A DNA stretch of 63,549 bases, filler included, from Moniliella sp. 'wahieum' (taxonomy: Eukaryota), in the NCBI GenBank assembly GCA_003971905.1. It is 3 parts of 3 records of this genome, joined end to end, with 100 filler letters (N's around TTAATTAATTAA, not from the genome) between each part and the next. Parts side by side here need not be neighbours in the genome. Positions count along the whole stretch, not along the records: positions 43,181 to 63,549 come from RSEE01000189.1; 2 more parts are not named here. The stretch is one strand, 5' to 3'. The position numbers were made by a program, and so were the translations under genes. Positions 1 through 63,549 of this stretch are shown piece by piece. Within the stretch, counting starts at the first letter, position 1; each line of letters opens with the position of its first letter. The notes beneath the pieces were generated by a model. It had not been told where the DNA came from and searched no databases. It worked only from the letters and a program-made list of their open reading frames with translations.

Positions 1-660
1 TATCGGTGAGAGGGCTGGGGTCGAGGGTCGAGGCTAGACCGGGTAGACAGAGACATGCTACTGTGGGTCACGGTAGCTAGTAGGTAGCCACAGACGGTCG
101 TTTTGCTTTTTTTCGTCTATACTTGTGCCAGACCAACAGTGACCGGACCACGTGGAGTAGTGACGCAGCGGTTAGCGTGTGAGATTGCAATTGTGCCCCA
201 CGCCTGTGTGGGCAGGTGCTTCATCTTGAAGTCGTTGGTTCAAGTCCGACCTACTCCTGTCTTTTTTTCTGTTTGACGGGCCGAGCGGGAGGGAATGTGG
301 AGCAGGAGGGAATGTAGAGCAGGAGGTCACGTGGGTCGTGTGACGGTGAGATTGAGATGTGAGATGGATGAGCAGATGCTGGCAGCTGCTGGATGCGGAA
401 TGGGTGGGGTGCTACTTCGGGTATATACGCAAGGGGTGCGCGTGGCTGGCATGCCCAAGTGCAAGGGGGGCTGCGAGGAGCACAGCCAGCACAGGCCAGC
501 ACAGGCCAGCACAGGCCAGCACAGGCTCGGATTGTGCGTCGGCAGGCGGAGTGTGTGTCGCATGTCACATGTCACATGTCACCCCGCCGCCGCCATGCCG
601 TATGCAGAAACCATCATCGATCATGCGTCGTTTGTCGCCACGCACCCTGCCGCTGTGGTG

Positions 661-705
661 TCACATGTCACATGTCACATGTCACATGCCCCACGTCACC
701 TGTCA
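661..705. repeat. 7-bp-period array (TCACATG)n with in-register TCA
   Basis: TCA at 661, 668, 675, 682, 696, 703. A second array has TCA at 565, 572, 579. Confidence 0.9.
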
Positions 706-1216
706 GACGCATGTCAGGGCAGCCCGCAGGCCACACTTCCTGCCCGCGCACCTGCGCTGTGCCCTGTGGTGCCATGCCCATGACCAGCAGCTCCACCCGG
801 CCGCACGGCACGGCGCCAGCCGCCCCTGCCGGCGGGTGATCTGCAGCTGCCATGTTCACACTGCCGACGTTCCGAGCTGCCGCATGCGTCATGCATGTCA
901 TGCTTCATGCTTCATGTCAAGCTTTATGCACTCCGCTCAGCACGCCCCCCCGCAGAACCATCCATGCACGGCGCCTGTCACGGCCTGTGCCCAGCAGGTG
1001 CTGTCTGCCCAGCCGGCACGCCCACACCCCCACCACCCACACCGCCCCATCCCACCACCACCACCCCCCACACCACCTCCTCCTCCCCTCATCCACGCTC
1101 CCTGCCGCGCGCTTGCGCCTCCACGATCCTTACGCCTCCCACCCCCCCCCGAGCCCAGCGGCTGCGACGCCTCTCCCTGTCCTCGCCTGCCCTGGTGGTG
1201 TGCGCGCCCAACCACC

Positions 1217-4200
1217 ATGCGTCTCCACCGCCGCCTCCTCGCCCTCCCACTTGCCCTCACCCTCACCCTCACCCTCACCCTCGCCCTCGCCTCGCCCTCC
1301 CTCGCCCTTGCCCGCGACGCCCACGCCCACCAGCTCCCCCTCTCCCCCGTACCTCCTTCCCGCCACCCTCCACTTTCCTGCCCTCCTCCCCGCCCGCCCA
1401 CACGCCCCGCCCTTGCCGCGCGACGCGTCGGACAAGTCGTCGGACGAGTGGTGGGAACACCTCCTCAATAATGCAAGGGTAGCCACCCAATCTGCTGTCT
1501 CCTCCTCTTTTTCTTCTTCTCCTTCTTCTTCTCCTCCTCCCCCTCTCTTCTTCTCTTTCCCCCTCCCCCTCCGCCACGCGCCAGAGTTCTCCGCTCCCAC
1601 ACCCCTCTGTCGACCGTCCCAGCTCCAGCTCTAGCTTCAGCTCCAGCGCGAGCTCCATCTCTAGCTCCATCTCCAGCTCCAGCGACAGTTCCTCATCGAG
1701 CAAGGCACCTACGCAAAGTAAGCCGACGCATTCAAGCTCCGCAACCGTCACCCCGGCCCCGTACCCCTCTGCTTCCTCCGCCTTGTCCTCAAGCGACCCG
1801 TCGAGCTCCTCTTCTCCCTCCCCCTCCTCCTCCACGGATCAGGACTCGTCCGCGTCCGCGTCCACGTCCCCGAGCTGGAGCCCCTCGAGCAGCCCGAGCC
1901 CTGTCCAGCACCGTTCTTCCTCTTCGTCTGACCTGGCAAGTAGTGATAGTTGGACCGTGACCGTGACCGTGACTGCGTCTTCACCTGGATCGACCACGAC
2001 CAGATGGGATCCGTCCAGTTCGACGGTGGTTGCCTCTAGCCCCTCTCCGTACCACTCCCACCACTCCCCGACGGATACCTGGACGGATACCTGGACGGAC
2101 ACCTCGACGGACACCTCGACGGATACCTGGACAGATACTTGGACGGATACCTGGACGGATACTTGGACGGATACCTGGACGGATACTTGGACGTCTGCAC
2201 CTGAGTCTGCTTCGCCCACTTGGTCCAGCCCAACCCCAGTTTCGGCTTCAGCGTCCGCCAGTGCATTTTCTCCTACGCCTTCGAGCACCCGGCACCACCG
2301 TCCGTGGTCCAGTTCGTCCTCAGCGTCAGACTCGGCGTCGGACTCGGACTCAGCCTCGTGGAGCTTGAGCAGTCCCTGGTGGTCTCCTTCACCCCGTCTT
2401 GGAGCCAGCCAAGTTCGGTAGACAGCCCGACGGACGTCTCGTCTGATAGTTCGTGGTGGTCGCCAAGTTCGAGCTGGGAGTGGACGCCGAGTTCGAGCGC
2501 CGAGTGGACGCCCAGTTCCAGCTGGGAGTGGACGCCAAGTTCGACGGAGTGGATGCCAAGTTCAAGCGCCGAGTGGACACCAAGTTCGACGGAATGGATG
2601 CCCAGTTCGAGCTTGGAGTGGACACCGAGTTCGAGCTTGGAGTGGACACCAAGTTCGAGCTTGGAGTGGACGCCAAGTTCAAGCGCGGAAAGTTGGTCTC
2701 CCTCTTCCTCTCCTTACCCCCATCATTACAGTCCGACCACCTCAAGCGACGCGACACCGGTCTCACCCACTTCCTCGGCTGACGGTAGCTCCCCTGGTTC
2801 GTCTAGCTCCCTCGTCTGGGGAAGCAGCTCTAGCGTGGTGTCGGGGTCGGACAGCAGCTCGGTACCGGCTTCTGGCACCAGCTCCGTGTTTGGATCTGGA
2901 TCTGGATCTGGTTCCGGTTCGGGATGGAGCTCGATTTCTGGTTCCAGCTTTGCTTCGGACTCCATCAGCCTAGCCTCGTCCGCCTACCCGGCTTCGAGCG
3001 CGCAATGGTCGGGTGGCAGTGCATCCAAGACGTGGGGCAATTACGGTACGTCGTCTACTTTGTCTTATACGGCAATCTCCTCGGACGCTACCGCGACCTC
3101 TACGTTTACGGATACGGATCCGACGGACTCGTTTTCTGTTGCCGCTTCGGTTCCATCTGCTTCGGGATCGAGTGGGTCCGGGTCCGGGCCCGGGTCCGCA
3201 TCAAGTTTGTCAGAGCCGTCGGCGTCGAATAGCGAGTCGCAAGATTCTGGCAGCAGCTCGGCTACGTCCTCTTTGTCTGCATTGGCCAGCTCCGAGTCCC
3301 AGGGCAGTTCCAGCTCCGAGTCCCAGGGCAGTTCCAGCTCCGAGTCTCAGGGCAGTTCCGGTACCTCGATTCAGTACACCAACTATTACAACTATGCGCC
3401 AAGCAGCGCGCTGCTGCTTCCTACCAGCTCTTCTTTCTCAGGCTCCATCAGCCCCGCCGAATCGAACAGTGGCTACTCGCCTGGCGCCACGGTATCCTAC
3501 TCTTCCTCTGTGGCACCTGCGTCGTCCTCGGCGTTGCCAGCCCCTCTTCCCGCGACGATTGCGCCGATGAACGGTAGTCCGCAACAGCCGATCAACACGA
3601 CCAGCATTTCTCTGCTGTTTAACCAGTCGGTCATGTGGTCCGATGTGGCGGGTCCGAGTGCGGGCGAACTTCCGGCGCAGTTGTTCAGTTTTATGCCTAC
3701 GGTCGTTGCTACGGGTCTGGGCATTTCGCCAGCCCAAGTGATCACGTATGGACTGCAAGCGTACCACGGTAACGGTCAAGTGGACTCGACCAACTGGCAT
3801 TCACAAACGACGTACGAGGCGTACATACCTAAAGGTTTGGTGGCAGCATTGCAAGATGCAGTCAACCATCCTGCCTCGGCCTTGTTCACCAATCAAACGC
3901 ATGGGATCAATGCGCAACTAGCCTCGTTCATCACGCCGGGGTTCAACGTGCTCTCCGGCGCGGGGAACACCAAGTCAGCGCAGCTCAATGCGTCCGGTAC
4001 AGGCAACGGGCACAAGAATACGGTACGGGACGCGTTGATTGGGGTATTTGTACCGCTTGTCGTCCTGCTCGCTGGGGCACTGGTGGGCGTGCTACTATGG
4101 AAAAAGAAAAAGGACGTAAGGGACGCTGCGCTAGCACGGGAGAAACGCGAAACGGACGAACCGGTATGGGGTACCAGCCCGTTACAGCGTCAAGCTACGA

Positions 4201-5040
4201 TACGTTCCATCGGATTGCGCGAAACGTGGGACCCAACGGCTATGGAGGTGTCGACGTCTACGTCAATGGCTATGTCTATGGACCAAGAACCAGGGTCCCC
4301 TGCTTCCCCCGTTTCCCCCGCTTCCCATGTCGCTGCCGCGGGGGGATCGTAAGGACCAGTGCGTCGCACAGCGTACGAGACGGTTCCACTCCTACTCCCA
4401 CGCGCACTTCCGTCTCCTCTCCGTCCTCCCCTCCCCCGCGGGAGCCGGACAAGCGCAAGCGCAAGCGCAAGGACAAAGGGACGTCCAAGTGCGGCAAGAC
4501 AACCCGTTTGCCGAACACACAGCGATCGTGACCACGGGCCAATCTGTGCAATCGCAACGTGCTTCAGTCGCGACGGGCGCAACGGGTGTGACCTGGTCGC
4601 TCACTTCATCTTCTACGACTGAGCAACTTGTGTTCCCGCGCGCTCCTGGCCTCGCACCCATCCCTTCCTCCCCTGCTCTGTCGGGCTTAACCTCCCGCGC
4701 AAGCCAAAGCCACTACTCGATCGGGACCTCCGACGCAGCTAGTGTGCTTACTGAGTCGCAGCGGATCCAAGCTGCCTACCAAGCTCAGGACGAGTACCTT
4801 GCCGAGTACGAGACCGTGCACGAGACCGGGAACGAGAACGAGTATAGAGCCGCACGTGGGTACGACGATCGCCGCGCGTCAGAACGGTCTAGTTCCGACC
4901 CATTTGCTGATCGGTCACTCGCGTCGTTGTCCCTCTCCCACTCGTTGCCCGGACGCGAGGCTGCCGAGGCCCACCGCCCTCCGTCGCACCATGGGTATGG
5001 CGGGTACAATGCTAACCCGTTTTACTCCACTGCGTACTAA
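1217..5040 (+). CDS. msb2: Msb2/Hkr1-like signalling mucin (type I membrane protein), frameshifted in the assembly
   Basis: ACCACCATG at 1217; signal peptide MRLHRRLLALPLALTLTLTLTLALASPSLALA; very long Ser/Thr-rich region with tandem repeats; HMH-like globular segment (PINTTSISLLFNQSVMW...AQLFSFMP...LGISPAQVITYGLQAY); one TM helix (ALIGVFVPLVVLLAGALVGVLLW) followed by KKKK; cytoplasmic tail with NPF/DPF motifs, TAA at 5038-5040. Joined from ORFs 359-1471, 852-1634, 1783-2421, 2220-4352, 4097-4531, 4327-5040. Confidence 0.7.
2071..2190 (+). repeat. Coding tandem repeat, 12 bp x10 (TDTW/TDTS)
   Basis: ACGGATAC(C/T)TGG units, in frame within the mucin ectodomain. Confidence 0.95.
2462..2686 (+). 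repeat. Coding tandem repeat, 21-24 bp units (EW[T/M]PSS[S/T])
   Basis: About ten GAGTGGAC.CC.AGTTC-type units translating to EWTPSSS/EWMPSSS. Confidence 0.93.
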
Positions 5041-5582
5041 AGCTTAAAAGCGACTAAGGCCGGGCTAAGACTTCACGTCGAATCCCCCACCCCCCCATCC
5101 CAATTCCCAATTTTGGACTGTCTATCGTCACCCCACCCCCCCCGAACCGCCCGTACACGTATGGTACAACGATCGGAACGTGCGCGTGCTGGTTTTGCTG
5201 GTCAGCCACACGCGGTACCTTGGTCTTTCTTGTTTCTTTCCTTTCCTTTCCTTTCTTTTCTTTTCCTTTCTTTTCTTCCTTTTTTTGGTTGTCGTTTGGT
5301 TCTGTTGGGTTTTAGCCGGCGCTGGGCGCTACACGCTGGGCGTTGTTTGACTGGAAACGGGCTTGCTTTCGCGTCACGGATCGGTCCCCCCCCCTCTCCT
5401 CCCAGCCCTCCTCCATTTTCCTTTCTCCTTCCCTTCCCTTCTCCTTCCCTTCCCCTTCTCCTTCCCCTTATCCTTATTCTTATTATTATCCTTCCTCTTT
5501 ATGCCCGTGCTCGAACCCCTTAACCAACTCTCCCCACTGCATTTTATTGTCCTTTCCCACCCCGCTCTGGCGCCTTGCACTT

Positions 5583-5627
5583 TGAGTCTTGAGTCTTGAG
5601 TCTTGAGTCTTGAGTTTTGAGCCTTGA
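5583..5627. repeat. 7-bp-period array (TGAGTCT)n
   Basis: TGA at 5583, 5590, 5597, 5604, 5611, 5618, 5625; spacers GTCT x4, GTTT, GCCT. Confidence 0.92.
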
Positions 5628-7023
5628 GTCTCTTATGCTGCCTGGCTGCACCGCGATGTTATATCCTACTCTTTCTTCATTCTACATTCTTCGTTCTTGG
5701 TATTTGTTGCTTAGAGGTACCGGATGACGGGGTTGGGATATGGCTGAGGTACTGGTACCTGGTACCTCTGGTCCGCGGGGTGCTTCCTCCTTGCTTTTGC
5801 TCAGTCGTGGATCGATTCTACGTTCTACCTTACCCTCTCGTGAGACGATGATCGTCCGGAACCTGTGCCTGTGCCAACTCCTCAGCCCACTCCTCAGCCA
5901 ACTCCTGTGAGGAGTTGGGAAGGTGGGGGGGATAGCTTGCTTCGTCCCCAGCTTTGATTCGTAACTTAACTGTCCAAACGCCTAATTGCCTAAATGCCTA
6001 AATGCCTAAATGCCTAAATGCAGAAATGGTTTGCCTTCAATGTTACCTTCTAATATAATGTCTGTCTTTCATCTCGCTTTCCCAACCCCCCCGCGCTCCC
6101 TTTGCTCTTCCTTCCTCCCTTTCGTCCCTCGCTTTCCCTCCCTTGCCCTCATTGCCCGGGATTTTCACCCCTCCCCCCTACTCGTGATTCGGGAAGAACG
6201 AGCGGTACCGTCGTACACTTTATTTCGCACGTCACGCCCACCTTTTACGTTTTTTTAATTGTTTTCTGCCTCTTCTCGCCCCCCCCCTGGTCTTCCTGCA
6301 TTTTGCCGTGTAGCCCCTCGCCCTACGCTTTCCTTTCTTTCTAGAGGCTGGAAATAAAGTGGAGAGGGGAAGGGGAGAAGGGGAAGGGGGAAGGGCTCTG
6401 TTCATTGGATCCCTTTGTTTTGCTTGAATTTTGCTGCTCAGTTCAGCGTACTACTTACGTAGTGCATGGTAAGTGGGAAGTGGTGAATGGGGAGTTGGGA
6501 GTGGGGTGTACGTTGGAACGAAGGAGATGGTAGACGTCGCTCGGGTGACTGGGGTACACAGCTAGTTGGGTGTACCTCTGTACTACTAGTAGCGTTGACA
6601 GTATTGGGCTTATATTAGCTTGGTGGTGCGGCAGAGTACTTCAGTCCCGTACGTGTCCCCCGTGTCCCATGTCCCACCAATGTCCCACCAATGTCCCACC
6701 AATGTCCCACCCGCTTCTCCCAGGCCGTTCCACCACCCCACTATCATTATAGGCTGCATACCCTCCTACCCTCCAGCCGCTCCACGTCTCCCTTGCCACA
6801 CGACCCAACGGAGGCCGAAGCGAACCAACCAATCAAAATGCATCAACGCCAAAACGAGTGACGATGGTCGGGGGGGCAAAACAGGCAACAAAGGCAACAA
6901 GAAGGCAAAACAAGGCAAACGAGGCAAACCGAAACTCCAAGGCAACCGACGGGACCAAGGGCGGGGAAAGGTATATATCGATGCCAGGGGGGTCACCACC
7001 ACACAAGTGGACACAGCTTCCAC

Positions 7024-7054
7024 TCAGTACTCAAGCTTCAACCTTCAAGCTTCA
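7024..7054. repeat. 7-bp-period TCA-N4 array with variable spacers
   Basis: TCA gtac TCA agct TCA acct TCA agct TCA. Confidence 0.9.
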
Positions 7055-7359
7055 ACACCATCCCAACCCTACTCCCAGTCCTAATCCCAGTCCCAGTCTC
7101 AATCTGGATTCTACTCAAAGTCGCACTCCTGAGCACGCCCAACCCAACGCAGGAGACAAACCCCAAAGGGGGATACCCAAAGGGGGATAAAAGCGCGCGG
7201 GGGTGAACAAGATGAGAGTCAAGCACCCGTCGGGAAAAGGGAGAGTTATAGACGTAGGGGAAGGGGGGTGTAGACTGATGAGTACCGAGTACTGAGTACT
7301 GAGTACTGAGCCTCGAAACTCAAGTAGACTGGCAAGTCGTCCCTCGAAAAACCAAACGC

Positions 7360-9613
7360 TTAATTCTTGCTGCGCAAAAAGTGGGAAAAGCGACTACCCT
7401 TGGGCGGCGGAGCATACGCCGGCGGAGGCGCCGCTTCCTCGCCCCCCGCGCCAGAGGGGGGAGCCGCAGCCGCACCCGCACCCGCACTCGCTTGACCCGC
7501 ACCGGTACTGGTGCCAGACGAGCTGGGCGGGACAGGAGGTGCGGTAGGGGGAACAGGTAACGAGGGGTGAGCAGCAGGGGGCAAAGGGAGAGCCGGTGCA
7601 CCCGTCCCCGTCCCTGCGACGGTTGTGGCAGTTGCTGCGGTTGCGGCCCCACCAGGCGTAGGGGGGAGCGGGGTACTACTGCTTCTAGCCCCTGCCACAG
7701 GAGGTTGCGGGAGAGGCGCGACAGCAGGTTCAGGCCGGTCCGTAGGCGGAACAAGGTGCGCGTCCGAAGGCTGGGTCAGCTGCGGTAGGTGGTCGTACAG
7801 TTGATCGTACCCTGGCACAGGGGGTGCCAGTGCATCTTCCGGCACGGAGGCAGGGTAGACCGAAGGAGCGTACCCAGCTGCACTTGGTGCGTAGCCTGTT
7901 CCGCCTGGCGCGTACCCCGAAGTAGGTGCAGACATGAGCGAAGGAGGGTACGCTGTGCCCATGCCAGCGGAGCTGCCGGTGGTCGTGCGTGAGATAGGAC
8001 CCGAGGCAGGGAACGTGCCTGGTGGAGGGGTGGGCAAGGACGCGTATGCAGCTACGTGCGCCAAGCTCGTTCGGCCCATAAGAGAAGGGTCAGGAGACGC
8101 AACGCGGTACATGCTCGGCGGGCCGGTGGACAGTGGCGTAGCACGCGACGCAGCGAGTAAAGATGCAGTGGCCGAATCGGGTGGGGAAAGCATTCCTGCC
8201 CCCGCGCCCGTGGGTACAGCCACCACCGAGGACCCTGACACACTCGGCGCACGTTGTTTGCCCTTGCTGCTGTGGTCGGCAAACGGGTCGTGGTAGTGCT
8301 GCGAATCGGTCGCGGTCGTTACGCTCCGCCCATTCTTCTCTTTCCCAGTGTAGGTACCGTACTCGAACTTGATCGTGTCCAAGATGGGCATGATCTGGGG
8401 CATGATGTTGACCCCGCCATCGACGCTGGAGGGAACGGTGGGCACAAGCTGGTTCACACGTTTCTTCTTCAACAACGAATCGACTTCGGTAAAGTTACGT
8501 GTGGCACATGCCTTGGCCAGGGCTAAGATACGTTGTCCACTCTCGCTCACGGCAAAGTTCTTGCTCCCGTGCATGTAGTGCTGCTTCGGCACCTTGTCTG
8601 GCAACTTGGCCGCAATCAAGCACAGCGACGCCAGCGCATAGTACCGCGACTGGTCCTGTACAATCAACTTGGGCGTCGAGACGAGACTGAGAGCGACACT
8701 GGCGGCTTGGGTGTACCGACCCACACGAAGAAGGTGCGAAATGGACTGGGTAAAGTTACGGTACGCCCGCTGCGTTCGGCTCCTCAAACGACCTGCCACA
8801 AGACCACACGAACGAATGAATGGTCAGCACTTGAGGTTCAACCACACTAGTGTCCCAGGTCCCTTTCTCCCCCTTTCTCCCCCCTTCTCTCCTCCTTCTC
8901 CTTCCTCCTTCCCCCCCTGTGTTAAGACCAGCGAGGAAAAAATACGCACTCAAATGGATCGGCCGGCTTGTCTTCCACGCGCTTTGCGCCGACCGCGCCG
9001 CACGCCAGTACCAGTCGGCCGCATCCGCCGCATTGCCCGCCAAGGAATGGTGCTGTGCCAAAAACATCTCGTCGGCCGTTGTCTTGTCGCGTTCGCCGAG
9101 GTGGTTACCGCAGCTCGTCGACGATCGCTGCTGTGGCCTCGAGCTGGGCTGCAGGGAGCGGTACGCAGTACGCGCGTCGTTCACGTCAGTACGGTGCACA
9201 GGAACAAACCAGCCAAAAGAAACAGAGGGTAAGAGGGGTAAGAGGGTTAGGGGGGGGGGAGGACGGACACAGCGAGTTGGCAAACAAGTAGGACCGACGG
9301 CGTTGGTGGCGAATTCGATGGCGAGACGGAGATGCTGGCGGCGCTGGTCACGGTCGATGAGGAGGACAGAGGTGGAGGGCAAGCCGTCAGCCTGCGACGC
9401 AGGCAAGGTGGCGTCGTCCGAAAAGGCAAGTTCGGCATGGAGACGGACGAGCTGCATGAACGTGTCGCCTGCTGCGCGCTCGTCGTTCTCGAACGAGCAC
9501 GCATTGGCCGCCCGCTCGTACAGCAGAAGCGTCGACTCGCTCCACTGGTCAGGCGCAGCATGCGCACGCGCAAGCAGCGACGCGGCGGAGCCAGCAAACG
9601 TCGAGCGCGCCAT
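7360..9613 (-). CDS. Alpha-SNAP (Sec17)-like helical-repeat protein with a long Pro/Ala-rich C-terminal tail ending in PPxY; multi-exon, frameshifted
   Basis: LLLYERAANACSFENDERAAGDTF, AADWYWRAA and YYALASLCLIA resemble SNAP-family motifs (LYEKAANAF..AGEAF, AADWY, YFLKAGLC). Two probable introns near 9150-9295 and 8793-8928. Tail ends PPPAYAPPPKGSRFSHFLRSKN*. Confidence 0.55.
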
Positions 9614-9727
9614 TGGTGGTCGCTGCCCCGCCCTTGGCCTTCGCCTTGGCCTTGGCCTTGGCCTTGGCCTTGGCCTTCGCCTTGGCCTTCGCCCCGCCGC
9701 CCCCGCCCGACGCCCAGCTCCGACGGG

Positions 9728-9792
9728 GCAACCCTACCCACCCACCTCCGCCCCCGCGCGGCTGCCCCTGAACTAGCCGCGGGTAGGGTTGC
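9728..9792. promoter_or_regulatory. Perfect 12-bp inverted repeat of a telo-box/Homol E-like motif upstream of the SNAP-like gene
   Basis: GCAACCCTACCC (9728-9739) and GGGTAGGGTTGC (9781-9792); the same 12-mer is at 34963-34974 in the RPS23 promoter. Confidence 0.5.
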
Positions 9793-10669
9793 ACGTTGCA
9801 CCCGCGTGTGCTGGGCCTGGCACGACGCCTGTGTGTCGGCCTGCCGATTGGGGCGTTTGGGCGCTTGCTCTGCCCCTCTCCACTTGGTGCCGAGGCAGCT
9901 GGCCAGTATCTTGCCAACCACAGGGGAACCGGACGGAACGCTCCCACCTACACCGTGATCTCCCAACAACACTGAGTACTATAGTAGCCCACCCGACGAG
10001 GCGTACGGTGGGGGTACACCAGCCCGTGTCGTGTAGCACAGGGTCCACGGTGGAGCCAACTGGTCCTAAAGCGAAAACTGTCAAAGGTGCAGTGCAGATG
10101 GCATGGCAAGACAGGATCTGCTGCGACGTTCAAGTTGGAGCAGTGGACAGGTGACCTACTTACAGGTGACTTGTTTCTCAGGGCATCTTGGGTCGCCAAT
10201 ACCCCCATGAAACTATACCCCATGAAGCTTGTCAGAAGCTTAAGGTTCTGATCTGCCACGTGGAGAGGCCCTCGGACGAGGGGGGGAACAGTCTGATTTC
10301 CCAGCTTGTAGATTGAAGCTACCCAAGCCCTGGGTCAATATCAATCTCATGGCATTTTACATCCCACTTTGGGTCCCAATCTTCTCCTACGCGCTGTTGG
10401 GAGTGGTGTACTTGGTAGTACTTCGTTCGTGTCCCTCGCCACTGCCATCTCTCTTCTTATTCTTGCATTTTGTCCCACACCTCCACCCCCTCTCCCCTGA
10501 TCCTGTTCCTCAACGCGTAACCAAGCGAAATGCTGCCCCATACTCAGGTCTATTTTGGCAAGACAGAAAAGCAGTCCTCACAACCGGGCCACAACATGCG
10601 AGTTCGGGCAAAAAGGTAGATTAACCTCAAAGCAGCATATGATTTGCCGAGCAATCGGGATTTCAGATC

Positions 10670-11670
10670 TCAGAGCTTAGGGCCAGGGTAGCTCTTGGGC
10701 GGCGCGCTCTGATACTTCTTGGCCTTGATCAAGTTGTCAAAGGTGGCAATGCCGTCCGGTCCACGGTAGACACCCAGTTCAAGCCTGCTAAACACATCGG
10801 CAAAGTCCTTAAAGAACAAATCCTTGTCCTCGGCGTACTTCTCCACCCATACGCGGAACGAAGGATCCTTAGCCAAACTCATGTCGGTCGGCAGCATCAT
10901 CAGCTCCTCATCGCCATCGTCGGCACCGGGCGCCTTGGCAGCCCACTGGAACGGCGCATCTTTACGCTTGCCTTGCCAGTCCTTAGGGTGCCACTTGAGC
11001 TTGAGCAGCAACTTGTAAAACTGGTTCGAGAAGCGGGTCGGGTTGACCACCCACGGACCATCAAACCCAGACCGGTTGGCGTGGCAGCGGCCCAACGCAT
11101 GCGCTCCAGACAAGGCCACGATTTCCTGGTCGTTGAATCCCATGCGGTAAAAGATGGCGCGCAAGTGGTCTTGGCCTTGCGATGCATCGGGCAACCGACC
11201 CTGCGGGGGCAACAGGCTGTCGTCCGAGAAATCCGACCGACCGGGTTTCCAAGGAATGTGCGGGCCACCCAGTGCCTCAATGGCCGTTGCGCCAGCCAAA
11301 GTCCACAGATCAGCATACGTGATCCACGAGTGCTTCTGCTTCAGCGGCTCGAGGAACAGACGCGCATTCTCCAGCCCATTGTTGGCTGGGTCCGCACCTT
11401 CGGCCGTGTAGCGCATACCGGCACCGTTGGAGCCACCCGTGTCGGTCTCCTTGTCGTACGTGCCGGCAGCGTGCCAGGCGAGACGGACCAGGACAGGGCC
11501 AATGGAGCCGTCGTCGTAGCCAGGCTTCTTGAGGATGGCCTTGACGTCCTCGCGGACGGCTGCGTGGGAGGAGGGGGGGGAGGGGAGTGTCAGGGCAGGG
11601 CAGAGAGCAGAGAACAAAGAACAAAGAGCAGGGAGTAGGACGTACCATCAAAGTCGCCAGGCGTGCTCAT
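10670..11670 (-). CDS. CCP2: Class I heme peroxidase, Ccp2-type (cytochrome c peroxidase-like, no mitochondrial presequence), PTS1-like C-terminus
   Basis: Exon 1 11670-11646, intron 11645-11560 (GTACGT..CAG), giving [38 protein letters not shown]; distal RLAWH, proximal [13 protein letters not shown] and MMLPTD motifs; ends -PKL*. Confidence 0.93.
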
Positions 11671-14600
11671 GAGGGAGAGAGAGGCGGATGAGAGGGGGGC
11701 AGAGAGGGTGGGTGGTGGTGGGAAGGCAGAAGACGGGGCAGACACGCCATCTAATACGCCGCCCCGCACCCTCCCCGCCGCCGGGGCTGCCGGGGGGCTG
11801 GGGGAGCGGTGAGTGTGCAGAGGGTGATGGTGTGCATCGCCCGGTGCGCTGCTTTCAGCTTTCACGAAAAAAGAGCCAGCCGGCTCGGCCTCGCCTCGCA
11901 CAGCAGGGCACGGCAGGGCACTGCTCCCGCTCCCCGCGCTTGGGCTGTCCTGCATCCTGAGCTGCGTGTGCGCTGTGCTGCGTCGCCCGCTTTTTTCAGA
12001 AGCGCCGCCGCACCACTGCCCCCCTGCGCTATTTGTAATGCATCACTCAGCACACTGCCCGCCGGCTTGGCACCTGCCCACCCCGCGCGAGCCGGTCCCA
12101 CCCGCACCAGCCGCCTCAGCCGGCTACGTCCGGCCCAGCCACCCGGACCGCATTCAACCCTGCATCATGCATCTGCATCATGCATCATGGCATCATCCCT
12201 CCTGCCTAGCGCTTGTCTTTTTCCAATTGGGTCGTGCTAATGCATTGGGATTGGTTAATGGCGCAGGTAAGCGCGCAAGCTATCCTTCGCGCAAACGTTA
12301 AACGTTAAATGCCATCCCGAGGCGGACGGGCTTAGAACGCCTCACCGGTCTACCCGCCCCCCCCCTCCCGTTCAGACCGTCCTCCCTCGCCCGCTTTGTA
12401 TCCCTCGGCTCTTCTCGTCCGGGGAGGACACCAACGCTGGATGATGCACTGCGACGGGTGACGTGGCCACTCCTGTGGCTACTGGCGGTCCGGATGGGCC
12501 GGCATGCCGTGCTGGGAGACCTATAGCTGACAGCGTCCGAATGCCTATCTCAATGTTATATTAGAATCCCGAACGGGGTGTGCACCACTGTTTTACATCA
12601 GCATTGCGTAAGCCACCGGTGGCGCAGCCACCGGGGGCGCCGCCAGCCACGCCAACCAGCACGTATCGGTGATATGTTTTCCAGCGTGGATGGGTTCCAG
12701 CTTGGAACGGTGGCTACGGTGGCGATGATGGGCCAGGGGAACGGTGGCTAAGGTGGCGACGGGGGAACGGTGGCTAAGGTGGCGACACAGCAGACCGGGC
12801 CGTAGGCCCGGTGGTCTTCTCGTAGTACTAACGACCCAAAGACCCACAGTTGTCCACAAGGACTGGTGGGGCAGGCGCACTGGAGTGATGCTACTATGGG
12901 CAACACCAAATAGCAGCAGGTTGTGCTTCTACTCAACACACACACCATTGACGTCGGTGCCTGTTTTGGCCTCTTTTGTCCATCACCATCACCTTTCCAC
13001 CCCACACCACCTATTAGGACATGTACCAACCAACCCAAGTCTCTCCAGCTTCGCTGTCGCCCGCGCGCCTGAAGGCCGGTCCAAGTGCACCTGCGACGAC
13101 GGGAATGGCACACAGCGCCGACAGTGGAGACCAAGTTGAACATGCTTCTCAGGAAGGTACAGGAACACGGCTGTAGGCCTTAGTACTAGACGATCACACA
13201 GATCATAAACTAGTAGTAGTAGTTAGTGCGTGACGCTCCAGCGCCCCTGTCCCCTGTTGGGTGTGAGGAAGAAAGGGAGCGTGGTGCATACATGGTTCGA
13301 TTGTCCGGACCACACCATAAACGCCAAATGAAACTACTGTTCACTTACGATGAGGCGGACCGTCCTCCCCGCTTTGCCCAAAAGGGTCGCGTGGGACGCC
13401 GACAAAAGAATTTTTACGGCCCATGCTTGACGGGTTAAGCCGTATGGTGGTGGATTGTACCCACAGTCACTAGTCAGGAGAAAGTCGACACAAAGTGTGG
13501 TCACGAAATGATCATACTCTACTAGTCTTTAGCAAAGCACGCAGGTAGAGTTGGGCTGCGCCAGTCTACTCGGCATGTTCAATGCGCTGGAAAGAATGGA
13601 GGGTGCAGCCCCATGTTTACTTCACTGCATCAACCAGAGAGTGCAGTAGAACTAGTAGTCTTTCGCTCGTATCTTAATGGCTCTGAGATCGGACGCGGGA
13701 TAGACCCGATGTGAAGGGTGAAGATCTGTGTGGGTGTATCTCGTCACGATAGCAAATCGAGCGAAAGGTTGGCCTGATGGGAGGTTACTGCACCTTCAAC
13801 ACCTTCAATTATGGTGAGGAGAACAACGCACAGGTGTGATCGATGCGAGTTTTCTTCTCGGACAAGAGGGCCATTGAGGGTCATGTATCGAATTTATCCT
13901 TGATCCTCCCCGGCGTTGATCCATTCAAATGCCTTTTTTCAGATGTGAGGACAAACACGGTCTACATTGGAGTTGGGCTGCAGGCGGGGAACGCGAGTAG
14001 CGTACCAGGGCAAAGCGGAGGCGGCGGATATCCAGATACTTTGAGGGAACTGACATGCATGACAGGATGACATGATGACAGGTGACGACATGGCGTCAGC
14101 GCCATGTCCCTCTCGTCCAGGGGAAGGAGAAATGAGCAGCAGCGGAATAGCGTGGCTGTGGGAGGGAAGAAGAAGACAGATTTTACCCGTTAAGCTTCTA
14201 TTACAAACAATTGGTTTCATCAGTTTGTTTCTTCACAGTTTGTGGTTCGTCTGGGTAGTGGGTGGCGTCCGGACGGAGTGGTTGGCTCTTGTGCGGGGGT
14301 GGGACGAGGGATGGGACGTGCGACCTTGTGGGGATGGGGGTGTGGACGGGGTGGCGAAAAGAAAGGACACGTCGCCACAGTGAGTAGCTAGCGAGCGCAG
14401 GCGAGTGCCGTTTCGTATGAAATGCCCATCGCATGCATGATGCATGATGTCATGGGGGATGGAGTGGGAAATCAGATGCATCTGATGGAGGCTTGGCGGG
14501 TGGGCTTGGCCGAAGCGTGATCAACTCAGCTGAGCAGCGCCCACCCGTGACGCAGTCAGTACATAGTCATCGATCATCCTGACGGCTGTCACCGATGTGG

Positions 14601-14875
14601 TCGCATCTGATAACCAGTAAGAGATGCACGCAGCCCAGCTGATAATTAATTTGCCCACCCATTCTTCGCGTCGGGAATCATTTCTCGCTGCTGATCCGCC
14701 GGGTGTGGTCCTCTGGCTGCGCAGATGCCATCGGCTTTGGCGTTACTCCGGTAGTCTTCCGCCTACGGCCTGCGTCCTGTTGGTCTTCCTTCCTGCCACC
14801 ACCTTTCTCTCCTCCCCTCCCCATCCCCATCTCCATCTCCATCCATCCCCATCCCATCCATCTCCATCCCCCACC

Positions 14876-16606
14876 ATGGCTGCTGCTGGACGCGTGTCTG
14901 CTCGGAGCTCGACGCTGTCCTCTCCCCTCCCGCGGGGGTACGGACGATTGCCGTGCTGGCGCCTCGTACGCCGGCCACCGGGCCGTGCAGGTGCTTGCGC
15001 CCTCGCTCCCACCGCACTGGCGCCTCGTTGTGCTGGAGCGCAACACCCATGCCCCACACCTCTACGCCCTGCCGCGCATGACCGTCGTCACTGGCCACGA
15101 GCGCAAAGTCTTCATCCCGTACGACCGGCTGTTTGCCTCTGCCTCCACCTTGATCCCGCCGTCGCAGGGCGGCCACGCTTGGTCCAAGCTTGCATCAGCT
15201 CGGTCGATGTGGCCCAGAACCGGGTCGGGTTCCGTCCGCTCGATGCCACCGGTGCCACGGGCCAGGAACGATGGTTGCAAGGGACTACATTGTGTATGCG
15301 CTGGGCTCGGACTTGCCCAGCCCGATCAACTCTGGTCTCCCGTCTCGGTCTCCGTCTCGGTCTCCGTCTCGGTCCCCGTCTCGGTCTGACTCGGACGGAG
15401 CGGCGTACAATGGCAGCAAACGCAGTGGCATTGCGTTTTTGAGCAAGCGCAACGCGCCATCCAGGACGCTGGTTCGGTCTTGGTCATTGGCGGGGCGCAT
15501 TGGGCGTCCAACTGGCCGGGGACATCGCCGAGCGCTTCCCGAACAAACAGGTCACCCTGACCCAGCCGTACCTACTGCCTCGCTTCCATTCGTGGATGCA
15601 CACCCAGGCCAGCCAAACGCTCGAAGCGTTGGGCGTCAAGCTCGTCCTTGGATCTAGGGTCGACTCCGCTCGCTCACGCCTACCTCCAAGTCCATTCGGT
15701 TGGAGAACGGACAAGAACTGCAGGCTGATCTGATTGTACGTCCACCTCCGCTTGCCTTGCCTTGCCTGCCTTGCCTCCCCTCCTCTTCGCTTTGCGGTGG
15801 GTCGGTGCGTGTGCGTGTGCACGGTAGAGCGTGTTCTGTCGTCCTGACATACCTTTTTCTTTGTAGCTCTCCTGTCTTGGGCAAAAGCCAACACGCACTT
15901 CCTCCCGGCCGACACGATCAGTTCTTCGGGCATGGCAGTGGTGCAGCCCACGATGCAGCTGCAAGGCTACCCACATGTATTTGTCATTGGCGATGTAGCC
16001 GATGCGTTTGGCGCGATCAACGCCGGCCACACGGCCTGGGACCAAGCAACCGTCGCAGGAGAGAACCTCCTCAGCTTGATCGCCAACCAAACTGACGACC
16101 AGAAACCGTCGGGCTCGGCTAGCACACCTCTCCCTCTTGATCGTGCTACCAGGACAACCAAGCTGTGGACTGCCACGCCCACTCCCACTCCCACTGCCAC
16201 GACTGCTACCACCACGACTGCTACCACCACGACTACAGCCCCCTCCTCGGCCACCGCTGCACCCCCGCCTACAACAGAGTCAAAAGATACATGCACATGT
16301 AGCGGATGCGACTGCGTGCTAGCGCCCGAAGAACAAGGCAGTAGTCCTATCTCCCGTTCGCCGCCAGCACTGCACCCACCTTGCCCGACCGCGAACGCGA
16401 ACGCGAAGGTGCGAAGGTGGACGTGCGCGGGAACTCAAGCAGTACCAGCCCACGCCGCGGCCATCAAGGTATCTCTTGGTCTGAGCCGGTCCATTCGCCA
16501 AACCCAGGCGGGACAGTTGATCGCAGGCGAGGGCGGCGCCGAGGACCTCAATGCCTTGAGCATGTGGACCCGCAGGGGAATCCCCACGGACAACTTGGAT
16601 CTCTGA
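14876..16606 (+). CDS. AIF/AMID (FSP1)-like FAD/NAD(P)H pyridine nucleotide-disulfide oxidoreductase, frameshifted
   Basis: GASYAGHRAVQVL...LVVLERNTH...LYALPRM; DYIVYALGS; second Rossmann motif (VIGGGALGVQLAGDIAERFPNKQVTL, across an indel); VQPTMQLQGYPHVFVIGDVADAFGAINAGHTAWDQA; AIKVSLGL; intron about 15736-15866 (GTACGT..CTGAC..TAG). Confidence 0.85.
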
Positions 16607-17941
16607 TGGGATGCAGCGTACGCTTACCCCCCCTGTTCCTCGGGGTAGGTATGGGCAAGGAGACGAGCACGGGCACGGGGACGCACGCGGGTCAAGGTAC
16701 AGGGTACGGGGTACGCGGTACGCGGTACGAGGTACACGTTACGAGGTACGGAGGGGTACGGCTTCTCTGTCCTGTCCTCCTCCTACCCTACCCCTATTCG
16801 ATTGTTTTTTTCGCATTGAACCATTATCTGTCTTCTCGCATGGACTGCAGTGGGCGGCACATGTCCTGTTCTCGTCCTGTTCTCTGGTCCACAAAGATCC
16901 GCTTCCTCCCTCCCCTTTCCCCCGCCTCATTTCCCTTCAATCCACACGCTTTCCTTCATGTCCTCGTAGCATTGTCCGACCTGGTTCGGCCTGTTGGGAA
17001 AGGTGGGCGGCGCGACACAGGTACCACAGGGTAGTCCCACTGACACGAGCTGGGGCTCGCATGGCGCGGGTCCTTTGGTTCCTTTCCTTCCCTCGTCTCA
17101 GCATGTGACATGTGAGTGAAGCCAAGACCGGAACGGTGGGCGTACACCGTTGTCCATGTGAGGTCACGCCCAGCGCCCATTCTTCCTTCTCCTTGGGCAA
17201 CCAGGATCGCTTGGGGTTGCCGTCGCATCCGCAGCTTCCGTAGCGGCAACAGCAACCGATTCTCACCACGTACACTGGCTCCTCCCACCCGCGCAGCTGG
17301 GTGAGAGCTGGGTGAGAGCAGGGCGGTCGATGGCGATCATCTACCTGGTCGTCAATATGGTGTCTGCACGACCCCGCCTTCCTACCATCGCTGATCGCAG
17401 GCACACGTACTATGGCCTGATATGGGCCAAGAGCGGCAGCTGCGGGGTCGGGGTCTACGGTGAAATGAATGTGGAACAGAACACCCTGCGTTACAACGAC
17501 GTTGACGGTACCAGCACCTTTCCTGACCAAGACTCGACGCTCAGCAGACAACAATGCACAAGGAACCCAAGAAACCGAGAGAAGAGGCCAATTAAGATAC
17601 GTATACCCGTAGTATGAGAAGCGAGATGCGCGATATACAAAGCCCAACAGTTCCAGTTCAATGGGAAACCAAAACAAAACACAAGAGACAGAGACACCAA
17701 CAAGAAATGACATGGCATAGTGTACAAGAAAGAATGCAGAGACGGGGACGTGGAAAGCACAGCCAAAGCCAAAGCCAAAGCCAAATTCGAACGCCGGTGC
17801 GAACAGGCGTGCAAAAGCAAAAGGAGTGCGGTTGGGGGAGGCGCGAAAAGTCCCGTGGGTGTATATTAGGGAGAGACGGGGCCAATGCGCATCCGGGAAA
17901 GGGGTGCTAGATAAGCAATAGCGCAAGGGGAAGAACCCAGT

Positions 17942-17972
17942 TCAGAGGTCAGGGTTCAGAGTTCAGAGTTCA
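17942..17972. repeat. 7-bp-period TCA-N4 array
   Basis: TCA at 17942, 17949, 17956, 17963, 17970; spacers GAGG, GGGT, GAGT, GAGT. Confidence 0.88.
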
Positions 17973-18090
17973 GTACCCCAACCGGCCGTCGGGGGCAAAG
18001 CCCAATGCAGAGTAGGCCAGACGAGGTTTCGCTTCGCATGTCCATTCAGGTCCAGTGGCAAAGGAGGCAGTAGGTCCATGTACAGGACCA

Positions 18091-18226
18091 CGCAGTGCAT
18101 AAACCAGGGTTTTTTCGGGCCAAGTCCATCTTGGCGCGCAGGATCACCCCTAACCTAACCAGCACTCGCAGTGCGTAAACGAAGGTTTTTTCGGGCCAAG
18201 TCCATCTTGGCGCGCTGGATAACCCG
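18091..18226. repeat. Imperfect tandem duplication, 76-bp period
   Basis: CGCAGTGC(A/G)TAAAC..GGTTTTTTCGGGCCAAGTCCATCTTGGCGCGC(A/T)GGAT at 18091 and 18167, separated by CCCTAACCTAACC. Confidence 0.9.
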
Positions 18227-19550
18227 CAACCGTTCAACAGGGGAGGGGGGTACAGTCGCATAGTACCCCGATTCGACAACTGGTTTTTTAACGCTTTTTT
18301 TCGTGACCGGAAAAGGCCAGGGCAAACCCAGCAAACCCCCAAATTCAAATCATCGTCTTGACGATTCTTCACGACCACCCACCCAAACCACCACCACGCA
18401 CGGCAACCGCCTACTAGCCACCTTTCGTTTCGGTTCGGCAGTCGGACAAAACATATGCCGCACGTAGCGTAGCACCTGGGCACCCATCACCATTTCTTGC
18501 TCATGCTAAAGCGAGCCAGCACTCCCGCTGCTCCCCTTGCGCACGCCGTACGTTCCAAAGTTCATGTACCGAGACAAGTGTTGTCCCAGCCAATGTGTTC
18601 AAACCTTGCCCGTCTTGCTTAATCGTCCCAACCAAACGCAGGTTGTGGCCCCACGCGAGGGACGGGACGAGGGGTGAGTTGTCTTGCCCGTGGGAGCGCC
18701 GACAGGAGGGGCGGACAAAGTACCCAACTCCTCACCCCGTACCCGCGTGGAACCACCACCTGGCCCCGACCGCCTTGACAAGAGCCGGTGCCCGCTCTTG
18801 TCCTGGCCGTGGGAGGGGTGCATGTGCATCGACGGGTGTCGTGCTCCACGCATGCAGCCCCGTGGGCGCCACGGCCAGGAGACAAACGCGTGGAGAGGGG
18901 CGCCTGGGCTGGGCAGTGGGTGGGGGAAAGAGGGAGGAAGGCAAGTGCTGGACGGGTGTTTTATACCCCGTCCGCCCAGTGCCCACCGGCCACTGGCCAA
19001 CCACCAGGCCACGCAAGCGGGTGGGCAGCAGGCACCCACTAATCAGCCCACACTGCCTGCACAGTGCCTGTACCCACAGCACTAGGGTTGTGGGCACGTC
19101 CACCCACCTTATGTAATTGTGCACCACCCCGCGGAGATTAACTCTACGTGCGAGACAAAATTCTAGTTGGTTCAGTCGGTCCGCAATGGCAGCAAGTGTC
19201 CTACCGGTGGATCTTGCTTGACTGAGGCTCTTCCTCTCTGGTCTCGGCCTGCTCGCCCCATCCACCCCCACTTGCGCCACGGCCCCTGCTAACAGTGCCT
19301 CCCCACCTCCTTTCCAACACATACATCCCGCGTGTGTGTGTTTGCACGCAAGAAGCCCCCCAACGATCAGTGCCAGGCCGGCTTTGCTATCCTCTGCCAC
19401 ACACGTCTCTTTCTCCTCACTAGTCACTTGCTCTCCACAACCAACAAACGCCTGCGTGCGGTCCAGTGTGCCATTCATTGCATCCGCACCCTGAGCATCG
19501 GGCGGGGATTCCCATAGAATATGCCGCGTAGTACGAACAGCACCTTTACT

Positions 19551-20849
19551 TTACTTGGCCTCGGCCGCAGCCGCCCGGGCCGCGCGCTTGTCCAACTTCT
19601 TAAACACATACTCGTACTCTGCCACGCCCGTCACACGCACCTTGTTCTGGGTCAAGGCGAGTGCGGCGTGCTCGAGCCAAGCAGGGTCCTTCATCATCCC
19701 GCGCCCAACAAAGATCAGTTGAGCTTGCTTCTTCTCCAACACTTGTTCTGCCACGTCGCCCGGGAACGCGCCGCCTTCCAACAAGCCCACGCTGCCCACG
19801 ACGAGTTTGTCCGCCTTGCCCGTTTCGGCGAGCTTCTTGCTTGCCGCCTCGGCCAAGTACGCCTGGTAGCCCGGGCCAGAAGCAAAGGAGTAAACGGGCA
19901 ACTTTTGGCGCGGGGTGTTACCGCCAGCTGACACGTCCATTACGTCTACCCCTGCATCCGCGAGGATCGGCGCGAGCGCCGCGGAATCTTCTGATGTCCA
20001 GGACGCTTCGTCCAGCTCCTCGGCATAGTCTGTACCGTTAACGCGGACCCAGACGCTCTTGGTCGGGTACTTGGTCCGGATCTCCGTGACAATCTCCAAC
20101 AGGAGCCGAATACGGTTTTCGTAGCTGCCGCCGTACTGGTCGGTACGCTTGTTGCTCAAGGGAGAAAGGAAGGAGGAGAGAAGGTACCCATGAGCCGAGT
20201 GGACTTCAATAAAGTCGTATCCCGCTGCGAACGCGCGGTCAGCTGCGTCGAGCCAAGCTTGCTTCACCTCTGCCACACCTTGCAGCGACAGCGGCTTGGG
20301 CTGAATCCAGTCGGGTGCATAGGCCACATCGGAAGGGCCTACCACATTATCTTCCCACCCGCCTTCGGCGTTGGTAGGGTACACACTGTTGGACGTGGGC
20401 CCTGCCCAGGTAGGTGCCCAGCAGCTGGCTTTCCGACCGGCATGGGCCAACTGCACACCGACCGTGACAGAAGGCGAAAGTTGCTTGAGCGTGCGGACCA
20501 AACTCGCATGACCCTCCACATGCTCGTCCTTCCACAGGCCTAGATCTTGCGGCGAAATGCGGCCGCGGGCCTCGACAGCAGTCGCCTCGACCACGATAGC
20601 GCCCACACCATGCACGGCAAAGGACCCGAGGTGGACCAGCTGCCACGGCGAGACAAAGCCGTCGGAACCAGAGTACATGCACAGCGGGGCGACGACGCTA
20701 CGGTTGCGCAGGGTCAAGCCCGAGTGCGGAAGCTGGATCGGACGCAGGAGCAACGGCGCTTGCTCCGGCTGCTCCTGCACCGTGCCGGGCACAGGATGGC
20801 CGGCGTACGACAGGCCAAAGTCAGAGTTCTTGATGGCGATCGAGGACAT
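19551..20849 (-). CDS. NADH:flavin oxidoreductase / Old Yellow Enzyme, YqjM-like class
   Basis: Intact intronless ORF from ATG 20849; LRNRSVVAPLCMYS (YqjM-type C-x-Y), EATAV..GRISP.DLGLW, QLAHAGRKAS, IEVHSAHGYLLSSFLSPLSNKRTDQYGGSYENR. Confidence 0.95.
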   Translation of the reverse strand: MSSIAIKNSDFGLSYAGHPVPGTVQEQPEQAPLLLRPIQLPHSGLTLRNRSVVAPLCMYSGSDGFVSPWQLVHLGSFAVHGVGAIVVEATAVEARGRISPQDLGLWKDEHVEGHASLVRTLKQLSPSVTVGVQLAHAGRKASCWAPTWAGPTSNSVYPTNAEGGWEDNVVGPSDVAYAPDWIQPKPLSLQGVAEVKQAWLDAADRAFAAGYDFIEVHSAHGYLLSSFLSPLSNKRTDQYGGSYENRIRLLLEIVTEIRTKYPTKSVWVRVNGTDYAEELDEASWTSEDSAALAPILADAGVDVMDVSAGGNTPRQKLPVYSFASGPGYQAYLAEAASKKLAETGKADKLVVGSVGLLEGGAFPGDVAEQVLEKKQAQLIFVGRGMMKDPAWLEHAALALTQNKVRVTGVAEYEYVFKKLDKRAARAAAAEAK

Positions 20850-20986
20850 GAGGTGGAGGTGCACTAGGGGCGGTAGTTGGAAGGGAGGAGGAGCGGGGAA
20901 GCAGGCAGGTGGGATGGGCGTATGAACGTTCGAATGCTGAGCAAAGAGGAACGTGGACCTTAAGTACCGCGGGAGCGGTTGTGGCT

Positions 20987-21086
20987 NNNNNNNNNNNNNN
21001 NNNNNNNNNNNNNNNNNNNNNNNNNNNNNNTTAATTAATTAANNNNNNNNNNNNNNNNNNNNNNNNNNNNNNNNNNNNNNNNNNNN
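20987..21086. other. Artificial contig-joining spacer (N44-TTAATTAATTAA-N44)
   Basis: Exactly 100 nt; the linker places stops in all six frames; identical copy at 43081-43180. Confidence 0.97.
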
Positions 21087-21573
21087 TTTTCAAACAAGGT
21101 GGGGGCCGATTTCAAATTGAAAATCACCAATTGATGCTGACAACATTATTCTAGGTGTTGGAAATGGGGGTCGCAAAACAAGTGGTGGAGGAGTGGGTAG
21201 CAGTGGAGATGGCAGTGGGGCGGGAGTAAAGGTGGTAGTGGAGGTGGGAGTGGGGTGGAAGTGGGGTGGGAGGGCTGGCGTGTGCGTTGGAGGCGGCGGC
21301 GGCGCGGTGGGGTGTGCAGTGACAGTGGCGGTGGCGGTGGCAGTGCTGGGTAAGTGATGCGAGCAGCAGCACCTTCTGATGGTCAGAGCGTTGGTCAGCA
21401 CGGTCAGCGGTCAGCCGGTCACCGGCCAGGGCCTGTCGGCCCGCCGGCCCGGCCCAGAGCTTGTACAATTTTCACCAACCGGGCTCGCTGGTTTTCACCT
21501 AGTGGTTTTCAAACAAGGTGGGGGCCGATTTCAAATTGAAAATCACCAATTGATGCTGACAACATATGTCTAG
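21087..21573. mobile_element. 419-bp repeat unit with LTR-like TGTTG...CAACA termini, preceded in tandem by the end of a second copy
   Basis: 21087-21146 is identical to 21506-21565; TGTTG at 21156-21160, CAACA at 21560-21564; CTAG in register at 21151 and 21570; contig breaks inside the repeat. Confidence 0.55.
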
Positions 21574-22972
21574 CCCTTCCACCACTCTGCGTTGTGGCGC
21601 CTCTTCCGCTCCGTTCTGCACCACTGCGCCCCTGGGAGCCAGTGGCGACGGCCCATGGCGACGGCAGACAAAACGGACTCATCCCCCGACTATGGGTTGA
21701 AAAGGCGGTGTGCGCATACAGCGGCGTAAGCACAAGGGGCGAGGCCGAACAGGAGCTGGAGGGAGCTGGGAGCGAGAGTATACACGGGGGACGCATCGAC
21801 GCGACGTGGTCTGTGCTGCGATTGGCTCAGACACTCGCCCAGTGCGGCGGGCGCTCCGCGCGGCTGCGAACGGGCCACGTGACACAAATTGTGGCTGAGC
21901 AGCGCTGCGCCGCCACCGCTAACCCGCCCGCAGTTGTGCGGCACCACCACCATCACCACCTACACCCTTTTCTGCGGCCATCCCATCCCTGGCGCAGCCC
22001 ATCCACTCCCTGTGGTTCCCTCCTTCTCGTGCGTGACTGCGTACCGAACGATTGCCGGCCGCCCATCCGACGTGCGGCCAGGGCAAGTCGACGCTGGTGT
22101 GGCTGGTGCCAGCGCGCATGAGGCCGTCTGAGATTTGCGAGTGATCGGACGTATGCACCGCTGCACGTGCATCTTCCCAAGGGCTGGTGTTGGTGGCTGC
22201 AGTTGCTTCCCAGCCGGATGCGGGTGAGGCGGCGAGGGCCGCAGCCTGAGGTTGATTGCTGTGCGTCGGGCCCTGCTGGATAACCAAGACGCCTCACTTC
22301 AAGGTGAGCCACGTTGGGGGAGGGAAGAGCACACCAGCATAGTCTGGGCGCTCTATGTTCAAGAGGAGATGCCCGCATCCACCAGTCCGAGGGGAAGCGA
22401 TCACACTAAGAAAGTGTGCAATATGTGCACCATTGCTCCCGTTTCCTGACCAAATGTGCCACCATTCAGATCTCCTCGTGCGTCTTGGGCCGTCGTGTTT
22501 GCGATGCCAGCAATGCCGTTTTCTTGTACCCCCTCAATTACCGCGCCACGGCGGAGGATTGTAGTGGTCCAAAATTGAGGTCTTCAGCTAATGAGTTCGT
22601 TTGGGTTGTGTACTAATAGCAGGGAACGCGGTGGGCGATGGGTGCTGTTTGCTCGAGCAATTTCGCTTCCATCCGTGAGCCGAAGGAACGAGGGTCAGTT
22701 CGCTACATATGCCTATCGTGTCATCTGCCAGTGTACATAGTGTGGCACTATCGTTGGCAGGGAAAAGCAAAGAGAGATGACGCAAGCGAGATCATCATTT
22801 TGGTATGCACTGGAACATAGGAGGATGGAGACATGCTCTGCAGAGATGATGTGCGTCTGTTTGTCCATCATTCTTGCCGCCGCTGACAGTTTTGCTAGCA
22901 CAACACCCGCCCCCCCAAAAGCCATATATGTCCAAGATCCTAGCCGCCATGTGCGGTTGAATACGTCCCAGG

Positions 22973-23941
22973 TTACTTTTTGTTCTTTAACACCCAGCGT
23001 CGTTCCAGCTCCTGGCACCGCTTGGCCGCGGACCAGTCTGGGTACTGGTTACAAATCTGGGGGATCTCCGTTTTGGCAAACAGATTAAAGGGGCGTTTGA
23101 ATACGCTGACGGGACCGACAGTCTTGCTTTTCTTCCAAACCCGATCCACCTTCTTCATCGTAGTTTCCATGGACCACTCTGGATTCTCTCGAAACAATAC
23201 AGGAAATAGGATCGCAACCATATCGCGATACTCCCGAACAGCATAGGGCTTCTGCTTAACCGCGCCCAAGTTCTTCCATTGCATCAGGATATGCTTTCTC
23301 CTCTGCGAGGGAAGCAACTCAATCAAGGGCTGGTCCGGGTGTTCGCTTTCCTTCTGCTCTTGGCGAATCAGCATGGCTTTCTCCTGCTCTTCTTCAAACA
23401 AGATGAACCCAGGTTCGTTCGCCGTCACTTGATCCTCCCACATGGCCCGCTTGTACCTGCCACCGTCGCGCTCCTTCTGCCATCACGGCGCACTTGCCGG
23501 GGAATCTGCCATGGAGTTTGCTTTCTCGCATTACATCGGGCGTAATCAGCTGGGTATTGTTGGTAGTGTAGATGCTCCGCGCCGGTGTACACTTCTTCTT
23601 CCTCTTGGCTTGTTTCTTCTTCTGAGTGGGCAGCGGAGCGGATGCAGGTGCAGGGCGGAAGCTGGAGTAGAGGCCGGAGTGGAGGCTAGAGCGGAGGCAA
23701 GGACCGGGTCAGGAGCGGAGACAGGAGCTGGTCGCGTCCTGGCGCGGTGGGCCGTCGGCGGAGTGAAGGGCTTGATCGGAAAGATCCCTACGCGGAGGAC
23801 CTTGCGTCCGCCGCGCCGACCCTGCAGTGGTTGTGCAGCCGTGTGGAGCGCGTGGAGGCAAATGAGGGGTGCGGTGGCGGAGAGAAGGGTCCGAGGGCGC
23901 ACGAGCGGTAAGGCGGCCCGCAGCGCCAGGACGAGGACCAT
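22973..23941 (-). CDS. Probable mitochondrial protein with tandem degenerate HMG-box-like repeats (Abf2/TFAM-like architecture), frameshifted
   Basis: TATATATA near 24024-24031; ATG 23941 with Arg/Ala/Leu-rich, acid-free presequence MVLVLALRAALPLVRPRTLLSATAP; HMG-like segments PGFILF...RRKHILMQWKNLGAVKQKPY, RENPEWSMETTMKKVDRVWK, RPFNLFAK...YPDWSAAKRCQELERRW. Confidence 0.55.
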
Positions 23942-25075
23942 GGTGTGCCGAGGGATAGTATGGGCTGGGCAGGAGGATGCGGGTGGAAGGGAGGAAAGGA
24001 GGGCAGAGGGGAAGACGTGTCGGTATATATACAGCGTCCAAGTGAAGGGTGCATATGGGAGGAGCGTGAGAGGGCGTCGGAAGAGAAGGAGAAAAGGCAC
24101 CGGCGCAGTGTAAAACACAAGGACGGCGAAACGGCCTGTGGAACAGATGCGTCGGCACTGGAGCGCAGTAGGAGAAGGCCACTCCTCTGCTCCCTCGTCT
24201 CGTGCGGCGCTCGGAAGCTCCGCACCCTCTGAACGTCCCAGCCAACTCAGTGCGAGAGTCTCTCGTGCCTTTCACCCAGTCCTCGAGCCGATCGGCGCTG
24301 GCTCCTATACTACTTACTAGAATCCGGCCCAGCTTGAGTCCTCGCCAGAACAAAATCATCTCGCGAGTGGAGACCCGCTGTGGCCTTCCCCGTTGCTCTC
24401 GCCCCCCGACATGGCGGATGAGGCGGACACAATGGCCAGGATGGCATGGTGCCAAAGGGACGAAGAGGGACCGATGTCCACAACGAACACCAGTCGGTAC
24501 AATGAAAGGGAGGAGACAGGGCAACTGAGTAATGATATGCGCCCACACTGAGCGATGACGCGAACGATCTGCTGCACAGTATATATTAGTACCACCGCAT
24601 ATGAGTACTGCGAGGATCATGCATCTCTTCGAGTGGTTACGGACACATCCAATCGCTGGAGCATACCACTCTGCAGCCAGGGACTCCACGGGTCCACAGT
24701 GCTTCAAATGGCAGATGAAGACGGAAGAGTGAGGCCAAGATGTACATCATGATCTCCTTTCAATGTCTCCTCTCGATCATATTCCTTCTGTCGCCGGTAT
24801 ACTCGCCCCCCAAACGCACATGGATTGCAGCGGGGCGAGGGCAAAAGCCTGTCCGATCCGACTGGGCGTCTGCCATTCCTACTACAGACTTGGCCCAGCC
24901 ACCCCAACCTTCCAACACGCAGATGATGAGCAAACAATATGCATATGAGTGTGGTCCACCAGTGCCACTGGCGCCTGTGAGCACAAGTAGACTTTTTGAG
25001 AGGGGGCCAGTGCGGGCCCCCAAGGCATCGGGGGAGGGGAGACAAACGAGGGACGAGGGTAGCACCAGGCACGTA

Positions 25076-28000
25076 CTATACCGAGTCGTCGTTTGCAGGC
25101 GGCACCGCCATCCCGAAGGGCCACGGCCGCCGAGGTATCTTGCAGGCGAGCGAGGGGCAGGGCCATGTTCATGTCCTTGCCGAGAAGAGCGAATGGTTGT
25201 GGAGTGCGGCCAAGCCAATGTCTCGTACTCGCGAAGAAGGGTGCGCACCTGCTTCACCACCATGCGAGGGAAGGCGTGGCACTCCATCCGGTCCAGCAGC
25301 CACTGCCGGCGTCGAGGTGGCCGGCAACGAGCTCGACTTGGATCATGACAAGGTACGTCGACGTGTCGCGGGCGGTGGAGTGCCATGGGTTGAGCGTGGC
25401 CGCCGCTGGTGGCGGCGATCGTGGCGGAGCGGGGCGGGGGAGGTGGAGGTGGAAATGGGATGGCAGTGGGCATGGGAGGGAGGGGGGCAGTGCGGGAGGG
25501 GACACGCATCGGCAGGAGGCGGGGAGGCGGCACGATCCACCTCCGGCGGCATGATGTCGGCGTAGGACGAGGGCATGGGGTGGGCGGCCTTCATGGCGCC
25601 AGTCGGTCGTGCGGGACGGCTTGGACGTCGTGCGGTCGACCTTGTCGCGCATCGAGGCAAACACCTTGCGCGCCTCGGCCACGCCTGCTCGCCGTCGACG
25701 CCATACGCACGCAGGACCACGTTGGCGTGGTACGGCGTCAACTCCACCCCTCGGCCGCGAGGCGCTGCGTAAAGTCATACAGCACATCCAGCTTCTTGTG
25801 GTGGGCGTACACCTCCATCATCGCCTGGTGGCACAGCGCGTCGGGCAGCGACGCCGCAAAGCGCGTGCCCGACACCTGGGTGATCGAGTCGTAGATGCCC
25901 TGCGCCTGTGTCGATGTTGTTGGTGTGGATGCCGTACGCGGTGATGAGCGTGGCCAAGTGCATGGCCTCGATCGCGTTGGCGTCGCGAATCTGGTCAAAA
26001 CGTCTCGAGCAGCTTCGTTTCGTCCACCGGTTCGATCGACCATACGCGTCCAGCAGCAGCTTCCATGTGTAGCCCGCGAAGACGAGGTGGTAGGACCGCA
26101 TCTGCTCAACGTACTGCAGCACCAAGTCGCGCCTGCCGTTGCGGACAAAGCAGCTGAGCAACGTGTTGTAGGGCGCCGTCGTGGGCCGGAAGTGGTCCAT
26201 CTCGCGCAGCCGTTCGAAGAAGAAACAGGCGCGGGGGATGTTGTTGCGGCGGGCAAAGACGGTGATCAGGGCGTGGTAAGTGGCCTTGGAAGGCGGATGC
26301 GGTAGTCCCGCATCAGCTTGTAGTAGTCCAGCGTCTCTTTGCCCCGGCGCGCGCGGCCAGGTGGGGTGATGATGGCGTTGAAGAGATCGACGGTGGGCGG
26401 GACGCCGAGGCGGATCGCCTCGCTAAACAGCTCCCTCGCCACCACCACCTCATCCGGCAAGGCTGGCTCCCGCTGATCATGGCGCTGTACGCCTGCTCCG
26501 AAGGCAGCTGTCCTGCGTCGAGGAGGCGTTGGCGGTGCGCGTTGGCCATCTGGATCCGGCCCATGTTCGACAGGCACAGATCACCGCATTCTCCAGGCGG
26601 ACCCAGGCGTGGATGATGTGGGCAACCGAGTCGGTCATGTTGCGCGTGACGTACAAGCCGAGGAGGTAGAGTTTCTTGACGTTCTCCATCTCGTACCGCG
26701 CGCCGCACACCTGGATCAGCGCCGTGACGTACGACGGCGTGGGGTACCTGCCGTGCCACGCCGAGGCGCGGCGGAACTGGTCCCAGACGCGCTCCATGCG
26801 GAACTCGAGCGACTCGAGCTGAACGTCTCGTGCGCCGCCGCGCTCACCTTGGCGCTGATCTCCACCACGCGCGACAGGCGCATGGGCAGCTTGTGCGCGA
26901 TGGTTTCCAGTGTCTGCGCGTCGGTGCCGAGCGAGGCACGCGCCCTCTGCGAGATGACCGGCAGCCGCATGTTGGGTAACGAGACGGGCGGAGCAGGAGG
27001 CTCCCCAAACAGGGGCGCCTCCCATGGCATGGTATACACCGCGCGGAAGTAGTAGGGGTTCATCTTCTCGAGCAGGGGAACCACCACCTCCTCCGAGTAG
27101 CGTGTCAGCAGCATGGCAAAGGCGGCGCCCATGGGGACGAACGATGTAGGGCGCGGGGGCTGTTCGCACCACGTCGGCGCTCTCCGTGGTCCGGTCGTCG
27201 GTCGTCTGTTCTTCGTCTTGTTCTTCGTCTTGTACTTGGCCTTGTACATGTCCTTGGGCTTGGACTTGGGGCGCGGGAGCATGAGGGGCAGCAGGCGCTC
27301 ATAGTCGTCGGCCAGCATCCCGGGGCCGCGAGACGTCAGGCGGGCCAGATCGGGGTCAAAGCCTGCTCTTCATGGGCAAACGCACGGAGGAGCGTTGTCC
27401 ATTCGTCGGCGGAGAAAAGGCAGGAGGAGGAGAGCGTCGCGCTGGTGCTGAGGGACTTGGCGGTAGACCGCAGCGAGGCGAGGGGACCAGATGTCGGCAT
27501 AGGCCACGCCGCTGTTGCGGTCCGCCCGCAGCAGCAGCGACGGGTAGGTGCGCAGGAGCGGCGTGAAGGTGGTCACGGCCGCGCGGAGGAGCGTCGCGGG
27601 CGCCAACTTGGGCTGGCCGGCCGGTGGCGCATCGTCAGGCCGATCAGCTGGCACATGCGCCTGGCCACCGCGGCGGTCTTGCGTCGCAGGGTGGCCATCT
27701 TGAGCCGGTACTCGTTCGGCGAGCCGCCGAGGACCGTGTCGACGCACGCCGTCGTCCAGCGCAGCACATGCGCCAAGAGCAACGCCGCGTCGGCCGCGCG
27801 GCGCAGGCGGATGCAGTTGTCGGCGAGGAAGAGCAGGTGGGCGCTAAACTGGTCGTCTGGGGCAGGGGCAAGGCGTAGCCCTGCGCGACGCCCGAGGAGA
27901 AGGCCGTGTGGACCAAGGACAAGAGCGCCGCCAGCTGCGCGCGATCCATCTTGGCCACCACCTGCGGCGACACGATTTTCTCAAACAAGTCCAAGTGGAT

Positions 28001-30438
28001 GAACGTGTGGCGCAGACGCGCTTGCTTCATGTGGCTCGCCATGGCCCTGAGCAGATGCGCGTACAGTCCGTTTCTTGCCCTCCTCCCACAGCGCCGCATC
28101 CGCCTTGCCCAACGCCGAGTCCACGTGCAGGTTGGTCAAGGAGAGCAGAAGCTCAAAGGATGGGATGGCGACTCTGTTGTGAGTACTAAGCAAGGTCGTG
28201 TACCACGCGGTCGCAGCGGCAACCCCTGGTTGGCAGCGAGACAGACGAGCATGATGGTCACCGTGTCGCGCATGGGCGGAGGAATGTTGGACGCCGGTAC
28301 GGGAAACCGCCTTGGAAGGTATTTGGTTGGCCATGCGATCAAACACACGAAGCGCACCTCTGTCTGTCCCAAGAGGAAGTGAGCATGGATCATGCCGTTC
28401 CAGGCGAGTGCGAGAGGCTGGACGTTCTCCCACCGACGAAAGTGGCCATCGGACGTGTCGAAAAAGGGCGTTTCGAACCGGAACTTGGCTCGGTCGAGTC
28501 TGGCGACGTGCCAATGAACCAATGGTGCACCGCAGCGTCAAACACACCCTGCAACCTCTGCAGCGCCGCAACCTTCCATGCCGTGTCGGCGTCGGGGGGG
28601 GGACCAGCATAGTTCGAAAAGGGTTCGTGCCAGTCCACGTTGAGTTCGAGAGGCTGCAGCAACTTGCGGCCCACAAGCGAGGGAGAAGAAAGACGAACGT
28701 CATGGGGGTAATGGAGTCTTGTGGCAACGCGGGTGTCTTGCATCAGGTCCAACAGCTCCATCCCGGCACGGGCGTCGGATCGAGCGGCTGTGACTTCCAG
28801 CAGAGCTACATACGGCCGCGCCCGCAAAGGACGGAGGCAAGGGACCGTATTGAGGGCGTAGAGGAGAGCAATGGCAAAGTCAAAGTTGGACACTCCTTGG
28901 GAAACCACCTGGATGCCAGAAAGGTCGCGTTGCGTTGGTGCCGCCTGTTCTGCTCAGCCGAGTGGGACTCGGTAGGGCTGGAGGGGTCGTCGAGGGCCTC
29001 TGTTGCGCCCCACGTATCTTGCTCGGGGCGGAGAGAAAGAGCTGTTGCAAGACGGCGAGACGGTCTCCCTAGGGAAGAGGGAGAAAAAGTCGAGAATATG
29101 GGCAATGAACTGATTGTCAATCGGGCCATACGGGGGCGGTGGTACGAATCCAATCGAGGATCTCGCGCTTGCGCACCGTCGCAGGCGTGCAGTCGAGGCG
29201 TGTCGGACAGCAAGGAGAAGGGCAGTGATGCGGGCGTTGAAACTGGCGGGCCGTTGGGAAACCGGCACGGTACACGCCTTTTCATACAGTTCCCGGGCCT
29301 TGATCAAAGGCCCGTCGCCCGGTGCTTGGCCGGCTGTCGCAACTCGGCCCACAAGTCGTGCAGTTGAGTGGTGATGGAAACGATCGTATCCTGGTTCGAG
29401 GCCGTCAGCAGCGATCGGTTCGCTCGCATCTGCCACGAGGGCGGCGACTGGGTGGTAGAGTCGACAAGGGAACGGGCGATGCGCTGGGCCAGTGCCATGG
29501 TCGCCTCCTTGTTGATCTGGCGAAGCGGACGCTTGACAGGCCAAGGAGGTGCAACGTCATCCGGCGTCTCCGCGGGTACAAAGCGCATTGTCGTCTGCTC
29601 CGACTCGGGGGGCGCCGTCCCTCCGCCAAACCACGGGGCGTGCCCATGGGCTCGCGTGCACCAAGCGGTGGCTCTACCGGAGCCAGGGAAGCGTAGCCGC
29701 GGGATGCGATGCGCCCTGTCCGCTAGATGGCGGGGGAAGGGGGCGCGTGTGCGTGTGCGAGTGCGATTGTGGGTGTGGGTGCGGAGCGGGAGAGATGACA
29801 GACGGGCCGGAGCAGGGCTGAGGAGGCAAGGGAAGGAGGAGGAAGCCGAAGCAGAAGCGCGAGGGAGGTGCGCCAGTGGACTGCCATGCGCCGCGGCGCA
29901 CCTCCGTCCAGAGCCGGCGGCGGAGGAACACAGGTGGTGGAGGCATCGCTGGACGTGGGCATGGGAGGGACGGAGCAAAAGGCGTGTCGCAGGTGCCTGC
30001 TGTAGCGTTCGCGTCGTGGCGGCACGCGCATCATGGGGGGCATGGCCGAGAGCACGTGGGGGGGCCGGGACGCGACGCGGAGACGGACGGAGACGATGGA
30101 GGCGCGGCGCGCGGTCGTCCGGCAGGGCTAATGGGTCGGAGGGCAGCGTCTGTGCCATCGGGCGTTGGGGCAGGCGCAGCTGGCAAGGCAAAGGCAAACA
30201 GGCGCGGTGAGCAACGAGGAAGACAAAGGGGAGGGGGTGCGGACACGGGACCTACTTGGATGCTGGCGGGACAGGCGGCGGTGGAGGCAGCGGTGGAGGT
30301 GCGCGCGACAGCACCCGCGACGGTGGCGACGGTGGCGACGGTGCTAGGCGCGCGGCCGCGGGCGGCCTGTGGTGTGGCATGAGCGCCGGCGGGGGCAAGG
30401 CGTGCGAGGTGGAGGGAGACGCAGGAAGGAAGGGGCAT
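25076..30438 (-). CDS. Large mitochondrial pentatricopeptide-repeat protein (Ppr5/Rpm2-like), heavily frameshifted
   Basis: PPR motifs ARELFSEAIRLGVPPTVDLFNAII, TLDYYKLMRDYRI, FRPTTAPYNTLLSCFV, YTWKLLLDAYG, LPDALCHQAMMEVY, TPYHANVVLRAYG, RDTSTYLVMIQVEL; probable ATG 30438 and intron 30255-30180; 3' end approximate. Confidence 0.85.
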
Positions 30439-30994
30439 GGCGGGCTCCTTCGTTGCTACGTCGGGCGCGCGATGGGCACGTGTGGGGGCGGGAGGAGGGC
30501 GGCAGCAGTCGTGGTGACAGTGACGGTGGTGACGATGGTGGTGGTGGTGATGGTGGTGGTGACGATGGCGATGGCGGTGACGATGGGGCGAAGAGGCCGG
30601 CGGACACACTAACCGCCAGGAAGCGACCTGTTGGCTCGTCGCTGCTTGCTTTTTCTTGTGGCCGGCGGCTGGGAAATCTGCTTACGTGGATCAGCGGTGC
30701 CGGCCGGGTGGAGTAAAGTAAATTAGTCAGCTGCTCCGCCCGCTCTCTGGCAGCTGCCAGACCTCCTAACGCGTATTTGTTGGCCTACATCCGCGCCAAT
30801 CCAGTCCCATCGATCCGCGTGGATCCTACCTACTCTGCATCCGCCGCACCGTCCAAGGGAAGAGAAACGTCAAAATATCGTCGATTGGCGCACCACATGC
30901 ATCCCATCCATGTCTCCTGCCGGGGGGGAGGAGGGGTTAAGCAAAGCGCGAAGAAAAGAGCAGCGGAGGGGGCGCCGACAGACCCAAGATACAC

Positions 30995-33025
30995 TTAGCC
31001 CGAAGCGCTCGCGTTCTGCTGGATCAGCTCGGCGGCGATTTCGCCAATGCCATAGGTGACCGTCAGCAAGTGCTGGGACAGGGAGATGGGGGGCACCGAG
31101 GCGTCGGCGACACGCAGAGCTTGTGTGTTGTACACCGCAGCTCGTCGTCCACCACCCGCCGTGCTCAAGGGGCATCATGGCGCACGAGGAGGAAGGGTGG
31201 TACTCGGTGGCGAATTGGGAGCGAATGTATTGGTTCCAGTCGTGCTCGTTCTGTACCTTGGTGCCTGGTTGGGTTTCGTTGGCCACGTACGGCGCCAGCG
31301 TGGGGAGGTCCCAATGGTGCGCGCCAACTGGCACCCAGAACGCAAAACGTCCAGGGTCCACCTTGTTCTTTACGTAGGCCGGGTCAATCGCTGGCGGATC
31401 AAACGCATTGTCCGACGTGATCTTCACAGAGCCTTGCGACGTGGGATGCTGCAAGCCGCACTGCACCGAGATGGCCCACTGGCCAGGAACCACAAATCTC
31501 AATGGCGGGTATGTCGGCGGGTAGAGCGAGTTGGCCAACTGGCCAACGCGGCGCCGGTACCCTTCCTGCACGTCGACGGGGCATGGTAGGCCTGGACAAA
31601 CTTGTCGGTCGACGAGGTAATGTTGGAGATGACGGCCTTGGCATCCGTTACCTTGGACAGCGGACATAGGCCACCGCACTGTTGACAAACCCGTCCTGTT
31701 TCGCCTTGCCCGTCAACTTGGGCGCGGCATTTTGGCGCCCTGGGCCGGCGCAAAGTTGACCGCTCCGCTCAGGTGGTCTTGCATGTGAAAGCCGACGCCG
31801 GGTACGTTGGCCACCTGCTCAATGCCCAGCGGATCCAAGATCGACTTGTCTGCCACGCTGAAAGCTGAAGCAGCTGCGGCGATCCCATGACTCCGGCCGA
31901 CAAGATGATTCCTTGTTGGCTTGACTGTCCGCACCGTCGAATGGTTGGACTGGGCAAAACTGGACGGCGGTTTAGCGCGGGGCGGGTGGGAGGAACGGTC
32001 AAACAAGATCTTGATGGCTTGGTGGCCAACGAGCACATGGAGATTGGAGCGGCCCAGGACAGGGTCCAGGTAGCCAGTACGCGAAAAAGAGCGGGTCCAG
32101 TTGGACGGGTTGAGGGCCGAGGTGCTGAGGAAAGGGCCGGTGTTGTTGCCACTATCGGGATCCTTGTTGATCGGAAGACCGAGTGTGTCCGAAGCGCCCT
32201 GCAAAAAGGCGCCCACAGAAGGAAACGTGATCCCGGGCCAACTGGCATGCACGTTGCCTTTGGTGCCATGCGAGTTGGGTTCGTAGGCCACCACGGACGA
32301 CTTTTGCGATGCGGCGCCTTTGGCCAAGGTCCGCTGCACGCTGGGTTGGGCCGGGTGAAGATCTCGGACTTTTCATTGCGTTCAACATGTTGCTCCACCC
32401 CACGTCTTGGACGCGTCGGGGGAAATTCCGGAAACCAAGTTGGCCCAGCTTTCTTGCTCGGCAGCCGGCTGGCGAACAAAGTACATGCCGTTGATGGCAC
32501 TTGATCCGCCTACCAACAAGCCAACCGAAAAGGCGTGGTGCTGTGTTAGCCAAAAGATATCCACAACAGAAAGAGGAGAGAGAGAAAACGGCGTACCGAG
32601 AACCTTGCCACGAGGGTAGTACACAGACCGTCCACCCAACCCGGTTTGGTTGACTGTGTTGTCGGCCCAATCCTTGGCGGTATGCTCCGAGGAATTGTAC
32701 AGCATCGCACTGGGCGTCGTGATGGATGGATCGCCCTCGCCACTTTCACCCGCCTCAATTACTGCCACTGTCGTGGACGAATCCTCGGTCAAGCGAGACG
32801 CAACACCAGGCCTGCCGTGCCGCCTCCACCACGACATAATCAAACGTTGGCCATCAAACTTTTTCCCGTTGCTGCTGATGCCCGGCGGGGAGGCGCGAGA
32901 AGCGAGATGGCTTGGCGCCGTTCAAACCCGCCATGATGCGTGGTCACTTTAGCGGCGACCGCGGTCAATGCGGTGGCGAGCACAGCCAGCTGCCAACAGC
33001 CAAGTCGCATCTTGGAGGGAAGCAT
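30995..33025 (-). CDS. Secreted GMC oxidoreductase (AA3_2, glucose oxidase/aryl-alcohol oxidase-like), frameshifted
   Basis: Signal peptide MLPSKMRLGCWQLAVLATALTAVAA; VASRLTED..VAVIEAG; YPRGKVLG|GSSAINGM across intron 32596-32510; RSFSRTGYLDP; VPGVGFHMQDH; catalytic His pair TEYHPSSSCAM and SQHLLTVTYGIGE; TAA at 30995-30997. Confidence 0.92.
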
Positions 33026-34020
33026 ATGAATGACAGAAAAGAAAGTGTGTGCGGAAGAGAGGGTGGAGGGGCGGGGTTAGGGGGGAGAAGGGAAAGACGG
33101 TAGGCCGAGGAGTGGGAGGGAAGGTGGTAAGAAGGAAGAGCAAAGGGGCGATGGGAGAAGGTGGGGATGTTTAAACAAGCGATCCAAAAGAGAAGAGGGT
33201 ATATGTGGCTCCATCTCCTGCGTTTTGCATGTGGGAGATGGGTGGGTGTGGCTTCATCTGGGATCGTACAACACACACGTGGGGAGCGAGACGGGGAGCT
33301 GGTGTGATCCACGCACAGCGGGTGCGTGGATGTGGCGGCCGGGTGCTTGTCGCCGCCAGCGCATCGGAGGAGGCGAGGCGTGTGCGCGAGCGAGCACCGG
33401 CCCAAGGGAGCTAGCTGCGCGAGCGACTTTTTTGGCCAAGCATTTCCATACGACCGATATGGCCGCTGCGGCACCAGCCACGTCGGGCGGCGTCGTTCCA
33501 TCCTTCGGTGCTCTCTCGGCGGGCGAGGGGCAGGACGGAGTGGATGGGCAGACGAAAGGCGGCCAGGCGGGGTGGTGTCTGGGTGCCACCTGGGGCCAAG
33601 CGCCATAGCACAAGCGGCCCCATGAACCATTCGCCTCGCGTCGTCGATCGATGACAGCAGATGGTCGGTGATCGCTATGCCATCTGAAAGTTGAACGCAG
33701 GACAGAAACGCCGGCGCCACCATCCATCTTTCACCGCGCGGGCGCGGCAGGGTGCGCGGTGCCCCTGTTTGTTGATCGAGTGGATATCCACCTGTGGATC
33801 TGTCATCGATCATCCCGCCGGACGGCAGACGGCCAAGCCAGGCAGCCCCAAGACGGGCCGAACGCGGCCGACGCAGTGGAGCTAGATCGGCACGAATAGG
33901 TGTTGCGGCCTGCGCACACGTTCCCTGTGCCTCTCGCACGCACGCAAGCCACTTTTGCCTTTGCCTTTCCCTTTCGGGGCGCACCCGCACGGCCCTAAGC
34001 CCTAAGCCCTTAGCTCCACC

Positions 34021-34254
34021 ATGAGCCAGCAGAGGTACCATGCCGCGCCCACCCCTCCGCCCGCAGGCAAGATCCTAAAGCAAGTCGGCACCGGCATCTG
34101 CTCCGTCTGTCGCGTCCTGTCCAAACCGCTGATCCCCCGCTCCCCCACCGCGCCCGCCAGGCAGGCCGGCCGCCAAGTCCAACTCACAGTCAAGATCAAC
34201 GTGCCCCCGCGCGGCTCGTACCCTGCCCCGCCCAATTACAACCGTGGGCTCTAG
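34021..34254 (+). CDS. Candidate microprotein (57 aa if the in-frame 60-nt intron 34105-34164 is spliced, otherwise 77 aa)
   Basis: CCACCATG context; C/G-ending codons; GTCTGT..GCTGAT..CAG intron-like segment; GCCCTAA-like repeats just upstream. Confidence 0.35.
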   Translation: MSQQRYHAAPTPPPAGKILKQVGTGICSVCRVLSKPLIPRSPTAPARQAGRQVQLTVKINVPPRGSYPAPPNYNRGL

Positions 34255-34784
34255 CGCGTACAAAAGGGGGGGGGGTCGGTCTGGGTCGGTCTGCTGCAGA
34301 CTCGCACGGTTCCTCCCCCCCCCGCCCAATCTCCTCTGCAAGCGCGAGGCCGTCTCCGGAGAGGGGGTACTACGCAGAGGTTCCGTCTGCGTGTCCGTGT
34401 CCGTCCGTCTGTTCCGGCCCTGCTTCCGTCCCTCGTGTTTCATTTCGTTCTGTCTACGTTCCCCGCACGGTATGCTGCGCCACCGATGCGATTGCAATGC
34501 ACTTTGGTACCCTGATTGGGGTGAGGGCGATGGAGCGAATGACAGGCAGGGCTTCTGTGCCTCTCGTGCTCCCATCCTCTTGCGTGTTGGGAGTGTCACG
34601 GACGGAGGACAGCCAGGCAGCACGGTGGAGCGCTGATCGCGGGACAGTAAGCGAAGCGGGTGGGTGTGGAGGGGTAGAGATGGGATCTGCCGACGAGATG
34701 TGGATGCGGCAGACACTGGAGATTGGACAAGTCGCCACGTTGTCAGATCTCAGCCCACCGGGTCAAGTAGAAGAGTCACTACTA

Positions 34785-34974
34785 GTCACGTGGCCTGAGC
34801 AAGGCAGCGCGACGGCAACCCTAGCAGAGATGCACCTGGAGATCAGCGATCGTGTCTGCCCCATCACGCATCCAGCGATGCGAACCACATGGGCGGGGCA
34901 TGGCGCGCGTGTCGCGTGCTAGGGTTGGGGCGGGGGCTGCCGCAGCGCGGGGCGCTGGTGCAGGGTAGGGTTGC
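34785..34974. promoter_or_regulatory. RPS23 promoter: Cbf1-type E-box plus telo-box/Homol E-like sites
   Basis: GTCACGTG 34785-34792; inverted pair CAACCCTAGC 34816-34825 / GCTAGGGTTG 34918-34927; AGGGTAGGGT 34962-34971. Confidence 0.6.
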
Positions 34975-35076
34975 GCGCGCGAGCGCATCGGTGCGCGGCT
35001 GGAGGGGTACCGGTTAGGCCGGTTCGGATCCCACACCAGCCGGCCGCCTCCATCACCACCACCGGCTGGCAGCACG

Positions 35077-35615
35077 ATGGGCAAACCCAGTGGGCTGAAC
35101 GCGGCGCGGAAGCTGCACACGACGCGTCGGGAGAACAAGTGGGCGGACAAGGCGTGGAAGAAGCGTGCGCTGGGCAACTTCTACAAGTCGTCCCCTACGG
35201 CCGGCTCGTCGCAGGCCAAGGGCATCGTCCTTGAGAAGGTTGGTGTCGAGGCCAAGCAGCCCAACTCGGCCATTCGCAAGTGCGTGCGTGTGCAGCTCAT
35301 CAAGAACGGCAAGAAGGTCGCTGCGTTTGTCCCGCATGACGGGTGCCTCAACTTTGTCGACGAGAATGACGAGGTGCTGATCGAGGGCTTTGGCCGCAAG
35401 GGGAAGGCCAAGGGTGACATTCCCGGTGTGCGCTTCCGCGTGATCAAGGTATCGGGTGTGGGTACGTACCAGTCTCGTCTTGTTGGCCTCGTGCGCTCAG
35501 AGGGCTCCCGGTTGTTGTCTGGTCGGTCTGCTCCATGTGCTGATACTGACCCGTCTCCCCCTGGTTCCAGGCCTCTACGCCTGTTCCGCGAGAAGAAGGA
35601 GAAGCCCGTTCCTAA
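35077..35615 (+). CDS. RPS23: 40S ribosomal protein S23 (uS12)
   Basis: [13 protein letters not shown]...[34 protein letters not shown]...GDIPGVRF; intron 35462-35570 (GTACGT..CTGAC..CAG); last exon reads [15 protein letters not shown] if one C is restored in each of two C-runs. Confidence 0.97.
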
Positions 35616-37336
35616 TCGCGTCCCTGTGTTCCCTTGCCCATTCTTCCCCTCTGTTCCCCTCTCCTCTCCTACGTCATGTTACGCCCGCCCTGTCCTGTTC
35701 CCGGCCTGTTGTACCCGGCTCTGCCGGCTCACGTGTGCGTGCCCGCTCCCTCTCTGCTCAGGGGTGGGAGGAAGGACGCCTATGCTACCCATCCGAGCCC
35801 CACGGGCCTCGCCCCCTCCGCAATGCACGTGCGCAAGTTCATACTTGCTATCCAAAAACAGGTGTCGGTCGGACACTCTTCGGGATGGGACACTCGATAG
35901 GCGGGAGGTGGGTGTGCCAGTTGGGTTTGTTGGCGATTGGCCGTGCAAAGGGACAGGCGGGGACGATGGAGGCCGATTCCACTATACTTTGTTTGTCCAT
36001 CCTGGTCCCGCGGGAGCGCAGAGCGGGTACCAATATACCCCAGAGAAGAAGAAAGCGTACGAAAGTGTAGGCTTGCGTAGACTTGTCCACGTCTGTGCGT
36101 GCCTCTGCGCCTCAGCTAATTAGGAACAAGACAAAGACCCTACCACCCTGCCCCCCGCACTTGCCCGCCGACAAGCCGGTGCATGAAAACTGGACAAATG
36201 TCGCTGTGGCGTTCCCAACCGCAGTGGCGGTGCGGCCGCACTGCCTTCAAGCCGCCGTGCAGCCGCCAAGAAGCTTCCCAGTAAGGGGGTGTGGCGCAGC
36301 TGGATGGCGAGGGCAGTCGGCGCCTCCGCCGCTGATCCTGATCGCCCTTTGAGCGAGAGTGGATGGGCGTGACATGTGGTGGCAGCGAGACGGGAGAGAG
36401 GACAGAGCGTCCCTGGACCACGCACTGCAAGCTTAGCGATAACCCCACTCGTCGCAGGGGGCGTGTGGGACCGGGACTGGGAATGGGGTGGGCGTCGCTG
36501 AGTTGAAGCCTGAAATGTGGGCCATCATATTCATATGCCTTGCCGAGAGAGGAGGTTTGGCCCCACAAAACACCGCAAACGCGGGGGGGCGGCAGCGTTG
36601 GACCTACCAGTGCTGGTAAGGTTATATCTGTTTCGTCTGTGCGCAGTATTTCGACTGTGAGCCGGTGGCCATAGATTAATGATTAGTGATTCGGCGGCCC
36701 CACTTGTCCTGTCCGACTCTGGCGACCCTGGCGACCTGGGACCCTATCATAGTAGTAGCGACCGACACGGAGAGACAAAGCCCAGAGGCAGTACTCGTAT
36801 GCGTTACTAAGGACTTCCCCACTGTCGTACTACATACTCCTCCTCGTTGCGCAAAACGTCCGCCGTATTCGCATCGACACTTTGCGTCCAACATGTGCCT
36901 ACATGTGAGTGAGGTGATCGACCGATGATCGCCTCGGTTGGATCCCCACAGAGAGGGGCGAAACCGTGCTCGGGTGTCGCACAAACGACGGTGCTTGCCA
37001 GTATGCAGTATGGATCGGACGTGGGGGTAGTAGTAGTAGTGTAGTAGTAGTCTACCCCAGTCCCAGCACGCTTCTGCGCGCGCTATGTCTACGCCAAATG
37101 CCAAACGCCAAACGCCATACGCAATCATGCATCATACCCCACAGATCCACACTGCCAACGCAGCGGCCGAGAACTGCGCCGCAGCGCATTGTGGGGCCTT
37201 GCTATACTCCTGTTTCCCCACCATCACCAAACCAACTTTTACCTCAGCTGAAGCCCTGTGTTGTGCTAGCGCTGCTTTTGATTTGCCTTTTCTCAACTTC
37301 CCTTCGCCCATCTTTGGCACCGGCACCGGTAACTGT

Positions 37337-37382
<46 letters not shown>
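37337..37382. repeat. (AACGGC)n microsatellite
   Basis: About 7.5 perfect hexamer units. Confidence 0.95.
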
Positions 37383-37392
37383 CAACTCTTCG

Positions 37393-37933
37393 ATGACCAA
37401 ACGTGGGAACGGGAAAAGACTCATCTAAAGAGACCCGTCGACGATATCAAACAAAAAAGCATGGGGTATGTGTGTTCATCTCTCCTCGAGCCTGATGGGT
37501 CTGCGCTTCCCCGCCCCAGTGAGCTGCGATCCAAGGGGAGACCCGCAGATGGGCTGGGGGCTGGAGAGGTGCCTTCTGAAAAGGTGTTGTGGCTGACAAC
37601 GTTGTGGTTGGGATATATTGTGGTTGTGTGTTTATGTGGGGGTATACGGATGTGGACGATGCTGCGACGGCTGGTGTTGGGTATCATACATCATACATCA
37701 TCATCTGTGGGCACAACACACCCGTCGACAGGTACGACTATTGTCCCAAGTGCACCGAATGGGTGCGCAGTTCGCGTGGGTTCTGCACCGTTTGCCATAT
37801 CATGATCACCATCCTCCGCCCAAGTACGCATCCCTCGGCGCCCCCACCTGCCTCGCGTCGTTCACCCTGCGCCGCGGGTGGCGCACATCCCGCTACCGGC
37901 GGGCAGAACAGTGATGGTTGGGATGAAGTGTGA
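37393..37933 (+). CDS. Hypothetical small protein with Cys-rich zinc-ribbon-like motif
   Basis: CGH-x9-CPKC-x10-CTVC in ORF 37589-37933; intron-like GTATGT..CTGAT..CAG near 37466-37519; start and exon structure uncertain. Confidence 0.25.
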
Positions 37934-38963
37934 AGCGTGAAGATTCAGGTCAAGCGCCACTTGGCAATTGAATTGACGGTTGCCCGGCGGTGCGGGCAGC
38001 TGTTGTCTTGACAGCGATGTGCAAAATGGCATGAAACCGAAGACTAGAACCGGCTACAAGGCCCTATTCGCCGGTGCCCTCGATTAGATCTCTTCCGATC
38101 TAACCGGGCTAACATGTAACACCTCCTATGGAAAGTGGATTGGCGGGGCAGTAACACTAGATTTTAATGCTTGGCTGAGGAACCCGGCACGTGGTTATAG
38201 CAAGAGTGATGCATGATGTGGGGCCGTCGTGTTGCTCGTGTGGGCTGCGCCATGTGCACGTGTGGCTGCCACCTGCCACCGCGAGCATTGTTACTAGGCC
38301 CCTCCAAAACAGAACGATATGTAACACAAAGAAGGAGAGCGGATAGCGGGGGGGAGTGGGTCAAACTCTTAACGCGTTTCGAAATAGTTGTGGTTGTCAG
38401 AGGTTGAAACGCCGGGGATCCCCTCTCTCAGTTCTGGACAAGATTGTACGCTTCCGCTACTCAAAAATGCACCAGATGCAGACGGGACGCATGTGATGCA
38501 TCGCCCATCTCTTTCCTTGTCCGCTTCTCCCGCTTGAGGTCTGCTACACCAGTTGGAGTATGACTAAAAAAGGCGAAAAAGCACGTACAAGTGCTGTTAG
38601 TGGGATCTCGTTTTACGTATTCGCCCCCTCTTTTCTGCTCAGACGCACCCACTGCTGTTGCGGCGCTCACTCCTCGGGTTATACGAAACTGCACCGATAT
38701 ATCCCTGTGCTCATAGAACCAGTGCCTCTCCCCCTTGTTATTAAGAAACATATATAGATCTTCTTCTCCTTTCAGTTCCCCTCCCATCTCAGCCTGTATG
38801 ATCTCCAGGAGTCGGTACATCTGCTTCGTAGTGCCCCTTCCAAATGCTGGTATGTTCGTTTTGGTCGTGTTGTAGGATCACATTCACCGTAGTCCCACAA
38901 ACGGCCCGAGGTCTCAAGGCAGATGACGGTCTCGCATTCCAAGGTGGCGCCCGGCCTGGCACC

Positions 38964-39065
38964 GGTCGATTAGCTCAGTTGGTCAGAGCGTGGTACTAAT
39001 ATGTCGGTGCTTCGGTGCCGAGTGTTGGTGATGCCAGGTCATGAGTTCAAGCCTCATATTGACCA
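38964..39065 (+). tRNA. tRNA-Ile(AAU) with 29-nt intron (39002-39030)
   Basis: Acceptor stem GGTCGAT/ATTGACC + A; D-arm GCTC..GAGC; anticodon stem TGGTA/TGCCA, AAT at 38998-39000; T-arm ATGAG-TTCAAGC-CTCAT; T-rich Pol III terminator downstream. Confidence 0.95.
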
Positions 39066-40256
39066 ACCTTTCTTTTCTTTGAGGAACCCGCGCCCTAATG
39101 CCTAACCCCCCCTTGTGTCCGGTATATATCCTACCTTCTTTTCCTCCGTTTTCACCAAAATTCCCTCTGACGGGTTGTCTTGCTGCACCGCTCGCGTCCC
39201 AAACGACTCACGGGTAACAACATTCCTCTGCGGCTGGTGCAACATTTTAGTCGAACGGTAAAGAGAAGCACAACCAATCCTATACCGATCCAGCCGGGCT
39301 ACCACTGCAGTTGTTCCTTCCCCCTACCTTACATCCCGCTTCTTCCATCGGATCGACCTAGACCAAGGAAATGCATGTCCCGCCAGAATTTACGGCCTGG
39401 TGCGTCCGTACTATGGAGTCAGAGAGGGGAGAGACGTACCGAGACAGGGAACCCCTATAAGCGTAGGAGCGTAGAGTAGATCGGAGGAGACAGGGGAGGA
39501 CATGTGGACATATGGAGCTATGCATATGCGTATGTGTTTGGGAGTGTGTGAGGAGTGAGGAGTGAGGGGTAGGGGGGGCCAACTTCGAACGAGAGAACGT
39601 ACGGGGCCCACCGGGTGGCAGCCTAGGCAATCAATCCGAGACTCCGATTCCGATTCCGGTTCCGGGTCCAACTGTGGTTCCGATCGGGATCAGACGCGCG
39701 AACCCCCAGAGGAGGCAACAGATACCAGGCACCAGGCACAGGCAAAAGGGAGGCGGGAAGAGAGAGTGAGACAAGAACAAAAAGAGAAAGAGAAAGAGAA
39801 AGGGGAAGAGACAGAGCAGAGTCGGAGGGGGGCGAGAGCGAGGCAGGACATAGCGCTAATGGCTAGGGACCCAGGGCTAACGGGTAAAGGTTAACGGTTA
39901 AAGGACCAGGGGGAGAAAGAGAGAAGGGCCAAACTGAGCAGATGCGCAGGGACAGATCGGGGAGAGGATGCAGTGGGGTGCAGTGGGGTGCAGTGGGGCA
40001 CATTGGAGTGGAGTTAGTGCAGTGTAGTGCAGAGCGGAGGCGAAGGGCGCAACAGGGTGCAACAGGGCGCAAAAGGGTTAGGCTGAGGGGGGGGGGAGGC
40101 GTCCAGGGTACGGCTGGAAAGAGTGTTATTTGTGTTGGTGTTGCGTGATGTATGGCGGAGGGTGAACGGTGAACGTACGATGGGCAAGGGGATGATGCGG
40201 CGTGGAACGAGGAGGGGAAAGGACCAGGCGTTGGTTACCGGTTAGGCGAAACGCGT

Positions 40257-43080
40257 CTACGACCGAAGGCGTGCCAGCGCCAAAGCTTGTAGAAACGTGG
40301 GCCAATCCATGCCGGGCGGCAACGCGGCGGGGGGGTACGTAGGTGTCGGCCCCATTCCCATCCCCATTCCTCCCATTCCCATGCCCACTCCTCCCATGCC
40401 CATGCCCTGTCCCGGTGCCATGCCCATGCCCATCGGCACGCCCGGAGGCGGAGGCTGTGCCGGCCCAGGCGACGGCGACCCACGCTGCGCCTCGTCCCAA
40501 GCCGATTGGGGCGGGGAAGCGCAACGGGCGCAAGGTAAGGCGAAGCGTACTCGAACCCAGTGCCATACATGCCTGCCGCACCAACTCCAACCCCAACGCC
40601 CATACCCACGCCCATACCATGCCACCCCCATGGCCGACATAGCATGCGTCATAGCAGGTGTCAACGCAGGTGTCAAGGCAGGGGACAAGTTGCCCGGCGC
40701 CGGCGCCGGCGCAGCGAGGTGGTGGCCCGTAGCCGTCCGTGTCGATGTCGCTGCTGCAGCGAACGGGAGTACCATCCCACTGCGGACGAGTGGGGCGAAG
40801 GCATGAGTGGTGAGCGACGGTGGGGCGACGTCCCGCGCGCAGTAGAGTACCCGCACCCGGTACGCCCAGCGTACTGGCACTGCCATTCGGATTGGCATTC
40901 GAGGGGGGATTGTTCGAGTGCGGGGTAGAGTGCGAGTGGGTACTTGAGGCTGGAACGTGCGTGCGGGGGAGGCAAACGACCTGCGTCCGTCCTCCCATCA
41001 CGGAAGGTAGATCCACGGTGCGCCTCGCGGCGTCGGGCGCGCGAGGCGGGGCAAAAGGCGAGCTGGTCGGGCGGCAAGTAAGTGCGGGGGCAGCGTATCG
41101 CTCGACCCCGTCCAAGACGGCCTGGGCGGCTTCGAGCAGTGGCGCAAGTGACGAAACGGAGGACGCGGACCCGGACACCGAAGAAGTTGGGCCTGCAGTA
41201 GAGCTTGAGTTGGAGGTGGATGTGGATGTGGAGGCGGAGGTGGGGACCGCTAAGACCACTGATGCCGCGCGCGTGGCTGCTTACCAGCCGCTCGACCGAC
41301 GCTCGTAGTGACGGTTGCGAAGCGAGTTGGGCACGCTCAATGTGATCATTTCTGTGGTCCAGCGTGGTCGGGCGGTATAAAAGGGAAACAGGGCACAGGG
41401 TGCGAAGGGTGCGTTCGGGGGGTAGAAGGACAGAAGGGTCAGCAGAAGAATGGGGATACTTGGGGGGGGGGGGGGGGGGGGGACGTACGGTGCACAGCGG
41501 TGGTGAGGAGAGTGGCCTGGTCAGCAGCGAGGCGGGAGGGCAAGAGGCAGAGCATGCTGGTGATGTACTCGATGGGCAAGACGGGATCTTTGAGTTGCTG
41601 GGACGAGTACCGTGCGAGGTGGAGGAGGTGGTCGAGGTGCTTAGCTGTGAACAGCGCGAGGTACATGTCGTGTCTAGTGCTGGGTGAGCGCCGAGCGCCA
41701 ACGTCCCACTCGCAATCGCGTTCGCGTTCCCATTCGCGTTTGTAGAGGAAGGCGCGTGAGGGTGGGGGAAGGTAGAGGACGGAAGGGGGAGGAGGCGGTG
41801 GAAGTGGAGCACGGGGGCACGCGAGCGGGGAAAATCTCATTGAGCAAGTCTGGTACTTGGAGTGGATCAAGCTAACGGGCCTCCCGCAGAGACGAGAATT
41901 GTTACGGTGACGAATCAAGCGCATCGCCGCGCGCCGCGTAGCAATTCAATGAAACACGCATGATCGTCTTACCATTCGCCACATCGATCGGGATATGGAT
42001 CGGCTGCACCACCACGGACGCCGGCGGAAGCACAGCCAGCGACTCAGGAATCCACGCTAGCACACTCGCTATCGTCGTCGTCCAGGGAATGTTTGTCTAC
42101 CCGCACCACGCTCAGCGTGGCCAAGGAACAAGTCTGTTGCTGGTACTGTTGCTGCTGGTGGTGTTGTTGCTGCTGATGTTCGTCGTCGAGTGCGTCGGGT
42201 CCTGTGCCGCCACCGCCAGGCCACAGACGCGGCGACGACGACCGCGATCCGTCAGACACCATGCGAAACTAACTGCATCTCGCACACTAGCGACTCAATG
42301 TCCTTGACGTTGTACTGCGACGCGAGCGTCGCTGCGTCGGGGGTCGTGCCGTCGCTGGTGCGGGGCGTATGGAGGTGGTGGTAAGTGTTCCGCCGTTACT
42401 GACCAGGCGAGCGCTGCCCGAATCGTGCGACACGCTGAGGGACGCATCGGGCGAAAGAGTAAGGAGGATTTAGATTCGTCCGTGGACCGGTCGTCCGAGG
42501 GTGTGTGGACGTGTCGTTGCGCCAAGGCCGTTGCGTGTGAAGCCACCGAGGGGGGCAAAGACGAAGAAGGTCACAGGTACGGGCAAGGCCGAAGAAGAAG
42601 AAGGCGCAGTAGTAGTACTGTGGCCAAAGTATGCGCCCAGCTGGACAAGCTAAGTCCTTCTTTATCAATCCCAATATTCCACGTGCGCGCCGCAGGCCGA
42701 ACAGGCATGGGGACGCGGTTGGCGACGTCGACACTTGGTTCAACCCGGCCGACATGCAAAAGGAACAAGCGCGGTGCTCACACGGGTACAGGATCGTCAG
42801 CAACGACGTTTTCCCCACACAACTCGCATTCGTTCCGGCCCGCCGGTCGGGAGGGTGCGTCGGGCCCGCCAGCCGAGGCGCTGAGGCCGAAGCAGGTGCG
42901 CGTGTGCGTGCGGGGGCGGGGCCAGCCCAGCCCCAGCGGGCAGCGGCAACAGTTGCAACAGCAGACGCAGATGCAGGAACAGAAGTGGGAACGGAAGCGG
43001 GGATGGGATGAGGGCTAGGGCCCGAGGTGGGGCCAACAGGAGCAGCAGCAGGGTGAGGGGAGCGGGAGAGCGGGGTAGGA
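40257..43080 (-). CDS. C3HC4 RING finger + fungal-type RRM protein, 5'-truncated by the gap, frameshifted
   Basis: RING rebuilt across two indels at 42828-42692: CELC-x11-CEHRACSFC-x17-CSAC. RRM at about 42110-41860: VVRVDNIPW...IHIPIDVANGKT.NACFIEL...AAMRLIRHRNNSRLCGRPVSLIHS. Intron 41488-41352; Gly/Met-rich tail ending GMDWPTFLQALALARLRS*. Confidence 0.7.
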
Positions 43081-43180
43081 NNNNNNNNNNNNNNNNNNNN
43101 NNNNNNNNNNNNNNNNNNNNNNNNTTAATTAATTAANNNNNNNNNNNNNNNNNNNNNNNNNNNNNNNNNNNNNNNNNNNN
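43081..43180. other. Artificial contig-joining spacer (N44-TTAATTAATTAA-N44)
   Basis: Identical in structure to 20987-21086. Confidence 0.97.
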
Positions 43181-43206
43181 AACCCTAACCCTAACCCTAA
43201 CCCTAA
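43181..43206. repeat. Telomeric repeat (CCCTAA)n at contig start (chromosome end)
   Basis: AA(CCCTAA)4 directly at the contig 5' end, in left-telomere orientation. Confidence 0.85.
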
Positions 43207-44820
43207 GCGCGGCAGAACGAGTCCGGGGCCCAAATGGCCGCCAGCGGGTGCCTCCCACACTTTGGCAAAGAAAAAGGATGCGGGTCAGCTGAGACTGGCT
43301 TGCCCGCCCGCCAGAGAAGGTTTTCTGAAAGGGAAAACAAGCTCTGCAGCAGCTTCATCGCTTCGTCCGCCCCACGGGACTAGGCTGCAGATTTTTTGCG
43401 GGGCGTTCTGAACTGCGTGCGCCACGCCGTCTTGGACTGTTCAAGTTTAGTGCCAGTCGTAGGCTAAGGTGGGGAAGGTATCCGGCGTGCCGCATCCCTG
43501 GTCATCAGCGGTAACTGTATCCCAGCCGGATTGATGCCTCGGTCAAGTGTATGGCTGAGCAAGCCGAAGCAGAGCCGTCTGAAGATGCCTTGGGCGCAGA
43601 AGCCCTTCTGGCCAATGTGCCCAAGGAAGGACTTGGGTGTTGCTACTATGTCGGTGAGCCTATCCAACTCGGTCTGTGCTGGCCTCTTTTTGCTCTGAAG
43701 ATTGGTGTGCGTCGGCGGCTCGCGGCATCAGCCTCGCCATCAGGACTCCATGGAGAACATAACATGGGCCATCAGGTCTCCATGGAGAGCATGCCATGGC
43801 CCGCAAATGGTGAGGCTGATCGGAGATCGTTGTCCTCATCACGCTGCCGATTCTAGGGGCCGAGGGAAGAGGAGCGGGCAGCATAGTGGAGCGGGCGCCA
43901 AGACCTGGTGGGCTGGACTGGCCACAGAGGCGCAGCATATGCTCATCGTCCCGTTCTTTCTGATGGCGTTCGTCGTGGGGCGTGCTTGTCTGGATATTGA
44001 CTCTGATTTGCGACGGATGTTACCGCGCTCACAGATTCCTGTGTTTTTCTCCGTATGTTCATCATCCCAAGCGACCAGTCGAAGCGTAATGCATGAAAAT
44101 CACACCCTACAAGACGGCTTGACCTCTGGACCCTGCCTAAGAGCCAGGGGGGCGAGTTAATCGTGGAAGGTAGGATGGCTATCCAACTGACAGCGATTGA
44201 TGCTTAGCGCGTAGCGCCGACCAGACGCCTGCGGTTATTCATTCTCACCCCGGGCGAGCATACACTTGTCGCTGCCCACCGGCTGCCCGCAGTCTCAGGG
44301 TGTGGCGGCGTAGTGACTAGTGATGGGACATGTGTCATCGATGCAGTTGATGACGCAACACACACAGTCGACCGTGCAATAGCGAGCAAGTCGGTGCGGG
44401 TCGGTTGGTGCCTGGCAAGCGTCGCACACTGGCCCGTGGCCTCCTGTGGGGGGAGGCGAACCTGCCTCGGATACTGGCCAAGGCAAAGACAACTCCTCAT
44501 GTATACCACCCCACACGAGAGAAGAGCACAAGACACGCGTCGCAGTTTCAACGTTCAACGTACGTACGTACGTTCAACCATCGATCACTGATTAATGATC
44601 GACGACCATACTCTGTATCTATGCGGTGCAACTCTCAGTATACAGGTACGTACTGGGAACCGCTAAGCCACCGAAAAAGCGGAGGGCGTACGCATACTTC
44701 GGCCGAATTTGGAGTCACCACACCTCTCCCGCACGTTTCCCACAACCTGCCATAGGACACTTAAAAAGGCAGATGATTCCATCCCCCTCCACCCTTCCTT
44801 GCTCTTCACCATCACCTACC

Positions 44821-45615
44821 ATGACTCGGTTTCCTCTCTTGGTCCTCGCAACTCTCCTCACATGTCTGCCCACGCGTTCGGCTTGGGCCCTACCGACAAA
44901 GGCAGCTTCAGCATTGTCCCACCAAACATATCCGTACCCTGGTTTCATCTACCAGGCCAGTCGGAGTTGCACCTCAACTTTGCCAACTCGAACGTGTCTG
45001 CGGTCGTTGAACAACCCGGCCAGCTTCTCACACCCAATCGTAAGTCCTTGTCCCCCAATGGAGAAAGGAGACCGATGAGTATCGGGTAATAGAGGATGAG
45101 ACGTGAAAGGCGAGAAGGGATGTCTGATATTCTTATTCCCCCGACTGGCACAGAAACCACGGCTCTCCCGCAAATGGGTGTCAACCCGCTGTTTGCCCTC
45201 GCGCACGGGACGGAGGACAAGTATATCTTCTTTATGTTGATCCGTCGATCTACGGGACGAACGGGTCTGAAGTTGCCCTGCACACACTTGTGGCCAATTT
45301 GACCATTGCCTACCCCCTCTGGAGGGCTGGTTGACCAACTTGACCTACACCTCCGGCGATGTTCTGGCTCCTTACATCATCCCCACACCGTACGAGGGCG
45401 CCGACGTCCACAGCTATACCCAACTACTGTTTGCCCAACCTCTGGGATGGACCCTTCCGTCCAAATATGACTACCTTCTCCCTTATAACCCGGCAAACCT
45501 AACGAACCGTCTCGGTCTTGACCTAGCCGAGTTTGTCCAAGGAGCAGGCCTGGGCGAGCCGTTAGCGGCAACGTACTACAACATGTCCAAGATCCCCGAG
45601 CCCGCGTCGAGTTGA
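44821..45615 (+). CDS. Secreted PEBP (phosphatidylethanolamine-binding protein) family protein, frameshifted
   Basis: Signal peptide MTRFPLLVLATLLTCLPTRSAWA; PGQLL; intron 45040-45153 (GTAAGT..CTGAT..CAG); KYIFFML(D)P; LAPYIIPTPYEGADVHSYTQLLFAQP; NRLGLDLAEFVQGAGLGEPLAATYY. Confidence 0.85.
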
Positions 45616-47495
45616 CACATTCTCTCTCTTTCCGTGTGCATGAAGCGAAGTGCATGTTCCGAGCTCCGTCTGATTTGATCAGATTCGATCGTATGCGAAC
45701 TCAGCTCAGGCTCGTCGGCTCTACCCAACACTCGACCTGCTCCCAAATCCAATACAGTCCGATCAAGTGAATCGGTAGCTACCGCGTGGTTATCGAGTTG
45801 TCAGTATCCTTGCGATATTAGTCGACCCATGCCCATTTATCTTACATTTCTATGTTGTGCCTGCGGCAACCTTCCCCCTGCTTCTTTGCTCCCCGTTCTA
45901 CCTCTGTTCGTTAGCCTTTTGATCTAGCCTGTCCCCATGGTCGGTGGGGGATCTTTCCCCATCCCCCGTCCTCGTCCCTCCAGACCTATCCTGTTCACCA
46001 CCTGCCCGTTTCCCATGAATTGATTCTGTGCGGGCAACTTCTGCTCGTAGTTATTCCTCCGCCCCTCGTCCTTGTTTTCCAGCTCCCGTAGCTTGCTTTC
46101 AGCCGTTCATCCAAACAGGTCGCGTGTGCCCTCGTGCCACGTGTGAAAAGCCGCGTGGGTCCTCCATCCAGCCAAACCACCTTTTCAGTAAGAGTTCAGC
46201 TCCAGCTCTGACATTGTTCGTCCTCCGCTGCCCCTTCCCGTCCCTGAGTCTCGAAGGCTCCAGACACATTACTACCGTCCAAGCTGATGTAATGTAGCCA
46301 TGTCACATCTGCAGCACCTCTTCTGTGCGCCGAGAGGTCACTTCTTGTCCCTAACCCCGCTCGGACACACCGATCAGCCCAAGCGCGTAACTCCCGTGAG
46401 TTGACCTAAGGATCTCCAAGGGATCGTACCTCTGACCTTCCCCCCCCCCGGGCGTCCCACCTGGCGGTGCCTGCCCCTGACAGTGTCATATAATACGTGT
46501 ATGCAGCAGATAAGGGCATTTTGAATCCAACGTAAAAGTTCAGCTGACAGGGGAGTTACTCTCTGTGCTCACCTGGCAGTCCTTTCCACGTTTGCCACTA
46601 GTCGCCTTGCTTCAATTGTGTCCTCCCATTCCTGGAATTTGATTACAACCATCCCTATGCCCACGCAGTTGTAGATCTGATCAGTCTCATCTCGAGACTC
46701 TCATCAGTTCGCGACCGCGATGTGTGGCCTGTATTATACTGCTAGTCTATCTTCAGATATCAAGACATATCGGTGGAAGAATGAATCGATAGTGGCAATG
46801 GCGCGAAAAGGGAAGAAAGGTGTGTCTACAGCCAGCTGCCAGGTTCGTAAACAATGATTGTTTTTGGATCGATGGTATAATAGTCTGACGAGTGCATATA
46901 TCTGCTGTAATTACCCCATTGCCAACTAGTGATGCGCATCATGCATGCATCATGCACATCATGGCCAAATCCTTCATCACATTAATCACGCTGCTTCACG
47001 CATGATGTCATGCGTCGACAGCGGGCGAGATCTCGGAGCGGCTCACAGCCTCTTTTATGCCCCCACCGACGCCGTCAGCAAGGCGCTGAGAGCTGCCAGT
47101 GCGCCCTACACGCTTCGCCTCCACTTCATTCATCATCGACATGCCACTGATATCTCTGTGACAGGCCACCTGCCCGGCCAGGTATACTCCTGCCCCAAGC
47201 CGACGGATGCTGCGCCCGCGCGCGCTTGCTGCCACAACATCCCAGGCAGCATGGGGGTAGTCAGACACGACGCGCGAGTGTGATCGAGTGATCTCCGCAT
47301 CTATATCATGTCGCTTTTCCCCCGCCGTGTTCATCAGCCGGTAAGCGTTTAAATACCCTGATCCTGCTTCAATCGCCATGCTGGCCAACTCCCATACAGA
47401 CGTCCGGCCATCCCTCCCCTCCCTCAGTCCGAGGAGTGTTTGGCCTGTATACGCCTCCACGGCGAACGTATCGCCCTCCCCTACAATAGGACACG

Positions 47496-48763
47496 ATGGT
47501 GTTCAAAACGGTGTTCAAAACCGCATACCGCGCGTTGAAGAACCTGCGCTACAACAGCTCCGAGGTCCTGATCCGCCGGGCCACCAGCAACACCGAGTCC
47601 TCCAACTGAAGATCTACTGGCTGAGATTGTGCGACGGACGTATTCACGCGAGGAGTTTATGCTGATGATGGCTATGCTCGACCGTCGCCTGAATGACCGA
47701 ACGCGCCAGTGGCGGCACGTGTTCAAGTCCCTCTGTCTTGTCGGCTACCTTTTGCGTGACGGCTCCCCGCTACCGTTGAATACTTCCATAACAATGTCTA
47801 CCTCATCAAGACCCTGCGTGAGTTCCAATACACCAGCAAGGCTGGCGAAGATCATGGCGAACTAGGTACGTGCCTTACTTCGCTCTGTGATGGTGGCCAT
47901 CCAATTGACTTATGATTCACCGTTATTACACATTCGTATCATGCGCACACCTCAGTTCGCGACAAGGCGCGCGAGATCAGCATGCTCCTTAGTAATGACC
48001 ATCAGTTGCGCCGCATCCGGGTACGCTTCCCCCACCGGCGGCGTTCTCTTACCACGTTGTGTCTCTTCTGATGATTCAATCATTGATGAGGAAGATTGGC
48101 CCGCGTTGAGTACGACCAAGAGGCCGAGCGTCGCCAGCGTGACCAAAATGCTGCCAAAGCACGAGCGTTGGAGGAGAAGCGCAGGGCTGCTTTGGAACAA
48201 GACCATGCTCTGTCTCTAAGACGTGCACAAGAGGCGTTGTATGACCAACAGCGGGAAGACACCCAGGTACGTGCGGCACTTTCAGAAAAACAGCAAGTGG
48301 AGGCCTTGCACGCTCAGCACCTTGAACAAGGTGGCTGGCCACGCCACGAGCAGACACCAAAATGTTGGCCTAGCCGCTCAGTACACGAGCATGTTGCCTT
48401 CTTGCAATCCCTACCAAATGGTTTCTGTGCAGCCTCAGTTTTCCTCTTCTCTGGCGGATCTACCAACCCTTTCGCTGCGCATTCCATGACGGACCAAGTC
48501 CCCTCGTCGCCCTCTGTCATGCCCACCCCATCCTCGCCATGTCGCGTGCGACCAGTGTGACTTCAAGTTCGAGCTTCACCACCCGCCCAGCCTCATCCGT
48601 GCAAACCAACCCTTACTATCAAGCTCGGTCCAAAGCCGGTTCAGCATTTATGGACCAGCTCGATTGATGCTGGCTAATGGCAAAGGGATTGATACTTTTG
48701 GCAACACGGGAAATCAACGGCTAGGGCACTTTGCTCACAACGGACCCGTCTCTTCATCTCTGA
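47496..48763 (+). CDS. Divergent epsin (Ent1/Ent2-like ENTH domain protein), frameshifted
   Basis: VLIRRATSN; MAMLDRRLND..QWRHVFKSL..YLLRDGS; NVYLIKTLREFQY; intron 47866-47955 then VRDKAREISMLL; TNPF motif; C-terminal GIDTFGNTGNQR; 3' end approximate. Confidence 0.85.
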
Positions 48764-50105
48764 CCGTGCCCAATTGGCCCCGTGGCTTCTCCCTTTGCTT
48801 AGCGAGTTTTGACTACATTGAGCTCTGGCCACAGCATGGGTTTCCCTGCCACCCTTTTACCGATCCCCTAGGCATCTTTTTCACTTTTGACGACTGTCGT
48901 CTGTCCCCAACAGTCATCCTGTTTTCCATCCAAAGCCTACTAAACTCACACTGAGAGCCAGCAGAACTCTCAACAAGCCCCTTCTCCTGGTCATCCTCCC
49001 CTTCTCACCAAGAGTCCTGCATGGTGACAGCTCTATCCGTCAACCTTCTTATACTATAGCATATTACATTTTCGAATGCCAACTATCCGTCCTCGTTTTC
49101 GCCCATGATGGTTCCTCTACCAGGCTCACAGTCTCGCAGAAAACAGGGGATACAAGCCGAGTGCGGTGATCCCCGCTTCAGACCAGTGGCCTGGCGCGTA
49201 AGGGGAAGATGTGCAAATAGCTGGACGAGGCAATCCACATGTATTGGTAGAACGAAGAGAAGATTTGTGGGCAAAGAGATGTTATGGAAGATGGAGAAGA
49301 AGAGATGACGGGAGCAGGGAGGTGTTGATGCCCGCCTCAGACCTTATCCCCATATGCGTCGCGGCGCCCGCGTCGATGGATTAGGCGTGGCGCGTAACAC
49401 GTAGTTGGCAATGGGCCTGCTATCTAATATAGAACCTGGGGCCTGAGATCGAGAGGCGCCCACAGGCAAAAAGACGCAGGTACTCGATACACTGCTGGCA
49501 AATACAGAGCGGAAACCATCAGAGCCATCATGCATCACCCGTCCGCAGTCGCACGATGGCGCTGCGCACCATCGAAGGCACTGGGTCTGTGCGATGAGCG
49601 CCACCTATCGAGTCTCCTGTCGAGATGCGGCGGCGCACCCGAGGCTGACGCGCTGACGACGGAGCCGGTGGGGGCGAGGCTGGCGACGCAGGACGAGGCA
49701 GTGGCTAGGGGTCGGCGGAGCAGCGACCAACGGAAAACGAACACAGATCGGGGCACAGACCTGCGCCAGCCGAACGGTCGTGCGCACGGGCCCCATCTAT
49801 GTTCGTCTCGCGCTAGCATCATGCATCACAACAATAAGCCACTCGGGGGAGAGCTGCCGGAAGGAGAGAGCGGCCACGTTGCCCCCTGTCACATGCATGT
49901 CACATGCCCCATGCCACATGTCAATGTCACACGTCACGCGTCAGCACTATCGCTATGAAGCTATGAACGTATGAACGTCGAACCTGTGTCTCGGCCTACT
50001 CAACGGTGAACTCCACTACGTACGTCAACGGGTCAACGTTCAACCACTCGGCGTGGGCATCTGCATCAGAGAGTCGATGATCGATGAACTGGTGAAGCTT
50101 AGCTT

Positions 50106-50118
50106 GAAGCTTCAAGAA
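50106..50118. promoter_or_regulatory. Putative heat-shock element (GAAnnTTCnnGAA) upstream of the DUF2235 gene
   Basis: GAAGCTTCAAGAA, with further GAAGCTT(C) units at 50094, 50137, 50155; overlaps a heptamer-type array so may be incidental. Confidence 0.3.
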
Positions 50119-50450
50119 TTCAAGCTTCAAGACGTCGAAGCTTCCCTGACACTGGAAGCTTAGAAGACGCACTCGGGCTTCAGCGCTTCAGCGCCGGCGA
50201 GAGCTAACCCTCCTGAGGACGGTCGCCGGGTATTGAATTCGGACAAGAATTGCTACTTGTGGGAGCGCGGGTATTCAGAACTCAGGATCCCAGAGAAACG
50301 CGCACAGGCACGCGGACGACGGAGTTCAAGGGACACGATTCCATCTGTAACATGTAACAGGTAAGCGCTGTGTGTTGGGTACGTACCTTACCTGTTTGGC
50401 CACACCAAAAGAGACGCTTCGGTCGTTCCCAACCCAGTTTCATGAGACGG

Positions 50451-50481
50451 TCAACGTTCAACGTTCAACGTTCAACGTTCA
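50451..50481. repeat. 7-bp-period array (TCAACGT)n
   Basis: TCA at 50451, 50458, 50465, 50472, 50479. Confidence 0.92.
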
Positions 50482-50741
50482 ACAAACCTTAGCTGTGGCG
50501 CAGAGCGCTAGCTGGTCCCCTCTCACGACACGGGGCACCACGCACCGCGCACCGCGCACCCACGTTGCCAATTCTTCTCCCTGTGGACTCTGATTCCCCA
50601 GTTGGCTTTCACAGGGAAAGTAATATATGTAGAGGCCCCCGCAGCCTCGTCTGCGCAAGTTCCCGTTCTCTCTCTCCTTTACTCACGTCCATCGACCAGA
50701 CCAACTCCCAGCACGGTTTCATCTGCGTTTCCCCTCGACCC

Positions 50742-52457
50742 ATGTCCTACCTGGTCCTTCCATCCAATATCCGCCTTCGGGCCAGGCCGCTCCCTCGACT
50801 CCGCACCGGCCTCGGCGTGGCCCCATTCGGATATCGTCTTGTGCGATGGCACGTGGGCGTCGCGGGAGACGGTGTTTACCAAGGTGCACAGGGTGTGGCT
50901 ACATCCAAGACGGCGTCGGCCGACTGGTACACCAATGTGGCCTTGTTGGCGCAATGTATTCTGCCTGCTGCAGATCGGGCAGATGGGAACGGGTACGTGC
51001 GCCCGCAGATCCTGCACTACATGACGGGGTTGGGGTCCATGCCCGATTGAAGCAGAAAATTGTCAGGGCGCCACGGGCCAAGGGATTGACGACAAGGTGT
51101 GTTAGAGGGCATCCGGTTCATTTACGACAATTACCAGCCAGGGGACGAGATCTTGCTCTTTGGCTTCTCCCGCGGTGCGTTTACGGCGCGGTGCATTGCT
51201 GGCGTGATTGACTTGCCGGCGTGCTGACCAAGCCGCAGAGCATCCGTCTCAACGAACTGTGGAAGGCGTACATTGAACGTCGACCAGACCAGCCTTGGAC
51301 GATTGCCAGGGCGTGCTACGTGTTGCATGACATTACGGTCGTTGGCCGAACGGGAGTTCGGTCGGAGTGGCGAGCGTGGCATCGGACCTGGTCCGCGGCA
51401 CGTTTGCCCAACGGGTGTCCCAGTCGCTCAAGCACATCAGTATCCCAGCGTCCGTCTCGTTCGACACGTTGACCCAAGGTGCCAATCCTGCGAATCCTGT
51501 GATGCCTAGTCCTACGGTAGACGTGGTGCCGATCAAGGTGGTAGGGTGTGGGACACGGTCGCTGCTCTTGGGGTGCCCGGGCTGTTCAAGACGTTGGCCA
51601 ATGAGCATATGACTTCCTTTTCGACCCAGGTTGGGTGCCGGGGTGGAGAATGGGTTCCATGCACTATCACTTCACGAGGATCGCAAAGACTTCCTACTAC
51701 CTTGTGGGTACCAACAAAAAAACGCTTCTCGCAACCAGATTCTCAAGCAAACGTGGTTCCAAGGGTGCCACGCTGATGGTGGGCGGAGGCTATTCCCTCC
51801 ATGGCCTGTCGGACATTACCTTAGCTTGGATGGTGGCTCAACTGCACGACCATCCCTCGGGCCCGCTGCTGGGATTGACTTTGACCACCTCCGGTCGCTG
51901 CAGGACAAGCGGTACGCTTGGGCCAAGCAGGCGGGAACGAGAGTCGGATGGCGAATCGAGGAGCAGGCGGTGCGACAAGTGGACAATGAGCGCTGACCAA
52001 GGCCGATCTGGTTGGTGTCGTATGGAGCGATATGCTCCAAGGTGGCAGTAGCGCCCGGCACGAATCGCTTCACTTTTCTGTCGTCGTGGGCGGGGCGTAC
52101 AATCCTGCTACCTCGCCGCAATTTGAGGCGCTGCGCAAGCAGGACCCGAACCGGTTGACGTACCTTTGGCAGCAAGCTAGTAACCCCAATACGCTCCTCC
52201 CGATGAGCGAGCTCTTCGTGGGGCGCCGGAACCGAGAAGCCCGTGCCGCCGACTCTGCAAGATAAGGCCTACGACCATATGATGGAGACGTCCCAAGGCT
52301 TGCAAAAGTGGCGGAGCAGTTTGTCAACAAGTTCCATGTTTCCGACACGCACAACTTACGGCCTGGCACGCTGGGGCAGGGCATCGAGGCCATGCGTTCT
52401 CGCTTGGACCACAGTCCTTTGTCAATGAAGGAGCGTGTTGACAAGGACAGCCGCTAA
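50742..52457 (+). CDS. DUF2235 (Tle1-like) alpha/beta-hydrolase, no intron seen, frameshifted
   Basis: VLCDGTW; TNVALLA; QILHYMTGLGS; NYQPGDEILLFGFSRGAFTARCIAG (GFSRG 51162-51176); VWDTVAALGVP; FHALSLHEDRKDF; LKQTWFQGCHADVGGG; LSDITLAWMV. Confidence 0.92.
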
Positions 52458-52752
52458 GGGCTAAAACGTTGTCGGTCTTCGGATTGGCAGTTGTGGACCT
52501 TTGGATTCTTCTTATTTCCTATTCGTGAATTTCCCGATATGAATCACTTCCTGGCTATCAACAAGTCCATAGTATCCATAGGCTCTTCGCACACAATGAT
52601 TAGTTGCTTATGCCAGCCGCAGTGGGATCCAAACACAGGGCAGCGCAACAAACGAACAGTTTCTGGCCCGAAACGAGGGACAAGAGAAGGGGCAAGGCGA
52701 GAGTGACAAGACGAGTGACAAGGCGATCTAGGGAAGGGATAGCAAGCACAGC

Positions 52753-55700
52753 TCAGGCCGCCGTCTCCACCTCAGAACGTTCCACAAAGCCGAGGGTGGA
52801 ACATAAAGTAGTCCAGGACCTTGTCCAACCGCTGACAAAGTTCCTCCACCTGTGCCCGGCGAGCTTTACGTTTCTCTTCGTACGCAGTCTCGAGAGACGA
52901 GCGACCTCTTCCAGCGCGTCAATCTTAGCCTGAGCCGGGGAGGTGGCCAGCTCATCGTTCGAAGCGGGACCCAAGGGGGTGGGAACAGCGTCCTCCGCTC
53001 CGTTGTGCCGTCTTGCGGTGTGGCAAGGGGCACGATCCCAGCCGCGGCCTCGGCAGCCCAGGGGGCCCTTCACCAGGCGCAAGGGGGGGTACCCCCGCGG
53101 CGGGGAAAAGCTGGCGCGGGTCTTACTCTTTCTACTAGGTGCCGCGGCCACCGCCTCGTTTTCGGCCTTGACAACAGCCCGCTGCCACTTTGCCATCTCC
53201 CGAGTGCGCTTCTCGTCCGCTTCGACAGCATCAAGGCGATACTGGATGTGTTTGATCACCTTGAAGATCCAGTAGGGCCAGTTGACCATCTGCCACCTCG
53301 GTTCCTGTTCCAACACGAACTTCTCTTGGGCCCACACTTGTGCCTCTGGCGACTGGGACGGTGGGTCGGCACGGCCCGCTCCCGCACCCGCTCGTTCATG
53401 GTCTCCTCCGAGGCCTCGTCCGCATGCACTGGTTTCTCGTCCTCATTTTGGGACTCATCCCCAACCTTCTCGGTAGCGTCGGGAGGTGGGTGCGTGTGGT
53501 TGGCATCTTCAGTTTCCATTTCCTCGACGGGGACAGGATCCGTTGAGGCTCGGGGGAACCATCGGGTTGGTTGATCGTGCTCGGGTCCAGCTCGGGGGTG
53601 ACGGTGAGTTCGGCGACAGTGAAGGGTGAGGGAACGGTTTGCCGTAAATGTAGAGTCCCCAGGCCCAACGGCCCTGGGTGTTCTTGGGCATAGATTCGAC
53701 ATACTCGGTCAAGTGCCAATACTCACGACCGTCAACGTCGGTGCCAAGCGGGCCCGAACGCATCTTGGTTCGGTTGAGGTGGTTGTAGAGTTGCACCTTG
53801 CGTTGCAACAGGTTCCAGGCCACGTTGCGTTGCTCGCGTGTTTTCTACAGAGAGGGGCAATACATTAGTTAGCAAAAAAACAGCAACCAAAGGACGCGAT
53901 TGGGGAGGGGGGAAGACGTACCTTGCGTCCCAATTCCTCGATGTACCGTTGGACAGTCTCGTTGTCCAACTTTTCGTTGAGCGCTTGCATGCGTTCCTTG
54001 TGCTCCGTTGATCCGGGTAAGGTCCGCACGAGCGTCCCGCTCCGAAGCGGCGACATTGTTCCACGCCTCCACCAGGTCCGTCCGAACGGCATTGGTACGA
54101 GGCACAAGGGTGTTGACCAACGCGCCTAGAATAGCGACTCGTTGTTCGAAAGGCAGGGCAGGGACAGGAGCCGTCGGAGGTGGGGTGGGCGTCACAACCA
54201 CTTCCACCGCTCCAGCATGCTCGGTTCGACCGAGCCATCCTGGTCGGGTGCGAGCGACGGGCGTGCGCTGCTGGGAAGAGCCGAGGCCTGACGAGAAATG
54301 GACATGGAAGCCGACTGGGCCCGGGAAGTTAGCCCTGATGGCGGTTGTCCCCGGCGAGTGCGGCCAGAGCGCCTCAGCTCCGTTGGCTCGGTCCCCGATG
54401 CACTTTCTTTGCTGATGCGGGGGGTACGACCACGGTGGGTTTGCGCACCAGTTGAGTCGGTCTGATGATCTTCATCGTCTTCACTGGCTTCCGCGGAAGG
54501 GGCACCGTCATAGTCCTTATCGTCAGCGCCATCTTCGTCCATGTCGTCATCGCTGTGGATGGATGCCTCGCGCAAATTCTTGCGAGGAATATCAATGTTG
54601 TTGAGCTTGGCCCGTCCGGCTCGAGTAAGGACGCGTCTGCTTGTTCCCGGAGCCAGGGCAACGTCTGACATTGGCGTAGCTACCTGCTCATCGGGCACTT
54701 CGACAAAGTTGTGCTCAACGTCAGGCAGGTCCTCAATCTCCACCTGCTCTGCCTTGAGCCACTCGCGTGCTGCCTCCCATGCTTCGCCACGCATCGATGC
54801 GTCAGGCGCATTGTGTAGCATCCGGACCGCCCGGACCAAGGGCATAACTCCAGGAAGAGCACCGCTGTAGTTTGGTTTGGCACTGGTCTGAAGCGACTTG
54901 GTCGTCGTACCCGCCAAACAAGCAGCCACTGCCTCGAGAATCTGGTTGAGCATGCGCGGATCCCAGTCATCAAACCTGTCCAGCCGACGAAGAACGAAGC
55001 AGGGGTAGCAACCGCATCAAAACGAACCAAAGCCTCGTAAATCCACATGCGGGCGAACAGATTGGCAGTGGGCAAGGACGAGTCAGCACCCGTCAGGGCT
55101 CCTCCAACTTGGGAGCAACCACAACGGGCTTGGGGCGGATCTTGGGGATGTCCGAGCAGCCGATTTTCTTCCTTTGGCAGGCGTCGTCTTCCCTCCCTTG
55201 GTGGGCGTCGCTTTGGCAGCTTAGTAGGCGTTGCTTTGGCTCCCTTGGTGGGTGTCGCTTTGGTTCCCTTGGTGGGCGTAGCCTTGGTCTTGCCCGTAGC
55301 CTTGGCCTTGGTCGAGGCCTTGGCCTTGGTCTTGGCCGTAGCTTTGGCGGCTGTCTTGCCTTTGGCGGTCGATGACTTGGCTTTGGACGCTGTAGTTTTG
55401 GCCCCCTTGCCAGTGATCGCTTTGGCCTTGGTGGAAGCCTTCTTGGGTGCGGCCTTGGCCTTGGAGGCAGCAGTGGTTTTGACAGACTTGCCCTTGGCCG
55501 GTGGTGAGGACGAGTCAGGCTCCGAGCCAGAGGCGGGCTCCTGGTCTTGCCCATCGACATCCATCAGTTCTGCACCGTTGCTGTCGTCTTGCACATCAGC
55601 TTCGTCCTGGGCTTTAAACGAGGCTTGGGCTTGCCATTGGGGAGGAACTTGAGCGCCAGGGCCTCATCGTCCGAGCTGTCTGGAGATTGCGGGGTCTGAG

Positions 55701-56622
55701 CCTTGACCTTGGCGGATTTGGTTTGTTGGTGGATTTGGCAGCACCCTTTGTAGGTTTAGTCGTATCCTTGGGCTTGGCTTTTCCTTTCCCTTTGGCGTTG
55801 GCATTGGCATTGGCATTGGCCTTGGTCTTGGCCTTGGTCTTGGCCTTGGCCTTGCCTGTGCTGGCAGGAGCATCCGAAAGACTTTCGTCCGCCTCATCGA
55901 GGGAAGTATGGGGGCGCTCATCGGCTCTAGCATGGGAAAGACGATCGTGGCCTTCCTCCGTGTGAGCCAAAGGAGTCAGACCCCGACGGTGGCGACAGAC
56001 GGAGCAATCGCACGTGCCCACGCACCGAGGGCAAGCGAACAAGTAGCCCGCCTCGGACGCGGGGCACATCTGGCTCGGGTCCAGACCAAGTTGGACTTTG
56101 TTGGGGTCGCCCGCGGTGGGGTCCCGGCCGCGGGCAAGGATATCATCGCGTGAGAGGCCGTAGTAGACCTTGAGGGGAGTAGTCGCAATAGCGCAAGCGG
56201 CAACGCTGGTGATTGTCGCGCATGTTGGTGCACTGCAGCATGGGGCGAGGGCAGAAACGGCGGTGCTGGTGGCAGGGGCCGAGGTGGCCGGTTGAGCATC
56301 GGGACTCATTTGTCCCTCAACCGGCTCGGCGTCCCCAAGCAGAAGGGGGCTGGCAGCCATGGCCTGGGCCTGTTGCGTGCGGCCGCGACCGTACGCGGCT
56401 CTACCTTTGGCGATCGAGACACGGCCGCTCGGGCGGGCAACCGCATCGGCGGACGAGTCGGCGTCGAGCGACTGGTCGGGCTGGGCGTGGGACTGGATTT
56501 GGTTTTCTTGTTGGCGACGGCGAGCGAGGGCGAACGGGCGGATGTGCTCTTGCGTTTGGACGCGGGTGCGGACGGGGGCGTGTCCCCTGGGGGGGGAGGT
56601 GGGGATCGTCGTCGGTGTGCAT
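52753..56622 (-). CDS. Chromatin protein: variant zf-4CXXC_R1 (CDCA7-like) finger + Lys/Ala-rich H1-tail-like region + DDT-like/WHIM1/WSD modules, frameshifted
   Basis: CHQHRR..CTN..CRLRYC..L..YYG...FACPRCVGTCDCSVCRHRRGL (56274-55975); KAK/TPTK repeats; RMWIYEALVRF; LPFEQRVAILGALVN (WHIM1-like); RSGPLGTDVDGREYW (WSD); intron 53921-53845; start 56622 inferred. Confidence 0.75.
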
Positions 56623-58350
56623 GCTGGAGGGGAGGGGGCAGGTGGCAACGGAGGGGGGGGGCGCGCGGCGCGGGAGGACGGAGCGGAGGCGGAGCGGCAG
56701 GCGGAGGGCAGGCGGAGGGCAGGCAGAGGGAGGCCGCGGTTGGAGAGGCGCGAGCAGTGAAGCGCAGCGCAGCGGACACAGCCGGCAGGAAAGCACAGCA
56801 GGCGCACACGAGCGAGATGGAAGGCAGGAGCCAAGAGACGCCGGCTGGACGCGCTGAATTTTCCTCCGGCCAGCGCAGCCATCGGGCACGAGTGGGGCAC
56901 GGCGCCAGCCTGTCACCCTCCCGCCCACAAGACGCGTCCGCCGCGTCGGCCGCGTCTGGATTTGGCGCGCCTTTGCTTCCGCCCGCCGGCGCGCTTGCCA
57001 ATCACACGCTCCAACACGCCGCGTGCCTCGCCTGCATCCGCCCCGCCGGCCCCACGCTGTCCCGCCATGGTGCCCCGCAGCACACACACCCATCGCACGG
57101 GCACAAGCATGCGCGTCCGTTGGGCAGATCTATAAATCGACGAGTTCGCGTGATGGCCCCCGTGTCTGCTGCTGTATTCCGCCCTTGGGTGATCGCGTTA
57201 GGGGGCGCGCACGACTGCCGCGGCCATGTTTATCAGCTCAGTGAGGAGGGACAAGATCATGTGCCGCATTCGCTTGCCCCCCGGAGACGTAGCAGCAGCC
57301 CCCATGGTACTGTGCGCTGTAGAAGAACAAAGAAAAGAATGCTTCTGCTGCTGGTCTGACCACCTCTTCGGCTTGGCTCTCAGTCGATCAGCCGCTCCTC
57401 CCCCCATGGCCACAGGCAGTGCAGACGCTGCGCCGTTGCTGTTCCCGTCGCGCGGCCGGAGCAACGGGAGGAGGGCTGGCGGTTATGATGGAGGATGGAG
57501 GATGGAGGATGGATTTCGAAACCTGCGGCTGCTCGACGCGTTGCAGCCACGCGTTTGGGGCGTTGGAAACGTGCGTGACCAGTGATCACCGGTGCTAACT
57601 GTGCCGCGCACACTGGCCCCGCGCCTGGGTGCCATTGGGCTCGCGCTTGCAACTTTCATTCTTGCATGTTCGTTGTTCGTTGTTCTCTGTTCAGTGTTAC
57701 GCAGCGTTCAAGTTGAACGTTCAGTTTGCGCCTCGGCGCCTGGCCGCACCTACGCCCCCTAGGATGCCTCTCTCTACCGGTAACCCCATCGATTCTGGCC
57801 TGCCTGTGCTTCTATCCTCCAACCATCTGCGCTGCGAGATGCGCCACTTGGTCGCCATTCCATTCCTCCTCGTCTACGCAGTAACCTCACGGCGCGCACC
57901 GCGGGCACGCAGATAGCTGCCCTGGGTCGTACGAAGCGACTTGTCCATCCCCCCTGCGCCCACACCCACCATTTAGCCTTCTCCCAACGGCCAGAGGCAA
58001 TGTAGTGGGGGACCAGTCCTAGCACCGACACCCACCCGGTCCAGATCCAGAAAAGACCCCACGTACCGCTCGCCTTGCTCGGGCCAGCCACGTCTCTCTG
58101 ACGGAACGTCAACTGCAGGCGCACCGTGCACCCCCGTTGACTGGACCATACCTTGCCCGCTCCCATCCTACCTGCAGACCACCCGGACGAGACGTACAAT
58201 AGTCATAGTCATAGTCCTAGCCCTAGCCCTAGCCCGAGCCACACACGACAAACAAACGCGAACAGGCCAGCTGCAAGGGGGCGAGGGAGCAAAGGGAGTA
58301 AGGGAGCGAGGTGCAAGGGTGCAAGCGCGAGGGGCGGATGGCAGGGCACG

Positions 58351-61300
58351 CTAGCTCCGCGCCAACGCAACGATCAAGTCCCATTCCGCCAAACAAGCGA
58401 CGAACCTGGACCACACGCCGGATCTCGCGTGGGGGTGACGGCGACGCGCTGGGGCGTGCAGCGGGTCCGCGGGGTGCCATTGCGCCTGGCTCACGTCCTG
58501 GCCGGTCCTGCGCAGGGTCCTGCGCCATGTGCGAGAGGGTCTGGGTCGGTATCCGGGTCGTGGCCGAGCACTTTGCGCAGTTTCAGCTACAAAAGTCGTG
58601 TGTCAGCACGTCCCTCCTCTCGTCCGGGGTCAGTGTACGGCGGAGTTCCCATGCGCGAGCGGGTTCTGTGCCCGATCCCGAGCCGGGGTGGTTGGGGTCG
58701 GCGAGAACCGGTGGGGAAGACGAGGAAATCAGCGGGGGTCTGGAGGGAGCGGAGGAAAGATCCCATCAGGAAGAAGATCAAGGCGACGAGGATGACGGTG
58801 GAGAGGGGGGGTACTTGGCGTTGGCACAGTGCGCGGAACGGGTTGGGCGTCGAGGTCCCAAGCTAGATGCTGTGGTGGTGTGCGGCTGCGGCGGGTGGTA
58901 GAGTGCAGAGCGTCGCCACGAGGCGAGGTGGTAGAGTCGGAGATATCTGTCCCAAGCGCGACAGGGGCGAGTTGGCTAACAAACTAATGATGGGCGAAGC
59001 GCTTGAGCTCGGGGGGCCTAAGGACGCCGCAGTAACCCTTGGGATTCCTGCGCGCCTAGTGTGTGGGATCCTCCGTCGCGCACATGGGTAGCCTCCGTGG
59101 GTCCCTGCACCTCGTCGTCCTCAGGACTGGCTTCCTTGTTGGTCGTCTTGCCGTGCGCCTTGGGGTCGGACTTGGCCTGGGCGCGCACAGGTTTCGGGAC
59201 AAGATGCGGTTCATGTGCGCAGCAAGCGGGGTATGGTACAAGGCGGGGACATACGAGTGTTCCTCGGGATCAGCCAGTGTGTCCGAAACCTCGTTGAGCC
59301 TAGAGGCGGGTTAGTTCCTTGCCACACACATATAAGCGAAGGGGGGTCCAGGGGGGGGAGAGGGGGGGGATATGACGTACTTGCATAGGACGGGGACGGG
59401 GTCCGCATCTGGACTCTCGCGCTGGAGCAGAGCCGAAGTTTTGTTGACATGAATCACGTCCATGGGGCCATTGTTGAACCAGACCAACGACGGCAGTTTG
59501 GTCGCTTTGGCCGTCCATTTTCCGTGGCGGCAGTACCGGTTCCTCGTCCGAATCCTCATCTTGTTGCGCAAACGTTGCTGTATCCCCCGCCGGTGGATAC
59601 GGGGCACAATGGTGCACGTGAGCAGTGCATCGGTCCAGCTCTGGTCGGGGAAAGGGTAACGCCGCATCGTCCAATGGGGCCAGGTAGAGCCGCACCAGGT
59701 GCCGGCGAGGCCGGTGCTGGGAATCGAGCGTGGCAGCAAGCAAGCCGAAGGCGGCAAGTCGTACACCGCAGCCTCGAGCGGGACCGGGTCCGAATGAGGA
59801 GGATCGGCATCCAAGTTGAGCAAGCTAGGCGCGTCGCTATCGGGCTGGTGTCTCCCCCGCCGAGCCCGAGCCCAAGCCCAAGCCCGATTCGGCCGCGGCG
59901 TCGTCCCGCCCGCCGTGTTCTCGTCGCTCTCCCCCGCTGTGGACTGGTCAGGGGATCGGTGATCGTCGCGTCGGCATCGGACAGCGAATGGGTCAAACTG
60001 GTGGAACGCAAGAGGGAGGCCTTGACCTCGGCCCCGGTCTGAGAAGGCAAAGTAGGAGACGGATGGCGAGGCGCGGGCACGCGTACCGCCTCGGCGGTGA
60101 TGGTGTACCCCCTAGGAAAGTGGCCTAGCTCCACGGTCACTTCCAGCACGATGTCTTCCCTTGGACGGTTGGGGCCATCGCGTTTGGACAAGCTGACCGC
60201 CCTGCGTGCCTCGCCAATCGCATTGGATAAGGACAGAGGGGACGTAGGGTCGGCAGCACTGTTGGATGTGGTGCGGGACCGAGACCAAGGGAGCGAGGAG
60301 CGGCAGGTCGCTGGCCGAGGACGGGAAGCCCGTGGGGGAGGCAAGGCGGGACTAGCCTGTTGGGATGATGGCGCGTCGGGGTCGTCGGTGAACGCACTAA
60401 AGCTAAGTGTGCGTCGGTCGGTCGCTTCGGGCGGTGGGGCGGCGCAGTTCGCGCATGGTAGAAAAGTGCGCGGAATCATGGTGCGTGGACCTGGACGCGG
60501 ACCCGGACCCGGCGGGCGCGGTGGCAGCGGCGGCGACGGAGGCCGAAGCACCCAGACGAATGAGCGCGCGAGCTTCAAACTTTTTAGTGCGTGGATCAAA
60601 GTCTTGCGACAAAAGTGTCCTGTTCTCGGCACCCTTGGGCAGGGTGAGCGCCCAGGGCAGATCCGGATCTTCGTCCCGTCCGTCCCCAAGGACCACGACA
60701 CTGGACGGCGGCAGCGTGACTGCCGGCCCGATCCCGGAACTAGGCGCTGGGCCCTTGAGGTAGGCTTCGATTTGGTTGATGGTCTTGGGCAGTGCTGCGT
60801 TCCAGGAGGTGTTGACGGAGGAAGGGACCGACGCCAAAGTCGATGGCCATGACGTGGGTGAGGCGGGTAGAAGGGATAGCATAGGCTGTGGAAGTATAAG
60901 GATCAACCGTTTCCAAGATCCAACCGTCAATCAGAACCCGCCCGACGGGCAGGTTGGCCGGGTTAAGTTTCCCGCCAAACACATAATCTGGCGAACCATC
61001 TTCCTTCTTGCTCGACGGGAGGGACAAGCCGACGCACGTGCAATGCTCTCCCACGAACAAGACGCCGCGGCATAAAAGTACGCGATGGGCTTGCCCGGGT
61101 TGGCGGCCGCGATCGGCTGTGCCCAGGCCTGCGTCGGGCGGAATGGGATCGAGCGCGGGCTGATCGGCATAGCGATGGGTCGAGGCCTGCGCGCGCGCCA
61201 AGTGGTTCGCCTGGGTCGGGGAGGCAGTGCGGGCCGTCAAGTGGGCAACGCAAAAGGCGCGGCCACGAAAGGGGAAGGAAGGTTTGGTCGTGGCAAAGTA

Positions 61301-63549
61301 CACTCCTGCGCCGTTACCATAACTCTGTAGCGGTAATGCAGCGTCCGCGCTCGTCCAAGCCTTTGCGCACCGCCAGCGACTCGACCGCCTGAAGAAGTTC
61401 TTCGGCCGCCAACCTTGCACCACCTTGTCGGCACGTTGAATCGCGACGCTAGGCGAGATGGATTGCATGTACTTTCGTCGGATGTGAAGCCCGTTGCGTT
61501 CCGACACGAGTGCCCAGCCGGCCGGGGTAACCGAGGGGTCGGAGAGCGCTCGGCGTACAGCCGCCGCAGCAAAAACAGTACATCCAATGGGCCCGTCAGA
61601 CTATCCCGCACCGCATTCCGCGGCGGAGGCAGGCGTACGGACGCGCGCAGACTGTCAGCGGTGCTGGCCGCTTCCGCTGTCAAATCAGATTGTCCGGCAC
61701 GACAGGCGTGGTGGAGCGAGAGAGGTTGACGGGGGTGCCGCCGAGCGTGGAGACATTGTCCAGCGCAGGGGAAGTGCGTGTGCCACTGCGGGCGCCTTTG
61801 AACGCAGGCGAGGTCAGGTCGAGGGGTACATGTTTTGGTCGAGAGCGTTTGCGACGGAAAAGTTCCTTGACTTGATCGTCCTCCAGCTCGTCAATGACAT
61901 GAATGTTGGCGCCGTTGACCATGACTACGCCCCGTTCTTTACCATTCCCCCATGCCGGGCCACGACGAACCGTGATCCTCGCCGTGTCATCCTCCAGCGA
62001 CGCAGGTACATGTTCAATCGTGATCCACAATCCGCCTCCGCCTTGACTGAGTTGTGGCGACGCAAGCAACTGATCTCAATGGTGGTGGGTCAATCACAAG
62101 ATCCAAGTTGGGACTCCAAGACTCGAGGTCGCATCGCAACTCGCACTCGACGTTGGGCGTGTCGTCGGGTAACAAGCCGGGGGCGAGCTCGTACTCGAAT
62201 CGGAACGTGGCCCGCTCATGCTCGTACTGGATCTTCTTCACCTGTCCCCCCAACAGACGCGTGACAACGGGCGGCGCACCAAACTTGATCGCATACTCGC
62301 CGCGCCCGCTACAGCAGCCGTCATGGCGTTGGGAGTGGAGGACTTGGACGTCCAGCCCTTGGGATCGCTCTGCTCCAACAGCGTCACATGCACCGTCGTT
62401 GGCTCAGCGACTCAACGGACCAGCCACGAAGGTCGACTTGGGTCCGGATCACGCCCGACTCGGGCGCGGGGATCTGCGGGAACAAGCCACGGTCGTCGGT
62501 GCTAAAGCTAAAAATGTGAACCGAGGCGGGGACTTGTACGATGTGCTCACCGTCACGGAATCGCGGGCGCTGCCGATGCGTAGATATACACGTTAGTTGT
62601 CACTTCACAAGTGGGAAGGAAGAGATGGGGTGAGGGAGGGGGGGGGGCGCACCTGACGGGCCATGACGCTTTATTCTTCGAGTGCCACAATGAGCTGAGG
62701 TCGTTAAGGTCAGCCAAGAGGGTAGAGCTTTCGTGGGTCTTGTCCCACAAGGCTTGTGCTCCTGGGCTCGAGATGGTGGCGAACAAGTCCCAGACGCCTA
62801 CGCCTACAAACGTCGCTTCCGCCCGGTAGACAATCAAGGTGGGATCGATCGAGTCGAGTTGGGGATGGTCACCCCCGCGAGTCCGACACGTGTTTCCACT
62901 TAGCGTCTGGCTCTTGGAGCAGAGAGGTAAAGTAGATATAGTTCGTCGGATCAGCGCGTCGACGGCGTTGGAGTTGGATCCATTCGGTTGTCCTGCCAGC
63001 GCAGCGCCGGTACGTTCTTACCCACCGCACTGCCCTCAAACGACAAGGCTTGCAACTTATCTGCCTCGTCCAAGATCCAACCGAACGCCTCGCCCGGGTC
63101 GCGCAAGCTGCCACCCCTGTGGATGCGCATGGGCCAGCAGTCAGCTGCGACCGAGGGAACGGGACTACACACGACCGACAGCGGCATCTGGGTGCCCTTG
63201 GCCCAGCGTTCGCTGTTGACTGATCGGCCACTGCGGATGGAGTCGGCACTGCTCGCTTCGGTGCGTGGGTCCGAGACCGACAGGGGGGGGCGTTGAGAGG
63301 ATTGACGGGCCAGACGGGGATCAAGTCCCCGTTGAGCCGGATATCGTCGAGGCGGCAATACGCTGGATCTGCACACTGACCCTTGTCACCTCCTCTTGCA
63401 GCACAAGCGGTCATGGAGAATGGTGACTTCGATCCCGGCTGCATTGTGTGGGGAACGGCGTGCGGACAAGACGCCATTGCGGGTACCGCGAGGGTTCGCC
63501 GCATGTCCGCCCGACTCCCCCGGCAACTGAGTGGATACGCGCATGGCCT
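58351..63549 (-). CDS. Large multi-START (SRPBCC) domain lipid-binding protein with C-terminal membrane segment; 5' end lies beyond the window; frameshifted
   Basis: WKHVSDSRGV..LIVYRAEATFVGVGVWDLF..WDK..LWH..WPV|SARDSV..HIFSFS..IRTQVDLRGW..LLEQSDPKGW; further START-like unit (LVSERNGLHIRRK..QRADKVV..RVLIDGWILETVDPY); introns 62652-62570 and 59380-59300; hydrophobic VILVALIFFLMGSFLRS; stop at 58351-58353. Confidence 0.82.

What the first reader, a model, noticed from the sequence alone, without database searches (positions are those of the whole stretch)
55975..56280. Rewired CDCA7-type zinc finger on an ISWI-type DDT/WHIM/WSD scaffold
Seen: GPCHQHRRFCPRPMLQCTNMRDNHQRCRLRYCDYSLKVYYG-(long insert)-FACPRCVGTCDCSVCRHRRGL, in the same gene as DDT-like, WHIM1 and WSD segments. 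Known: the CDCA7 zf-4CXXC_R1 finger binds hemimethylated CpG and activates HELLS; ICF residues are R274, G294, R304; DDT-WHIM-WSD proteins partner ISWI ATPases. By my manual alignment R274 is kept but C273>H, Q275>R, G294>L, R304>Y and CNC>CDC differ, with an extra Cys in RRFC (C300>S sits at an indel and is uncertain). Inference: a reader with changed Zn ligation and DNA specificity, targeting a remodeller to something other than hemi-5mC.
Basis: partly seen in the sequence, partly recalled or inferred. Interest (0 to 1): 0.7.

Follow-up and report, generated by a model that had tools for sequence, protein, structure and literature searches.

The report
Smut-fungus ISWI subunit, rebuilt zinc finger
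This fungal gene encodes a likely helper subunit of a nucleosome-spacing machine; its CDCA7-type zinc finger, which in animals reads half-methylated DNA, appears to have a rebuilt zinc site shared across smut fungi and their relatives and has probably stopped reading methylation.

Summary
A second copy in the same genome has the finger in one open frame, above the PF10497 cut-off. Two diverged copies and two relatives show the same kinds of change. Finger, DDT-like, WHIM1 and WSD parts are one gene. The changes are not peculiar to this organism: 21 of 21 scored fingers of one clade (named members all Ustilaginomycotina) have His at C273, a new Cys just after it, and no C300 or R304; 10 of 10 other fingers keep the canonical set. 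C273 and C300 are both ligands of zinc site 1, so the new Cys probably replaces C300 (inferred, one evolutionary event). The scaffold resembles an ISW1a subunit (Z 9.8) and is predicted to bind ISWI SLIDE (0.73, best control 0.04). The architecture is known (plant DDR1-3, sponge), and the Ustilago maydis orthologue already sits, uncommented, in a published alignment. Base-reading positions 274/275 vary across the clade and no cytosine methyltransferase was found here or in U. maydis, so a methylation-blind anchor is likelier than a reader of a new mark. New variant of a known kind.

The parts
52753..56622 (-). Whole gene, about 1,150 codons, two exons; many single-base assembly slips
   Evidence: ATG at 56622 and TGA at 52755-52753; collinear tblastn to P0004 and P0018; 59 indels against the C136 copy, 50 not multiples of three. 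The start codon is inferred from relatives.
55977..56274 (-). zf-4CXXC_R1 (CDCA7-type) finger with variant zinc site 1 and an insert of about 25 residues
   Evidence: PF10497 27.9 bits on the intact copy; AlphaFold2 pLDDT 90.7; top five Foldseek rows all CDCA7, Z 7.7 to 8yv8_K
56251..56274 (-). First knuckle: C270, H271, H273 (was Cys), R274, R275 (was Gln), new Cys at 277
   Evidence: Codons read directly; same in all four copies
56163..56187 (-). C297, position 300 (Ser or Ala, was Cys), position 304 (Tyr, was Arg); holds the one-base slip at about 56177
55170..55900 (-). Lys/Ala/Thr-rich low-complexity linker
   Evidence: Seen directly; the matching region of P0015 has pLDDT under 50
54730..55075 (-). 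DDT-like helical domain
   Evidence: No Pfam DDT match; start of the ISW1a-chain match; shared with a canonical-finger relative (hhalign probability 99.7); forms part of the predicted SLIDE pocket
54079..54168 (-). WHIM1 motif, followed by a coiled coil that crosses the intron
   Evidence: PF15612 E 0.0094, below cut-off; predicted SLIDE contacts
53845..53921 (-). Phase-0 intron, 77 bases, GT...AG with branch-site motif
   Evidence: Seen directly; relatives' ORFs P0004 and P0005 end at the same place
53640..53763 (-). WSD/WHIM2 motif and following strands
   Evidence: PF15613 E 0.029, below cut-off; tblastn to P0018; predicted SLIDE contacts
52796..53328 (-). C-terminal conserved strand and helices
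   Evidence: tblastn to P0018 residues 1037-1120; the ISW1a-chain match runs to the model's C-terminus

Best explanation
The gene is the Ustilaginomycotina member of a fungal family of ISWI accessory subunits built like plant DDR1-3: an N-terminal zf-4CXXC_R1 finger on a DDT-like/WHIM1/WSD body. The body cups the SLIDE domain of ISWI (predicted). The finger keeps the CDCA7 fold (predicted) and the ligands of zinc sites 2 and 3 (seen). Site 1 was rebuilt once in the clade's ancestor, from C270/C273/C297/C300 to, most likely, C270/H273/new Cys/C297 (inferred; geometry not measured). R304 and its buttress N328 were released and Q275 drifts, while S330 and R333 stay. The finger therefore most likely grips DNA or nucleosomes through the backbone without telling methylated from unmethylated CpG, and so helps hold the remodeller on chromatin in a lineage that seems to have lost 5mC enzymes (inferred).
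For: Zinc-site assignment and DNA contacts from the crystal and cryo-EM papers. Split 21 against 10 with no mixed row among 31 scored fingers. Variant proteins form one branch, SH-aLRT 100, 19 of 24 rows. All 11 variant cluster representatives that carried a name are Ustilaginomycotina genera (the placement of the genera is recalled). dN 0.07-0.08 against dS above 2 between the genome's diverged copies. Scaffold matches ISW1a chains 7x3t_U (Z 9.8, 292 aligned, rmsd 12.6) and 2y9z_B (Z 9.3, 275 aligned, rmsd 8.5) over model residues 263-782. The six Atlas rows shown are all WSD/WHIM1/DDT clusters (0.77-0.82). Complex model 0.73, best of 3 controls 0.04; runs agree in at least 71% of contacts, partner pLDDT 81; mark reached by 51 of 78 solved and 2 of 108 mismatched pairs. 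ISWI genes present. PF00145 and SRA give no candidate in this genome; U. maydis is listed without any DNMT or UHRF1. S330 kept in 19 of 21, R333 in 20 of 21.
Against: No binding data of any kind. R274 stays in 14 of 21 variant fingers, and this organism has Arg at both 274 and 275, so base reading is not excluded. The covariation is a single event, not repeated evidence, and the 21 rows include near-duplicates. An insert His or Cys is another candidate ligand. Pfam DDT is not matched; the fold match has high rmsd and Foldseek E about 1. A like complex (ISW1a) is solved, so the pass may come from memory; both chains were stand-ins from relatives and the alignments were not used. The family search missed PF10497 even in the intact copy, so blanks in this assembly are weak. 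One old HPLC value gives 2.26% 5mC for U. maydis. Canonical fungal relatives already vary at 274/275 (Arg 8 of 10, Gln 5 of 10), so the loosening predates the swap in part.
Confidence: 0.6

Rival explanations
1. The rebuilt site 1 re-aims the reading loop at a new specific target (unmethylated CpG or another short sequence, a non-B DNA shape, or a histone surface), so the finger steers ISWI to chosen loci.
For: Site 1 positions the base-reading loop. The finger is kept under strong purifying selection. H273 and the new Cys are fixed in 21 of 21; position 304 is hydrophobic or aromatic in 17 of 21; R274 is kept in 14 of 21. Mouse CDCA7 also binds unmethylated non-B DNA.
Against: No fixed new residue at 274, 275 or 304 across the clade. 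No hint of a new DNA mark: the one MT-A70 family inspected looks like the RNA enzyme METTL3 by recalled motif.
Confidence: 0.22
2. The finger no longer touches DNA and serves as a protein-binding or purely structural module of the ISWI complex.
For: In CDCA7 the single change R304H abolishes the preference for hemimethylated DNA and ICF changes abolish binding. The clade has a conserved insert that CDCA7 lacks.
Against: S330 and R333, backbone contacts in CDCA7, are kept in 19 and 20 of 21, and the surface stays basic.
Confidence: 0.12
3. It still works like CDCA7: it reads hemimethylated CpG and activates HELLS.
For: A HELLS/DDM1-like gene is present (best PDB matches DDM1); R274 is kept; the fold is CDCA7's.
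Against: G294, R304 and Q275 are changed; no DNMT or SRA match; CpG is not depleted in the window (observed/expected 0.93); the body is ISWI-type; the N-terminus of P0015 is modelled without a helix, whereas CDCA7 needs a helix at 108-143 to bind HELLS.
Confidence: 0.04
4. The changes are sequencing errors or decay of a pseudogene.
For: The window copy has about 50 frame-breaking differences from its sister copy.
Against: The slips differ between copies; the finger is open in C136; relatives have open frames with the same changes; dN/dS is about 0.03.
Confidence: 0.02

Closest known systems
Plant DDR1-3 and sponge XP_019849176 (class II zf-4CXXC_R1 + DDT + WHIM1; Funabiki et al. 2023, PMC10538959)
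   Same: Finger with G294 substituted on a DDT/WHIM1 body; Arabidopsis DDR1 and DDR3 are reported ISWI partners.
   Different: Class II keeps eleven cysteines; this clade lost two site-1 cysteines, gained one, and lost R304.
Fungal 'Other zf-4CXXC_R1' proteins of the same paper (U. maydis XP_011388187, Saitoella GAO50750, Coprinopsis XP_001830053, Kwoniella XP_019003122)
   Same: This is the family: GAO50750 is in the cluster of hit P0027, and the U. maydis row of the published alignment shows the His-His-x3-Cys knuckle.
   Different: The sections read do not mention the ligand change or a DDT/WHIM/WSD body for these proteins; non-smut members keep the canonical finger.
CDCA7 (class I; PDB 8yv8, 8tle)
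   Same: Fold and nine of eleven cysteines plus H271; R274, S330, R333 kept here.
   Different: C273, Q275, G294, C300, R304, N328 changed; 25-residue insert; partner predicted to be ISWI, not HELLS.
Yeast Ioc3 (ISW1a) and ACF1/WSTF-type DDT-WHIM subunits
   Same: Helical body matches the non-ATPase ISW1a chain along its length (that chain being Ioc3 is recalled, names chain V of 7x3t as ISW1); DDT, WHIM1 and WHIM2 form the SLIDE pocket as reviewed in PMC8536118.
   Different: 12-13% identity; no WAC, PHD or bromodomain; has the zinc finger.
CDCA7F (fungal class II without other domains)
   Same: Same finger family in fungi, G294 substituted.
   Different: A separate paralogue without the scaffold; U. 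maydis has none listed and a canonical-finger query found only this gene's four copies here.

Membership tests
zf-4CXXC_R1 (PF10497) | Score above the curated cut-off | tested here: met
   27.9 bits against 22.7 for the intact copy; the window's own half-finger frame gives 21.7
zf-4CXXC_R1 (PF10497) | CDCA7 three-zinc cross-brace fold | tested here: met
   Model pLDDT 90.7; top five Foldseek rows are CDCA7 (best E 0.0024), Z 7.7, rmsd 5.5, 81 aligned; zinc occupancy itself not testable
CDCA7 / class I | Eleven cysteines and R274, G294, R304 kept | tested here: not met
   C273, C300, G294, R304 changed in all copies
CDCA7 / class I | HELLS-binding helix N-terminal to the finger | tested here: inconclusive
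   No helix in the disordered N-terminus of the P0015 model; window protein not modelled there
CDCA7 / class I | Binds hemimethylated CpG | not testable with these tools
   Needs binding assays
Class II / DDR1-3 type | G294 substituted | tested here: met
   Leu here; not Gly in 16 of 21 variant fingers, Gly in 5
Class II / DDR1-3 type | Eleven cysteines kept | tested here: not met
   C273 and C300 absent in 21 of 21
Class II / DDR1-3 type | DDT domain | tested here: inconclusive
   No PF02791 match; supported by fold match, Atlas neighbours and predicted SLIDE contacts
Class II / DDR1-3 type | Common descent with plant DDR1-3 | not tested
   Published tree places the groups near each other with weak support
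DDT-WHIM-WSD ISWI subunits | WHIM1 and WSD motifs in order after DDT | tested here: inconclusive
   Both found in the expected order but below cut-off, E 0.0094 and 0.029; 2 of 25 members each
DDT-WHIM-WSD ISWI subunits | Ioc3-like helical body | tested here: met
   Z 9.8 and 9.3 over 275-292 residues, the only listed rows aligning more than about 100 residues; rmsd high
DDT-WHIM-WSD ISWI subunits | Binds the SLIDE domain of ISWI | tested here: inconclusive
   Model supports it, 0.73 against 0.04, but a like complex is solved and stand-ins were used; no experiment
CDCA7F | No further domain beyond the finger | tested here: not met
   Carries the helical scaffold

The most novel reading that the evidence does not exclude
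After the smut lineage lost cytosine methylation, the finger's zinc site 1 was rebuilt so that it now reads a different, specific chromatin feature and steers an ISWI remodeller to it: a methylation reader turned to a new target, conserved across a subphylum and testable in a genetic model fungus.
Probability: 0.22. Interest if true: 0.72.

Novelty: new variant of a known kind. Interest (0 to 1): 0.43.

Why it matters
What non-CDCA7 variants of this finger recognise is an open question: the 2023 survey says only that they probably see other genome features. This clade is a natural experiment: the finger is strongly conserved where the methylation enzymes seem gone, while relatives with methylation keep the canonical finger on the same body. 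It also assigns a likely role, ISWI subunit, to a fungal family filed as 'other', and offers a clade-wide case of a zinc ligand moving within a fold. The gain is moderate: architecture and general idea are in print, and loss of specificity is likelier than a new one.

Tried and rejected
PF10497 over the own genome found nothing although the gene is there, and PF12047 rang nowhere: both uninformative. A single-sequence search of solved structures missed CDCA7; the profile found it but found no Ioc3 or ACF1 chain by sequence. Word-based homologue searches were shallow: 2 of 111 candidates, 7 of 8000, 2 of 178, so the clade's limits (Malassezia, Tilletia, rust fungi and relatives) are not settled. 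No sequencing run was listed, which says nothing on expression. Earlier findings of the scan: none, three look-ups. Atlas search with the finger gave leads under 0.9 only. Short coiled-coil matches of the full model (Z 8-9.4, about 75-90 residues) were set aside as common helical hairpins. The 21-against-10 split was not treated as a statistical test, because it is one branch (quick tree, careful search unfinished). Seven of 38 rows lacked part of the finger and were left out of that count. Filing it as CDCA7 or CDCA7F was rejected (membership table). The second MT-A70 family (C40, C7) was not inspected.

Full report
Observation. The motifs are on the minus strand at 56274-55977, broken by one extra base in a C run near 56177. 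The assembly is noisy: 59 indels separate the window's gene from its sister copy, 50 of them frame-breaking. The genome holds four copies at 100, 95, 73 and 72% identity. The 95% copy has the finger in one frame, identical to the window's in 93 of 94 codons, and passes PF10497 (27.9 bits, cut-off 22.7). A family profile finds CDCA7 in the PDB (E 1.6e-11) and gives the numbering. Position 300 is Ser in one pair of copies and Ala in the other, so the loss of this Cys is no artefact of the slip. Between the diverged copies the finger has dN 0.07-0.08 and dS above 2 (dS is near saturation, so the ratio of about 0.03 is rough).

One gene. It runs from about 56622 to 52753 with one intron at 53921-53845. 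The two closest relatives (75% and 69% identity over the finger) carry finger, DDT-like and WHIM1 parts in one open frame that stops at this intron; full-length relatives add the WSD part and map in order along the window.

The family. A search of 1.84 billion representatives returned 31 proteins. With five added later and the intact copy, 38 rows were examined and 31 could be scored (P0044 and six others lacked part of the finger). They split without exception: 21 have His at 273, a new Cys four to six residues later, no Cys at 300 and no Arg at 304; 10 have Cys273, no new Cys, Cys300, Arg304 and Asn328. The 21 include near-duplicates; 2 of the 10 are scaffold-less paralogues and 3 are fragments. 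Of 20 clusters looked up, 13 had a named representative: 10 variant ones (Sympodiomycopsis, Parajaminaea, Jaminaea, Pseudozyma, Sporisorium, Tilletiaria, Meira, Violaceomyces, Exobasidium, Acaromyces) and 3 canonical (Suillus, Sphaerobolus, Saitoella); Ustilago came later. That these variant genera are Ustilaginomycotina is recalled. Variant proteins form one branch (SH-aLRT 100, quick tree), so this is one event. Canonical-finger relatives share the body (hhalign probability 99.7).

The zinc site. In mouse CDCA7 zinc site 1 is bound by two CXXC pairs that correspond to human C270/C273 and C297/C300; the residues next to this site read the CpG, and Asn339 (human 328) props Arg315 (human 304) on the backbone (PMC11343032, passages). 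R274 reads the methyl group, Q275 excludes full methylation, R304 and S330 hold the backbone (PMC11343034, passages). The two cysteines lost here are both site-1 ligands, and a new Cys is present in every variant finger; the simplest reading is a site made of C270, H273, the new Cys and C297. This is inference: the model is confident (pLDDT 90.7) and matches CDCA7 best, but I could not read its coordinates, and the insert holds a His or Cys that could also serve. R304 and N328 are released together. Position 275 shows seven residues, 274 four (Arg 14 of 21), 304 eight; S330 and R333 stay (19 and 20 of 21). No new residue is fixed at the reading positions, which favours lost discrimination over a new code.

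The body. Pfam is weak: WHIM1 and WSD below cut-off, DDT absent. The model of relative P0015 matches the non-ATPase chain of ISW1a over residues 263-782 (Z 9.8 and 9.3, rmsd 12.6 and 8.5); Foldseek ranks these chains right after CDCA7 with E about 1. The Atlas rows shown for the body of P0018 are all WSD, WHIM1 or DDT clusters, at lead level. A complex model of the Tilletiaria body with SANT-SLIDE of an ISWI 91% identical over SLIDE to one of this genome's scored 0.73, best of 3 controls 0.04; runs agree in at least 71% of contacts, partner pLDDT 81; the mark was reached by 51 of 78 solved and 2 of 108 mismatched pairs. The contacts fall on the DDT-like helix, WHIM1 and the WSD motif against SLIDE, the pocket described in a review (PMC8536118, passages). 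A like complex is solved, so this shows likeness, not binding.

The genome. ISWI is present in about three paralogues and a HELLS/DDM1-like gene too. PF00145 and SRA gave no candidate, while SNF2 gave 103 matches and MT-A70 eight; but the finger family itself was missed, so absence is only likely. CpG is not depleted (0.93). A canonical-finger query finds only this gene's copies. U. maydis is listed with no DNMT and no UHRF1 but with HELLS; two reviews agree on the missing enzymes, and one cites an old HPLC value of 2.26% 5mC (PMC7862722 and PMC13297926, passages). Other members of the clade were not checked.

What is known. Funabiki et al. 2023 (PMC10538959; outline, passages, sections 7, 8 and 13, supplementary file 1 parts 1-2 and searches) define class II fingers by the G294 change, describe finger + DDT + WHIM1 in plant DDR1-3 and a sponge, cite DDR1 and DDR3 as ISWI partners, and suggest that diverged fingers see other genome features. 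Their alignment holds the U. maydis orthologue with the variant knuckle, under 'Other zf-4CXXC_R1'. In the text I read neither the ligand change nor an ISWI-type body for these fungal proteins is mentioned; their Figure 4B draws fungal domain architectures and I could not see it. Searches listed no paper on this clade's finger or on a smut ISWI subunit of this kind; subscription journals are mostly missing, and Aravind and Iyer 2012, Dong 2013 and Tan 2020 were not read (cited through). PMC11417364 (passages) gave the HELLS-binding helix and the R304H result; PMC10396365 (passages) the plant ISWI complexes; PMC12711577 held none of the terms sought.

Verdict. A real gene and a real, clade-wide variant of a known kind. 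It works like a DDR/Ioc3-type ISWI subunit (about 0.85); it is not CDCA7 or CDCA7F and fails the strict class II cysteine test. The finger is most likely a methylation-blind chromatin anchor (0.6), less likely a reader of a new target (0.22). Interest 0.43.

Noticed in passing
G000 contigs C189, C136, C15, C26: The gene occurs as two near-identical pairs that differ from each other by about 27% of bases, and other genes also come in several copies: the assembly looks like a hybrid of two diverged genomes with both haplotypes kept.
   Followed up: partly
G000:C38/C9, C128/C116, C65/C17 (L013, L014, L020, L024, L026): About three ISWI paralogues with SLIDE domains, clearly diverged from each other (36% identity between two SLIDE regions by way of P0047); several Snf2/Sth1-like copies as well (L017-L019).
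   Followed up: partly
G000:C49 and C30 (L048, L057): HELLS/DDM1-like ATPase kept although no cytosine methyltransferase was found, as listed for U. maydis.
   Followed up: partly
window 50600-52450 (+): Neighbouring gene in pieces with a Tle1-like catalytic domain (PF09994, E 5.6e-9); also lies beside the gene in the other copies.
   Followed up: partly
window 60400-63500 (-): Frameshifted frames that look like a lipid-binding START-type protein by recall only; Pfam gave no match on the pieces scanned.
   Followed up: partly
G000:C5:276774 and C124:42940 (L075, L076): WAC-domain genes, likely a second ISWI subunit of the ACF1/Itc1 kind.
   Followed up: no
window 56090-56045 (-), finger insert: The insert has a His conserved in most relatives, canonical ones too, but replaced here and in P0004, where a neighbouring Cys remains.
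   Followed up: no
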